From Eukaryota sp. TZLM1-RC (Eukaryota > Protista > Metamonada: BaSk clade): DNA of 64,000 nucleotides. Every line of letters begins with the position of its first letter. Positions within the stretch are counted from its first letter, which is position 1. Positions 1 to 64,000 of this stretch are shown here, one piece after another. The notes beneath the pieces are model-generated. The model did not search any database. It saw only the letters and a program-made list of their open reading frames with translations, and was not told the DNA's origin. The stretch lies in NCBI GenBank assembly GCA_040285825.1, contig JAUPSS010000010.1:310001-374000 (forward strand), in the 5' to 3' direction. Made by a program: the position numbers and the translations under genes.

Positions 1-357
1 TCATTTTTGTTACAAACAGTGAAGAATCTGATGACTGGTTTTCACAAACACCCTGTTCCAATAACAATGAGTGGAGGTCTTGATTTAAAACAGCCGAGCT
101 GCATAAATTACTATAAAGATTTTTTGATACATTCCAGTCAATCGTTTCTGTAATGTTCGAAGAGTCTATTTTAAATTTACAATTTTTTTCAGGAATATTG
201 CCATTGAATAATTGAGGAAAGCATCGACTCCATTTTTCTACATCAATTTTTGAAATTTCATTATTTAATGCAAAAACAGTGAAGCTGTGTGCTGTCATTA
301 GAAAATCTTCCCAATCGACAAATCTTTCAGAAAACTCAAATATTGCATTTCTGCATC
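1..357 (-). mobile_element. Degenerate RLE non-LTR retrotransposon, downstream part, interrupted by LTR element A1
   Basis: Continuous across the CATC TSD with 7414 onward; homologous to 43100-43440 (FIGGCRNAIFEFS). Confidence 0.8.
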
Positions 358-438
358 TGTTGGCGCCCTAAGGCTTTTATAATATGAATAGAAAATAAAT
401 TATCTTTATCTCAACCACTTTTGCAACCTAAGGCAACA
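358..438 (+). repeat. 5' LTR, 81 bp (family A copy 1)
   Basis: Exact direct repeat of 7333-7413; contains TATAAT-like and AATAAA motifs. Confidence 0.97.
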
Positions 439-461
439 ATAATTATTGGCCGTATTAGGTT
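425..461 (+). promoter_or_regulatory. U5/leader stem-loop with palindromic 8-mer ATAATTAT at the PBS position
   Basis: AACCTAA-GGC-[AA]-CA|ATAATTAT|TG-GCC-[GTA]-TTAGGTT; pairing covaries in three other elements of the window. Confidence 0.8.
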
Positions 462-522
462 ATAGGTATACCGCTTACATAATTCACAGCTTTATATTCA
501 GAGGATATCTTCAGCAGATATC

Positions 523-3500
523 ATGTCAGTCTCTCCTCGCCAGGACACTGACTCTTTTAAGATTTTCATGCAACAGCACGACAGAGATGCATATAACACA
601 TTCACAACAATAGGAGTAGAAGCAAAGAGTGAGGATTCGGGCTCGAGACCACCCTCGGCCCCCCCCTCAAGAGAAACCAATGGAACCAGGCACGGAACCA
701 CCTCCCGCCTCTTCCAAATCAAAAACAATGGAACCAGGCACGGAACCACCTCCCGCCTCTTCCATGTCCAACAAACCAGATAAGGTTTCAGGAACGGGAC
801 CACCCCCCTCCTCACCTAAAGAAAATGTTGGGTTAAGCTCGGATACTTCGTCTGTCCTAAAGGACTACGAAGAACTCCAGTCCGTTTTAGAAGAAATGGA
901 CGACGATGAAAAAGAGCTTCGCCAACAGATAACGAAGGACGCGGAAGCTCACCTTGAACCAACAGATTACTGTTTGTTTGAGCAGCTCCCTCCCCTTTGG
1001 AAGCAAATATCAAAATCTGGTAGAAATGTGGGATTCCAGACTCTGGGCCATAAAGGGGACCCTAATAGAGTCTACGAATTCCCTCAAAATGAGAGAAGAG
1101 AACTCATTAACGCGTTGGACACTTTGAGTAGAGAGACCTATGGACGCGGGGCAGAACGCCGTCCTAGGATAACCGGTATGGATAGAGAGATCCATGTGAT
1201 TCTGGCAAAACCTATCAAAGATAGGCCTGATTGGGAAGCCATTCACTTAGATCAGTTCGGGAGAAGGATTAGGTTCTTACCCATCGAAAGAAGGAGCAGA
1301 ACCGATACCGACGACATCCTGGAAACCAAATTACCGGCATGGTTGGACTCGCACTTTGATACGATCATCCATAACTACTCAGAGGTAGAGGATGGGGCTC
1401 CTACTTGTTTCAGAGAATACATGGAACAAGCAGACAGCACAAATCCAAAATCAAGTAAGTTGGATCCCGTCAGTGACTTCTTTGACGCGGACGCCCTAAA
1501 TAATATACTTACGGAACGTTCAAGCGTATCCACATTTAGGAGCCGCCCAAATAACTTCATTCAGCAATTCGGGGAATCAACGACAAGGAAGAAGAAGTTC
1601 AGGTTCTTGGTCACGGGCGATCAATCAACAGAGCTCCACCAGAGACCTAAACTTCCTATAATTGCCCCAATTATATCTGAAAAAGAGCAACCGGTACAAG
1701 TCTGTTCCATTGACGTACTCCCTGATCACATCCCAACAGTAGATGTGACAGAACGAGCAAACAGACCTACCAGAGTGGTTCAGGGACCATCAAGTCCCTC
1801 CCAACCCATGCTCACTAGCGCATCAGAAGACGAAGTCGAGTTGAGAGGACCTAGTTTAGATGAAACACCTCCTCCTCAACCCCCTCGTAGAAGAGTTACT
1901 TCTGAGGAGCCTCTCCGTTTGGAAGACCTCCAAGCTTCTAGAAATATTTTGGATATGAGTATAGCAAGTAGTCTTCAGAGACATGTGGACTCTCAGCCTA
2001 GGTCAGCTGAATATAAAGCCCCTCACCTATCTGAGAAGGACCCTCTCAATAAGATGTCTCTCGTCTCCTTCCTCCTCAAATTCCAAACATGGGACAAATA
2101 CGGGCGCAAGATAGCCAATCGAAGCTTTCAAGCCCCTGGTCAATCTGATTGGTCTCGTGCTATGTTGATAGCAACCCAAATATTTGGCGAAGGAAAGACC
2201 CAGATTACCCCTGAGTTGTTATCATCACTCCCATCTCACATCAGAGAAGAAATAGACAGGGACATGAAACAGCCACTCTTAAGGATCGACCCAGAACTAA
2301 CGAAACGTTTGGGACCTCCTATCCATCATTATGACTTATTTAGAAGTATGATGATTAGTACTTGTCCATCCGGCTTATCAAGCATGGTCGACCCCCATCT
2401 CATCTCTAGATGGCAAGGCCAAGGACTTCTAAGACCGGACTTCTCAGACGCCGACCTAATGGTTTTTCTGCTACGCAGGACACAATTTACCTCATATCAT
2501 GAGGCTTGCTCTGCCCTAGCAAAACCATGTATAAACTGGAGAAACATCCACAACAAAGTGGATGCGGACAACGAATTTGGTAGGTTCGTCGAAGATTTTG
2601 GAGACGTCCTGAGGATGACCACTTACATGGTTGACCACTCCATATCTGCATCAATTAGGGGAAGCAGCGGTTTAATAACCCTCTCACCCGCCCTTATTGC
2701 AGAATACTTTCTCTTGGGCATAGATAATTTTGCCATTACCAAGGAGCTGGCAAGCCATTGGACAAGAGAAGATCTATGGGACCCTTCAACAGGTACAACT
2801 TTGTTAGACCTGATTTCGACCACCAGGAGACACTTTCTAGCTTGGTGCCAAACAACAGGAAATAGGCACACCATGGAACTTTTGAGAAAACAAGCTGAAA
2901 GAGAAGAAGACATCCCATTAGGCCTTTCGACCATGAGAACGTTCTCTAGAGGAGCAACCCCATCTGGTCCAGGTACTAAACGTCGCTCGGGAGGCGGATT
3001 CAAAGGAACTCCCCAAAACAAATATGTCCCAGAAAGACATGAACGAGAGGGATCTAAGTTCTGTACATCCTGTAACGTTACCGAAGGAAATAACCCTATC
3101 GGTCACACGGTTTTCGAATGCAAAGACCCTCGTTGTACCAGGAGCAAGGTACCAAAAGAATTGAGGTTTAAGATCGGCGAGGCTGATCAGCCTGCGAGAA
3201 GTGGCAGTGTAGTTAGAGGCCGAGGTGGCCGTGGTAGACGTGTTTCTAGGTTTAGAGGTAGGGGCCGAGGTGGCCATTTTAGAGGACATAAAGGTAGAGA
3301 TCAATATAGACCTATTTATTACATAAATACACAAGAGGATACATCATCAATATCATCCCCTTCTGAGAACGTGTCAGCTAGTTCGAGCATGACCTCTCAC
3401 AGACGGATTGACCGTTTCAGCAACAGGGTCAGAAATACAGGAAACTTTCCCAATCGGAAACAAATCAACGCAATCAATCATAATCAATCAATTGCCGATT

Positions 3501-6500
3501 TCGGAAACCCAGTTAACAACTCCCCAACAGCTCAACAATTCTTACTAAATCCTCTACAATTCCACAAACCCAGCTCTGATATCAATAGTATTTTTGGTAT
3601 AGATTCTACGGTTAGTGAGAACCACATCAGATCCCAGCGTTCTCCATTTCTAAGATTGGAGATTTTAATAAATAATATAAAAATGATTGCAACTATTGAT
3701 TCGGCAGCGTTTTGTTCGGTTATAACAGAAGATTTGGCTAACAAATGCAATATGTCAATTAATAGAGATGATACAATTGAGTTCTTACCAGCCAATAACG
3801 TATCAAGTAAATCGCTAGGGAGTGCAAATGGTATTCTGTCGTTCAACGTAGGAAGCATTGCGCACCAAGTACATTATAGACATACTCTTCCCATAATCCC
3901 GGGTTCGAACAAATTATTAATAGGGTTAGACATGTTAAAAACACTTGGGCTTCAGACGGATGATGGTCTTTTCATTAGATTAGACAAAGAACACCGCGCT
4001 TTGTTAAATGCAGAATCTGAATTCGACTCAAGAATCGCTCAACATTCGATTAGGACCTTAGATAACCAATCATCGAGTCCTTCCGATTTTGAGGAGCAGT
4101 TAACTAGATCTGGTTGTGAGATAAAATTAGATGATGATAATAATAAATTAAAATTAACGAGTCTACTAAGAATTTTCAGCGATGTTTTTAGTGAAACTCC
4201 AAACAGAAAAGGAATCGATTGTAAACCTCTAACAATCCCCTTTAGAGACGAGAATGCTATAGTACATAAACCTGCTAGACGATTAAATCCCAGCAAAATG
4301 GAAATAGCAAACAAAATATTCGATGAACTGATTGAAATGGGCTATGCAGTTGAATCTAATTATAAATTCAGCTCTCCTATTGTCTTAGTTATATATCCTG
4401 ACGGCAAGAAACCCAGGTTAACGGGAGACTTTAGCGGTAAAGATGGAGTCAATGCCCACACGATTTCAGTAGAGCCTAATCTACCTAGGATTAGTGATAT
4501 TTTAGAATTTTTAAGTAGAGCAGATTACATAGCCACGCTTGATTTACCAAAAGCTTTCTGGCAAATGAATGTAGCAGAGAAGGACATTGAGAAAACATCA
4601 ATCTCAATCCCTGGAAGGTCAATTATGTTTAAAAGAGCGTGCTTCGGATTAAAGAACATCCCAGCAGTATTTCAAAATATAATGATGGAAATATTCCAAA
4701 TTGATGGCGTTTTCATATATATTGATGATATTATAATAGTTGGAACGACTTTCGATGAATTCTATAAGAGATTACAAAAAGTCCTCCAATGCGCCAGAAA
4801 TAGACGTGTAAATATAGGATTACGTAAATGTAAATTCGTAACATCCAAACACCCTATTGATATTTTAGGAAGCACCTTCCAGGATAAAACCAGATTTATT
4901 AGTAAGAAAAAAATCGAAGCCTTGATGAGAATACCTAGACCAAAATCAGTGAAAGAAGTTCGCTCATTGGTAGGATCCATCAATTATATAAGAGATTGGC
5001 TTCCAGGTATTTCTGAATTAATTGCTCCAATTAATGAGTTAATTAAAGGAAAACCTAGAGTAATAAAATGGACCAACGAGCATGACGATTATCTTAAACA
5101 AATAAAAGATTTAATAATTAATCACATGCCCCTTGAATTACCAGCTCCGGGCAAGCGCGTACTAATAAGTACCGACGCATCAGATGTAGCAGTTGGAGGC
5201 GTTATTTGGCAAGAAATTGAACCATACTCCCCTGCAGGGACCCCGCTGAATAAAAGAAAAGTGGAACCTTTGTCGTTCTATAGTAGATTACTTACAGAAA
5301 CACAAAGAAAATGGTCCACTTTACAGAAAGAATTATATGCAATTCTTCTGATTTTAACTGAAAGTTGTTTAGAAAGCTACCTTTTGACTAGACATCTAAC
5401 AATTTTCACCGATCACAAAAATATTGCATTCCTGGCCACAGCCCCAGAGAAAAATAGAATTGTAAAGAGATGGCTGCCGATACTATCTGAATTCGACTTT
5501 GATATAGTCCACGAACCAGGTGAAGATAACCACTGGGCAGATATGCTATCGAGGAATATTGATTTAGATCAAAATGAGGAAACTCCTTCTATATGTAGTA
5601 TAAATATACCAGATACTTTACTTTCGAATTACGAGATACCTCCTATAGACGATGATTCTGATTCGGACTTCGAAGACATCCCATCAATTTCATCCCTAAG
5701 TAGACACCAGGACTTACCTATTTTTTCTTCTTGGTTCTCCAAAATAAGATCTGAACAACAAATAGCCAAAAATAATAATGACCCTCTATTTGAGAATGCA
5801 ATTCTAGATGAAAATACTCAAATTTGGAAAAACAATAAAAATAAAATTTTAATTCCAAAAAGCCTCAGAAAACAGGCACTATTATTAATTCATGGATTGG
5901 TTCAATCAGGCCACCCCAGCAAAAACGACAGTCTACATAAACTGTCCAAAAGCGACTTTTTCTGGCCTAATATGAGAAAGGACCTCATAAACCACATCAA
6001 AAGATGCCCAACTTGTCAAAAAACGGCACCAGTTAAAAGAACAAAAACACCTTCCACAGGTTCCCTTTGGGCAGATCGTCCTTTTGCCAGACTAAATGTT
6101 GACACAATTGGACCTCTGAATACTGATAGTGATGGTAATAAATACTTATTAGTATTTGTAGATTCTTTTACTGGATATTCAATTTTAGTCCCTCTGAAGG
6201 AACTCAATGCCTTAGAGACCGCAGACGCTTTGATTTGGAACGTTTGTGCAATTTTTGGCATACCTATGTTAATTCATAGTGATAATGGTCCCGAGTTCGC
6301 CAATGAGACTTTTAAGATAGTGTGTAATAGATTAGCTATTGAGATGAGTAACTCAATACCCCACTACTCTGAAAGTAATGGACTCGTAGAGCGAAAACTT
6401 AGAGACGTTCTACAATGCTTGAGGAAATTATTAATAGATTTTAATGATTATGGAAATTGGTCTACTTATGTACCCATATCCCAACTATTAATAAATTCCA

Positions 6501-7216
6501 CTAAAAGCAGAAAGACAGGTTTTACACCTTACGAACTAATGTTCGGATCTTCGATTAGTCCAAGATCGGACCCTGCAAACATATTAGGAAACTTATCAAA
6601 ATTTGATTCCAATATACCTTTATTAGACGATATTAAATTGAAAAATACTCGTCTGCAAGAAAAAAGGGAAGAAGCAGAGCGTCATCAATTATCAAATACT
6701 CCGATTTCAGTTGACAATACTAATTCGCGCTCTATAGTATTTAATATTGGTGACTATGTCCTACGTAAAACCAAACAGAATAATAAATTACATGGATCTT
6801 GGAACGGACCCTTTTTAGTAATAGACCGTCCTTCCAACTCTACTTTATTATTAAAGAATCTTATCACTGGCAGTGAATTAAAAGCTGCTAAGAAAGATTG
6901 CAAAATCTATAACGCAGATAATCCTCAGGATATCGAATTTCTAAAAGCAGTCGCAGCAGGCGATGCTGAGAAACATGTTATAGAGAAAATCCTCTCAGAA
7001 TATAATTCTGACTCAGGTAGTTTCTGTACTGTTCAATGGTTTGGCGGTGAGACAACAGAAGAGCCTCTCCATTCAGTTAAACATTCAGAAGCTTACAAGT
7101 TGTTCAGTAGGAATAACAAGAAAATTGGAAAACGTACCTCTAGTCAACGTAAGAGTACCTCCAATAGCTCTACGCCTTGCAAGAGGCCTAGACGTAGTAC
7201 TAGAATTAGGAAGTGA
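523..7216 (+). CDS. Gag-Pol polyprotein (Gag, Zn knuckle, aspartic protease, RT, RNase H, integrase, chromodomain-like tail); one frameshift at the C8 run 659-666
   Basis: ORF 629-7216 has IDSAA (PR), LDLPKAFWQ and YIDD (RT), TDASD and TDHKN (RH), HHCC plus D-D-(L/H)VER (IN), WNGPF and a chromo-like VIEKIL..VQWFG. ORF from ATG 523 resembles the N-terminus of copy 2 (MS..QD..MQQ), so 523 is the likely start. Confidence 0.93.
678..822 (+). repeat. ~48-bp tandem repeat in the gag 5' region (MEPGTEPPPASS units)
   Basis: AATGGAACCAGGCACGGAACCACCTCCCGCCTCTTCCA occurs twice, plus degenerate neighbouring units. Confidence 0.85.
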
Positions 7217-7332
7217 TGCTAATTCTCAGTTTAGATTAGGTTATTTTTAGTTATTTAGTTATTTAGTTATTTGTTTATAGTTTAGATTCATATCTATATA
7301 AGCCTATTAGCTCTGAAAAAGGGAAGAAGCAG

Positions 7333-7413
7333 TGTTGGCGCCCTAAGGCTTTTATAATATGAATAGAAAATAAATTATCTTTATCTCAACCACTTTTGCA
7401 ACCTAAGGCAACA
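7333..7413 (+). repeat. 3' LTR, 81 bp (family A copy 1)
   Basis: Preceded by PPT, followed by TSD CATC. Confidence 0.97.
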
Positions 7414-8490
7414 CATCCACCAATAAAAGCACATGAAGTAAGAATAGAAGCCTTTGTCCAACCTAAACCGCCATAATGTAGACTAAGATAAGCGGGGTCT
7501 GGAATTTGGAACATTTTAACATCCCAGTAAGTGTGACAAAACTTTTGCACGTAATTCGTTAAACTTCTGGGCGAAAGGCCTAGTGATAAGAGGATTTTTA
7601 GATCGAAATATATGATTAAAGTTGGAACTAAAACACAGTCTTTTAGTGGTAAATTTGATTTGTTTTTGTATATCCAAAGTCATCATTCGGTCATTAATTT
7701 CGAAAATTGAATTCAAGTTTACAAACAATTCTTTGGTAATTTCATTATTATGTCCTATAAACGAACCCAAATGACGAATGGCATCAATTGAATATAATTT
7801 GGCTTGAATTTAAATACCTATCAACCATTGTAGAAACTGGAGAATTCGAAAGTAAAAAACATTTAAGTAAATTAAGTCGGAAGCCAGTATTGTTAAAAAA
7901 TTCTTTGAAACATACAGTCGCTTTGTTCACAATCTTTGAATCACCTATAAAAACAAGATCATTAATATATGCAATCATTTTTATCGAAGGAAACATCTCT
8001 TGAATTTGTAATAAAATAGGATGAATGGCCAAACAAAACAAAACAGGTCCTAACGGATCTCCTTGCTTGACATCACTTGATGAACTTAAAATGGAATTAC
8101 CAAAATGTAAATAAGAATTTGTGCTATATGTTGATTGGAAATACGGCATTAATTCCGGCATATATTGTAATGAATACTGCAACGACTGATTAAATTGAAT
8201 GTATTGCTGATAACCAACGACATACAAATATTGGACTCATTTAGACGAAATAATACATCTGTAGCAAATATTGCTGTAGAAACTCCATCAGTGGAATTAA
8301 TTCCATACTGAAAAGACAATAAAATCGTTTTCGCTTTTTCATTGAATCTGTTCAAGCAGCAAGCAGAAAAAATATTATGTATGCTTTCAGAAACCGCAAC
8401 AGGACGAACATCCATTCTTGAATTCTTGACAAGGGCAGTCAAACGTGAACTTCTTAATTTTTCAGGATACTTAAGTTGACCAGTTAATAT
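7414..8490 (-). pseudogene. Degenerate RLE non-LTR (CRE-like) reverse transcriptase
   Basis: Frameshifted ORFs with VRPVAVSE, FQYG, KQGDPLGPVLFCLAIHP and AYIND (decayed YxDD). Confidence 0.88.
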
Positions 8491-8494
8491 TCTA

Positions 8495-9257
8495 TTGCAA
8501 TATTTGGTCAATACAACTGGTATTGGTGGAATTGGATTTACTAAATCTTCTATTTTGCATCAATCAGCATTTTTGGGTGGAGTCAAGAATTTTATTTATG
8601 AATTTTTTCGTAGATTTCCTGAAGATTCTCATCTGTTAGTTCCCAGGTGCAGTCCATATTTCAATGAGTTATCTTGTGAACTTGATAGATTGCCACCACA
8701 ATTTTTTTAACGATGTACTGTATTTTTATTGAACTAAAATTCTATCTAGTATTCAATATCCTCCAAACAAGCATCACTATTACTAAACCTACTCACAGCA
8801 TTTCGTTCATATTCTACACCAATAGCTAAAAGCAAAAATTTTATTTTTGATTTTCTTAATCGTTTCAATGAAAATATTCATTTGCTTAGTCCATAATAAT
8901 CAAAATATTTGTGTAACCTTGATGTTACTATTAATGAAATTGCACCAGAAAGTTGGTGTCACTGTTTTCCTGTCTCAGTTCAAGAGATTCCTCCACGAAA
9001 TTTAGTTAATATAAGGTATTGTGTGAAGAAGCTTCAACAAAAACTTACAGTAATTTTCGAAAGGTTGGATAATGAAGTACGTCTTGACATGACCAAGCAA
9101 AAATCCCGCTTTTGCAAATTTTTACTGGATGTTTGTGATAGTTCTGCCTCTTGTTTAATTAATCAAGTACCAAGAACTTATGGTTTGTTTCTAGATGACC
9201 CTTGCTTTTCATTATCTATGCGTTTTCGATCTTTTATTCGTGAATATAATTTAAGCC
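8495..9257. mobile_element. Patchwork of RLE non-LTR fragments in both orientations
   Basis: SAFLGGVKNFIYEF and KLQQKL..YGLFL motifs on +; 8720-8832 is a minus-strand 3' end matching about 19955-20065. Confidence 0.75.
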
Positions 9258-9852
9258 CCCTGTCGATATGCCCGAGTCCGTCTATCGCCCTCAGGTTAAT
9301 GACGGAGCTTTTGTTCTGCGTGAGAAGCCAGACAAACTTCACGGTCACTATGAAGGCCCGTACCTTGTCCTCGAAGTACTATCCCCCAGTTCTCTTTTGG
9401 TAATAAACCCTGTTTCAGGTTCCTTTCTAAGGTCTGCCTTACAACTAGTGAAGCCCTGCTTATTTTCCTTACCCTCTGAAATTTTAGACGCGTATGTAGC
9501 TGCCGATTTTGATGAGCTTATTTCCGACGCCATAGTTGATGTTTCCGATGATACAGCCACTGTAGTCTGGTCCGATGGAACCACTACCGCCCAACCTGTC
9601 TCCTCCATTCGGAACACTGCTGCTTACTCAAGGTACATTAAGCTTTGCGCTGACTCTCCCAAAACCCGCCGAAAAAGAAAGAGAAGGTAGTGTTAGCCGT
9701 AGCTAAACGTGACTTTTATTTTTAGGAAAGTGGATCACGTCATCATAGCTTTAAATCCTTATAGATGTATTTTATTTTTGATTTTCTTAACTCTCTCCAT
9801 AAACATCTGTGTTTTATTTTAGTTTAAGGAGTATAGTGCACGAAAGCCAACA
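9258..9852 (+). mobile_element. 5'-truncated Gypsy element (family C): integrase C-terminus/chromodomain-like tail, PPT and 162-bp 3' LTR (9691-9852)
   Basis: KLHGHYEGPY..VVWSDG..KRKRR*; purine tract directly before TGTTAG; LTR ends GCCAACA. Confidence 0.8.
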
Positions 9853-10932
9853 CTTGTAGTACTTCAAACTAAAATTTCATTAACTCAGATGTGAATAATC
9901 ATCTTCTTGCTGGCGCAAAATATAAAATTGCTAAAGATGCGAAACCCATTTCCTCAGTTAATGAAAATCCTCATGTCCAATATAATTTATGTCCTTCTGC
10001 TTTTTTTTGCTTGGATCTCTAGGTAAGGCTGCTATGGCTTTCCTGAAAGATTTGGTTGTAGTTGTAAAGGAAAGAACTGGAAAAATACCGTGTTTACAGG
10101 CAAAACAGGACTGTTTGTTCTCTTTTCAAGGGAATGGTAAAACTAATTTCTGATTCACTCTGTTCTTTTGGGAAATTTTCTGAATCTTCAGCAATTAATT
10201 GTTTAGAAGTAGGAGAGGCAGTTTTTGAGGATGTGGACTTTTAGTTGTGTATTTCATGTTTTCATATTTTTTATCAAATAAATAAAATAAATTTCCTAAA
10301 ATTATGGTTAAAACAAATAATTTTACGATTTCTAAATTCAACTTTTGATTCTTCGATCTCAACGCCATAAACGCATTTATTTGCAACGATAAACCGTTTG
10401 CCAATTTCCGTCATATTGGGAGTTGTAAGAAATTTCTCCAATATAGGTCAGTTCTTGATAATGCCGTTCGTGATGTGACCTCTGAAATGTTTAAGTGCTA
10501 CAGTTTCAGTTGCAAAGTAGAAACCTTGTTGAATCATTATAGCGATAATAATTTGTTTGATTCTCGTCGAGGTGATTTAATTGTTCCCTTTGTGGATTCC
10601 TTTCAAGTTGTTGTTGATTTTACTACTGTTGATCCATTTGTTTCAATTTACCATGATGATGTCTTAGTTAGTTCAAATGGCCACTTGAACAAGGCTGAGG
10701 TTCGTAAACGAAACAAAGATGCTGAGTTATTGAATGATTTAAATAGGAACCTTTACTCGAAGTTTTCTTTTGTTCCTTTTGCCTTTTCGATTTATGGTAA
10801 AATTGGTCAGTCTGGTTTGAATTTTTTCAATGATTTTGATATTCTTTGTCGTTCAAATGGTAAGAATGTTGCTGGGTATTGATGTGAGAGTCGTGTCATT
10901 TTGATTTGTATAGAAGTGTTCCCAAGTATTGA
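9853..10932 (+). mobile_element. RLE non-LTR 3' fragments (restriction-like endonuclease)
   Basis: RRGDLIVP..VVVDFT..AEVRK..FVPFAFSIYG is a PD-(D/E)xK-type motif; a FEDVDF* terminus lies near 10225-10245. Confidence 0.75.
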
Positions 10933-10946
10933 AATTCATCCATTAA

Positions 10947-11100
10947 TGATGGTCTTGGCTGTTGGTTATTGTCTGACATACAATGTGGAGTAACAGAAGT
11001 GTAATTTATTACGAAGAGGAATTGTATTCTCTCTTCTTAAGCTAACAGGCGGAATACTAATAACTAAACTATTAACTATAAATACTATTCAAGACTAACA
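10947..11100 (-). repeat. 3' LTR, 154 bp (family B)
   Basis: Exact repeat of 18201-18354; TG...CA ends. Confidence 0.96.
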
Positions 11101-14100
11101 CTGCCTTTTCCTCTCTTTCGAGCGACGAGCCCTGGAAGCTCTAGTCACAGGAGGTGAACTAATGGAAATACGACGCTTCTTGGGAGGAGCGGATTTAGTA
11201 CGGCGACGTGCTTTTGAAGTCTTGATAAAGTCTTTATACGCGGCAGTATTTTGGACTGTAGACACATGCTCAGTGGTGATCTCTTTTCCAGGCCATTGCA
11301 CTTGGCAAAAGTCACCATCCTGACTGAGCACTTTTTCAATGATGTGTTCTTCGACATCACCAGCACCGACCCAAGAGTGGAACTCATCGTTGGTGGGCAA
11401 GCTGGAGTGCCAGGGAGCTAAGTGTTTGACGCTAGCTTGGACAATCGTACCTGTGCAGAGATTCTTAATATTCACAGACGAATTGGATACGATTTCAGTA
11501 ATTAGGAAGGGTCCTAAATAGTCTCCATGAAGCTTAGCGGAAGAGCCAGATGCTCTCAATACCAATTGACCAACTTCAAAAGGGTTTGGAGTTGACGATC
11601 TTGTTAGCTTGGAAGCTTTGGAAGCTTGATGGTGTGCTGCCTTTTCCTGTTTCTCTTTCAATCTTCGAAATTTAGATTGAATTTCTTGAATAAAAGATGA
11701 CTCAGACGTCGAGCTTTCAATGATTTCAAGGATTTTGCCAGGGTCTGATCTGGGAGACACATCTGAGCCAAAGATCACTTGGTATGGAGTGTGGTTGGTT
11801 ATTGAGCTCTTGGAAGAGTTGATCAATAATTGCACATAAGGCAAGTATTCAGACCACACATCGTAGGCATTGAAGTCTATGAGCAATTTCCGTAGGTTTT
11901 GCAGGATGTCTCTGTGTCGGCGCTCTACCAAGCCGTTGGACGGAGAAAACCTAGGTATTGACTTTGACACCTCTATGCCCAAAAATTTGCTTAATTCGTC
12001 AAAGACAGCCTTGGAAAATTCGGGTCCATTATCGCTGTGGATTTGAAATGGAATACCAAAGATGGCACAGACTTTCCAAATTAATGCATCTGCAGTAAGA
12101 TTGGCATTTATCTCTTTTAAAGGCACGATGATTGTGAACCTAGAGAAGCTGTCGATAAATACGAGGATGTATTTGTAGCCTTCTTGATCTTCTGGAAGAG
12201 GACCAATGACGTCGGCGTTGACGCGAGCAAAAGGTCTGTCAGCCCACAATGAACCGGTTGGGGGAACGTGCAGTTTGGGAACTGGCTTAGTTTTCTGACA
12301 GGAGGGGCATTCTTGGACGTGGTTATTCATGTCGGTGAGCATGTTTGGCCACCAATAATCGCTGTTCCTGAGCTTGTTCAGGCTTTCAGCTTTGCTTGGA
12401 TGACCTCCTTGCAGAAGTCCATGCAACAAGTTAAGGGTGTCCTTAATGAGTGATTTGGGAATCACTATCTTGTTGTCGTGAGTCATATATAAATCAAGAT
12501 GATTGTTATGAACACAGTTGTTGAAAGAGGGGTCTTTGGAAGCTATGGCAAGCTTCTGTTCGGACCTAATCCTACAGAGCCATGGCTCGAAAATAGGCAG
12601 GTCGTTGGAACCTCGTTCTCTGATGACCATGATACGTTCGAAGTTGTTTAAGTCTTCGATGTAGTATCTTTCATTTTCTGTTCCATCAATTTTATCGATG
12701 TAAAATATTGGATGAAAATTTGGAGGCATTTGATGGGACAAATGATTGATCTCTTGATGGTCTATAGGCGGAACTATTCGAGACAACATATCAGCCCAGA
12801 AGTTATCTTCCCCTTTGGTATGTACCAAATCAAAGCAGAATTCAGAGAATATGGGTAACCATCTTGTTACAATTCTGTTCTTCTCAGGAGCCGTAAACAT
12901 GTAGGTAAGGTTTTGATGGTCTGTGAATATGACCAGTTTCCTTCCTTTTAAGTAGTTTTCAAAACCACTTTGAGTTAACATGAGTAGGATAGCGTAGAGT
13001 TCCTTTTGGTTAGTCGGCCAGTTCTTTTGCGAGTTGGTTAACAACCGGCTGAAGAAGCTGATAGGCCTACATTTCCTATTGATCAGGGGGGTACCGGGGT
13101 CGTCGACTTGTTCGATTTGTTCCCATATGACGCCGCCTACAGCAATGTCGGATGCATCGCAACTAATTAAAATTTGGTTTTCCTGCGGAGGTAAGCTGAG
13201 CGGCATGTGTTTCGCTATCAGTTGTTTGATCTTTTGAAGGAGTCCGTCGTGCATGTCGGTCCATTGAAGGCGTTGCGCGCGGGGTTTGGGTTTAACTTTG
13301 GAGTTATTTCCATCCTTCTTAGTCAATCTGATGATAGGAGCGATGAGCTCAGATACCTGAGGAAGCCATTCTCTAATGAAGTTGACTGATCCTACGAGGC
13401 TGCGGACGTCTTTGATTGTCTTTGGTCTAGGTAGATTCAGCAAAGATTCAACGCGAGTGGGATCGATAGTCCGTTGCTTGTTTTGGAAAACACTGCCCAG
13501 TATCTTGATTGGGTGTCTGGAAGACACGAAATGGCACTTTGGAAGTCCCAAGGAAACTCTTTTGCATCTGGCTTGATCAAGGACGCGACGGAGGCGTTCA
13601 ATGAATTCGTCAAAGGTTGAACCTATGATTATGATGTCATCTATGTAAATGAAGACACCGTCTCCAGAGAAGATGTCAGCCATGACGTTTTGGAAAACGG
13701 CTGGGACATTCTTTAGGCCAAAAAGCTGCACGTTTGAACATGATACTTTTGCCAGGAATGCTCAGGGCTGTTTTCTGCCAATCCTTTTCAGCAATCTTGA
13801 GTTGCCAGAAGGCTTTGGGGAGGTCAAGGGTGCCTATGTAGTTCGCTTGGGAGAGAAATACCAGCACGTCGGAGATCCTTGGAAGGTTGGGCTCAACAGG
13901 AATGGTGTTGGCGTTGACTCCGTCCTTGCCACTATAATCACCAGTAAGGCGGGGCTTGCGGTGATCTGGGTAGACCACTAGACAGACAGGGGAGCTGAAC
14001 TCATGGTTCGATGGGACAGCAAATCCTGAGTCTACGAGTTCGTCGAAAATTTGGTTAGCGACCTTTAGCCTGGCTGGATTCAGGGTCCTGGGGGGTCTTC

Positions 14101-14818
14101 TAACTCTGACGTCTTCGTTGTAGAAGTTGATTTCCATGGGAGGGCAATCAATACCTTCAGCATGAGGCTTGAGGGTAAATACGTCTTCGAACTCTTTCAA
14201 AGTTTGAAGTAGGGACTTCTTGAAATGGTCGTTGTCGAGGTTGATGGTACAACCAGATGAGTTGATGTGTTCCAACCAACGTGTGGAAACGTTGACGACT
14301 TCTGAAGCTTGCGATATTCGATGGTCGAATTCGGCTTCAGGTAATAGTAATGTGCGACAGGCGTCGTCCATTCTAATATAAATGCCCTTGTTGTTCATCA
14401 GCCCAAGGTGACTCAACAAGTCAGCACCAATGAGAATGGTCTCATGTCCAGGAACGATGCTGAACTTGTGTTTCACGTGTACAATCTGGGAAACACTGCC
14501 TAGTCTAATGCTAAGGGTTCCAGAAGCAGTACCAAGGGACTGTGAGATAGATCCATCAGCAATCTTGTATGATATGGTTTCGTTGGAACGTGCCATGTTA
14601 CAATTACTGATGACGTCTTCTGTGACTACTGAGCATGTTGCACCGGAGTCAATTATGCCTTTAACTTCGACATTGTTGATCAAGAAGTTTAATTGTAGGC
14701 AGTTGGTTGTGGACTTTATGGATTGTACCATAAATATTGTATCGGAATCATATTCAGCTTGTTCTGAGAAGAAATTAGCTTGAATGTTATGCGTCTTGGT
14801 ATGTTCCAAGTTGGCCAA
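11095..14818 (-). CDS. Family B Pol (PR-RT-RH-IN-chromodomain-like), split by a frameshift at a T-run near 13720
   Basis: IDSGAT, LDLPKAFWQ, YIDD, CDASD, HHCC, HSDNGPEF, LVERRH, YLGPF, IIEKVL..VQWPG. Confidence 0.92.
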
Positions 14819-14826
14819 AGGATTGA

Positions 14827-17800
14827 TTAGGGAATCTTTCCATGTTGTGTTTTCTGTGTGGGAATGTGTTGTAGTTGTAGGGGTATGGTTTCAAAACTGT
14901 GTAAATAGTGACGGGAACGTTTATTATATGATGAAGAGCCCTTGCCTCTGCCGCGAGTGCCTCTTCGGCTACGGAAACCAGAACCTCTAGAACCTCTGCC
15001 TCGAGCTTTGTGTTGAGCTTGTTGCTCTCTCCACTTTTTGCTTCTTTGGCAGTCCTCACTAGGGCACCTTTCAGTCGGATGACCCATTTGTTTACAGAAA
15101 TTGCATTGGACGTTGACATCAGACTGAGTGGAAGACGGTTGAGTAGAGCTTCCTTCTCGTCGTTGTTGTTTTGGGCGCCTGCCAGAGCTGGAACCTCTTG
15201 TTTTGGGGATAGCAGGGGAGAAGGTACCGTCTGTCTGCGACGGTTCTCAGTCTGAAACGAGATTCTATTTTGATACAAGAAGTCCACGTGATTGATCTGC
15301 TCCTTAAAAGATCTAGCATTACAAAAGTTTTCGTACTCTATTTGGAGAACACTGAAAAATTCTCCTAGGGTGTGGCCATCTGAGTAGTAATGGGAGGGGT
15401 TGGACCAGATCCTGAGGAGTCTGTCCCTGATGATGGTAATACCGATGCTTTCAATGACGTGAGAAGCAATTTCCCATTCGGGGAGTCGGTCGACGGGGTT
15501 TCCGTGGATGGTGATGTTTCTCATTTGATGAGTCAGGCCACGAACGTCTTGGATAGCGGTGGAACGCGTTAAGACTCTGCCTATGTTAAGCATGAAGTCT
15601 ATCCATCTATTACCATAATCTCTCTCAGACCAATCCATGTTAACTGCATGTAGAGCATCCAGAGCTTGATCCAGTCTACTGAATTGGGTTCTCCTTAGGA
15701 TCTGTTCCCAAATGTTGCGTTCATCTCTGCTGGTCGGGACCATCGCAGAGGAAATTGAAAGGCCAGTGCCTTGATACCTTAAAGCGTTGAGAGCTTCAGG
15801 TGTTACGCATTCAGCTAAACCTCTGGGACTAATGCGCATGGCGGATCGGAAGAGATCCCATTCGTGAACTGGTTCGCTGTCGAACCGTTGGTCAGATGCC
15901 AATTCTGCTGATCTGGCTAGTTCGAGTTCTTCGCGAAGTCTGGCAACTTCGCTGGCCAAAGCAACTTGAGCAAAGTCTTCGATATTACCTCGAGCCTCAT
16001 CGACTATTCTGTCGGTGCGACTCCAGAGAATGAATTTGTTAACAAACTTTAGGAGTTTATCAACATCTCTTAAGTCTGAAGCATCGAGAGTTGGACGTTT
16101 GGGACGGTCCCTACGTCTATTGTCCCTGTCTCTTGATCCCACCATGGAAGATAGGAGAAGGTTGCTGTCGTAAGTACTCGAGAATGTAGAACGAGAAGAA
16201 CTTACTGTGGAAGGTGTTGGTTGAACCGGGGGCTGAGAACTTGTAGAACTAGTGGAAAGGAGTGTGGGTGGAACCACTGATTGTTCCATAGGCTGTGCAG
16301 GTACTGGAGTGTGTTCCATGGGTGCTAACACAGTTGGAATAGAGTCAGGAGTTGGAGACTCATCACTGACTTCCACTACAACGTCCTCTTCAGTTTGTTC
16401 CATGGGAGGATTATGCGAGGGTTGTGTGGGGGGTTCTGTAGAAGTTTCCATAGGTTGTTCAACGGAGGATGGAACTTCGTTTTGGTGAGGTTCAGGGGAA
16501 GGTTCAGTTTCTTCAATCTGGGCTGGAACCTGATATGAAGAGATCGCTGGTTGTACCAAGCGTGTCTTTTCTATGCGACCTTCTACCATGACCCATTTCA
16601 ACATCCTGGATTCTATGCATCCAGGGAAAACTGTGACGAGCTGGAGAGCTCTTTGAAGATTGCCTGATCTTCTGTGGTCAGGCCCACAATATGAAGCTGT
16701 ATGGTCAGGACGTCTGTCGTAAAGAAAGAGTCTTTCACCATATGTGGTTTCAGTAAACCACCACCCTGTTCTATAATCTCTGTCGATGAGGATATCGAGA
16801 GATGCGTTGTACCCAGGGCTGAACCTAGGGTATGGGCAAGGGTTGTGAACATTTATGAAGAGGTTGTCTTCATCTCCAGCGAAGCGTCTGAATACTCCTT
16901 CTCGAGTAGTTCTCATGAACCTAACTCCGGGTCTTGGTTCGTAAGTTGGTTCAGGGTCATTCCTGGAGGTTTCTGGGGTGATCCTTTCATCGGAAAGAAA
17001 TGGACCAATTCTGGGAGAGATCCATAATCCTAAGTCGTTCTCGACTTTGGGACCGTAGAAAGGAGGCCGTTTGTTGCTCATCTCCGTGGGAGGGATGGCT
17101 TCTGGATCCCCTGGAATGACTCGTGTGTCCCTATATCTAGCGTAAGGGTTGTGCTGACGGGAAGCACCATGATAAACACTTGAGCTAGCGTAGGAGCTAG
17201 TTTGAGAAGGGGTAAGTTGAGCAGGTGTAGAGGATGTTCCTCTTCTAGCTTCAATCTCTCTGTCCAATCTTTTTCTGTGTTCCCAGTTTCGTTCTTCTTG
17301 GAGAAAACGCTCTATATATTCTTTAGAGACCTCACCAGGAATTTTGTCAATTTCAGAAGAAGGTGCCGTGGGAGGGACCTGATGTTGAGGTAGAGGGGAG
17401 AATTCCTTGGGAGGTTCCTCGTACTCAACCAAATCTGAAAAGATTTGTTCGTACCTTTTCCTTTGCTCTTCGGAAAGAAACGAAGGAAGGTTCGAAAGGC
17501 TAGGAATGGAATCACTAGCCTGGTGAGGGGAAACAGACAGATTATTAACTCCACTAACTGTTGAAGTCAGAGGAGATCCTGAAGCTGGAACAGCAGGATT
17601 TTGAATGTTCCTCCTAACAGTTGGAACTGGAGGGAGGAGCTGTTGAGAATGAGAGGGTGGAACCTCAGAACTAGATGAAAGGGATGAAGATGGTACTTCA
17701 ATGGCCTTTGTAGAGGAGGAAGAGGGTTGATCTTCTAATCCTTCCTTTGACGCGAGAGAAGGTTGAACAGTCTCTCTGTTCTGAGTAGAAGGTGAAGATG

Positions 17801-18233
17801 GTACTTCAGAACTTCTTTCAGGGAGGGGAGAAGATGGGACTTCAGATACCCTCAGTTGCGAAGGAGGGAGAGGAGCAACGGAATCCTCAGCATCTTCATC
17901 GTCGTAGGAGACTAATGAAGGGCTTCTTCCTTCCGAAGGAATAGAATCCTTAGGAGGGTTGTCTCCTTCCACCGGAACGGAATCCAGAGGAGGGGAACTT
18001 CCTTCCATTGGAACGGAATCCTCAGGAAAGGAACTATTTTCCTTTGGGGTGGAACCCTCAGGAAGAGTTGCTTCAGGAAGCGCAGCAGCTTCAACCGAAG
18101 AAGGAGGCACGGAAGCAGGGTCTGTGGTTAGAGGTGAGGAAGAGGGACCAGTCTCTTCCTCAAGGATCCTACGCTGAGCCGGGGACGACCCAATACGTAT
18201 TGATGGTCTTGGCTGTTGGTTATTGTCTGACAT
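14827..18233 (-). CDS. Family B Gag (long Pro/Ser-rich N-terminus); Zn knuckle CNFCKQMGHPTERC in the -1 frame
   Basis: ORF 14787-18233 shares the DLFRS and LRRTQF motifs with family A Gag; CCHC and RGG tail are in ORF 14827-15087. Confidence 0.85.
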
Positions 18234-18354
18234 ACAATGTGGAGTAACAGAAGTGTAATTTATTACGAAGAGGAATTGTATTCTCTCTTCTTAAGCTAAC
18301 AGGCGGAATACTAATAACTAAACTATTAACTATAAATACTATTCAAGACTAACA
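18201..18354 (-). repeat. 5' LTR, 154 bp (family B); contains the gag ATG
   Basis: Exact repeat of 10947-11100; ATG at 18233 lies inside it. Confidence 0.96.
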
Positions 18355-20082
18355 TTAATGTGCGAATTAAAAGAAAAATTCCCAGAAATAGATATTGTAG
18401 CATATATGGATGACATTTCTGTAATTGCTCCTATTACAATTCTCAAACAAATAGCAACTTTTATTCAACAGCGTTATGAAGATAATGGTCTCTCATCGAA
18501 TATCTCCAAATGTTTGATTATTGGCCATGAACCAATTGATTTTTTCATTAATGATGTCAATGTTCCCTTTATTAATTATGATCAGTCTGGTTTTCGTTTT
18601 TTGGGTTGTTATCTTGGAAATATTGAAGAAGTCAAAGGCCAACTTTCGACTCTGTTGACTCAATTTGGAAATGAATTAGAATCAATAGAAAATTTAAATA
18701 TTGAGAAACATTTGAAATTCCTTTTCCTAAAAATTTGTTATTCTGGAAAATTTACTCATATTTTGAGATCAACATCACCATCAATTTCTTTGGAGTTTTG
18801 TCGAATTTTTAATGAACAAAGAACCAATTTTTTAGCAAAATTATTGGAAATTGATGCATCTCAGTTACGAAGCCACATTTTTTGTGGTACAAATTTTGGT
18901 GGTGTTAATTTTCATAAATCAAGCTACCTTTGTAAAGCTGCCTTTATTGGAGGTGGTAAAAAATTTATTTATGAATCGTTTTCCTGAAAAAATTCATCTC
19001 ATTGAAAATTGTGGCAGCTCTTATCTTATTTCTTTGCAACAGGAAATTGAAACACTTTCACCCAATGTTTGGTCTAAATGTTTCCCCTCTGATATTGTGG
19101 AACTTCCTCCAAGAAGCTTGCTCTCCTTACCACCGACTTTTGCAAAATTGCAGAAAAAAATCTTGAAAGTTTTAGAAAACTTGGTATATTATACGTCTTA
19201 GCTTGGCTAAAGAAAAGCATCACGTTTGTGCAAACTTTTTGATTGATCTTGAAGACAGTTGCTCAAGTTGCCTAATCTCCCAAATTCCCAACATTTATGG
19301 CCTTCTACTTAATGATCACCAATGGACCACTGCAATGAGAATGAGATGCTTTCTATGGCATTGTTCTTTACCAAATGATTTAATTTGTCGCTGCAAGAGT
19401 GTTGTTACGCTTTCCCATATTTTAAACTGTAAGTATTTTATAACTTATCGCTCAATTGTTCATGACTCAGTTCGTGATTAATTATATGCCATGTGCAAAA
19501 GTTTCAATATAGAGGCATTTTTGAGCCATTAGTACGTATGCTGTCTTCAGATCAAACTGATGATTCCTTTGGTAAAAGAAGGGCTGATTTAGTAGCTCCA
19601 GGGATCGATGGTGTTCTCAATGTTGTAGATGTTGTCTCAGTTGATGTTTGCAAAAATTCTGCTGCTCGTTTAGTGTATTCCCCTGATTCGCCGTTATCTA
19701 ACGCCGAAAAAAAAGAAGATAAAAAAATACGAAGAACCTTTGGCACAGTTAAGTAGAGTGGAACATGTGAAATATCAGTTTGTGCCGTTTGCAATTTCTC
19801 TTTTTGGCCATATTAGACCTTCAGGATTGCACTTTTTGAAAATTTCAAAAAAGTGTTACTGAATAGGTCTGGTAAAACAATGAACTCCACTTTCTGGTTA
19901 AATAGAATTGTTTTTTGCATTTTCAAGTCTATTCCAACAATGATTTCAAAGGCACTTTTAGCTATTGGTGTAGAATATGAACGTAATGCTGTGAGTAGGT
20001 TTAGTAATAGGGACGCTTGTTTGGAGGATATTGAATTATAGATGGGTTTTTTTATCTCAATAAATATTCCAGTTACAAAAAA
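18355..20082 (+). mobile_element. 5'-truncated RLE non-LTR retrotransposon (begins about 10933, split by element B)
   Basis: AYMDD, FRFLG, CRCK..HILNC Zn finger, RRADL..VDV endonuclease, AATAAA and short A tail. Confidence 0.9.
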
Positions 20083-20252
20083 AGTATTGAAATTTAATGA
20101 TGTCTAAGCTTTACGAGGATTCTTCAGAAGTTGGCGTGGAGAATTTTGTTTCATATGTGTTTTAATCTGTTTTGTGTATACGTGGAAAATGTATGTTTAA
20201 ATATTGATAAAGTAAGGCAATGAATTAAAAAAAATTGTTTGTTTAAAAATAA

Positions 20253-21489
20253 GGGACAACTGCAAAATCCACCCGTTTTACAGCATCGACAACAAAATCC
20301 ACCTCCAACGTGATCCATCCATCATTTCATTCAATCTGACCGGCAACTTTTGACTCTGTTTGTACTCTCTTCGTTATAGCCTAGTTCTCCCTCAATCATA
20401 AACAATCTTTATTCATACTAGACTACCATCACGTCAACAAAACTAAAACTAATACAAAACTACATTAGAGAAGAAGCTCAAACATCTTGATCGGTGCCTT
20501 TACACGCACTTTTGTTATGCCCTCCTTGACCACATCTACCGCATGTGTATATTCTCTTTCTTGTAACTGCAGGGAGAGGTTCTGCAGGGCGTGTTCGAGT
20601 GTTGTTTCTTCCCTCTTCTGATTTCTGGTTTCACAACAGGTGGTCCAAAAACAATCTCATCCCTTACAACCTCTTAGAAGATGTAATTTCGTTTCGTAAG
20701 ATGCGTTTAGTGTGAATACAACAGGGTCATTGGCCTTAAGTTTATTCAGATTCAATCCGACTGTCATAGACAGAAATAGGTAGGTGGTAGGTGGATTTTG
20801 TTTAAAAGTTTGAGTAAAAATGAAAAAGGTGGATTTTGCTTAAAAGTTTCAGAACTAGGTGGATTTTATATTTATCCCAATATTGAAATTCCGAACGTTC
20901 GGCCGAACTAGTTTTTGTTCATTTACACGTGTCAACACAGTTTTGTTTAAAGATGTTTTCCCAAATCCCTCTTTCAACTACTACAGTAGATTTCATTGTT
21001 TAAAAATCTGTATTCATACATAAATCCCCTTCTTTACATCAACTTTCTTCATTGCCAAAACACCCTGTTTACAAACTTCTGGACAACGTTAATTAGGATA
21101 AAGTGTCCAAAAATATTACTTCACAGTGCCGCTGCTGCAGTAAAATGCTTAAAGGTTCAGCCCGTCGCTTTTCCTCCCATTTCATTAAGGAGTATAGAGC
21201 TGAATATGCCTTATGTACTCAATTATCCACCATTTCTGTCAAGGATATAAACACTGTCCTAGGTTAATGACCTAGATTTAGATGTTGTAGAACTTTCTGA
21301 ATAAAAGTTTACTTTGTTGGTTGATAGTGAGCATAATAGTATAAGGAAGGAGGAGATAAACAGCATTTTGATATTAATGAATCAAAACGAGATGCCGAAC
21401 TAACCGAACGTATCAGTAGGTGCCGAACGTACGCCGAACTAGTTTAGTTCGGCCGAACTAGTTCAGTAATTCTAACATTGATTTATCCC
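20253..21489 (-). mobile_element. Non-autonomous Mutator-like (MULE) DNA transposon
   Basis: TIRs GGGACAACTGCAAAATCCACC / GGTGGATTTTATATTTATCCC with repeated AAAATCCACC subterminal motifs. A-rich imperfect 9-10 bp TSD. Minus-strand remnant RIYTCGRCGQGGHNK (about 20500-20560) resembles MuDR C-terminal Zn knuckles. Confidence 0.75.
20878..21480. mobile_element. hAT-type MITE/deletion derivative nested in the MULE right TIR
   Basis: 8-bp TSD ATTTATCC (20870-20877, 21481-21488); imperfect TIRs CAATATTGAAATT / AATTCTAACATTG; GCCGAAC subterminal repeats; internal homology to 50920-51170. Confidence 0.82.
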
Positions 21490-21518
21490 AAAAAAATAAT
21501 TTCTTCAAAAATAGTGTT

Positions 21519-22204
21519 AAAATTACAACTACTCATTTGTTAAATTGTAAACATTTTATTACTTTTAGAAGCAAGGTTCATGATGCTGTAAGAGACCAGT
21601 TATATTGTATGTGTAAATCTCATAGAATTGAATCCTTCTTGGAACCTTTGTTGTCAAATCTGTTTGATGCTGAAAATGATTTTCATAAGAATAATAGAGG
21701 TGATGTCATATTACCTGGATTAGATGGAAGCTTCATTTTATTGGATGTAATGTCTGTTGATCCTTGTAATGCCTCAAATGAAAGGCTTGTTAATTCTGAA
21801 ATTCATAATCCCCTTTCAAATGCTGAAAATTTTAAATTCAAAAAATACAATGAACCTTTGTCCAAATTGGCCAGTCTACAGCATGCAAAATACAATTTGT
21901 ATCCATTTGTATTTTCCCTTTTTGGTTCACTTGCACCAACTGCTTTACGTTTTTTGGATGATTTTGAAATGATTGTAAAGAGAAGAACTAGCAGAAATTT
22001 CAACAGATTGTGTTGGCAAAATAGAATTGTGTTTTCTATTTTTAAGGGGATGTTGAAGATGGTTTCCGATGCTTTGCTTTCTCTTGGATCTCACTATGAG
22101 AGAGTTGCATCTAGTGTTTTTGTTTTGGGAGAGATGGATTTTTTAGATGTTGATTTATAGGTTTAGAATAAAATTAAAATTATTAAAAAAAAACAAAAAC
22201 AAAA
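21519..22204 (+). mobile_element. 5'-truncated RLE non-LTR insertion with poly(A) tail and TSD
   Basis: Nearly identical to 31310-31972 (-); RGDVIL..LLDV..AE..K endonuclease; A tail at 22185-22209; TSD AAAAATAGTGTT at 21507-21518 and 22205-22216. Confidence 0.9.
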
Positions 22205-22219
22205 AAAAATAGTGTTTCA

Positions 22220-23902
22220 ATGTCTTCCCCCAAAGTCTCCTTCTCTAACCGCTGGTGCGTTGGCACAGTCATTGTGTTGTTTGCATTTACATCTGTCTTC
22301 ATACTAGTAGTATCAGCTTTTACTTCCCCTTTAGTTACAACCGTTGAAACTGCTTCTCATCCTCTTGATGAACTGCTGAAGTCCCGGGGTTCACCTCCGT
22401 CGCCTTCACAGCCTGATGCACCTCTACCACCAAAACCCCAACCACAGCCTTCCGCCAAATCACCTCAAACATCCCCTAGACCTAGACTTTCGCCTTCTCA
22501 TCCATCGAAACTTAGTCCTAGGGCCCATAGAGAGTCATTGGAAGTATGTAGGAAGGGTGTCGTTCATCCTAATTCTCTAATCCATGATACCCACTTTGAC
22601 TTTCTCTTTAAGTATCTGTATATCTACTTTTACCACCAATCTCAACTCGATCCCTCCTTCATCATTCCTGGCTTCATCAGAGATTCTTACCTTGAACATG
22701 TAAGGTCATATACCGCTGGGTTTTCTGAGGGCTCCTATAAGAGATCTCCTGAGGACTTTATTGGTGAATTTCATAAACTCTATCATTCAATTAAAACCAA
22801 AGGTTTGGACTTGAATTCAAAGTGTCCTGTCAGAGTAGATCCCTTGCCGAAGGACTCTGACGCTCTTCGAAGTTGGAATGGTCATCACAGACAAGCTGTT
22901 GCTCAAGTGTTGAAGAAGGACAAGATTGGAATTAACTGTAAATATCCTGATAAGATGTTCACTGAAAAACATAGACAAAAAGACAGTGTTGGTTGGGAAT
23001 GGTATCAAAACAAGGGCATCAATCAAAAAATGATTGATCTGGCTGCTTATTGGTTTGTCAGTGGTGTTGAAAATTTCCGAGTTTTGACCTTCTTTCCTAG
23101 TCTTGTTGATTCCTTGGGAAAAGCTCAAATGGACACGTCACAACTAATCAAAATGACTGAAAAATTCAGTGGTCGTCTTATGTATTTAAAAGAATTAGAA
23201 TTAACTCATAATGGATTGGAAATGTTATTGGACTTGACCAATAGTGAACTTAATGGTGAAAAAACGGAAACTCAATCATTAATGATGCTATTTGTTTATT
23301 TCAATGACCCTGATGACGGTCAAGAATTGCTTAATCACGTCATTAAAGAGTCAAAAATATCGGAAACTGATGCTAATTTGATTGGCCATGTTTCAGACAG
23401 TCATGATCAATCAATTTTACTTTCGCAACACTTTCTATTCCCAGAATCTGTAAAGTTTTTGAATTTTGCTGATTCAAATCAAAGGAAAAGATGCAAAGAA
23501 TTAGCAAATGCCTTGAAAACTGAATTAAATGTCGATATCTCAAGTCTTTTACCTCAAAACTTAATACTCAACTACCCCCACACACTTGATTTATTTGGAT
23601 TAAAACCATTAAGTAGGAATGAATTACAACTTGTTTACAACAAAAAGGTATCAGGAAATGAATTTGTATCAAAATCGGATTCAATTGTCCATAAAAGTGA
23701 TTATGATAAGGAATTCCAATCACTTTTGACTAATGTTGAAACGCTTTTGTTTGACCCTAATTACCACGGGTTTTGCTATGGGGTGAAGTTTATTTCTTTA
23801 AAACATGTTTTACAGATCTTGAATAATAAAAAAGACAAAAATTTTGGTCAAGTATATGAAAAACTTCTTGGAAGCGAGCTAGGAAATGTTTTGTGGTTGT
23901 AG
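22220..23902 (+). CDS. Type II membrane protein with ParB/sulfiredoxin-like GxHR motif, function unknown
   Basis: 560 aa, intronless; N-terminal TM helix, Pro/Ser stem, then SIKTKG..PV..NGHHRQAVAQVL. Confidence 0.8.
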   Translation: MSSPKVSFSNRWCVGTVIVLFAFTSVFILVVSAFTSPLVTTVETASHPLDELLKSRGSPPSPSQPDAPLPPKPQPQPSAKSPQTSPRPRLSPSHPSKLSPRAHRESLEVCRKGVVHPNSLIHDTHFDFLFKYLYIYFYHQSQLDPSFIIPGFIRDSYLEHVRSYTAGFSEGSYKRSPEDFIGEFHKLYHSIKTKGLDLNSKCPVRVDPLPKDSDALRSWNGHHRQAVAQVLKKDKIGINCKYPDKMFTEKHRQKDSVGWEWYQNKGINQKMIDLAAYWFVSGVENFRVLTFFPSLVDSLGKAQMDTSQLIKMTEKFSGRLMYLKELELTHNGLEMLLDLTNSELNGEKTETQSLMMLFVYFNDPDDGQELLNHVIKESKISETDANLIGHVSDSHDQSILLSQHFLFPESVKFLNFADSNQRKRCKELANALKTELNVDISSLLPQNLILNYPHTLDLFGLKPLSRNELQLVYNKKVSGNEFVSKSDSIVHKSDYDKEFQSLLTNVETLLFDPNYHGFCYGVKFISLKHVLQILNNKKDKNFGQVYEKLLGSELGNVLWL

Positions 23903-24342
23903 GGTATCCTTCTTATAAAAATTTGGTGAGTTTCAATCAGTGGACTAAAGTGAAGTCAACCAAAGTCAACCGGGTTTATGATCACAATGATGTTTAACTT
24001 TGAGTTAATGGTGAGTGAATGTATTAAGTAAACGATTTATTTTTAGGAAATTAGACACTGACTAAATGCACCATAAAATTCTTATTTTATTCGCATTTTA
24101 CAATTCATAGAAATCAAAATACGAAGCCCTTGTATAACGTCTTAATGGAGCAAACAGCAGAAGTATCAAGTTTGGCCCAATTGCTATTTCGATTTTTGGT
24201 ACCCTTGGAACTGAAGGTCTTAATGTTTTACATGATTTAGGAAAACTTCTCACAGAAAGTGGTCATGGGTTTAATTTTCTGATTTGGAAGAACAGAATCG
24301 TTTTTTCGTTATCGAAAGCTCATCCTCGTTATATTAACTCCA

Positions 24343-25940
24343 TTTTATTCAACAGCGTTATGAAGATATTGGTCTCTCATTGAATATCTCCAAATGTTTG
24401 ATTATTGGCCATGAACCAATTGATTTTTTCATTAGTGATGTCAATGTCCCCTTTATCAATTATGATCAGTCTGGTTTTCGTTTTTTGGGTTGTTATCTCG
24501 GAAATATTGAAGAAGTCAAAGGCCAACTTTCGACTTTGTTGACTCAATTTGGAAATGAATTAGAATCAATAGAAAATTTAAATATTGAGAAACATTTGAA
24601 ATTCTTTTTCCTCAAAATTTGTTATTCTGGAAAATTTACTCATATTTTGAGATCAACATCACCATCAATTTCTTTGGAGTTTTGTCGAATTTTTAATGAA
24701 CAAATAACCAATTTTTTAGCAAAATTATTGGAAATTGATGCATCTCAGTTACGAAGCCACATTTTTTGTGGTACAAATTTACCTTTGTAAAGCTGCCTTT
24801 ATTGGAGGTGGAAAGAATTTTATTTATGAATTTGTGAATCGTTTTCCTGAAAAAATTCATCTCATTGAAAATTGTGGCAGCTCTTATTTTATTTCTTTGC
24901 AACAGGAAATTGAAACTCTTTCACCCAATATTTGGTCTAAATGTTTCCCCTCTGATATTGTGGAACTTCCTCCAAGAAGCTTGCTCTCCTTACCACCGAC
25001 TTTTGCAAAATTGCAGAAAAAAATCTTGAAAGTTTTAGAAAACTTGGTATATTATACGTCTTAGCTTGGCTAAAGAAAAGCATCACGTTTGTGCAAACTT
25101 TTTGATTGATCTTGAAGACAGTTGCTCAAGTTGCCTAATCTCCCAAATTCCCAACATTTATGGCCTTCTACTTAATGATCACCAATGGACCACTGCAATG
25201 AGAATGAGATGCTTTCTATGGCATTGTTCTTTACCAAATGATTTAATTTGTCGCTGCAAAAATGTTGTTACGCTTTCCCATATTTTAGACTGTAAGTATT
25301 TTATAACTTATCGCTCAATTGTTCATGACTCAGTTCGTGATTAATTATATGCCATGTGCAACAGTTTCAATATAGTGGCATTTTTGAGCCATTAGTACGT
25401 ATGCTGTCTTCAGATCAAACTGATGATTCCTTTGGTAAAAGAAAGGCAGATTTAGTAGCGCCAGGGATCGATGGTGTTCTCAATGTTGTAGATGTTGTCT
25501 CAGTTGATGTTTGCAAAAATTCTGCTGCTCGTTTAGTGTATTCCCCTGATTCGCCGTTATCTAACGCCGAAAAAAAAGAAGATAAAAAAATACGAAGAAC
25601 CTTTGGCACAGTTAAGTAGAGTGGAACATGTGAAATATCAGTTTGTGCCGTTTGCAATTTCTCTTTTTGGCAATATTAGACCTTCAGGATTGCACTTTTT
25701 GAAAATTTCAAAAAAGTGTTACTGAATAGGTCTGGTAAAACAATGAACTCCACTTTCTGGTTAAATAGAATTGTTTTTTGCATTTTCAAGTCTATTCCAA
25801 CAATGATTTCAAAGGCACTTTTAGCTATTGGTGTAGAATATGAACGTAATGCTGTGAGTAGGTTTAGTAATAGTGACGCTTGTTTGGAGGATATGGAATT
25901 CTAGATGGGTTTTTTATCTCAATAAATATTCCAGTTAAAA
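24343..25940 (+). mobile_element. Second copy of the RLE non-LTR fragment at 18459-20075
   Basis: Near-identical sequence, same 3' end and same disabling lesions. Confidence 0.9.
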
Positions 25941-26761
25941 ATTTTTGAATAATATTACGGAGTTTTATAACAATCGAGTTGCTATGTAAGTGAATAGCGA
26001 AAATCTACCGTCATTTAGTTGATATGGTTTGAGTAATAAAAAGCATTAATTAAGGTTTTTGGTTCAGTTTTAAAATGTGTCTGGTCAGGAATAATACTTT
26101 TTTCTCTTAATCTTTATGTAAAAATTTAAATTGAAATCTCAACAACCAATGAAACAACATTCTATTTACAGTATAAGTACAATGCGTTTTTGTGTGGTCT
26201 TCCAGGAGGTTGTTTAACAAGAGTTACTTTGAAGGATGAAGGTTTTCTAAGGCTGTCTCTGAAACCTAATCGTCTTCATTGTTTTTGTAAGACACATTGC
26301 GCAAGATGAACAACGCAATTTCTTTTATAATTAAATCAATTTAACGAATAGAAATAGAAATATCAAATACGCAACTGATACTCCACATCCTCAACCTGCC
26401 TCTCTAAAATCGAAACAGCACATTACTAAAGATAATGAAAACCGACTAAAGGATGAAAGTGAATCAGAAATTAATTTCACCATTCAATTATGAATTGAAA
26501 ACACAATTCTATTTTGCAAATAGAAACTATTGAAAATACGTGTAACCCAATGTCTTATATGAGATCTACACTGCAATCATTGAACTTGCTATCTTTGTAC
26601 TATTCTTCATCAAATGTTTGTATTCTCCAACAAACAATTTACTACTTGAGTCAGTAGTTGGTGACGCTTTGACAAGTCATATTCTTGTAGTTTCTGTCCT
26701 GAATTTGACCGAAACTTCATCAACCCTTTCTTCACAATTTCTGTTTATTTTTTCGTCCCCA

Positions 26762-28522
26762 ATGTTATCTTTGGAAGATCTTTCTGAATTCTACATCAAA
26801 AATGAACCTAATGCTCGTATGCGCACCGAAATTGCCGATCTTGTCAAGGCCGGTTCTTGGGATATTCTTAAAACGCGTATGACTCCCCGTCTCGCTTTCG
26901 GCACTGCTGGATTACGTGGTAAAATGGAGGGTGGTTTTAACAGAATGAACAGTCTTGTTATTCTCCAAACCACACAAGGACTCGTTTCTTACCTCGAAAC
27001 TGCTGCTCCCGATCTGCTGAAATCAGGTGGTATCGTCATTGGTTTTGATGGTCGATATCACTCTGAAGAATTCGCTCGTGCTGCTGCTTCTGTCATTTTG
27101 GGAAAAGGTTATCCTTGTCACTTGATCTCAGAGCTAACCGTCACCCCAATGATCCCATATGCTGTTGAGCATTTCAAGTGTGCTGCTGGTATCATGGTAA
27201 CTGCCTCACATAACCCCAAGGAAGACAATGGTTACAAAGTTTACTGGAATAATGGCTGCCAGATCATTCCCCCTCACGATTCAGGTATTCAGAACGCGAT
27301 CCTTGAAAACTTGGACTTGTGGACTAGCAACATCAAGGGAGATGAAATTCACACACATCCCAAGTACAATGATCCATACAATGAAATCATTGAGACTTAT
27401 TTCTCTGATATCACCAACAAAGTCTCGAAAACTAGGGAAGTCAATGCCACTAGTTCATTGAAGATAACGTACACTGCTATGCATGGTACTGGTTATAAGT
27501 ACGCTACCCTTGCCGCTGAAGCTGCTGGTCTCTCTCCTCTCGTACCTGTTATGTGCCAAGTGCTTCCAGACCCTGATTTTCCTACCATTGAGTTCCCTAA
27601 CCCTGAAGAAGGAGAAGGTGCACTGAGCGAAGCTATGAAAACTGCTGATGATAACAATAGTACTATCATTCTGGCCCATGATCCTGATGCTGATAGACTC
27701 GCTGTGGCTGAAAAACAACGTGATGGTAAGTGGAAAGTCTTCACTGGTAATGAGATTGGTGCTCTTATTGGCTGGTGGAGATACCACTGCTGGAAACAAG
27801 AAAAAGGCCAACAACCAGGCGCTAAAGCCGCTATGCTTGCTTCTACTGTTTCTTCCAAGTTTTTGGGCTCAATGGCCAAGAAAGAAGGGTTCCTTTTCAA
27901 TGAAACTCTCACTGGTTTCAAATGGTTAGGCCATGCTATGATTGATCTCCAAGCTGAAGGGTATGATGTTCTTTTAGCTTATGAACAAGCTATTGGTTTT
28001 GCTACTGGTTTAGTTAAGGATAAGGACGGTGTTTCTGCACTTGTTGTGTTTAATGAATTGGCAAACCATCTGGCTGCTATGGATATTTTGTTAAGTGAAC
28101 AATATGAGAAGCTTTCGGATGAATATGGTCATTTTGTCTCTAAGGACGGTTATTTCATTTGTGAAGACCAGCAAATTATCGACGAAATATTTGCCAGAAT
28201 TCGTAATAATGGTGAATACCTCAAGCTAGAGGGTTATGAAATTGCTCGTATTCGGGACCTTACCAAACCTGGCCTGGATACTGCTTTTGAAGACAAGAAG
28301 CCTAAACTACCTGTATCTTCAAGCCATATGATTACATGGACCTTTGAAAATGGGGCTGTTGTCACCCTCCGCACTTCTGGAACCGAACCCAAGGTTAAAT
28401 ACTATTCCGAAATGCATGCTGATTCCAAGGATAAGGCCCGAGAATTACTATCAAATTTGATTGAGAAGTTGCTGGCAGAATGGGTTCAGCCCCAAAAGTA
28501 TGATTTGCCTAGACGCGAATAA
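26762..28522 (+). CDS. PGM2: Phosphoglucomutase-2 / phosphopentomutase (alpha-D-phosphohexomutase family)
   Basis: FGTAGLRG, catalytic TASHNP, metal loop DPDADR, YEQAIG and RTSGTEPK. First in-frame ATG is 26762; the TTG-started extension upstream is probably UTR. Confidence 0.95.
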   Translation: MLSLEDLSEFYIKNEPNARMRTEIADLVKAGSWDILKTRMTPRLAFGTAGLRGKMEGGFNRMNSLVILQTTQGLVSYLETAAPDLLKSGGIVIGFDGRYHSEEFARAAASVILGKGYPCHLISELTVTPMIPYAVEHFKCAAGIMVTASHNPKEDNGYKVYWNNGCQIIPPHDSGIQNAILENLDLWTSNIKGDEIHTHPKYNDPYNEIIETYFSDITNKVSKTREVNATSSLKITYTAMHGTGYKYATLAAEAAGLSPLVPVMCQVLPDPDFPTIEFPNPEEGEGALSEAMKTADDNNSTIILAHDPDADRLAVAEKQRDGKWKVFTGNEIGALIGWWRYHCWKQEKGQQPGAKAAMLASTVSSKFLGSMAKKEGFLFNETLTGFKWLGHAMIDLQAEGYDVLLAYEQAIGFATGLVKDKDGVSALVVFNELANHLAAMDILLSEQYEKLSDEYGHFVSKDGYFICEDQQIIDEIFARIRNNGEYLKLEGYEIARIRDLTKPGLDTAFEDKKPKLPVSSSHMITWTFENGAVVTLRTSGTEPKVKYYSEMHADSKDKARELLSNLIEKLLAEWVQPQKYDLPRRE

Positions 28523-29519
28523 GCTGTTTGTTTTTTGTTTCGGAATAAATTTTTGTTATGGTCTCTTTTTTTATTCAATTATTTTGTGATTTGAATTGGT
28601 TCAGACAACTACCACCATTATTTTGAAATTTGATTATTTCGAGTTAAAAATCTTTTTGTAACTTTCATACATTTAAATTCAAACTTTTCATTTTGGAATT
28701 GCCAAATTACGATATTTCAATTACGCAAGAGCCGAATCATTTTCAATTAATCCAGAGTTTCACTTGGGATAATGCAATAATGGAATTTAAGGGTATGGTA
28801 ATGATGTATTGAGCTGAAAAGACTTCTTTCGAATGTAGCCAGTTCATCTACTGTCAGACTTTCTACGAATTGTCATTCAATACATTTTGGTGGAGGAAAA
28901 AATGATGAAACATTGCACTAAGACACAAATACTATTTGTCAAATAGTTAACTTGTGCTGTAATCCAACCAACACATTTGTATAAATACGCAATTATTCCA
29001 AAGCTGAATAAGCACCAATTTTAACCCTCATGTTGTTTTGTTGTTTTCTCTTTGATCACGAAACACAATGATAAACAACGTTCATGAGAGTTTCAGTGAA
29101 TATTGAATTGAGTGAACTGGTATTGATCTCAGGTTTGAATGCTATTTACATTATAAGAAATCATTAAATGCATTTTAAAATAAAATATGCAATGGTTTCA
29201 CATTACCTTAACAGAAACCACAAGTCCATGATTTAAAATATCAAAATCTGCTTTACTAATTCAAAAACAACAATGTTTCTTATTAACAATGAGCATGAAA
29301 TACTGAACTTGCAACGCTTTTGAGTCACCACTTGAGGTGTTCACATTATTTTCATCCATCCAACAACTATATCAGAACATAGAAGATGCCGCACGAACAT
29401 TTTAGAGCTTGAAATGCTAATTCTTCACTAATGGTTATCAGTGTAGACTTTGGAATGGGTTTTCTTTTCATTAACAAAACAACAAACACTAACAACTATT
29501 TCTGTTACAGAAACTACAA

Positions 29520-31130
29520 ATGGGAAAGATTCACCCAAGAAGGTTACTATTGGCTAACTCCATTTTTTTAAGACATTCGTAATAGTCCTGCTGCTATTTT
29601 AGTTACCCAAATTCCCTCTATTTATGGATTTCTTTTAAAAACAATGAATGGCTTTTAAACATGCGTTTTCGTTGTTTTCTATGGCCAAACAATTTGCCTA
29701 ATCATTTAACATGTAAATGTGGTAAACCTCTTTTGTTTACTCACCTTTTGAACTGTAAATATTTGATTACATTTAGAAGTAAAGTAACGTACCATGAATT
29801 AATTTATTTTGCTTTTACGTACCATGATAATGAATACCGACCATAAATTCATTTTGATTCTTTCTTCAGCTCAACTCCTTCAATGTCTTCAGCTAGTACA
29901 AATACTTTTCCTATCATATCTGCGACCATCTGCAAACTAGCAGTTACTTAGAAAGTGCTTAGATTTGTTTGACAGAAGATTTTTAAAAGATAAAAGAATC
30001 CGTCTAGTAAACTCTGGAACCTACAGGTGTGGCTCAAGATCGCTTAGCTTTTTGCTTAGTCTTATTGAAACATCCTAAAGGTCATTCATAACCTTCTTCT
30101 GTTGATCATCAATAAAACTCTGTTGTTTTTGGAAGTTGTAACAAATATCCCAAATGTCGAACTTGTTGTTGAGAAAGTTGAGTATTTTTTCTGTGGCAGA
30201 AATAAAGAAAATTAAGAAGATGATTGATTTAAGAAACGTCTCACATATTCACTTATGATGAAAACAATAAAAATTGTGATTTTGTGGATCAAGGGTTCCC
30301 CACTAGCTTAGCTGCTTTCAAAAGAAGCCAAGTGAGGCTCTAAAACAAGGTTAATATTGAGATCTTCCGTGGAATACAGCTGTTGTTTAGAGATAGTAAA
30401 AGTTAAGTTGTAGACGACGGTCTTTGATGACCCTTGGTTCACAATCAGCTCTCAGCAAAGACAAACAGCAATTGTTTGTTTGTTGATTTCAATAAAATAT
30501 CGGCGAAAACCTCGATTTTCAGAAAAACATGTATAAGGAGGATGGTTATGTTTCAAATTTGGAGAAATTACCTGTCATAGACCATCAACCTTAGTGACAC
30601 GGGTACGGAAGGGACAGTTCGTCTTACGAGTTTTCCCTCAGCAGTGATATATCTAGGTGTACGGCTTTTCTCACACACACAAAGAAACGTATAGTGGGGA
30701 CATGAACGACAATGATCAAACAATAGCCACAGGAAAAGCATCGTTTTTGGAAAGAGATTGTGACTTCTTCTATGGTTTCACCACAATTGTTCTGGAAGTG
30801 CATCAAGAAGAGAAAAAAATTTCCATTTGGTTTTTTTGTTCCGTTCTTTAGGTAAGGCTGTTTTGGCATATCTTGAGAATTTCAGTGCAGTTTTAAAGGA
30901 AAACACAAAAAGAATATTCAATCGTGTTTAATGGCAAAACAGGATTGTGTTTTCAATTTATAAGGAAATGGTGAAATTAATTTATGATTCACTTACTTGT
31001 TGTGGTAAATTTTCTGAATCTTTAGCAATTAACTGTTTCAATGTAAGAAGGACTGGTTTTGAGGATGTGAAGCTTTAGTTGTCTTTTTGTTATTTTTATT
31101 CGTTGTTTAATAAATAATTAAATTCAAATT
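29520..31130 (+). mobile_element. Decayed RLE non-LTR fragments (29520-29810, 30820-31130) with unassigned DNA between
   Basis: MRFRCFLWP..CKC..HLLNCK; WQNRIVF..FEDVKL* followed by AATAAA. Confidence 0.65.
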
Positions 31131-31294
31131 TCTTTAGGTTTGAACTCATACTGAATCAAATCAAAATTAACCTAAGGATTGATGTAACAGGAAAAATCTC
31201 AATAAACATCGTAATGATCTATGAATGTATGCCAGAGATTAACAAGAATCTCTAAAATTGAATCATACTTCACTTAATTTAATTTTAATTTACG

Positions 31295-32700
31295 TATTTT
31301 TTTTACCAAAATTTTAATTTTATTCAAAACCTATAAATCAACATCTAAAAAATCCATCTCTCCCAGAACAAAAACACTAGACGCAACTCTCTCATAGTGA
31401 GATCCAAGAGAAAGCAAAGCATCAGAAACCATCTTCAACATCCCCTTAAAAATAGAAAACACAATTCTGTTTTGCCAAAACAATCTGTTGAAATTTCTGC
31501 CAGTTCTTCTCTTTACAATCATTTCAAAATCATCCAAAAAACGTAAAGCAGTTGGTGCAAGTGAACCAAAAAGGGAAAATACAAATGGATACAAATTGTA
31601 TTTTGCATGCTGTAGACTGGCCAATTTGGACAAAGGTTCATTGTATTTTTTGAATTTGAAATTTTCAGCATTTGAAAGGGGATTATGAATTTCAGAATTA
31701 ACTAGCCTTTCATTTGAGGCATTACAAGGATCAACAGACATTACATCCAATAAAATGAAACTTCCATCTAATCCAGGTAATATAACATCACCTCTATTAT
31801 TCTTATGAAAATCATCTTCAGCATCAAACAGATTTGACAATAGAGGTTCCAAGAAGGATTCAATTCTATGAGATTTACACATACAATATAACTGGTCTCT
31901 TACAGCATCATGAACCTTGCTTCTAAAAGTAATAAAATGTTTACAATTTAACAAATGAGGAGTTGTAATTTCTCGAGAACATTTACAAATTAAATTATGA
32001 GGTAAATTATCAGGCCAGATAAAGGAACGAAATCTCATATTCAGAGTCCAAGCAGAATCAGTTAAGAGAGTACCATAAACTTGGGGAATTGTTGTTACTA
32101 AGGCAGAAGAAGTACTGTCACACATATCTTGTAAAAGATTTGCAAAAGCGGGATTCTTTTTCTTGGCCAAGCCAAGTCTAACATCAAAATCCAAGTTTTC
32201 AAAAATCTTTGACAATTTTTGTTGTAAGTTTTTTACAGTAAAACTGCAAATTAAAAAGAGATCGGTTCAGAATTTCTTGAATTGATTGGGAAAAACATTT
32301 AGTCCAAATTTGAGGTGGCAATCTATCAAGTTCACAAGGTAACTCAAAATATAAATATAATTTTATTTTAATTTTATTTATTCCCACCGCATCGAAACAG
32401 TTAATTACTAAAGATTCAGAAAATTTACCAAAAGAGGAAAGTGTATGATGCATTCCGTGATCAGCTTTATTGTATGTGAAAGTTCTACAAGATTGAATCC
32501 TGTTTAGAACCTTTGCCTTCAAATTTGGCTGATGAAGCTCTTTTACCATTAATTTTTTTTTCATTTATTTATCGAATAAGGAATAAAAAATCATCAAATA
32601 CACATCTACAGCTTCACATCCTCAAAATGTGCCTCCACTACATCAAAACAAGTAATTACTAAAGATTCAGAAAATTTCCCAAAAGAAGAGAGTGTTTTTG
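31295..32700 (-). mobile_element. RLE non-LTR 3' part (Zn finger and endonuclease) plus other 3'-end fragments
   Basis: ORF 31331-32215 has CKC..HLLNC, RGDVIL..DV and ends LDVDL*; T-run on + is the poly(A) tail. Confidence 0.88.
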
Positions 32701-32899
32701 CTCATTTTTTCAACCTCTATTTTGTTCAAAAATTTTAACTGAAACAGTCAATGTACGGCCGGTTTACTTTTGTAATTCTTGTACTGTTACAGATACCTTA
32801 AGACCTCCTGTCAGATTCACTGTCGAAACAAGCCCTGTCAGTTCCATTCCTTTGTCTCTTAAAATACGAAATTCTTTTTCACAAATAAGGAATAATAAT

Positions 32900-33183
32900 T
32901 GGGCCATAACGGTTTTATGGAAATTTTTAGCAAAAAAATCTCTTTTGAAAAAATCAAGATCGAATAATTCAACTCAACTTTACTCAAATTTAAATTGGTG
33001 AGAAAAATGTGTTTAAGAAGTCGCTATGGTTCAGGCAAAAACGCTATTTTTTTTCTCAATTGGCTGAACCTACAGATGAAACAGTGAGAAAATTAGAAAA
33101 ACTTCACCCTGTGGAAATTTTTTGTTGTCCAAAAACTAAAATCAGTAAGTTTTGGATTGATGCTCCTATAAATTCAACCGAAA
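32900..33183 (+). mobile_element. RLE non-LTR N-terminal RT region interrupted by LTR element A2 (continues 40359-40700)
   Basis: LEKLHP..PINSTE joins VQAAISHLP*GKAAGPSG..IRPIA across the insertion. Confidence 0.8.
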
Positions 33184-33391
33184 TGTTGCCTAAAGTCTAT
33201 TGTAGTAAAGAAAAGTCTGATTTATTTTCTATTCATATTATATAAGCCTTAGGGCGCCAAGACTGCTTCTTCCCTTTTTCAAAATAAATCAGCTTATATG
33301 AATATGAAATAAAAACTATATACAAATAACGAAATAACTATAATAAATACATATAATCGATATAATATAAATAATCGATATAAACTAAGAA

Positions 33392-36300
33392 TTAGCTCCT
33401 CTTCCTAATTCTATTACTGCGTCTAGGCCTCTTAGAAGGCGTAGACTCATTGGAGGTACTTTGTCGTCGGCTAGTGGTACGTTTTCCAATTTTCTTGTTA
33501 TCCTTACTAAATAACTTATAAGCTTCTGAATGTTTAACCGAATGGAGTGGCTCTTCTGTTGTCTCACCGCCAAACCACTGAACAGTACAGAAACTACCTG
33601 AATCAGAGTGGTATTCTGAGAGGATTTTCTCTATAACGTGTTTTTCGGAATCGCCTGCAGCGACTGCCTTGAGGAATTCAATGTCCTGTGGATTTTCTGC
33701 GTTATAGATTTTGCAATCTTTCTTGGCAGCTTTTAATTCTGTGCCAGTAGTAAGATTCTTCAATAATAAAGTGGATTTGGAAGGAAGGTCAATAACTAAA
33801 AATGGTCCATTCCAAGATCCATGCAATTTATTATTTTGCTTGGTTTTACGTAAGACGTAGTCACCAATATTAAATACTATAAAACACGAATTAGTATTAT
33901 CTACTGAAGACGGAGTATTTAATGTTTGGTGACGCTCTGCTTCTTCCCTTTTTTTCTTGTAGACGAGTGTTTTTCATTTTGATGTCATCTAATAAAGGGA
34001 TATTAGTTTCAAATTTGGATAAATTTCCTAATATATTAGCAGGGTCTGTTCTTGGACTAATCGAAGAACCGAACATGAGTTCGTATGGGGTAAAACCAGT
34101 TTTTCTGCTTTTAGTAGAATTTATTAATAGTTGGGATATAGGTACGTATGTAGACCAATTTCCGTAATCATTGAAATCTATTAATAGTTTCCTTAAGCAT
34201 TGAAGAACGTCTCTATGTTTACGTTCTACAAGTCCATTACTTTCTGAATAGTGGGGAATTGAGTTACTCATCTCAATCGCTAATCTGTTACACACTATTT
34301 TGAAAGTCTCATTGGCGAACTCAGGTCCATTATCACTATGAATTAACATAGGTATGCCAAAAATAGCGCAAACATTCCAAATTAAGGCATCTGCGGTTTC
34401 TAAGGCATTGAGTTCTTTTAGAGGGACTAAGATTGTATATCCAGTAAAAGAGTCTACAAATACTAATAGATATTTATTTCCTTCGTTGTCAGAATTTAGG
34501 GGTCCAATTGTATCGACGTTTAATCTGGCAAAAGGACGATCTGCCCATAAAGATCCTGTGGAAGGTGTTTTTGATCTTTTAACTGGAGCCGTTTTTTGAC
34601 AAGTTGGGCATCTTTTGACATGATTAATGAGGTCCTTTCTCATATTGGGCCAGTAGAAATCGCTTTTGGATAGTTTGTGTAAACTATCGTTTTTGCTAGG
34701 GTGACCAGATTGAACCAAACCATGTATTAATAGAAGTGCCTGTTTTCTGAGGCTCTTTGGAATCAAAATTTTGTTTTTATTATTTTTCCAAATTTGAGTA
34801 TTTTCATCTAGAATTGCATTTTCAAATAACGAGTCGTTGTTGTTTTTGGCTATTTGTTGTTCAGATCTTATCTTAGAGAACCAAGAAGAAAAAATAGGTA
34901 GGTCTTGGTGTCTACTTAGAGATGAGATTGATGGGATGTCTTCAAGATCCGAATCAGAATCATCGTCTAGTGGAGGTATCTCGTAATTTGAAAGTAAAGT
35001 ATCTGGTATATTTATCCTACAAATAGAAGGAGTTTCCTCGTTTTGATCCAAATCAATATTCCTCGATAACATATCTGCCCAATGGTTGTCTTCACCAGGT
35101 TCGTGGACTATGTCAAAGTCGAATTCAGATAGTATCGGCAGCCATCTCTTTACAATTCTATTTTTCTCTGGGGCTGTAGCCAGGAATGCAATGTTTTTAT
35201 GATCTGTGAAAATTGTTAAATGTCTAGTTAACAAGTAGCTTTCTAAACAACTTTCAGTTAAAATCAAAAGTATTGCATATAATTCTTTTTGTAAGGTGGA
35301 CCATTTTCTTTGTGTTTCTGTAAGTAATCTACTATAGAATGACAAAGGTTTTACTTTCCTTTTATTTAGCGGGGTTGTTGTAGGGGAGTAGGGTTCAATT
35401 TCTTGCCAAATAACACCTCCTACTGCTACATCTGAAGCGTCAGTACTTATCAATACTCGCTTGCCCGGAGCTGGTAATTCAAGGGGCATGTGGTTTACTA
35501 TTATGTCTTTTATTTGTTTTAAGTAATCGTCATGCTTGCTAGTCCATTTAATTATTCTGGGTTTTCCTTTAATTAGCTCGTTAATTGGAGCAATTAATTC
35601 AGAAATACCTGGAAGCCAATCTCTAAAATAATTGATGGATCCTACCAATGAGCGAACTTCTTTCACTGTTTTTGGTCTAGGGATTCTCATCAAGGCTTCG
35701 ATTTTTTTCTTACTTATAAATCTAGTTTTATCCTGGAAGGTACTTCCTAAAATGTCGATAGGGTGTTTTGATGTTACGAATCTACATTTACGTAAGCCTA
35801 TATTTACACGTCTATTTCTGGCGCATTGGAGGACTCTTTGTAATCTCTTATAGAATTCTTCGAAAGTCGTTCCAACTATTATGATATCATCAATATATAT
35901 AAAAACGCCATCAATTTGGAATATTTCCATCATTACATTTTGAAAAACTGCTGGGATGTTCTTTAATCCGAAGCAAGCTCTTTTGAACATAATTGACCTT
36001 CCAGGGATTGAGATTGAGGTTTTCTCAATATCCTTCTCAGCAACATTCATCTGCCAGAAAGCTTTTGGTAAATCAAGCGTGGCGATGTAATTTGCTCTAC
36101 TCAAAAATTCTAATATATCACTAATCCTAGGTAGATTAGGCTCTACTGAAATCGTATGGGCATTAACTCCATCTTTACCACTAAAGTCTCCAGTTAGCCT
36201 GGGTTTCTTGCCGTCAGGACATATAACTAAGACAATAGGAGAGCTGAATTTATAATTAGATTCAACTGCATAGCCCATTTCGATCAGTTCATCAAATATT

Positions 36301-39300
36301 TTGTTTGCTATTTCCATTTTGCTGGGATTTAACCGTCTAGCAGGCTTGTGTACTATAGCATTCTCGTCTCTAAAGGGGATTGTTAGAGGATTACAATCGA
36401 TTCCTTTTCTATTAGGAGTTTCACTAAAAACATCGCTGAATAATTTTAGTAGACTCGTTAATTTTAGTTTATTATTACTATCATCTAAATTTATCTCACA
36501 TCCAGATCTTGCTAATTGCTCCTCAAAATCAGAAGGACTTGGTGATTGGTTATCTAAGTTCCCAATCGAATGTTGAGCGATCCTAGAGTCGAATTCTGAT
36601 TCTGCATTTAGCAAAGTGCGGTGTTCTTTGTCTAATCTAATGAAAAGACCATCATCCGTCTGAAGCCCAAGTGCTTTTAACATGTCTGTCCCTATTAATA
36701 ATTTGTTCGAACCCGGGATTATGGGAAGAGTATGTTTATAATGAACTTGTTGCGCAATGCTTCCTACGTTGAACGACAGAATACCAGTTGCACTCCCTAG
36801 CGATTTTGTGGATACGTTATTAGCTGGTAAGAACTTAATAGTATCCTTGCTATTGATTGACATATGGCATTGTTCAGCTAAATCTGCAGTAATAACTGAA
36901 CAAAACGCAGCCGAATCTATAGTCGCAATCATTTTAATATCATTTATTGATATCTCCAGTCTTAGAAATGGAGAACGCTGGGACCTGATGTGGTTTTCAC
37001 TAACCGTAGAATTAATATCAAAAATACTACTGAAATCAGAGCTGGTTTGGTGAATTTGTAGAGGAATTAAAAGATTTTGTTGAGCTGTTGGAAAGTTGTT
37101 GACTGGGTTTCCTAAATCGGTTGTTGATTGATTGTGATTGATTGCGTTGATATGTGCCCGATTAGGAAAGTTGCCTGTCCTGCTGTTCCGGTTGCTGTTG
37201 TTGATCCGTCTGTGAGGAACCGTACTCGAACGGGTCGGTTTTGACTCAGTAGGGGATGCGTTTGATGATATGTCCTCTGTTGTGTTGATGTTATATATAG
37301 GTCTGTACTGACCTCTTCCTTTATGACCTCTAAAACGGCCTCCACGGCCTCTAAATTTGAATCTATGTACACGTCTACCACGGCCACCTCGGCCCCTTTC
37401 TACACTGCCTCTACTAGCAGGCGCCTCCTGTTCTCCTAATCTAAATCTTTCTTCTTTGGGAACTCTGCTTCTAGCACAACGAGGGTCTTTGCATTCGAAT
37501 ACAGTGTGGCCAACAGGATTGTTACCTTCGACATTGCTGCAGAATGTACAGAATTTTGACCCTTCTCGTTCATGCTTTTCAGGGGTGTATTTGTGTTGAG
37601 TTGTTCCTCTTGACTTTCCACCTGATCGTCTTGCTCGTTTTGATGGAGCCTGGGCTGATGGTGTTACTCCTCTTGAGTAAGTTCTCATCGCCGTGAGTCC
37701 CAAAGGAATATCTTCTTCGTTAGCCCTGTTCCTTAGTACATCCATTGTGGGCTTGTTTCCTGCTGTGTAACACCAAGCGAGGAAATGTCTTCTCGTTGTC
37801 GATATCAAATCGAGTAGAGTTGTTCTGTTCGGTGAGTCCCACAAGGATTCCCTAGTCCATACTGGGAGGAGTTCGCTTGATATAGCAAAGTTATCCAGAC
37901 CCATAAGGAAGTACTCGGCTATTAGAGCGGGAGATATGGTTATCAACCCACTGCTTCCTCTAATTAAATCGGGGATGGTTAGGTCGGTCATGTAGGTGGT
38001 CATTCTCAAGACGTCTCCAAAATCTTCTACATAACGACCAAACTCGTTGTCAGCCTCATGCCTATTGTGGATTTTCCTCCAATTTATTCTAGGCTTCATT
38101 AGAGCTGTACAAGCCTCATGATATGATGTGAATTGCGTTCTTTTTAACAGAAATACCATGACGTCGGCGTCGGTATAATCAACACCGAGTAAACCTTGAC
38201 TCTGCCATCTAGATAGAAGGCTAGGGTCGATCATGCTGGATATTCCTGTAGGGCAAGTGCTCATCATCATGCTCCTAAATAAATCATAATGGTGGATTGG
38301 GGGTCCGAGCTTATCTGTTATAGCTGGATCAATCCTTACCAAAGGCTGTGTGGTATCCCTGGTGATCTCATCGCGTATATGTTTGGGGAGATCTTTAATC
38401 CTATCTTGGGTTATTTCTGCTTGGCCTTCTCCAATTAGCTGGGTAGCTATCATAAAGGCTCTGGTCCAATCTGATTGACCTGGGGCTTCGAAGCTTCTAT
38501 TAGCTATCTTTCGCCCGTATTTATCCCAAGTTTGATATTTTAAAAGAAAAGCTATGATAGACATTTTGTTGATAGGGTCATCAGCGGATAATCGAGGTCT
38601 TTTATAGTCGATATCCTTAGACCGTGGATCAATCTGTCTATGAAGGCTACTAGCTATGCTCATGTCAATAGCTCTTCTTGAGGATTGTAGGTCCTCAATA
38701 CGCATAGATCTGTCGGAAGAAGAGTTTCTTACTGAGGGTTGAGGAGGAGCCGTTTCTCCAACGACTGGCCCGTTCAACTCTATGTCTTCTCCGATTTCAC
38801 ATTCCATAGGTTGGGAGGAAGTTGGTTCTTCCTGAGGAGCAGCGTCTTGTCTAGTTACAGGTTCCGGGACGTTCACTGTTGGAACGTGTTCGGGTATGCT
38901 GTCAATAGAGCAGACCTGTATTGGTTGGCTTTTTTCAGAAATTATAGGGGCTACAACAGGCAGTTTGGGAAGGTGGAGAGATGTGGATGGATCTCCCGTT
39001 ACCCATTGTCTAAACTCTCGTTGTTTCGTGAACGAGTTACCATGTTGTTGGATGTAGTTGTTAGGACGGCTCCTATACGTGGATACAGCTGATCGTTCCG
39101 TATGAATGTTATTTAAAGCGTCTGCATCAAACCAGGGTGTTACTGGTTCAAGCTTGTCTTGTTCACTACTATCCTCCTGCTCCATAAATTCCCTAAAATA
39201 TGTGGGAGCACCCACTGTCAGCTCCGTGTAATTATGGCTTACCGTATCAAAGTTAGGATCAAACCAGGCAGGCAATTTGGATTGTAGGATGTCTTCCGAG

Positions 39301-40202
39301 TCGGTCCTACTTCTCTGCTCGATGGAGAGAAACCTTATTCTCCTACCGTGTTGATCTAGGAAGGAGGCCTTCCAGTTCGATCTATCTTTGATGGGAAGGG
39401 ACATCATTTCGTTGATTCTCTTGTCCATACCCGAGACTCTGGGGCGGCGCTCTGCGTTACGCCCGAATGTCTCTCTACTCAGTTTATCAAGCGCCTTTAT
39501 GAGTTCATTCCTTTCATTGAGGGGAATTTCCAATACCTTTTGGGTATCCCCAATCATTCCGAGGGTCTGGAAACCAACGTTTCTGCCTCTTTTTTGAATG
39601 TAACTCCATAAAGGGGGAAGCTGCTTGAATAGACAGAAATCTGTTGGTTCGAGGTAAGCCTCCGCGTCCTCTCTTAATAACTTGTAGAACCCCTCGGAAG
39701 AGTCGTCTTCTCCCTCCATTTCATCCAGTTGAGATTGAATTTCTTCATATTCTCCTAATGGGGAAGACGTGTCTGAGGTGGGATTTCCATCCGTTCCCTT
39801 TGAGACAGGTTCTAGAATTGGGAGGGGAGAGGGAGCCGGGTCCGTTCTCGTTGCCTCCGAGGACAATTCTGAATACTTGAGGGGAGAGGGAGCCGGGTCC
39901 GTTCTCGTTGCCTCTTCCATTGCTTTGAGGGGAGAGGGAGCTGGGTCCGTTCTCGTAACCTCATCTGTTTCTTTTTTCCTGAGGGGAGAGGGAGCCGGGT
40001 CCGTTCTCGTTACCTCTTCTGTTGCTGAAGATGGAGGGACCTCGTCCACTCTTTCATCTTCTTCTACTTTAAGGGAGGGGGAGGTGGGATCCGGGTCCGT
40101 TGCCTCGTTACCCTCTATATTATGTTTATGTGTCGCTGGTACCTGCTGCATGTTAAGTGGGGGATTAGAGTCAGAGATATCTTGTTGGAAGATGTCTGAC
40201 AT
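33392..40202 (-). CDS. Gag-Pol polyprotein; one frameshift at an A7 run near 33950
   Basis: ORFs 33897-40202 and 33392-33826 are colinear with A1; Pol is very similar, Gag is diverged. Confidence 0.93.
39820..40110 (-). repeat. TRTDPAPSPL-encoding tandem repeats in the gag 5' region
   Basis: GAGGGGAGAGGGAGCCGGGTCCGTTCTCGT four times plus one degenerate unit. Confidence 0.85.
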
Positions 40203-41009
40203 GCTGTAAAGTGTCTGGGGATGTTCGCTAATGCTGAAGTTATGGTATACCTTTTGACTTTAAAATGGCCAATAATTATTGTTGCCTAAAGTCTATTGTA
40301 GTAAAGAAAAGTCTGATTTATTTTCTATTCATATTATATAAGCCTTAGGGCGCCAACAGAAGTACAGGCTGCTATCAGTCATCTTCCTTAAGGAAAAGCA
40401 GCAGGTCCATCTGGTATTTCATTTGATGTTCTGAAGTTCGCTTGTAGAAAGGCCCAGAAATTTGCGATGTTCTTGCTGATTTTTTTTCAAATTTTAGTTT
40501 GCCTAAAAAAATCCTCCGACTGTATTATTAGTGGCTCGTTTGCCTTAATAAAAGCTGGAAATGGTAAAAAAACCTGATGTAATTCGTCCAATTGCCGATG
40601 GTGAATCAATTCTTTGCATCAATTTTTTTCAATCATGTTGCTTCAAAAGCTGCAAGATAGTTAGCTCCTTTTCAATTTGACATTAAAACAATTGAATATA
40701 TTTCCAATCTTTTATTTATTGGGAAAAATGGCCTACCGTAGTTTTATCAATATTTTTTATTGCTATTTTGAGCTGCCAAAAAGGCTTAGGTAAATTTAGA
40801 GTTGCTTTATAATTAGCTTTGTTTAGAAACTCCAAAATGTCGCTAATCCTGGGCAAATTTGCCTCTACAGGTTTAATTAAATCGTTTACTCTACCTATAT
40901 TATGGAAATCGCCAGTTAACCATGGTTTTCTGTGATCAAGCTAAATCACAAGACGGATGGGACTACTGAATTGAGACTTTGCGGGCGCAGCAAATCCAAT
41001 TCGTTCAAA

Positions 41010-42109
41010 TGATGCCGTTAGGCAGAAATACCAAAGATGAAAAGAAGAAAAGAGAGCTTTATTAATTGAAATACTTGTTCTTGAACAAGTGCCACGTCAT
41101 CATGTAAATTCCTCATCTGTCTACCAAGTTAGTTTATCAGTAACAACAACACTACTTCTTCCCATTTTCTTTCAACAGTTTCGTAAACCATTTAGCATAA
41201 TGAAGATAGGGGATTTGTGAGATACTGAGGCACGTGGTGTAAAAGATTTACTTCGTGCTTAACTTTTGAGGGACAATCACGAGCTAGATGACCTTTCTGA
41301 TGACATTTGAAACATGTTCCGTCAGTCAAATTGCGAGACCTATGGGATAAACGAGACTTCATACCAGCTTGACGCACAGAATCAGTATTTTCAGACACAG
41401 TCTTTGAAGACCTGTTCCAAGAAGCTACTCGCGTGCAATCAAGTAGTTCATCCTCTGCGGTATTTACCAATGTAGGAAAATCGGGGAATACCTCGTTCCG
41501 AATTCGAGAAATCAGGGATTTCTGCAGTCCTAATGAAAATATATCCTTGGCGAAACTGATCATGAAGGCTGAGTCAGGCAATTTCAGTCCGGAAGCCCTG
41601 CTTTTTGCCTGAATAAAACGTCTCAGGTAGCAGGACATACGTTCCCGGACGTCGCCCTTACGGACATCAACCTTCAACTCAGACATCACCAAGTTGAATT
41701 CCTCGTACGAGAGAAACGAGATGGAGTATCTCAAATGATCCAGAAACACTTCATCGGATGAATCAACCCCAGGTTTTGTGAGAACCAATGAATCTAACAA
41801 GAAGGGGTCAACGAGGAGCCTTGCTGGAACAAGGTCCTTCTTCGGTGTAACAGAAGAGTGCACCTTCAACAGTTGTAGGAACAACAGAACATCATCCACT
41901 TCCATAGAAGCAAGGGACGAATGTGGTAATTGTGTAGATATCATCTGCAATGAGGGCGAACAATTATTGATGCCGTTAGGCAGAAATACCAAAGATGAAA
42001 AGAAGAAAAGAGAGCTTTATTAATAGAAATACTTGTTTTTGAACAAGTGCCACGTCATCATGTAAATTCCTCATCTGTCTACCAAGTTAGTTTATTAGTA
42101 ACAATAACA
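41010..42109 (-). mobile_element. 1.1-kb Gag-only non-autonomous LTR element (TR-GAG/TRIM-like)
   Basis: 142-bp LTRs (41010-41151, 41968-42109) with 4 mismatches; TSD CAAA at 41006-41009 and 42110-42113; PPT GAAAATGGGAAGAAGTAG. Confidence 0.93.
41192..41944 (-). CDS. Gag with CCHC zinc knuckle
   Basis: CFKCHQKGHLARDC; the open frame extends to 41992, inside the LTR; first ATG is 41944. Confidence 0.85.
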   Translation of the reverse strand: MISTQLPHSSLASMEVDDVLLFLQLLKVHSSVTPKKDLVPARLLVDPFLLDSLVLTKPGVDSSDEVFLDHLRYSISFLSYEEFNLVMSELKVDVRKGDVRERMSCYLRRFIQAKSRASGLKLPDSAFMISFAKDIFSLGLQKSLISRIRNEVFPDFPTLVNTAEDELLDCTRVASWNRSSKTVSENTDSVRQAGMKSRLSHRSRNLTDGTCFKCHQKGHLARDCPSKVKHEVNLLHHVPQYLTNPLSSLC

Positions 42110-43049
42110 CAAAATTCCTTGGTTACCCTTCGTTTTTCTGGGTTTTATCTTCAAGGTGTTCTTTTGATGACCTTACTTTTGTCATAAAATAAAATGGTCA
42201 TCGGGTGACAATCAACTTCATCCGGGTGAGGTAGTTCACTAAATACATCTCTGTATTTTTCGAGTAGCACGACTAGGCGTTCCTCATCCTAAATGTCGTC
42301 CAGGCATATTCTACAATCCAACTCATCTCAATTATGTCTGAATGGTTGAGTGCCCAAAATCAGTACCTAAGATTGATATATTACTCAATTGTTCAATGAA
42401 TCTAATTTGTTGACAAATTCTACTTTCAAACTCACATTCAGTATTTAAGATGGTGCGATGTTCACAATCAAAACTAATGTTAAAACCGTGCTTCGTGCGT
42501 AGCCCCAAGGTTTGTTATAAGTCTCTTCCGATCAAAAAATTGTTGGTACCAGGAATGATCTGGAGTTCCATTCTTAAAAACACTTGAGTGACCAAGGTAC
42601 TGACATTTAGAGCGAAAACACCACTTACACATCCTAGGGGCAGGGTATGAATAACTTTTGCCGATGGGTATTCGACGGTTTTATTGTCATTAACCGTCAT
42701 TTTACATTTTAAGGCTAACGTCTTTGACAATGCTGAAAAAAATACAGCTCAATTATCAATTTCGCCTTGTACTTCCACGTTATTTATAGTACAAGTTAAC
42801 CAGAGTTCCCTATTAGAACTTGCTTGGTTACTTGTTAATTTGGACAGTCGTACGCTGTGGATAGAACCCACAGGATTGAACGACTCTTTTAATCTTTTTT
42901 ATGGATTTGTGTGTTTGCAAACCGAATCAGTTTTGCTCATGTTTTACATGGTACTGATTGAGTTTGGTGTAAGGTTGTTACTCATCTGATTTATTTGCAC
43001 TACGCTTACTATAGAATTTTGACCTCCCTGATGCTTTTGTAAACCAAAT

Positions 43050-44850
43050 CTTCCCACTGATTTAAAGCATTTCTGCTCAGGATAGGTATTGATTTTGCGT
43101 AAGCTACAACATTGCACTGATCGTTGAAATTTCTTTATTTAATGGAAAAACAGTGGAACTTTGCGTTGTCATTAATAAATTTTTCCAATCGGCAAATCTT
43201 TTAGAAAACTCAAATATTGCATTTCTGCATCCACCAATAAAAGCACATGAAGTAAGAATAGAAGCCTTTGTCCAACTTAAACCGCCATAATGTCGACTAA
43301 GGTAAACATTATCAGGAATTTCGAACATTTTACATCCTAGTAATTGTGACAAAACTTTTGCACGTAATTCATTCAACTTTTGGGCCAAGGGCCTAGTGAT
43401 AAAAGGATTTGTAGAGCGAAATAAATGATTAAAAATGGAACTAAAATGGTGGCTTCAGTGCACGGTTTTTCATAAACTAGAGTTGAGCGAGTAACTGGGT
43501 TGAGAACTAAAACTGAATTGGGGGACAGGAGTTCTTTGACAGTGTAAAGTCGAACATAATGACCAAGATGCTTGCCTGGCTTCTCGCGCAGAACAAAAAC
43601 ACGGTCATTCACTTGGGGAGAGTACTTGGGAGTAGTGGGGACAGGAGCTTCTTTAGAAGAACCGCTCAGCGATTTCCAAGAGCGAATAAGTCGCTTGGTG
43701 ATGTCAGCGGTGTGGCGATAAAATTCGGGGACATCGAATTCCTGAGGTACAAAGAAAACGTCATTCATCAGAGATAGGAAGAGTAATCGAGAGAAGGATT
43801 CAGTACCAAATATCAATTGGTAAGGGGAAAGGTTTAAGGAACTACGATGGTGGAAATTTACAAGCATCTGGCAGATGTGGATGTAGTGTGCCCAGTTGTA
43901 GTAATCAAAGAAATCTAACAAGAGTTTTCGGAGGGTCTGGAGAATAGTACGATGTGGGCGTTCTACTTGGCCGTTAGATTGGTGAAGATGATGAATGGAG
44001 AGAGTGTGCTCGATATTCAAAAATAAACACAGTAGAGAAAAGATGCGATTAGCAAACTCGGGACCATTGTAGGAATAAATAGATTTAAAGGCACCGAATA
44101 TGGAGAGGATATGAACGAAGAGAGCATCAACAATTGTTTGGGCCTTCAAATCAGGAAGGGGAACTAGTATGCTGAACTTGGAATGAATAGATTTAAAGGC
44201 ACCGAATATGGATAGGATATGAACGAAGAGAGCATCAACAATTGTTTAGGTCTTTAAATCACGGGAGGAAACTAGTATGCTGAACATGGAGAAGGCATTC
44301 ACGAAGTGAATTATATATTTGTATCCAGTGACATCTGGAGACAGAGGGCCAATAGAATCACAGTGTAAATATTCAAAAGGGCGACTGGCGGAACTAAGGA
44401 AACCAGTGGAAGAGATAGGACGAGATGAGACTGATGCACTTCTTTTGGCAGCCAATGTAATTCTTGATGTGAACTGCCAGATCAGACCTCATAAAAGACC
44501 AGTAGTGATCAGACTCAAATTAATAAAACTTAATTGCGGACGACTTAATTCTCTTAATACAAATAATTGCTAACAATCTCATTAATGACTCACCAACAGC
44601 TATGGGTCTAACCCCACCACCAGGTTTACTTAAAGCAACTAAACGAGATGCCGTCAACGCCTGAGGTAACTTGAAGCGTCCCAAAATAACACTATTAAAA
44701 AAGAATACTAAATCATCAGCGATTTCTGGGCATATGTTGACGGCCGATTTCAAATGATCAGAACTAAGTTCAGAAGCCCCAGCTGAACGACCAGACGGAA
44801 GTCCTTTAATAGCTACACTAACTTCATCAGAAGTAATAGGATTGGCAGTA
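43050..44850 (-). mobile_element. RLE non-LTR fragments (43050-43445, 44515-44850) flanking a Gypsy integrase fragment (43450-44510)
   Basis: RLVALSKPGGGVRPIAVGE; RPFEYLHCDSIGP..NGPEF..NGQVER; diverged 108-bp tandem duplication at 44078-44290. Confidence 0.8.
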
Positions 44851-44901
44851 AATAGGATTATTCTTTAGGATTAAGTTTTTTTCTGTTGACTTTCACATCC
44901 A

Positions 44902-47436
44902 ATGGCGAGACATCCAATATCTTCTACATACAAGGGTCCCTTCAGGCATCTGTATTCTTCCAAATGCTTTATACGTTTTGGAGGTGCTCTATACCACTCT
45001 CTGACCAAACCTTCATCTCTCAATTTCTCGTGGGTTTGTCACTATCTTCTTGCATGTTTGTTCAAGTTTGTTCATTGGATCATCTCATCCTCTTCATCTG
45101 GTACATTTACGCAACTTCATTTGTTCTTCGACTCACTCTTCTACTTCTTGCTCACCATTTCGTTCGCTTTTCTATTTTTGTCTCTACTATTCTATCTATT
45201 CAATCTGATCTCGCTCCCTGTCCTTGGTTTTCATGTCACTCTCTACATTGTCAATACCCTCCTCATCTTGGCTCCTTTCATCGACACGTTGCTTCAATCA
45301 ATTGCTGGTCTTACACTTTCTCCTTCCACTATTGCAATGTATTTGAGCCATGATGGCGTGCCAGAAGGTCAAAATGATGACGTCAGCGATCCCAGTTTGA
45401 TTGAAAAAGTGATTGATGTGATGAAAATGGGCTTTGATCTTGATTTTGCCAGTTGCTTCTTGTTAACAATTTTTTTAATTATTTGGGTTTTTTGTGTTGT
45501 TTTATTAACCATTTATTTAAAAAAATTACCTAAATTTAAATCAAAAAGTTTTAAATTATTTCTAATTTCTGGCACTGTTTCTTTAATCATCATCTTTGCT
45601 TCATTTGTTATTTCCACCACTTCACTAGTGAAGGTACCTCCTGAACTTGTTATGTTTTCATATGGTGAAGGTTTTGACAATGCAAAAAGAAAAAATTTGC
45701 CAGAATTGCCCAATTATATCAGCAATCAGTCCATGAATTCCACCAATTTTATGGAAGATGAATTAAAATTGGACCCAAACTATCAATTAATTCGTGATTA
45801 CTACCCCCTTCCGAAAGATCGTTATTGGATTTCTAATCAATATCCATTGATTCATGGATCATTGAACAAATTATGCAAAAATTACCCCAAAGATGTCAGA
45901 TGTCAAAATTTCAAACTTGATCCCTATTTTGAAATTGAAAGACCAGACATCTTCCTTCTACTTTGGGAAAGTGTTTCTGGCAACTTTCTTTCCACATCAT
46001 CTAATCCATTTTTTGACGACTGTACACCAAACCTTGATAAATTATGGAAACAACATGGTGTTGTTTATGATCAGGTTGTGTCAAGTAGTTGTCCTACTGC
46101 AAATTCTTGGTGGTCAATATTTAATCAAATTTTACCTATTCCAACCGAAAGTAGTATTAAAACGACTTTAAATACGAAATTCCAATCATTTCCTAATTTA
46201 ATTTCAAAGTCAAATGCTAATTATACAAGAATCTATATGTCTGGAGCTAGTCCTGCTTTTGATGGTAAACATAGATGGTTAGAACAAAAAGAAAATAGTG
46301 ATCAAAATTTCTATAAATATGAAAATTCTCCTGTTTGGTCTGGTTCTGGATACACAAAAAAGTTCAATAATGATCGAATTTTGGTCGACCAAATGAAGAA
46401 AACAGTTGACCAATATGATGAAGAGTCTGTAAATAAGCCACTTTTTCTCTGGTCTCTTTCTATATCAACTCATCTTCCCTTCTCAACATTTGATGACCCA
46501 AAAAAGGTAGGTTCTCAGCGTCCAAAGGATTGGGTTGAAGCTTACAAAAGGTCTTTACGATACAGTGATGAATATTTCATTGGTAGATTTATTGATTATT
46601 TAAAGACAAGAAACCGAGCTAATAATACAATTGTCGTTATTCAACCCGATCATGCTGCTTATACGTTGATATTAAAAATGAAAAAGTTTGGTGGTTCCAA
46701 GTCCCTTTTTACTTGTCTCAATTGTCCAGAAGATCCTATTTCAACTCACGATGAACTTTATCACACAACCTCTATAATTCTTTTCCTTGGAGGGGAAGAA
46801 CAACGGAAAAAATTAAAGATTCCACCTCCAGGAACAAGAGATTCAAGGGTGGCTTCTGTTTTTGATGTTATAAGCACCATTGTGGAGTTTTCAGGTGCTG
46901 GTGATGAACCTACCCATTCATTAGGCAGAAGTTTAGTTAATCCTAATATGGATGATTCATTAAGAAAGACCCTTTCAATGGCTAGTAATGGTGCTGAACT
47001 TGGATTAAGTGATTCTATTGTTCGAACTGATTGGACGGGGGCTAAGGCTGTCACAATGCCAAGAAAAAGACCAACTTACATGAATAATAAGGATATGGTA
47101 GCAAATACTGATAAGTTTAAGGAAATTTCTGGAATTCAAAAGGGAATTGAACAATTAATTAGACAGAATATGGTTTGGAATGATCAAATTCAGGGTCAAG
47201 TTAATGAAATTCCAGAAGAAAATGCAACAGATTTCAACAATACTAAACAGCTCAATTTCAATACTGAAAATTCTTTTGGAAGAATGATTCTTTTGTTATT
47301 GTTCACAATTTCCATTGGTATTTCGCTTCTTTCTGTTTTATTTTCATTTTTATGTAATAATTTGGGGTCTATTGTTGCTCAGTCTTCTTATAAGTTTGAT
47401 GATTTCTACGACAAAATGATGGTTGAAATAGTTTAA
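44902..47436 (+). CDS. LtaS/OpgB-like membrane phosphotransferase (alkaline phosphatase/sulfatase superfamily)
   Basis: Several N-terminal TM helices; RPDIFLLLWES (metal Glu), CPT (catalytic Thr position), STHLPF, YSD, PDH; C-terminal TM helix. Confidence 0.85.
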   Translation: MARHPISSTYKGPFRHLYSSKCFIRFGGALYHSLTKPSSLNFSWVCHYLLACLFKFVHWIISSSSSGTFTQLHLFFDSLFYFLLTISFAFLFLSLLFYLFNLISLPVLGFHVTLYIVNTLLILAPFIDTLLQSIAGLTLSPSTIAMYLSHDGVPEGQNDDVSDPSLIEKVIDVMKMGFDLDFASCFLLTIFLIIWVFCVVLLTIYLKKLPKFKSKSFKLFLISGTVSLIIIFASFVISTTSLVKVPPELVMFSYGEGFDNAKRKNLPELPNYISNQSMNSTNFMEDELKLDPNYQLIRDYYPLPKDRYWISNQYPLIHGSLNKLCKNYPKDVRCQNFKLDPYFEIERPDIFLLLWESVSGNFLSTSSNPFFDDCTPNLDKLWKQHGVVYDQVVSSSCPTANSWWSIFNQILPIPTESSIKTTLNTKFQSFPNLISKSNANYTRIYMSGASPAFDGKHRWLEQKENSDQNFYKYENSPVWSGSGYTKKFNNDRILVDQMKKTVDQYDEESVNKPLFLWSLSISTHLPFSTFDDPKKVGSQRPKDWVEAYKRSLRYSDEYFIGRFIDYLKTRNRANNTIVVIQPDHAAYTLILKMKKFGGSKSLFTCLNCPEDPISTHDELYHTTSIILFLGGEEQRKKLKIPPPGTRDSRVASVFDVISTIVEFSGAGDEPTHSLGRSLVNPNMDDSLRKTLSMASNGAELGLSDSIVRTDWTGAKAVTMPRKRPTYMNNKDMVANTDKFKEISGIQKGIEQLIRQNMVWNDQIQGQVNEIPEENATDFNNTKQLNFNTENSFGRMILLLLFTISIGISLLSVLFSFLCNNLGSIVAQSSYKFDDFYDKMMVEIV

Positions 47437-48687
47437 TTGTTCGTGCTCATACTTTTTTTGATGATATGAATTGAAAATTGGTTTTTATTCAAAATTGAAG
47501 TAAAGTGCTCATGGAAATGTTCTTCAAATCGTGCAACAGAGCTACCTATATAGTATTTGTTCTAACATTTTAGACGGTAAATAATGTTGAGGGAATTTGG
47601 CTTTTTGACTCAAGAAATTAGTTGTATTACTGTTTTTTTCACTTAAGATGTATAAATCAATTTTTACCACATCTTTTCCCTATGTCTTCAAACGAAATTG
47701 TAACCTGTTCTTTATCAGAGTTTGAAAGGACGCAATCCGTTTCTGAACCCCTGTTTTACTATCTAATCAAGGGTTGCAAACGCCTTCTGACAGAAGTCAT
47801 CAATCGTCAGTTTACTAATTTTATGCCACACAAAAACTCTGATTCTATAGCTTAAATTACATATTCACTGAGTGATGGGCTGATATAAGGAGACCTGTAG
47901 TAGTCCCCTTGCTTCCATCCAGCATGACTGAACAGTCTTCGACAATCTTCATTTGTGGTAAGACAGTTTGAAGAATATCGAAGCACGAATAATGTTGATG
48001 TTGTCTAAGACGAAAAAGTTCATGGGTGAAATCCTGAACTCTCTGACCGTTCAAAATCTCTGTCAAAGAATTTTGAAGAAAGCTTCAACTGGATTACTTT
48101 TTGGACAGTAAGGATATCAAGTCTTGAAGGAAATAGAGAAAGTCCAGACGACAGTAATGTACCTCTTTTGTGTGAAAAAGGTATCCATTTTGATCAATAG
48201 CTTTAACTAAACTCAACTGCTGGGCATTGATCTTTGATGGAGATACACATGGTGTATTTACTTTACTATATCCTTGATTTCTGTCATAATGTTCAGGTCA
48301 AAACGATATCTCATCTATAAAAACTAGTTGTTGTGTGAAGATGACACCGATAAGGCGCCTCAATCAATTTTCAAAGGAAAATACCATTGTGTACCGAGCT
48401 TTATGCATCAAGCGGGTTACTTTTTTCCGAAAAATTCGAATGCGAACAAGTAAGAGCTGCAGTGTAAAAGAGTTTACCGTGATTCCGAACGAATAAAAGA
48501 CATAAGATTTCATTTCTCGGAAATACAAAAGTGGGTCATTTTGTAGCGTCGTTAGAAATAAACAAGGAGCAATAAACACATTGGTGTGTGTAGTTTTTCC
48601 AATAGGGATAACTTAAGGTGAATCAAGATTTATTGTACAATCTGAGTCAGGGTTTTACATGAAAGTTCTATAACGTAATCCCTAGCG

Positions 48688-49499
48688 ATGTCTCGTTTGC
48701 GAGACAAGACAGAAGAGGAGAAGAAAAGATATGGTGGTATCAGAGTAACAAGAATTTCGTTTTCAACCCATCTGTTGACAGTTGTTCATGTACGCCAAAG
48801 AACCATGCAACAACATCTTGGATCATCTTTCAACTCTTTTCGATTACTTTACTCCAGAAGGATTGCTCTTCTTAGTACTCTTCATAGTCTAATCTACATA
48901 TTCTCACTCTTTGCTTTGTCTGCTTCTTCTATAGCAATTTTCCAAATAGTCAAAACAAGTGAACTTTTTTGGACACTTCTTTTTTCATTCTTGATCCTTG
49001 CCAAGCGCCCTAAACAAAAGGAGTATGTATTGGTCACTATGATAGTATTTTCTTCCGTACTTTCTTGTTCAAAGTCCACAGCTGTTTCCCTTTTGGAAAT
49101 TGTGTATGGCATTTTTGCTGCTGTCACTTCTGCAAGGAATGTTTACACCAAGTCAGTCCTCCAATCAGCGGATGTCTCAGTTTCAAAGTCTGAAATTATT
49201 CTTTCTTATGGTTTTTATAGCTTTGTATTAGCATTAGTTATAGTTATTGTGTTTCCTCAGTTCTTGAACTCCCAAATTTACTTGTAGTGTTATCTTCTGT
49301 TTCCCAATTTATTCAACATTATTCTTCCATTAAAGTTCTGTCTTGCTTCGAGGCTGTTACTCATAGTACTTTGAATACACTTAAAAGGCCATTTATTTTG
49401 ATTGTTTCGTTGTTTTTTGGATCTGTTAATTTATCTCCTATTAATATGATTGGTTTATTTTTACTTGGAGGTACACTGATTTCTAAGATTTTTATTTAA
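48688..49499 (+). pseudogene. Triose-phosphate/nucleotide-sugar transporter (DMT/TPT family), split by a frameshift near 49250
   Basis: FQIVKTSELFWTLLFS, ARNVYTK and THSTLNTLKRPFILIVS motifs; multiple TM helices. Could be an intact gene with an assembly indel. Confidence 0.65.
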
Positions 49500-50919
49500 A
49501 TTTATTAATTCAACACAAAATTTTAACCTCACTAAGGAAAAAATTACAAAAAGCCAATTTCTTTCAAAACACTATCAGGCCCATCCTGTAACTCCAAATA
49601 TCGTAACTTGACTGTTGAGCCATTATTCTAATCAGTGTGGGCGTTTATTTTTATTTTATTTTTTTACTATTGGTTGGATCAAAAAATATCAAAGCTAAAC
49701 ACCAAGTTCCCAGTTACAACAGACTTTATTGGGCATTGGACTGATTGCCAAAAAACGGAAATTTTATTCCTGGAACAGTCACATTTTTAAAATCAACACT
49801 ATCTAACACTTTTGCCTACTAAAAACCCCATAAATTTACTCCTTATATACATCATTTACTTGAAAAACTATTCGTTCGTTATTTGTATTTTTCTATATTA
49901 TTTAAAGTATTGTAATATAACGAGGAAGTGCATTCAATAACAAGAGGCCTTCGTTTCCCATAGTACCAAAAATTGAAATCGCCAGTAAGACCAATGATGT
50001 TGCTGCCTTTTGTAATTTGATTGTTTGGAAGGTTTTGCAATTTTGAGTAAATGTTGAATCATTCAACTCCTTCTTCACGGAAACACAGTTAAAAAGAGAA
50101 AAAAAAGACAGGTGGTAAAATCGATTGTTAGTACGGTTTAATCACAAAATTCAAGGCTCTGTGTGGGAGATTTTCTTGGAAGATTGTTACTACCAAATTC
50201 GCATTATCTAAAGATAATAAAATTTTAGACAAAAGGAGAGAGGCAGAGCAAGTTGATTGGCGGAATACAGAAGAAGGAAAGCTGAAGGAAGATTGGACTT
50301 GTTGTTACTGTAACAACCTCCGCTTCCGTCTTGACCTATTGAGGAAGGGAGGTGAAAACAATGGCCAAATAAGCAATCAACTTCTCATCTATTGATTCCT
50401 TTGATAGATGTACTTCTCGTTTATTGGAATGTGATCAAAATTCTTGAGAAGCGCTCAAGTAGGGAAGTTTAATGTCAAATTCAAGCTTTGGTATAGGTAA
50501 AAATAAGTAGTTTTTACCCTTTTTGCCATTACTTTGTAGGGAAGTTTTCGTCCATGCTTACAAGAATTTCAGGATGGTTTTTCAAAATCGTGTCAGGAGT
50601 TTGGAAAAGCTTTTAAGTTGGTTTATCCAGCAACCGGACCTATAATTTTTGTCTCCAATAGAGTTCATTTCAATGGAACATTTTGAGTAGACCTTATGAT
50701 GAAAAATGCGGAATTGAGCATCAAAATTAATCAAATAGGAATTGAAAGATCATCTTTTTTCCTTCAATTTGTTTTTTTGTTTAATAATAAATCAGATTAT
50801 TTTTTCATGATTTTGTAGAAGAGAATGTTGTCAAAAATAACTATATTCATTTATCTTACCCTGGTGACCAGTAGATTTTTTTTTGATGATTTACAATGTG
50901 GCATCAAGGTTCTCTTCAA

Positions 50920-51715
50920 GATGTTCTCCCACAACTCTATTTTAACCACCGTAGTAGATCTACTTGTTTAGAAATCTGTATTCACATCTAAATCTCTTTC
51001 TTTTGCCTCAACTTTCTTCAATGCCAATGAATGATGGTATTTGATCCGGCGAATGACCTAGATTTAGATGTTGTGGTTCATTCTGAATAGAAGTTTCTTT
51101 TGTTAATTGATACATTGTGTTCTAGTATAAGGAGGAAGGAGAAATACAGTGTTGTGATATTGATGAAATGAACTAAGTGCTGAACTCACAGAATCAGTGT
51201 TCGGAATGGACACGTGTTATTCGGGTTGGACACGTGTCGTACACGTGTTGACATGTGTCCCCATCCCAAAAAAAATCTTTTTCCTCCCTCTCCACTAATG
51301 CTTTTCCTCAACTGCTCAACGTCGTTTCCCGCCTACAAACTCTTGACACTACATCCAACGAATCCTCGTACCAAAATTAAAACTACTGTCAATTGTAGTC
51401 TATTTGACAAATTTATGACTGGAATAAACTACCGCTTTGTTGGACATGTTTGCCCCAATTTTTGAAACAGAAAAAATGCTTTGTGTGAAAAGCTTCACTC
51501 TTGCTGATCGCATAACCCTGAACGAAATCCGCATGTCTGCTTCACGCAATCTCCTACCAAACTCTCAAGCACCTGTTGAACATCCAAACAGACAGCCACG
51601 CATCAATGATGTCTTTTCTTTGGCTAACAACTTCAAGGCCAATTGTGATCTTGCCCTTTTCAACATGCTCGTTTTTTGTGCATTCCCTTCACATATTGTT
51701 GGTAACCCTGATTGC
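50920..51715. mobile_element. hAT-related remnants: homology to the MITE at 20878-21480, then a CAGTGTT-starting end with ACACGTGT repeats and a transposase-like N-terminal remnant
   Basis: Sequence match to 20953-21385; CAGTGTT at 51195; ALFNMLVFCAFPSHIVGNPD resembles the hAT N-terminal region. Confidence 0.55.
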
Positions 51716-54700
51716 ATTAATATTAGCAAAATTGCATGTCCTGCTATTCCGGTTGCTGTTGTTGATCCGTCTGTGAGAAACCGTACTTGAACGGGTCAGT
51801 TTTAGCTCAGTAGGGTATGCGTTTGATGATATGTCCTCTGTGGTTTTGGTGTTGTATACAGGTCTTCATTGACCTCTTCCTTTATGTCCTCTCAAACGGC
51901 CTCCTCGGCTTCCAAATCTAAATCTATTAACACGTCTACTTCGGCCTCTTTCTGAAACTGCCTCTGCTAGCAGGCACCTCCTGTTCTCCTAATTTGAGTC
52001 TTTCTTATTCGAGTTAACGAGGGTCTCTACATTCAAACACAGTGTGGCCGACAGTATTGTTGCTTTCGACGTTGCTAGCAAATGTGCAATATTTTGAGCC
52101 TTCTCGTTCGTGCTTTTCCGGGATATATTTGTGTTGAGGGGTTCTTCTCGATTTACCACCTGAACGCCTTGCTTGTTTTGTTGGAGCTTAAGCTAATGGA
52201 GTTATTCATCTTGAATAAGTTCTTATCGTTGTTAGTCCCACAGCAATGTTTTCTTCGTTAGCCCTGTTCTTTAGTATGTCCATAGTGGGTCTTTTTCTTG
52301 CTGTAATTCACCAGGCAAAAAAAATGCCTTCTGGTTGTCCTGTTAGGCGAATCCCACAAAGATTCTCTGGACTATACTGGAAGGAATTCGCTTGATATCG
52401 TAAGGTTAACCAACCCCATTAGGAAGTATTCCACTATTGAAGCGGGAGATATGGTTATCAGCTACTACCATCTTTCATCAAGTCTGTGATGATCTTATAG
52501 GTGGTCATTCCTAAGACGTCTCTGAGGTTTTCTACATACCGACCAAACTCATTGTCAGCCTCGTACCTATTGTGGATGTTTGTCCAGTTAATCCTAGGCT
52601 TCATCAAAACAGTGTAAGCTTCGTGATAGGAGGTAACCTCCGATCTTTTTAGCAAAAATATCATTACGTCAGCGTCGGTGTAATCAACATTGAGTAAACC
52701 TTGATTTTGTCATCTGGATAGAAGGCTGGGATCGATTATGCTGGATATTCCTGTAGGACATGTGCTCATTATCATGCTCTTTAATAAGTCACAGCAGTGG
52801 ATTGGAGGCCGAAGCTCGTCTGTTATCGCTGGGTCAATACGCACCAAAGGCTCAACCATGTCTCTGGTAATTTCGTCTCGTATATGAGAAGGGAGATCTT
52901 CAATTCTTTTAGGTGTGACTGACTGGCCTTCTTTTTTTACTCATGTCAATCGCAATCTATTACACACTATTTTGAAGGTCTCATTGGTGAACTAAGGACC
53001 ATTATCACTATGAATTAACATAGGTATGCCAAAGGTGGCGCAAACGTTCCAAGTCAAGGCGTCTGCGGTTTTTAAGGCATTGAGTTCTTTTAAAAAGACT
53101 AAAAATGTATATTCAGTAAAAGAATCTACAAATACTAATCAATATTTGTTTCCTTCGTTTTCAGTATTCAGAGGTCCAATTGTGTCTACGTTTAGTCTTG
53201 CGAACGGACGATCTGCCTATAGCAATTTTGTGGAGGGTGTTTTTGATCTTTTAACTTGAGCCGTTTTTTTGACAAGTTGGGCATCTTTTGACATGGTTTA
53301 TAATTTCTTTTCTCATATTATGCCAGTAGAAATCACCTTTGGAAAGGAACTCTATGCAATTTTGGTCATGCTTACTCAAAGTGGTTTCGAAAAATACTTG
53401 AAAGGTAGGAAACTGGTCATTTTCACAGACCATCAAAACCTAACTTATATGTTCACCGCTAGACAGGAACAGAATAGTAACCAGATGGTTACCTATTTTC
53501 TCCGATTTCTGCTTCGAATTGGTTCATACCAAGGGCGAGTATAACTTCTGGGCCGATATGTTGTCTCGAATAGTTCCGCCTACAGACCATCAAAAGATCA
53601 ATCATTTGTCTTATCAAATGTCTCAAAATTTTCACCCAATATTTTACATCTTTTAAATAGACGCAACAGAAAACGAAAGATACTACATCGAAAATCTAAA
53701 CAACTTCGAACGTATTATGGTCATTAAAGAACGGTGTTCCGACGACCTCCCTATTTTCGAGCCATGGCTCTGTAGGATAAGGTCCGAACAGAAGCTTGCC
53801 ATAGCTTCCAAAGACTCCTCTTTTAACAACTGTGTTCATAATAATCATCTTGATTTATATATGACGCACGACAACAAGATAGTTATTCCCAAATCACTTA
53901 TTAAGGAAACCCTTAACTTGTTGCACGGACTGCTTCAAGGAGGTCATCCGAGTAAAGCTGAAACAAATACTAACAAGTATTTATTACCATCACTATCAGT
54001 ATTCAGAGGTCCAATTGTATCGACATTTAATCTAGCAAAAGGACGATCTGCCCAAAGGGAACCTGTGGAAGGTGTTTTTGTTCTTTTGACTGGTGTTGTT
54101 TTTTGACAAGTTGGGCATCTTTTGATATGGTTTATGAGGTCCTTTCTTATATTAGGCCAGAAAAAGTCGCTTTTAGACAGTTTATGTAGACTGTCGTTTT
54201 TGCTAGGGTGGCCAGATTGAACCAATCCATGTATTAATAGTAAAGCCAGTTTTCTGAGGCTTTTTGGAATTAAAATTTTATTTTTATTATTTTTCCAAAT
54301 TTGAGTATTTTCATCTAGAAGTGCATTCTCAAATAGAGGGTCATTATTATTCTTGGCTATTTGTTGTTCAGATCTTATCTTAGAGAACCAAGAAGAAAAA
54401 ATAGGTAGGTCTTGGTGTCTACTTAGAGATGAGATTGATGGGATGTCTTCAAGATCCGAATCAGAATCATCGTCTAGTGGAGGTATCTCGTAATTCGAAA
54501 GTAAAGTATCTGGTATATTTATACTACATATGGAAGGAATTTCCTCATTTTGATCTAAATCAATATTCCTCGATAGCATATCTGCCCAGTGGTTATCTTC
54601 ACCTGGGTCATGGACTATATCAAAGTCGAATTCAGATAGTATCGGCAGCCATCTCTTTACAATTCTATTTTTCTCTGGGGCTGTGGCCAGGAATGCAATA

Positions 54701-57700
54701 TTTTTGTGATCAGTGAAAATTGTTAGATGTCTAGTCAAAAGGTAGATTTCTAAACAACTTTCAGTTAAAATCAGAAAAATTGCATATAATTCTTTCTGTA
54801 AAGTGGACCAATTTCTTTGTGTTTCTGTAAGTAATCTACTATAGAACGACAAAGGTTTCACTTTCCTTTTATTCTGCGGGGTTCCTGCAGGAGAGTATGG
54901 TTCAATTTCTTGCCAGATATCACCTCCAACTGCTACATCTGATGCGTCAGTACTTATTAATACGCGCTTGCCCGGAGCTGGTAATTCAAGGGGCATGTGA
55001 TTAATTATTAAATCTTTTATTTGTTTAAGATAATCGTCATGCTCGTTGGTCCATTTTATTATTCTAGGTTTTCCTTTAATTAACTCATTAATTGGAGCTA
55101 TTAATTCGGAAATACCTGGAAGCCAATCTCTAATATAATTGATGGATCCTACCAATGAGCGAACTTCTTTCACTGATTTTGGTCTAGGGATTCTCATCAA
55201 GGCTTCGATTTTTTTCTTACTAATAAATCTGGTTTTATCCTGCAAGGTGCTTCCTAAAATATCAATAGGGTGTTTGGATGTTACGAATTTACATTTACGT
55301 AAACCTATGTTTACACGTCTATTTCTGGCGCATTGGAGGACTCTTTGTAATCTCTTATAGAATTCATCGAAAGTCGTTCCAACTATTATAATATCATCGA
55401 TGTATATAAAAACGCCATCAATTTGGAATATTTCCATCATTATATTTTGAAAAACTGCTGGGATGTTCTTTAATCCGAAGCAAGCTCTTTTAAACATAAT
55501 TGACCTTCCAGGGATTGAGATTGATGTTTTCTCAATGTCCTTCTCAGCTACATTCATCTGCCAGAAAGCTTTTGGTAAATCAAGCGTGGCTATGTAATCT
55601 GCTCTACTTAAAAACTCTAAAATATCGCTAATCCTAGGTAGATTAGGCTCTACTGAAATCGTGTGGGCATTGACTCCATCTTTACCACTAAAGTCTCCAG
55701 TTAACCTGGGTTTCTTGCCGTCAGGATATATAACTAGGACAATAGGAGAGCTGAATTTATAATTAGATTCAACTGCATAGCCCATTTCAATCAGTTCATC
55801 AAATATTTTGTTTGCTATTTACATTTTGCTGGGATTTAATCGTCTAGCAGGTTTATGTACTATAGCATTCTCGTCTCTAAAGGGGATTGTTAGAGGTTTA
55901 CAATCGATTCCTTTTCTGTTTGGAGTTTCACTAACAACATCGCTGAAAATTCCTAGTAGACTCGTTAATTTTAATTTATTATTATCATCATCTAATTTTA
56001 TCTCACAACCAGATCTAGTTAACTGCTCCTCAAAATCGGAAGGACTCGATGATTGGTTATCTAAGGTCCCAATCGAATGTTGAGCGATTCTTGAGTCGAA
56101 TTCAGATTCTGCATTTAACAAAGTGCGGTGTTCTTTGTCTAATCTAATGAAAAGACCATCATCCGTCTGAAGCCCAAGTTTTTTTAACATGTCTATCCCT
56201 ATTAATAATTTGTTCGAACCCGGGATTATGGGAAGAGTATGTCTATAATGTACCTGGTGCGCAATGCTTCCTACGTTGAACGACAGAATACCATTTGCAC
56301 TCCCTAGCGATTTACTTGATACGTTATTGGCTGGTAAGAACTCAATTGTATCATCTCTATTAATTGACATGTTGCATTTGTTAGCCAAATCTTCTGTTAT
56401 AACCGAACAAAACGCTGCCGAATCAATAGTTGCAATCATTTTTATATTGTTTATTAAAATCTCCAATCTTAGAAATGGAGAACGCTGGGATCTGATGTGG
56501 TTCTCACTAACCGTAGAATTTATACCAAAAATACTATTGATATCAGAGCTGGGTTTGTGGAATTGTAGAGGATTTAGTAAGAATTGTTGAGCTGTTGGGG
56601 GGTTGTTGACTGGGTTTCCGAAATCGGCAATTGATTGATTATGATTGATTGCGTTGATTTGTTTCCGATTGGGAAAGTTTCCTGTATTTCTGACCCTGTT
56701 GCTGAAACGGTCAATCCGTCTGTGAGAGGTCATGCTCGAACTAGCTGACACGTTCTCAGAAGGGGATGATGTTGATGATGTATCCTCTTGTATGTTTATG
56801 TAATAAATAGGTCTATACTGACCTCTGCCTTTATGTCCTCTAAAATGGCCACCTCGGCCCCATGTGGGTAATTGATGTTAGTTATTTCCGCATTTTCTAA
56901 ATGTATCTATGTTTCTTGACATCATGTCAGCCCAGTGATTGTCTTCTCCTTATTGGTGTACGATGTCAAAGTCAAGTTTTGACAAGATTGGTAACCATCT
57001 TTTGACGATTCTGTTCTTTTCAGGAGTTGTGGAGAGGAATGCAATATTTTTGTGATCTGTGAAAATGGTGAGATGTCTAGTAGTGGGAAAGCTTTTCAGA
57101 TGACTTTTGGTTAATATTATTAGAATCGCGTATAATTCTTTTTGCAAAGTAGACCAACCCTTTTGAGTATCGGTTAAAATCCTACTGTAAAAGGAATTTG
57201 GTTTTACTTTTCAATCTTTTAATGCAGTTCCAATGGGTGCATAAGGTGCCACTTCTTGTCAAATGACTCCTCTTATTGCAATGTCAGATGCATCGGTGCT
57301 AATCAGAATGCGTTTGTCTGGTGAAGGTAATTCCAGAGGCATGTGATTAATAATCAGTTGTTTTATTTGATCTAATAGTTGATCGTGTTTGGCTTCCCAA
57401 TTTACACGACGATGTTTGTGCTTGATTGACTCATTTATGGGTGCTATTGGTTGTGAAATATTTGGGAGCCAATCTCTTATGAAATTGACTGAGCCAACTA
57501 ACGACTGTATTTTCTTGATAGTTTTTGGAGCAGGTAGGTTTATTAAAGCATCTACTCGTTTTTTGCTAATTTTTCTTTGTTTGAATTGGAAAGTGCTGTA
57601 TAGAATGTCAATTTTTTGTTCGGACCTAAATACGAAAATAAACTAGGAATGTGGGTCGCCCCCAGGATTGGTAAATACCTATCATTTGAAAGAATTGAGC

Positions 57701-58163
57701 TTGAGAACACTAGTGTTGTTCCTGAGCCAATTTACGATTCTAAACCTGGTGTCAGATACATGAGGACAACTAGAGAGGGTGTCTTCAGACGTTTCGCTGG
57801 AAATGAAGACAACCTTTTCATTAACGAAGCTAATCCCTGTCCCTACCCTAGGTACCCTAGGTTCAGATTCTGGGTACAACGCCTCTCTGGACATTTTAAT
57901 TGACAAAAATCACAGAACAGGTTGATGGTTTACCGAAACTACCTACAGTGAAAGACTCTTATGATAGACGTTCTGATCACATTGCTTCATATTGTGGTCC
58001 CGACCATAGAAGAACAGGTAATCTTCAAAGAGCTCTTCAGCAGGTGACAGTATTCCCTGGATGTGTTGAATTCAGAATGCTGAAATGGGTTATGGTTGAA
58101 GGTAGAAATGAAAAGACTCGTTTCATACAACAAGCAGTTTTACTAAACCAACAATTTGATTAA
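51716..58163. mobile_element. Mosaic of Gypsy fragments: A-like gag (-) 51716-52930, A IN (-) 52945-53335, B RH (+) 53340-53962, A pol (-) 53963-56860, other RT/RH (-) 56860-57615, B-like gag (+) 57616-58140
   Basis: Direct similarity to the intact A and B elements; no LTRs or TSDs at the junctions. Confidence 0.88.
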
Positions 58164-58175
58164 CAAATTAATTTA

Positions 58176-60668
58176 TTAAACTAAACCTACATTTTCAAAA
58201 TCTTCCAGTGCCTCTTGAGTTTTTGATATTCCTAAAACAGCCAGTTTAAATCTAGAAAAAGCAAACAAAGAAGGTTTCACACAAAGAGAAATTGATATAC
58301 AAAAAAACATTAAAAAGCACAAGTAAATCAACACAATATTGAATTCCTTATCTGCAACTAGTGGAGTAGGATGAGTTAAAGAAGGAAATTGTTCTGAATC
58401 CTTCAAAAAATCACGATGCCACAAACGATTAGATTTAACCAAATAATTGTAAATCATATTAACTCTAATGATCTTTGGAAACCATTCAGTTTCAGTAGTT
58501 ATTGCATCTGGATGAGTAAAAGTTGGATGAGGTCGCATCAACTCCAACCTAGTGCTACCAGACCAATCAACCCGGACTATACTATCAGGTAATCCAAGTT
58601 CAGCACCAAGTGATATTAAAGATAAACTTTTTCTGGTATCATCATTGACTTTGCTATTCAAAAGTGATCGTCCCATTGAATAAGAAACCTCATCACCAGA
58701 ACCTGTCAAATCAGCAATAGTGGCAACCATATCAAGAGCCGAAACTGCTCTGTAATCCCTAGTTCCAGCTTTGGGAATGCCTAATTTACGTCGTTGATCA
58801 TCATCACCTAAATAAGCTAAAACTGCTGAAGTATAAAATACAAGGTCGTTATCAAAGGGGGATTGGGGACAATCAGGACAGTTAGGGGTTAGTTTTGGAA
58901 CTTTATAGGCGGCATGGTCCCCCATAATAATAACTACTGTATTTGAGTTATTTCTAGAATTAATATATTCCAGCATTTTTTCAACTAAATATTTGTCTGA
59001 ATACTGAGTTGCTCTAAATAAACGTTTGGCCTTGGTCTCTGGCCATGGTGAACCAACAATTTCAGGATCATCAAAAGTAGTGAAGGGATTGTGAGTTGAA
59101 ATAGAAGTCACCCAATTGAAAATAGGTCTATTTGGATAGGTTTTAGAAATCTTATCAGTCCGTTCCTTAACATGATCAACCAGAATCCGGTCATTATTCC
59201 AAATTTTGGCGAATTTTTGACCTAATGGGCTTGGATAATCAGCTGCTTTTTCAGTATTGGCATATTTGAAATAAACATCATCAATATCACTTCGATCGAG
59301 CCAAGAATCCTTACCATCAAAGTTAGGGTTAGCAGAAGAAGTGTATAACGTGGCATAATTGGCTTTGCTTCGCTTAATTACATCAAAAATACTATCAGTT
59401 TCAACTCCCAAAGTGTCAATGATAGTGTTGCCATGGCTTAGGGGTAAAGCTTGATTAAAGATTGACCAAAAAGAATTAGCAGTAGGACAAGCATTACTTA
59501 CTAATTCATGGTACAAAACACCATGTTCTTTGAAAAGCTTTTTTAAATTGGGCGTCGCATCATCAAGCAAAGGATTATCAACAGCTGAATTAATGGTTCC
59601 AGTCAAGCATTCCCAAACAATGAAGAAAACATCAGGTCTTTCTTGAGGAGGTATGACGTCATCAATCACCTCATCTTTTTGACCTTCTTTCTGGCACTCA
59701 GAATCATCAGGATTGAACTGACAAAACTTTTCAAAATCACCATGAACTAATGGAAAGTCATTGGAAATCCAATATTGATCTTTGGGAAGTTGGAAAAAGT
59801 CTCTGATAAGTTCGACATCTTCTTCGTAATTTGATTGAGGATATGCTGGTGAGGAGAAAAGGAAATGAGCATCAGCAATCTTGGTTGCTACATGAATTGG
59901 TTCGTGGGAGTTACGCAAGTAAAAACTAGAAGGAAGTAATAAATAGATAAAGGAAATTCCAACAATTAAATAAAAACAAACCTTAGAAATTGAGATAAAT
60001 ATTTTAAATTTTCGTAGATTACTGGACAAAATTTGACATAATACAATCACTACAACAGCTTTGAGTAAAGCTTTTGTCAATTGATCAGTTATTTCAGGGG
60101 AATAGGACCTAGCGATATAAATTGAATCAAAAATAACTGAAAAGGGACTTCCACCAGTGCCACTTGATGAGTATGCTTGTAAAGTACTGGGGGTCAGTTT
60201 CTGACCGGCAGTTAACGAGAAGATGACGTCAGCAATGGGTAAAATTAGAACTGCGAGAGAGAAAATGTAGAAGAAGATGTAGAAACCAATTGAGTGAATG
60301 GAAGTTAATCTAAAGAAGAGGAATATGGCAAAGTATATAAGAACGTACAGAGCCACAGCATTGAATACCCAGGATTGGTAGAAGGGAAACAGATTGTAGG
60401 TGAAATACTTGTGCACTATGCGTCCAGAGAGCCCAAAAAGACCAAGGAAAGAGAGATGGCTAATGAATAGTCTAGAGAGAAGAACAGACATGAGTGGGAG
60501 AACAAAATCATAAGAGAACAATGACTTACTGTTGAATGGGGAACTGGGAGAACTATGGTTGACATTGCAAGACTTCTTTGGTGACAAAAGACGGGACAGT
60601 AGGTGTAGAGGTGCAACAATGGTTGTAGACAGTCGACGTAGTAACCTAGAGGGAGGTATGGTTCTCAT
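58176..60668 (-). CDS. LtaS/OpgB-like membrane phosphotransferase, paralog of 44902-47436
   Basis: RPDVFFIVWEC, CPTANSFWS, STHNPF, YSD, MGDH; same topology as the paralog. Confidence 0.85.
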   Translation of the reverse strand: MRTIPPSRLLRRLSTTIVAPLHLLSRLLSPKKSCNVNHSSPSSPFNSKSLFSYDFVLPLMSVLLSRLFISHLSFLGLFGLSGRIVHKYFTYNLFPFYQSWVFNAVALYVLIYFAIFLFFRLTSIHSIGFYIFFYIFSLAVLILPIADVIFSLTAGQKLTPSTLQAYSSSGTGGSPFSVIFDSIYIARSYSPEITDQLTKALLKAVVVIVLCQILSSNLRKFKIFISISKVCFYLIVGISFIYLLLPSSFYLRNSHEPIHVATKIADAHFLFSSPAYPQSNYEEDVELIRDFFQLPKDQYWISNDFPLVHGDFEKFCQFNPDDSECQKEGQKDEVIDDVIPPQERPDVFFIVWECLTGTINSAVDNPLLDDATPNLKKLFKEHGVLYHELVSNACPTANSFWSIFNQALPLSHGNTIIDTLGVETDSIFDVIKRSKANYATLYTSSANPNFDGKDSWLDRSDIDDVYFKYANTEKAADYPSPLGQKFAKIWNNDRILVDHVKERTDKISKTYPNRPIFNWVTSISTHNPFTTFDDPEIVGSPWPETKAKRLFRATQYSDKYLVEKMLEYINSRNNSNTVVIIMGDHAAYKVPKLTPNCPDCPQSPFDNDLVFYTSAVLAYLGDDDQRRKLGIPKAGTRDYRAVSALDMVATIADLTGSGDEVSYSMGRSLLNSKVNDDTRKSLSLISLGAELGLPDSIVRVDWSGSTRLELMRPHPTFTHPDAITTETEWFPKIIRVNMIYNYLVKSNRLWHRDFLKDSEQFPSLTHPTPLVADKEFNIVLIYLCFLMFFCISISLCVKPSLFAFSRFKLAVLGISKTQEALEDFENVGLV

Positions 60669-61599
60669 TGTATTGAGAATAATATAATGAACATTAAATT
60701 TCCTATTTGTGAGAGACTCTAATGTTTTCCAACCAAATCCAGAAACAGAAAATAAGTTGTTGATTCGAACCCGTGACTACCACAACTTCCTCCAAAACAC
60801 ACTCTTACAACATCAACAGTAGGTTTTACCAAGTTCGAACAAAGTTGACTTATTCAATGTATTCAAGCCTTCGGTTTCGTTTGTAGAAAAATTGAGTATT
60901 CAATTTAATACTTAATTGAATACTTAATACTTAATACTCAATTGAGTTATTCAACAATGGACCACAAATTGACGATAACTAATTTGTTATTGAAAATTGA
61001 TGATCTTGAACTTTCTTCGTTGATAAACAAAGAGAAGGGTTTCAGGGTGTTAGGCAAACACTACCAATTGGATGGTTGCAGTGCTCTCGGTATTTCCAAT
61101 TATGTTTTGTCAAGGATTGAAGATATGATAAAACATCTCCAGAATCAAGCATGATTACCCACTACTACGGCCAATGTCATTGAATTATGATTTTGACATT
61201 TATGCTGTTGTTTACCTGTAAATGAAATGCCGATCATATTTAGTGAAATTTCTATTACATCGATGATGACTAGATCGTGGAAATATTGGATAGGTGTGAC
61301 TGAAACCGTCAATGTGGATTACTTGTATTTAATCCAATACAAGAGTGGTTTTGCTGATTTCAATTTATACCATATTGAATAAAGACTGTCAAATTCAGAA
61401 ATACCCCATTTTCAAAAATTCTTTTGATTCCTAATATTGAAGTATATTTGAAACGATGGAACAAAAGATCCTTTTGGAAACGGAAATCTAAACCAATTGA
61501 AAATTTGGAAAAATTCTTTATCTGTTGAAGAAACAAATAGAATGATAAATACTCAATTTCGTAGGAAAAAGGGGGACAAAATATGAAAATGGTCAATCT

Positions 61600-62104
61600 T
61601 AAGAAAGAATCGGTACATTCATGGGAATGGTGAAAATAATTTCTGATTCACTTTCTTCTGGTGAATTTTCTGAATTTTTTTTAGTAATTAACTGCTTGGT
61701 TGTTGAAGGGACAGTTTTTCAGGTTGTAGAGCTTTAATTGTGTATTTGATTTTTTTTATTCGGTATTTGATAAATGAATAAAGTCTCTGAAAACAAGTTC
61801 CTGAACAAGTTTTATAATAATTTTTTTTCTGACAGTACGCGTGTTAGGTAGAAAGATAAGTAATCAGCTTGTGTTTGCACCAACTGTCTACACTCAAATG
61901 ATGTTGATTGATTGAATTCTACAAGTATTAATTTTTTAAGAGACCTTGAAAATGCTATTAATTGTTTGCCCTTAAAATTTGGAGTAAACTCTTTATCAAT
62001 AATGTACAGGAAATACCACCAAAAACACTAGGTCATTTGAAATATTTTTGAAATATTGTGTTGAAAAATTGCAGCAAAAATTAACAATAATTTTTGAAGG
62101 CACG
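61600..62104 (+). mobile_element. RLE non-LTR fragments
   Basis: KLQQKLTIIFEG motif; a 3' end with AATAAA near 61780. Confidence 0.6.
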
Positions 62105-64000
62105 TGTTGGGTTTTTACTGCACTTGTGAAAAGCATAATATACGAGGACATGAGTTTATTAATGCGAACAAGGAAAATCATCGGATAAATATACAATTAA
62201 TTAATTAAATCAATAACACGTCATCACTGAACTAACTACAGTAAACGGTTTAATTAGTCTGGTCCCGACTGATTTCCATAGTAGTTTTGAAGTCGACCAT
62301 ATAACTGTAACTGTGGGCCCGACTAAATTAAATCCCTACTATGTTCCATTTATTTCTATTAGTTTGGACCAGACTAATTCATCATGTAGTAAATTAGTCA
62401 GGATTACTATGAGATTACTATGGCCATATGCCAACACTTCCTCTTTTTTTCTTCCCACGGGTTTTCTTCCTAGGAACATCTTCGTGGAGCAGCATGAATC
62501 GTTTGTAGGCAGCGGTATTCTTGATTGAGTCTACTGGCTGTACAGTGCTGGTCCCGTCTGACCAGATTATAGTAGCTTCATTGTTTTCGATAGAATCAAT
62601 GGCATCTATGACATGCTCTCCTTTATCAGCGGCGACGTAGGAATCGAGAATTTCTGTAGGCAAGAAGAAAGTACAGGGTTTTACTAGGTGGAAAGAGGTC
62701 TTAAGTAAGTTCTTAGTGATGGGATTCTTCACTAGGATGGAGGAGTTGGTGAGTTGTTGTTCAACAATAAGGTCCTACAAAGTGGCCCTGAAGTTTGGCT
62801 GGTTTGTTTCGGAGGACGAACACACAATCACCAGGATCAAACATACTAGTTAGAAGGGCACTAGGTTCAAGGGCATACGAATCAAGTTCGATCCTATTCC
62901 AGAAATCGGTAAGAGCTTGAGTCAAGGAAGAAAGATGAACAAGGTAATCGGAAAGGTCTGGTTGATTAACAGGAGACTTGAGAGCTTCAAGCATCTCATA
63001 AGAAAGAAGTCGAGGAGAAGTATTTGTACCGGAGAGGTTCCAAGAGATTTCCTAGGGTGAGAGTTTACGATCAGCAAACAGATTGGTATATAATCTGACC
63101 AGTTCTGCAAAGTCAAGGAATAGTTTTCTCAAAGCTTGTAAAATAGTTCGATGCTGTCTTTCAACAAATTTGATTGATGGAAATGAGGTATATACAAAAT
63201 GTGCTCATTGTTAAGAAATTGGCATAAGAGAGAAAAGATCTTATTTGAAAATTTGGGTCCATTATCAGAATGAATCGAGCGAGGGGCTCCAAAGACGGAG
63301 AAGACGTGAGAGAAAATAGAATTAACCACAGTAAGAGCGGTTATGTCAGCAACAGGGACGAGGAATGAGAATTTCGAGAAAGCGTCTACAAAGTGAATGA
63401 CATACTTGTTAGCATAAGAGTCAACAGAGAGCGGACCGATAGTATTACAATAAAGACACTCAAAGAAGCGTTTCACTGAGTTGAGAGAGCCAGTAGAAAG
63501 GACATTGTTCTTAGGAATTGGAGTAGTTTTCTGACAAGGGATACATTCACTAATGTGAGAGATTAGGTCAGCCTTCATATCAGGCCAATGAAAGTCAAAA
63601 GCTTTTAATTTCTTCTACAGGAGGATGACCAGCTTTTACAGAATTATGAGCGAGAAGCAAAATTTCAGGACGGAGAGACAGAGGAATCAAGATCTTTGGC
63701 TGGAAGGAATTTAACATTTTTAAGCCGGTACTTCGGTGAACATAACAGTCAGCAAATAAAGAGTCGGAGTTAGACAGCTTCTGTTGTTCCTTCAAGATTA
63801 TGCTTAGGAACTTTAAACAAAGAGATGCATTCTGGTTGGATAGAAAAAACTTAGAGGATTTGGACTGTTGGGATTTAGAAGTGGCAGCAACCACACGAAA
63901 GGCAGTTTCTATGTCGATATCAGGAGAACTGGATACTTCGATGATTTCTTCGGTAATTCTAAGATCACGAGGAGGAGGCGAAGAATCTGATTGACCAAAT
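62105..64000 (-). mobile_element. Decayed Gypsy element (family C-like) 3' end: integrase, chromodomain-like tail, PPT and about 332-bp 3' LTR (62105-62436)
   Basis: HHCC, HSDNGP, GHFVGPY, IIWSDG; AAGAAAAAAAGAGGAAG precedes TGTTGG; LTR ends CCCAACA; runs off the window end. Confidence 0.82.

Follow-up and report, generated by a model that had tools for sequence, protein, structure and literature searches.

The 64,000-nt window analyzed here, by which we mean the whole stretch of DNA from Eukaryota sp. TZLM1-RC (which we take to be Skoliomonas litria), contains four LTR elements, namely A1, A2, B, and a gag-only element. A1 lies on the forward strand and begins with an 81-nt 5' LTR (358-438, TG..CA) that contains a TATA-like motif and AATAAA and is 100% identical to the 3' LTR at 7333-7413, with the target site duplication (TSD) CATC on both sides. 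Its gag-pol ORF (629-7216) encodes protease, reverse transcriptase (RT), RNase H, and integrase, and a polypurine tract (7317-7332) directly adjoins the 3' LTR. The remaining elements lie on the reverse strand: A2 (5' LTR 40280-40358, 3' LTR 33184-33262), B (5' LTR 18201-18354, 154 nt, with the gag ATG at 18233 inside it; 3' LTR 10947-11100), and the gag-only element (5' LTR 41968-42109, 142 nt; 3' LTR 41010-41151). Element ends were set independently through the 3' LTR copies. Target duplications of 4 bp accompanied three of the four window elements (CATC for A1, TTAA for B, and TTTG for the gag-only element) and none was found for A2, the 3' LTR of which begins TCTTGG where TGTTGG is expected. 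With its odd 3' LTR start and absent TSD, A2 may be a recombinant between two copies. Pfam recovered protease, RT, RNase H, and integrase in the Ty3/gypsy order and, together with direct LTRs bounded by TG..CA, 4-bp TSDs, and the polypurine tract, this identifies the Skoliomonas elements as Ty3/gypsy LTR retrotransposons. Two features are unusual, the very small LTRs (79-156 nt across elements) and the long gag-pol proteins, with about 1000 aa upstream of the protease, a region in which Pfam found no unusual nuclease or terminal-protein domain. The N-terminal gag region also carries tandem repeats of about 54-57 nt encoding proline/serine-rich peptides (39810-40026 and 640-800). Elsewhere in the window, a decayed and rearranged A-like pol fragment without LTRs (51700-57100, 80-93% to A2) sits between sulfatase-family genes at 44902-47436 and 58176-60668.

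The closest proteins to the RT-integrase region (58-64% identity) came from Eukaryota sp. TZLM1-RC, TZLM3-RCL, and GEM-RC1. GEM-RC and TZLM3-RCL are Skoliomonas strains, and Skoliomonas litria was the third skoliomonad sequenced, all of them free-living metamonads of soda lakes; retrotransposons are not discussed in the skoliomonad genome paper (PMC11316075). The DNA around annotated pol proteins was retrieved from three Skoliomonas assemblies and LTR pairs were delimited by self-BLAST, which yielded seven further full-length elements (L001, L002, L003, L005, L007, L008, and L012), every one with a 4-bp TSD. L005 has a near twin in L009, a locus of the TZLM1-RC assembly in which the A2 junction was found again. 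From the same assembly came L004, a decayed copy of the B family with LTRs 95% alike and nearly identical to B over the first 100 nt of the LTR. A metagenome scan with a pol alignment retrieved no relatives.

The sequence that follows the 5' LTR, where a primer binding site (PBS) is normally sought, has a peculiar geometry in all of these elements. In A1, the LTR-terminal CA, the next 8 nt (439-446), and a TG at 447-448 together form a 12-nt palindrome (437-448, forward strand), the proposed priming and dimer site. This palindrome is the apex of a hairpin (425-461) in which the terminal 14 nt of the LTR supply the 5' arm and leader sequence supplies the 3' arm. The corresponding hairpins on the reverse strand lie at 40256-40293 in A2 (palindrome 40270-40281), at 18177-18214 in B (palindrome 18191-18202, inside the ORF), and at 41937-41990 in the gag-only element, where the 12-mer (41958-41969) is imperfect, with one G.U pair and TC for TG. 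The sequences quoted for these four junctions in an earlier note on this DNA agree with the letters of the window. Directly after the terminal CA, the 8-mer reads ATAATTAT in A1 and A2, ATACGTAT in B, and ATAATTGT in the gag-only element, and it is followed by TG in the first three and by TC in the last; all are perfect palindromes save for one G.U-type mismatch in the gag-only element. Bases past the TG can pair with the LTR end, with two unpaired nt (A, then A or T) bulging from the 5' arm. Chance alone would rarely produce perfect 12-mers of this kind in the window; for the B 12-mer, 0.1 occurrences are expected.

The same layout was found in the seven further elements, with the 8-mers ATACGTAT in L001, ATAATTAT in L002, GTACGTAC in L003 and L012, GTAATTAC in L005 and L008, and ATTATAAT in L007; in the decayed L004 the 8-mer is mutated. 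The palindrome therefore begins exactly at the LTR end in 11 of 11 intact full-length elements, which represent at least seven lineages, and the LTR end itself is fixed by 4-bp TSDs in all of them except A2. Given a CA end, such a junction has a chance of about 1/4096 per element. Where the LTR ends in TA (L002), the 8-mer is followed by TA, a double change that preserves the 12-nt symmetry. The amino acids encoded by the 8-mer differ, which places the constraint at the nucleotide level.

The earlier note had also claimed that these junctions covary, and this proved to be the case. In an ungapped core alignment of the 11 sequences (3-bp stem, 2-nt bulge, 12-mer, and 3-bp stem), 91.9% of the cells could pair versus 73.8% (sd 2.7) in shuffles, six of the nine core pairs had changed on both sides, and the covariation score was 0.50 versus 0.18 in shuffles, a value reached by 0 of 500 of them. 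As a control, sliding the partner by 1-3 columns lowered pairing to 24-46%. RNAalifold, run on the ungapped alignment, recovered only the top four pairs. Within the palindrome, which every family possesses, the outer pair alternates between AT and GC, the center between AT and CG, the third pair between AT and TA (L007), and the terminal CA..TG is replaced by TA..TA (L002). On the pol tree the central AT/CG switch took place at least twice, one switch separating the sisters L003 and L008 and another separating B/L001 from A. The two central pairs (columns 25-28 and 26-27) covary, yet they cannot form in a monomer hairpin. Since these innermost pairs are kept though impossible within one hairpin, the constraint is on pairing between two same-strand copies, and the idea that two genomes pair through the palindrome is borne out to that extent by these self-complementary central nucleotides. 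Cofolding gave an extended dimer 4-16 kcal/mol better than two hairpins. Finally, the tolerance of G.U pairs, seen in the gag-only element and the L009 units, points to RNA and not DNA. The constraint on the palindrome acts between copies.

The stem below the palindrome is more variable. Cognate U5 and leader arms pair with a mean of -9.6 kcal/mol versus -6.6 kcal/mol for non-cognate arms (permutation p < 5e-5), an effect that stems from A1, A2, B, the gag-only element, L001, L002, and L003; the A1 arms pair best with each other among those tested. Nevertheless, only about 7 of the 11 elements have a strong lower stem, and L005 and L012 are almost without one. The monomer hairpin is the minimum-energy fold in 9 of 11 cases, A1 included, and its z-scores against shuffles range from -0.2 to -2.2 (-0.6 in A1 and -2.2 in A2), that is, it is not unusually stable. 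The 2-nt 5' bulge is conserved, with its first A invariant and A or T at the second position, and these nucleotides also belong to the terminal inverted repeat of the LTR (TGTT..AACA). Of the conserved stem-loop first described for the window, then, what holds in all elements is the 12-nt palindrome; the stem-loop below it is a frequent helper.

Basal-stem differences between A1 and A2 had previously been counted as covariation, a reading that we do not retain. The U3 halves of the two elements are almost identical, and about half of the sequence differs in the part that starts at AATAAA and takes in the hairpin and the leader (358-700 versus 40020-40358). Since the pol proteins are 96% identical and the U3 near-identical, the compensated basal stem is better read as a swapped module than as three double mutations. 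The same contrast between a conserved part and a diverged R-U5/leader was observed between B and L004. It seems that the R-U5/leader module is exchanged between elements, or that it evolves much faster than the remainder of the element. A second 8-nt palindrome, GGTATACC, lies 2-4 nt past the hairpin in A1 (465-472, forward strand), A2 (40246-40253), and the L009 units, in which it has been kept while the surrounding leader diverged. B has AGGATCCT at about 18163-18170. Such second palindromes follow the hairpin in 4 of 11 elements (A1, A2, B, and, far downstream, L005), which is approximately the number expected by chance. Rfam returned no family matching the A1 leader.

A conventional primer site was sought next to the LTR, and the claim that a tRNA-type PBS is missing there stands: the junction is palindromic in every family and the first TGG is at +9 or absent. 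Specifically, no element carries the canonical TGG 0-5 nt from the LTR, the first TGG is at +9 in 7 of 11 elements, and L002, L007, and the gag-only element lack a TGG after the 8-mer. No tRNA genes were found in the 64-kb window, and no match of at least 8 nt was found to the three host tRNAs compared (Glu, Pro, and His, with genes taken from the fetched loci). The arm after the TG changes with the U5 of the element itself, unlike what would be expected for pairing with a fixed host RNA. Nor did we find a Tf1-type complement of at least 7 nt elsewhere in the LTR, the U5-end arm of the hairpin excepted, and within each whole element the only complement of at least 9 nt to the junction is the palindrome itself. 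The earlier statement that no conserved complement is seen in the LTRs is correct for the Tf1 position and needs amending for the 5' arm of the hairpin, which is made of the last ~14 nt of the LTR. In B, L001, L003, L007, and L008 a conserved ATGTC start codon sits within the LTR, 24-46 nt short of its end, and the hairpin is translated as part of the ORF. Given this position of the start codon (18201-18233 in B), the transcripts of these five elements must begin farther upstream than the 5' arm, which excludes a Tf1-like arrangement for them and implies a very short 5' UTR with an R-U5 of only about 30-50 nt.

In LTR retroelements the LTR end corresponds to the base beside the pairing site of the primer 3' end, to within the few bases that integrase may trim. 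Since the LTR end marks the primer 3' end and the palindrome is there in every family, the primer would be expected to end in the 8-mer; and since the only molecule with the 8-mer in every family is a second element RNA, trans self-priming is favored. Our tentative main reading, to which we give a probability of roughly 45%, is that reverse transcription is primed in trans within an RNA dimer held at the 12-nt palindrome, without a tRNA primer. Under this model the two genomic RNAs of a particle would pair antiparallel through the palindrome, with additional pairing, in most families, between the U5 end of the one and the leader arm of its partner. One RNA would then be cut just past its 8-mer, as the earlier note had proposed, by a nuclease that is most likely the RNase H of the element itself, as in Tf1. 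The 3' end so created, base-paired to +1 to +8 of the partner, would adjoin the last LTR base of that partner, and reverse transcriptase could extend its 3'-OH through U5 and R, with replication proceeding as usual thereafter. The primer would consist of CA plus the 8-mer and its site of the 8-mer plus TG, and because the two would overlap by 8 nt the site has to be a palindrome. If so short a primer were copied back when the plus strand is made, precisely 12 nt would be kept perfect, which would explain why the perfect symmetry ends at the 2-nt bulge. Trans priming has weak points too. An 8-mer made entirely of A/U is a weak duplex by itself, a palindrome in an apical loop is equally typical of a plain dimerization site, the helper arms are weak in L005 and L012, and the monomer hairpins are no more stable than shuffles.

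The second of these points leads to the reading that we regard as unlikely though worth serious attention, namely that the palindrome is a dimerization or packaging signal akin to the dimer initiation site (DIS), that another primer is used, for example a tRNA or tRNA fragment pairing from the TG(G) at +9, and that integrase trims the extra 8 nt. Palindromes at hairpin tips in the 5' leader drive the pairing of two genomic RNAs in retroviruses, Ty1, and Ty3, where they are known as PAL or DIS (PMC11381356), and the junctions resemble them in their self-complementary loop, covarying center, and preference for the dimer in cofolding. However, the retroviral, Ty1, and Ty3 sites exist in addition to a tRNA PBS and out of register with the LTR end, whereas here a separate PBS next to the LTR was not found, and it would be left unexplained why every family has the palindrome exactly in phase with the LTR end and includes the terminal CA in it. 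A tRNA placed at +9 agrees with the TGG found there in 7 of 11 elements, and the tRNA comparison covered three host tRNAs. It fits poorly with the three elements that lack this TGG, with a gap of 8 nt that exceeds the usual 0-5 nt, and with the sequence past the TGG, which differs between close relatives and tracks the U5 of the element itself. In our own reading, which follows textbook tRNA numbering, the sequence after the TG also appears to misfit the universal tRNA positions C61 and A58.

We consider it improbable that the hairpin primes in cis, either through a nick or through a protein as at the epsilon signal of hepadnaviruses, with the loop or bulge templating a short DNA that afterwards moves or is continued. 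This would suit the conserved architecture of lower stem, 2-nt 5' bulge, upper stem, and apex, and also the unusually long gag-pol with its ~1000 aa ahead of the protease. Epsilon-type priming calls for a terminal-protein domain on the polymerase and a primer templated by the bulge; Pfam found neither a terminal-protein-like domain nor an extra nuclease domain in the elements. Cis priming would also leave the self-complementarity of the central 4 nt unexplained, the lower stem is absent or weak in two families, and the conservation of the bulge could come from the terminal inverted repeat of the LTR alone. Very improbable, in our view, is classical self-priming in cis as in Tf1/sushi elements, in which the 5' end of the transcript folds back to pair just past the LTR. 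The arm past the TG is indeed complementary to the last ~14 nt of the LTR, and LTRs this tiny imply a short R-U5; against it are the five elements with transcripts that must start upstream of the 5' arm, the failure to find other LTR complements, and the 8 nt between the arms, which would leave almost nothing for a cis primer to copy. A DNA-level palindrome bound by a dimeric protein, for which 12-bp palindromes are typical, and a chance or assembly artefact deserve almost no credence: the sequence varies freely under constant symmetry, G.U is tolerated, and the feature recurs in all 11 elements, in three Skoliomonas assemblies and the window, at such low odds for each.

Compared with known systems, the suggestion that this is a new priming system was overstated. 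The same geometry was published in 2017 for fungal GalEa Copia elements, in which Donnart et al. described an 'unusual PBS' or 'Conserved Hairpin Site' and gave no model (PMC5445492), and the one later paper found to mention this hairpin site offers no mechanism either. In GalEa the terminal ..CA of the LTR is followed by CTGATCAGT or CTAATTAGT, a sequence that becomes a palindrome when the final LTR base is counted with it, and the changes fall mostly at positions 3 and 6, with G-C/A-T covariation (PMC5445492). Both groups of elements are without a tRNA PBS and have CA, then an 8-nt palindrome (CTGATCAG or CTAATTAG in GalEa), then T, with a symmetry that takes in the last LTR base and an axis 4 nt past the LTR end. 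On the one hand, GalEa elements are Copia elements of Pezizomycotina in which another box, CHSeq2, lies 6-41 nt downstream and is complementary to the first, with a fixed A/A mismatch. On the other hand, the Skoliomonas elements are Ty3/gypsy elements of a metamonad, no CHSeq2-like copy was found within 100 nt of their junctions, and their palindrome is the apex of a U5/leader hairpin with a symmetry that spans 12 nt (CA..TG).

A self-primer freed when RNase H cuts an RNA duplex has likewise been reported already, for Tf1 (review, PMC7175516). Tf1/sushi elements share with the trans self-priming proposed here the independence from tRNA, a primer taken from the RNA of the element itself, and flanking stems that help to present the site. 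They differ in that Tf1 uses the opening 11 nt of its transcript as the primer, which anneals in cis to a distinct PBS lacking palindromic symmetry, whereas in Skoliomonas primer and site would overlap, which would force both a palindrome and a second RNA. Trans priming has reportedly also been described for Tf1, in a paper cited in PMC7235257. Another Ty3/gypsy lineage, Skipper of dictyostelids, has lost the TGG-type PBS and carries a polypyrimidine tract in its stead, and a novel mode of self-priming is suspected for it (PMC5006619). This stretch is not a palindrome and, in contrast to the Skoliomonas junction, no hairpin has been described for it.

The Skoliomonas junction is therefore a variant of the known, unexplained GalEa arrangement and its first example from either Ty3/gypsy elements or a metamonad. 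That the rule of CA, 8-nt palindrome, and T(G) holds in a second superfamily and supergroup speaks for a functional design and not a quirk. The start of the minus strand is a defining step of retroelement replication and, to our knowledge, the only established ways of achieving it are tRNA priming (with the 3' end or a half-molecule) and Tf1-type self-priming in cis. As a guarded proposal, short of an even chance, the Skoliomonas Ty3/gypsy and GalEa Copia elements may together represent a third general start of LTR-retroelement reverse transcription, in which an 8-nt palindrome abutting the LTR is the place where an obligate trans self-primer is cleaved out of the partner RNA. If this holds in both groups, the mode would be ancient or have evolved repeatedly, and genome dimerization would be mechanically tied to priming. 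The 8-nt ruler and the covariation give concrete predictions, namely a cut after +8 and rescue in trans. For annotation, tools that require a tRNA PBS will mis-score such LTR elements.

Three other loci were not counted as junction cases. L006 and L011 are fragments only, with no LTR pairs. L010 (Logan contig SRR12623521) is a chromodomain gypsy element of 40% identity, likewise without an LTR pair, and at L010:199-210 it carries CAGTGATCACTC, a 10-nt palindrome upstream of the ORF. With no LTR pair against which to place it, CAGTGATCACTC at 199 is at most a possible junction of this kind. Lastly, L009:20020-25560 is a tandem array with a period of about 1354 nt, in which at least five units consist of an A2-like LTR and a short gag-type ORF, and each unit bears the same junction palindrome together with the GGTATACC box.
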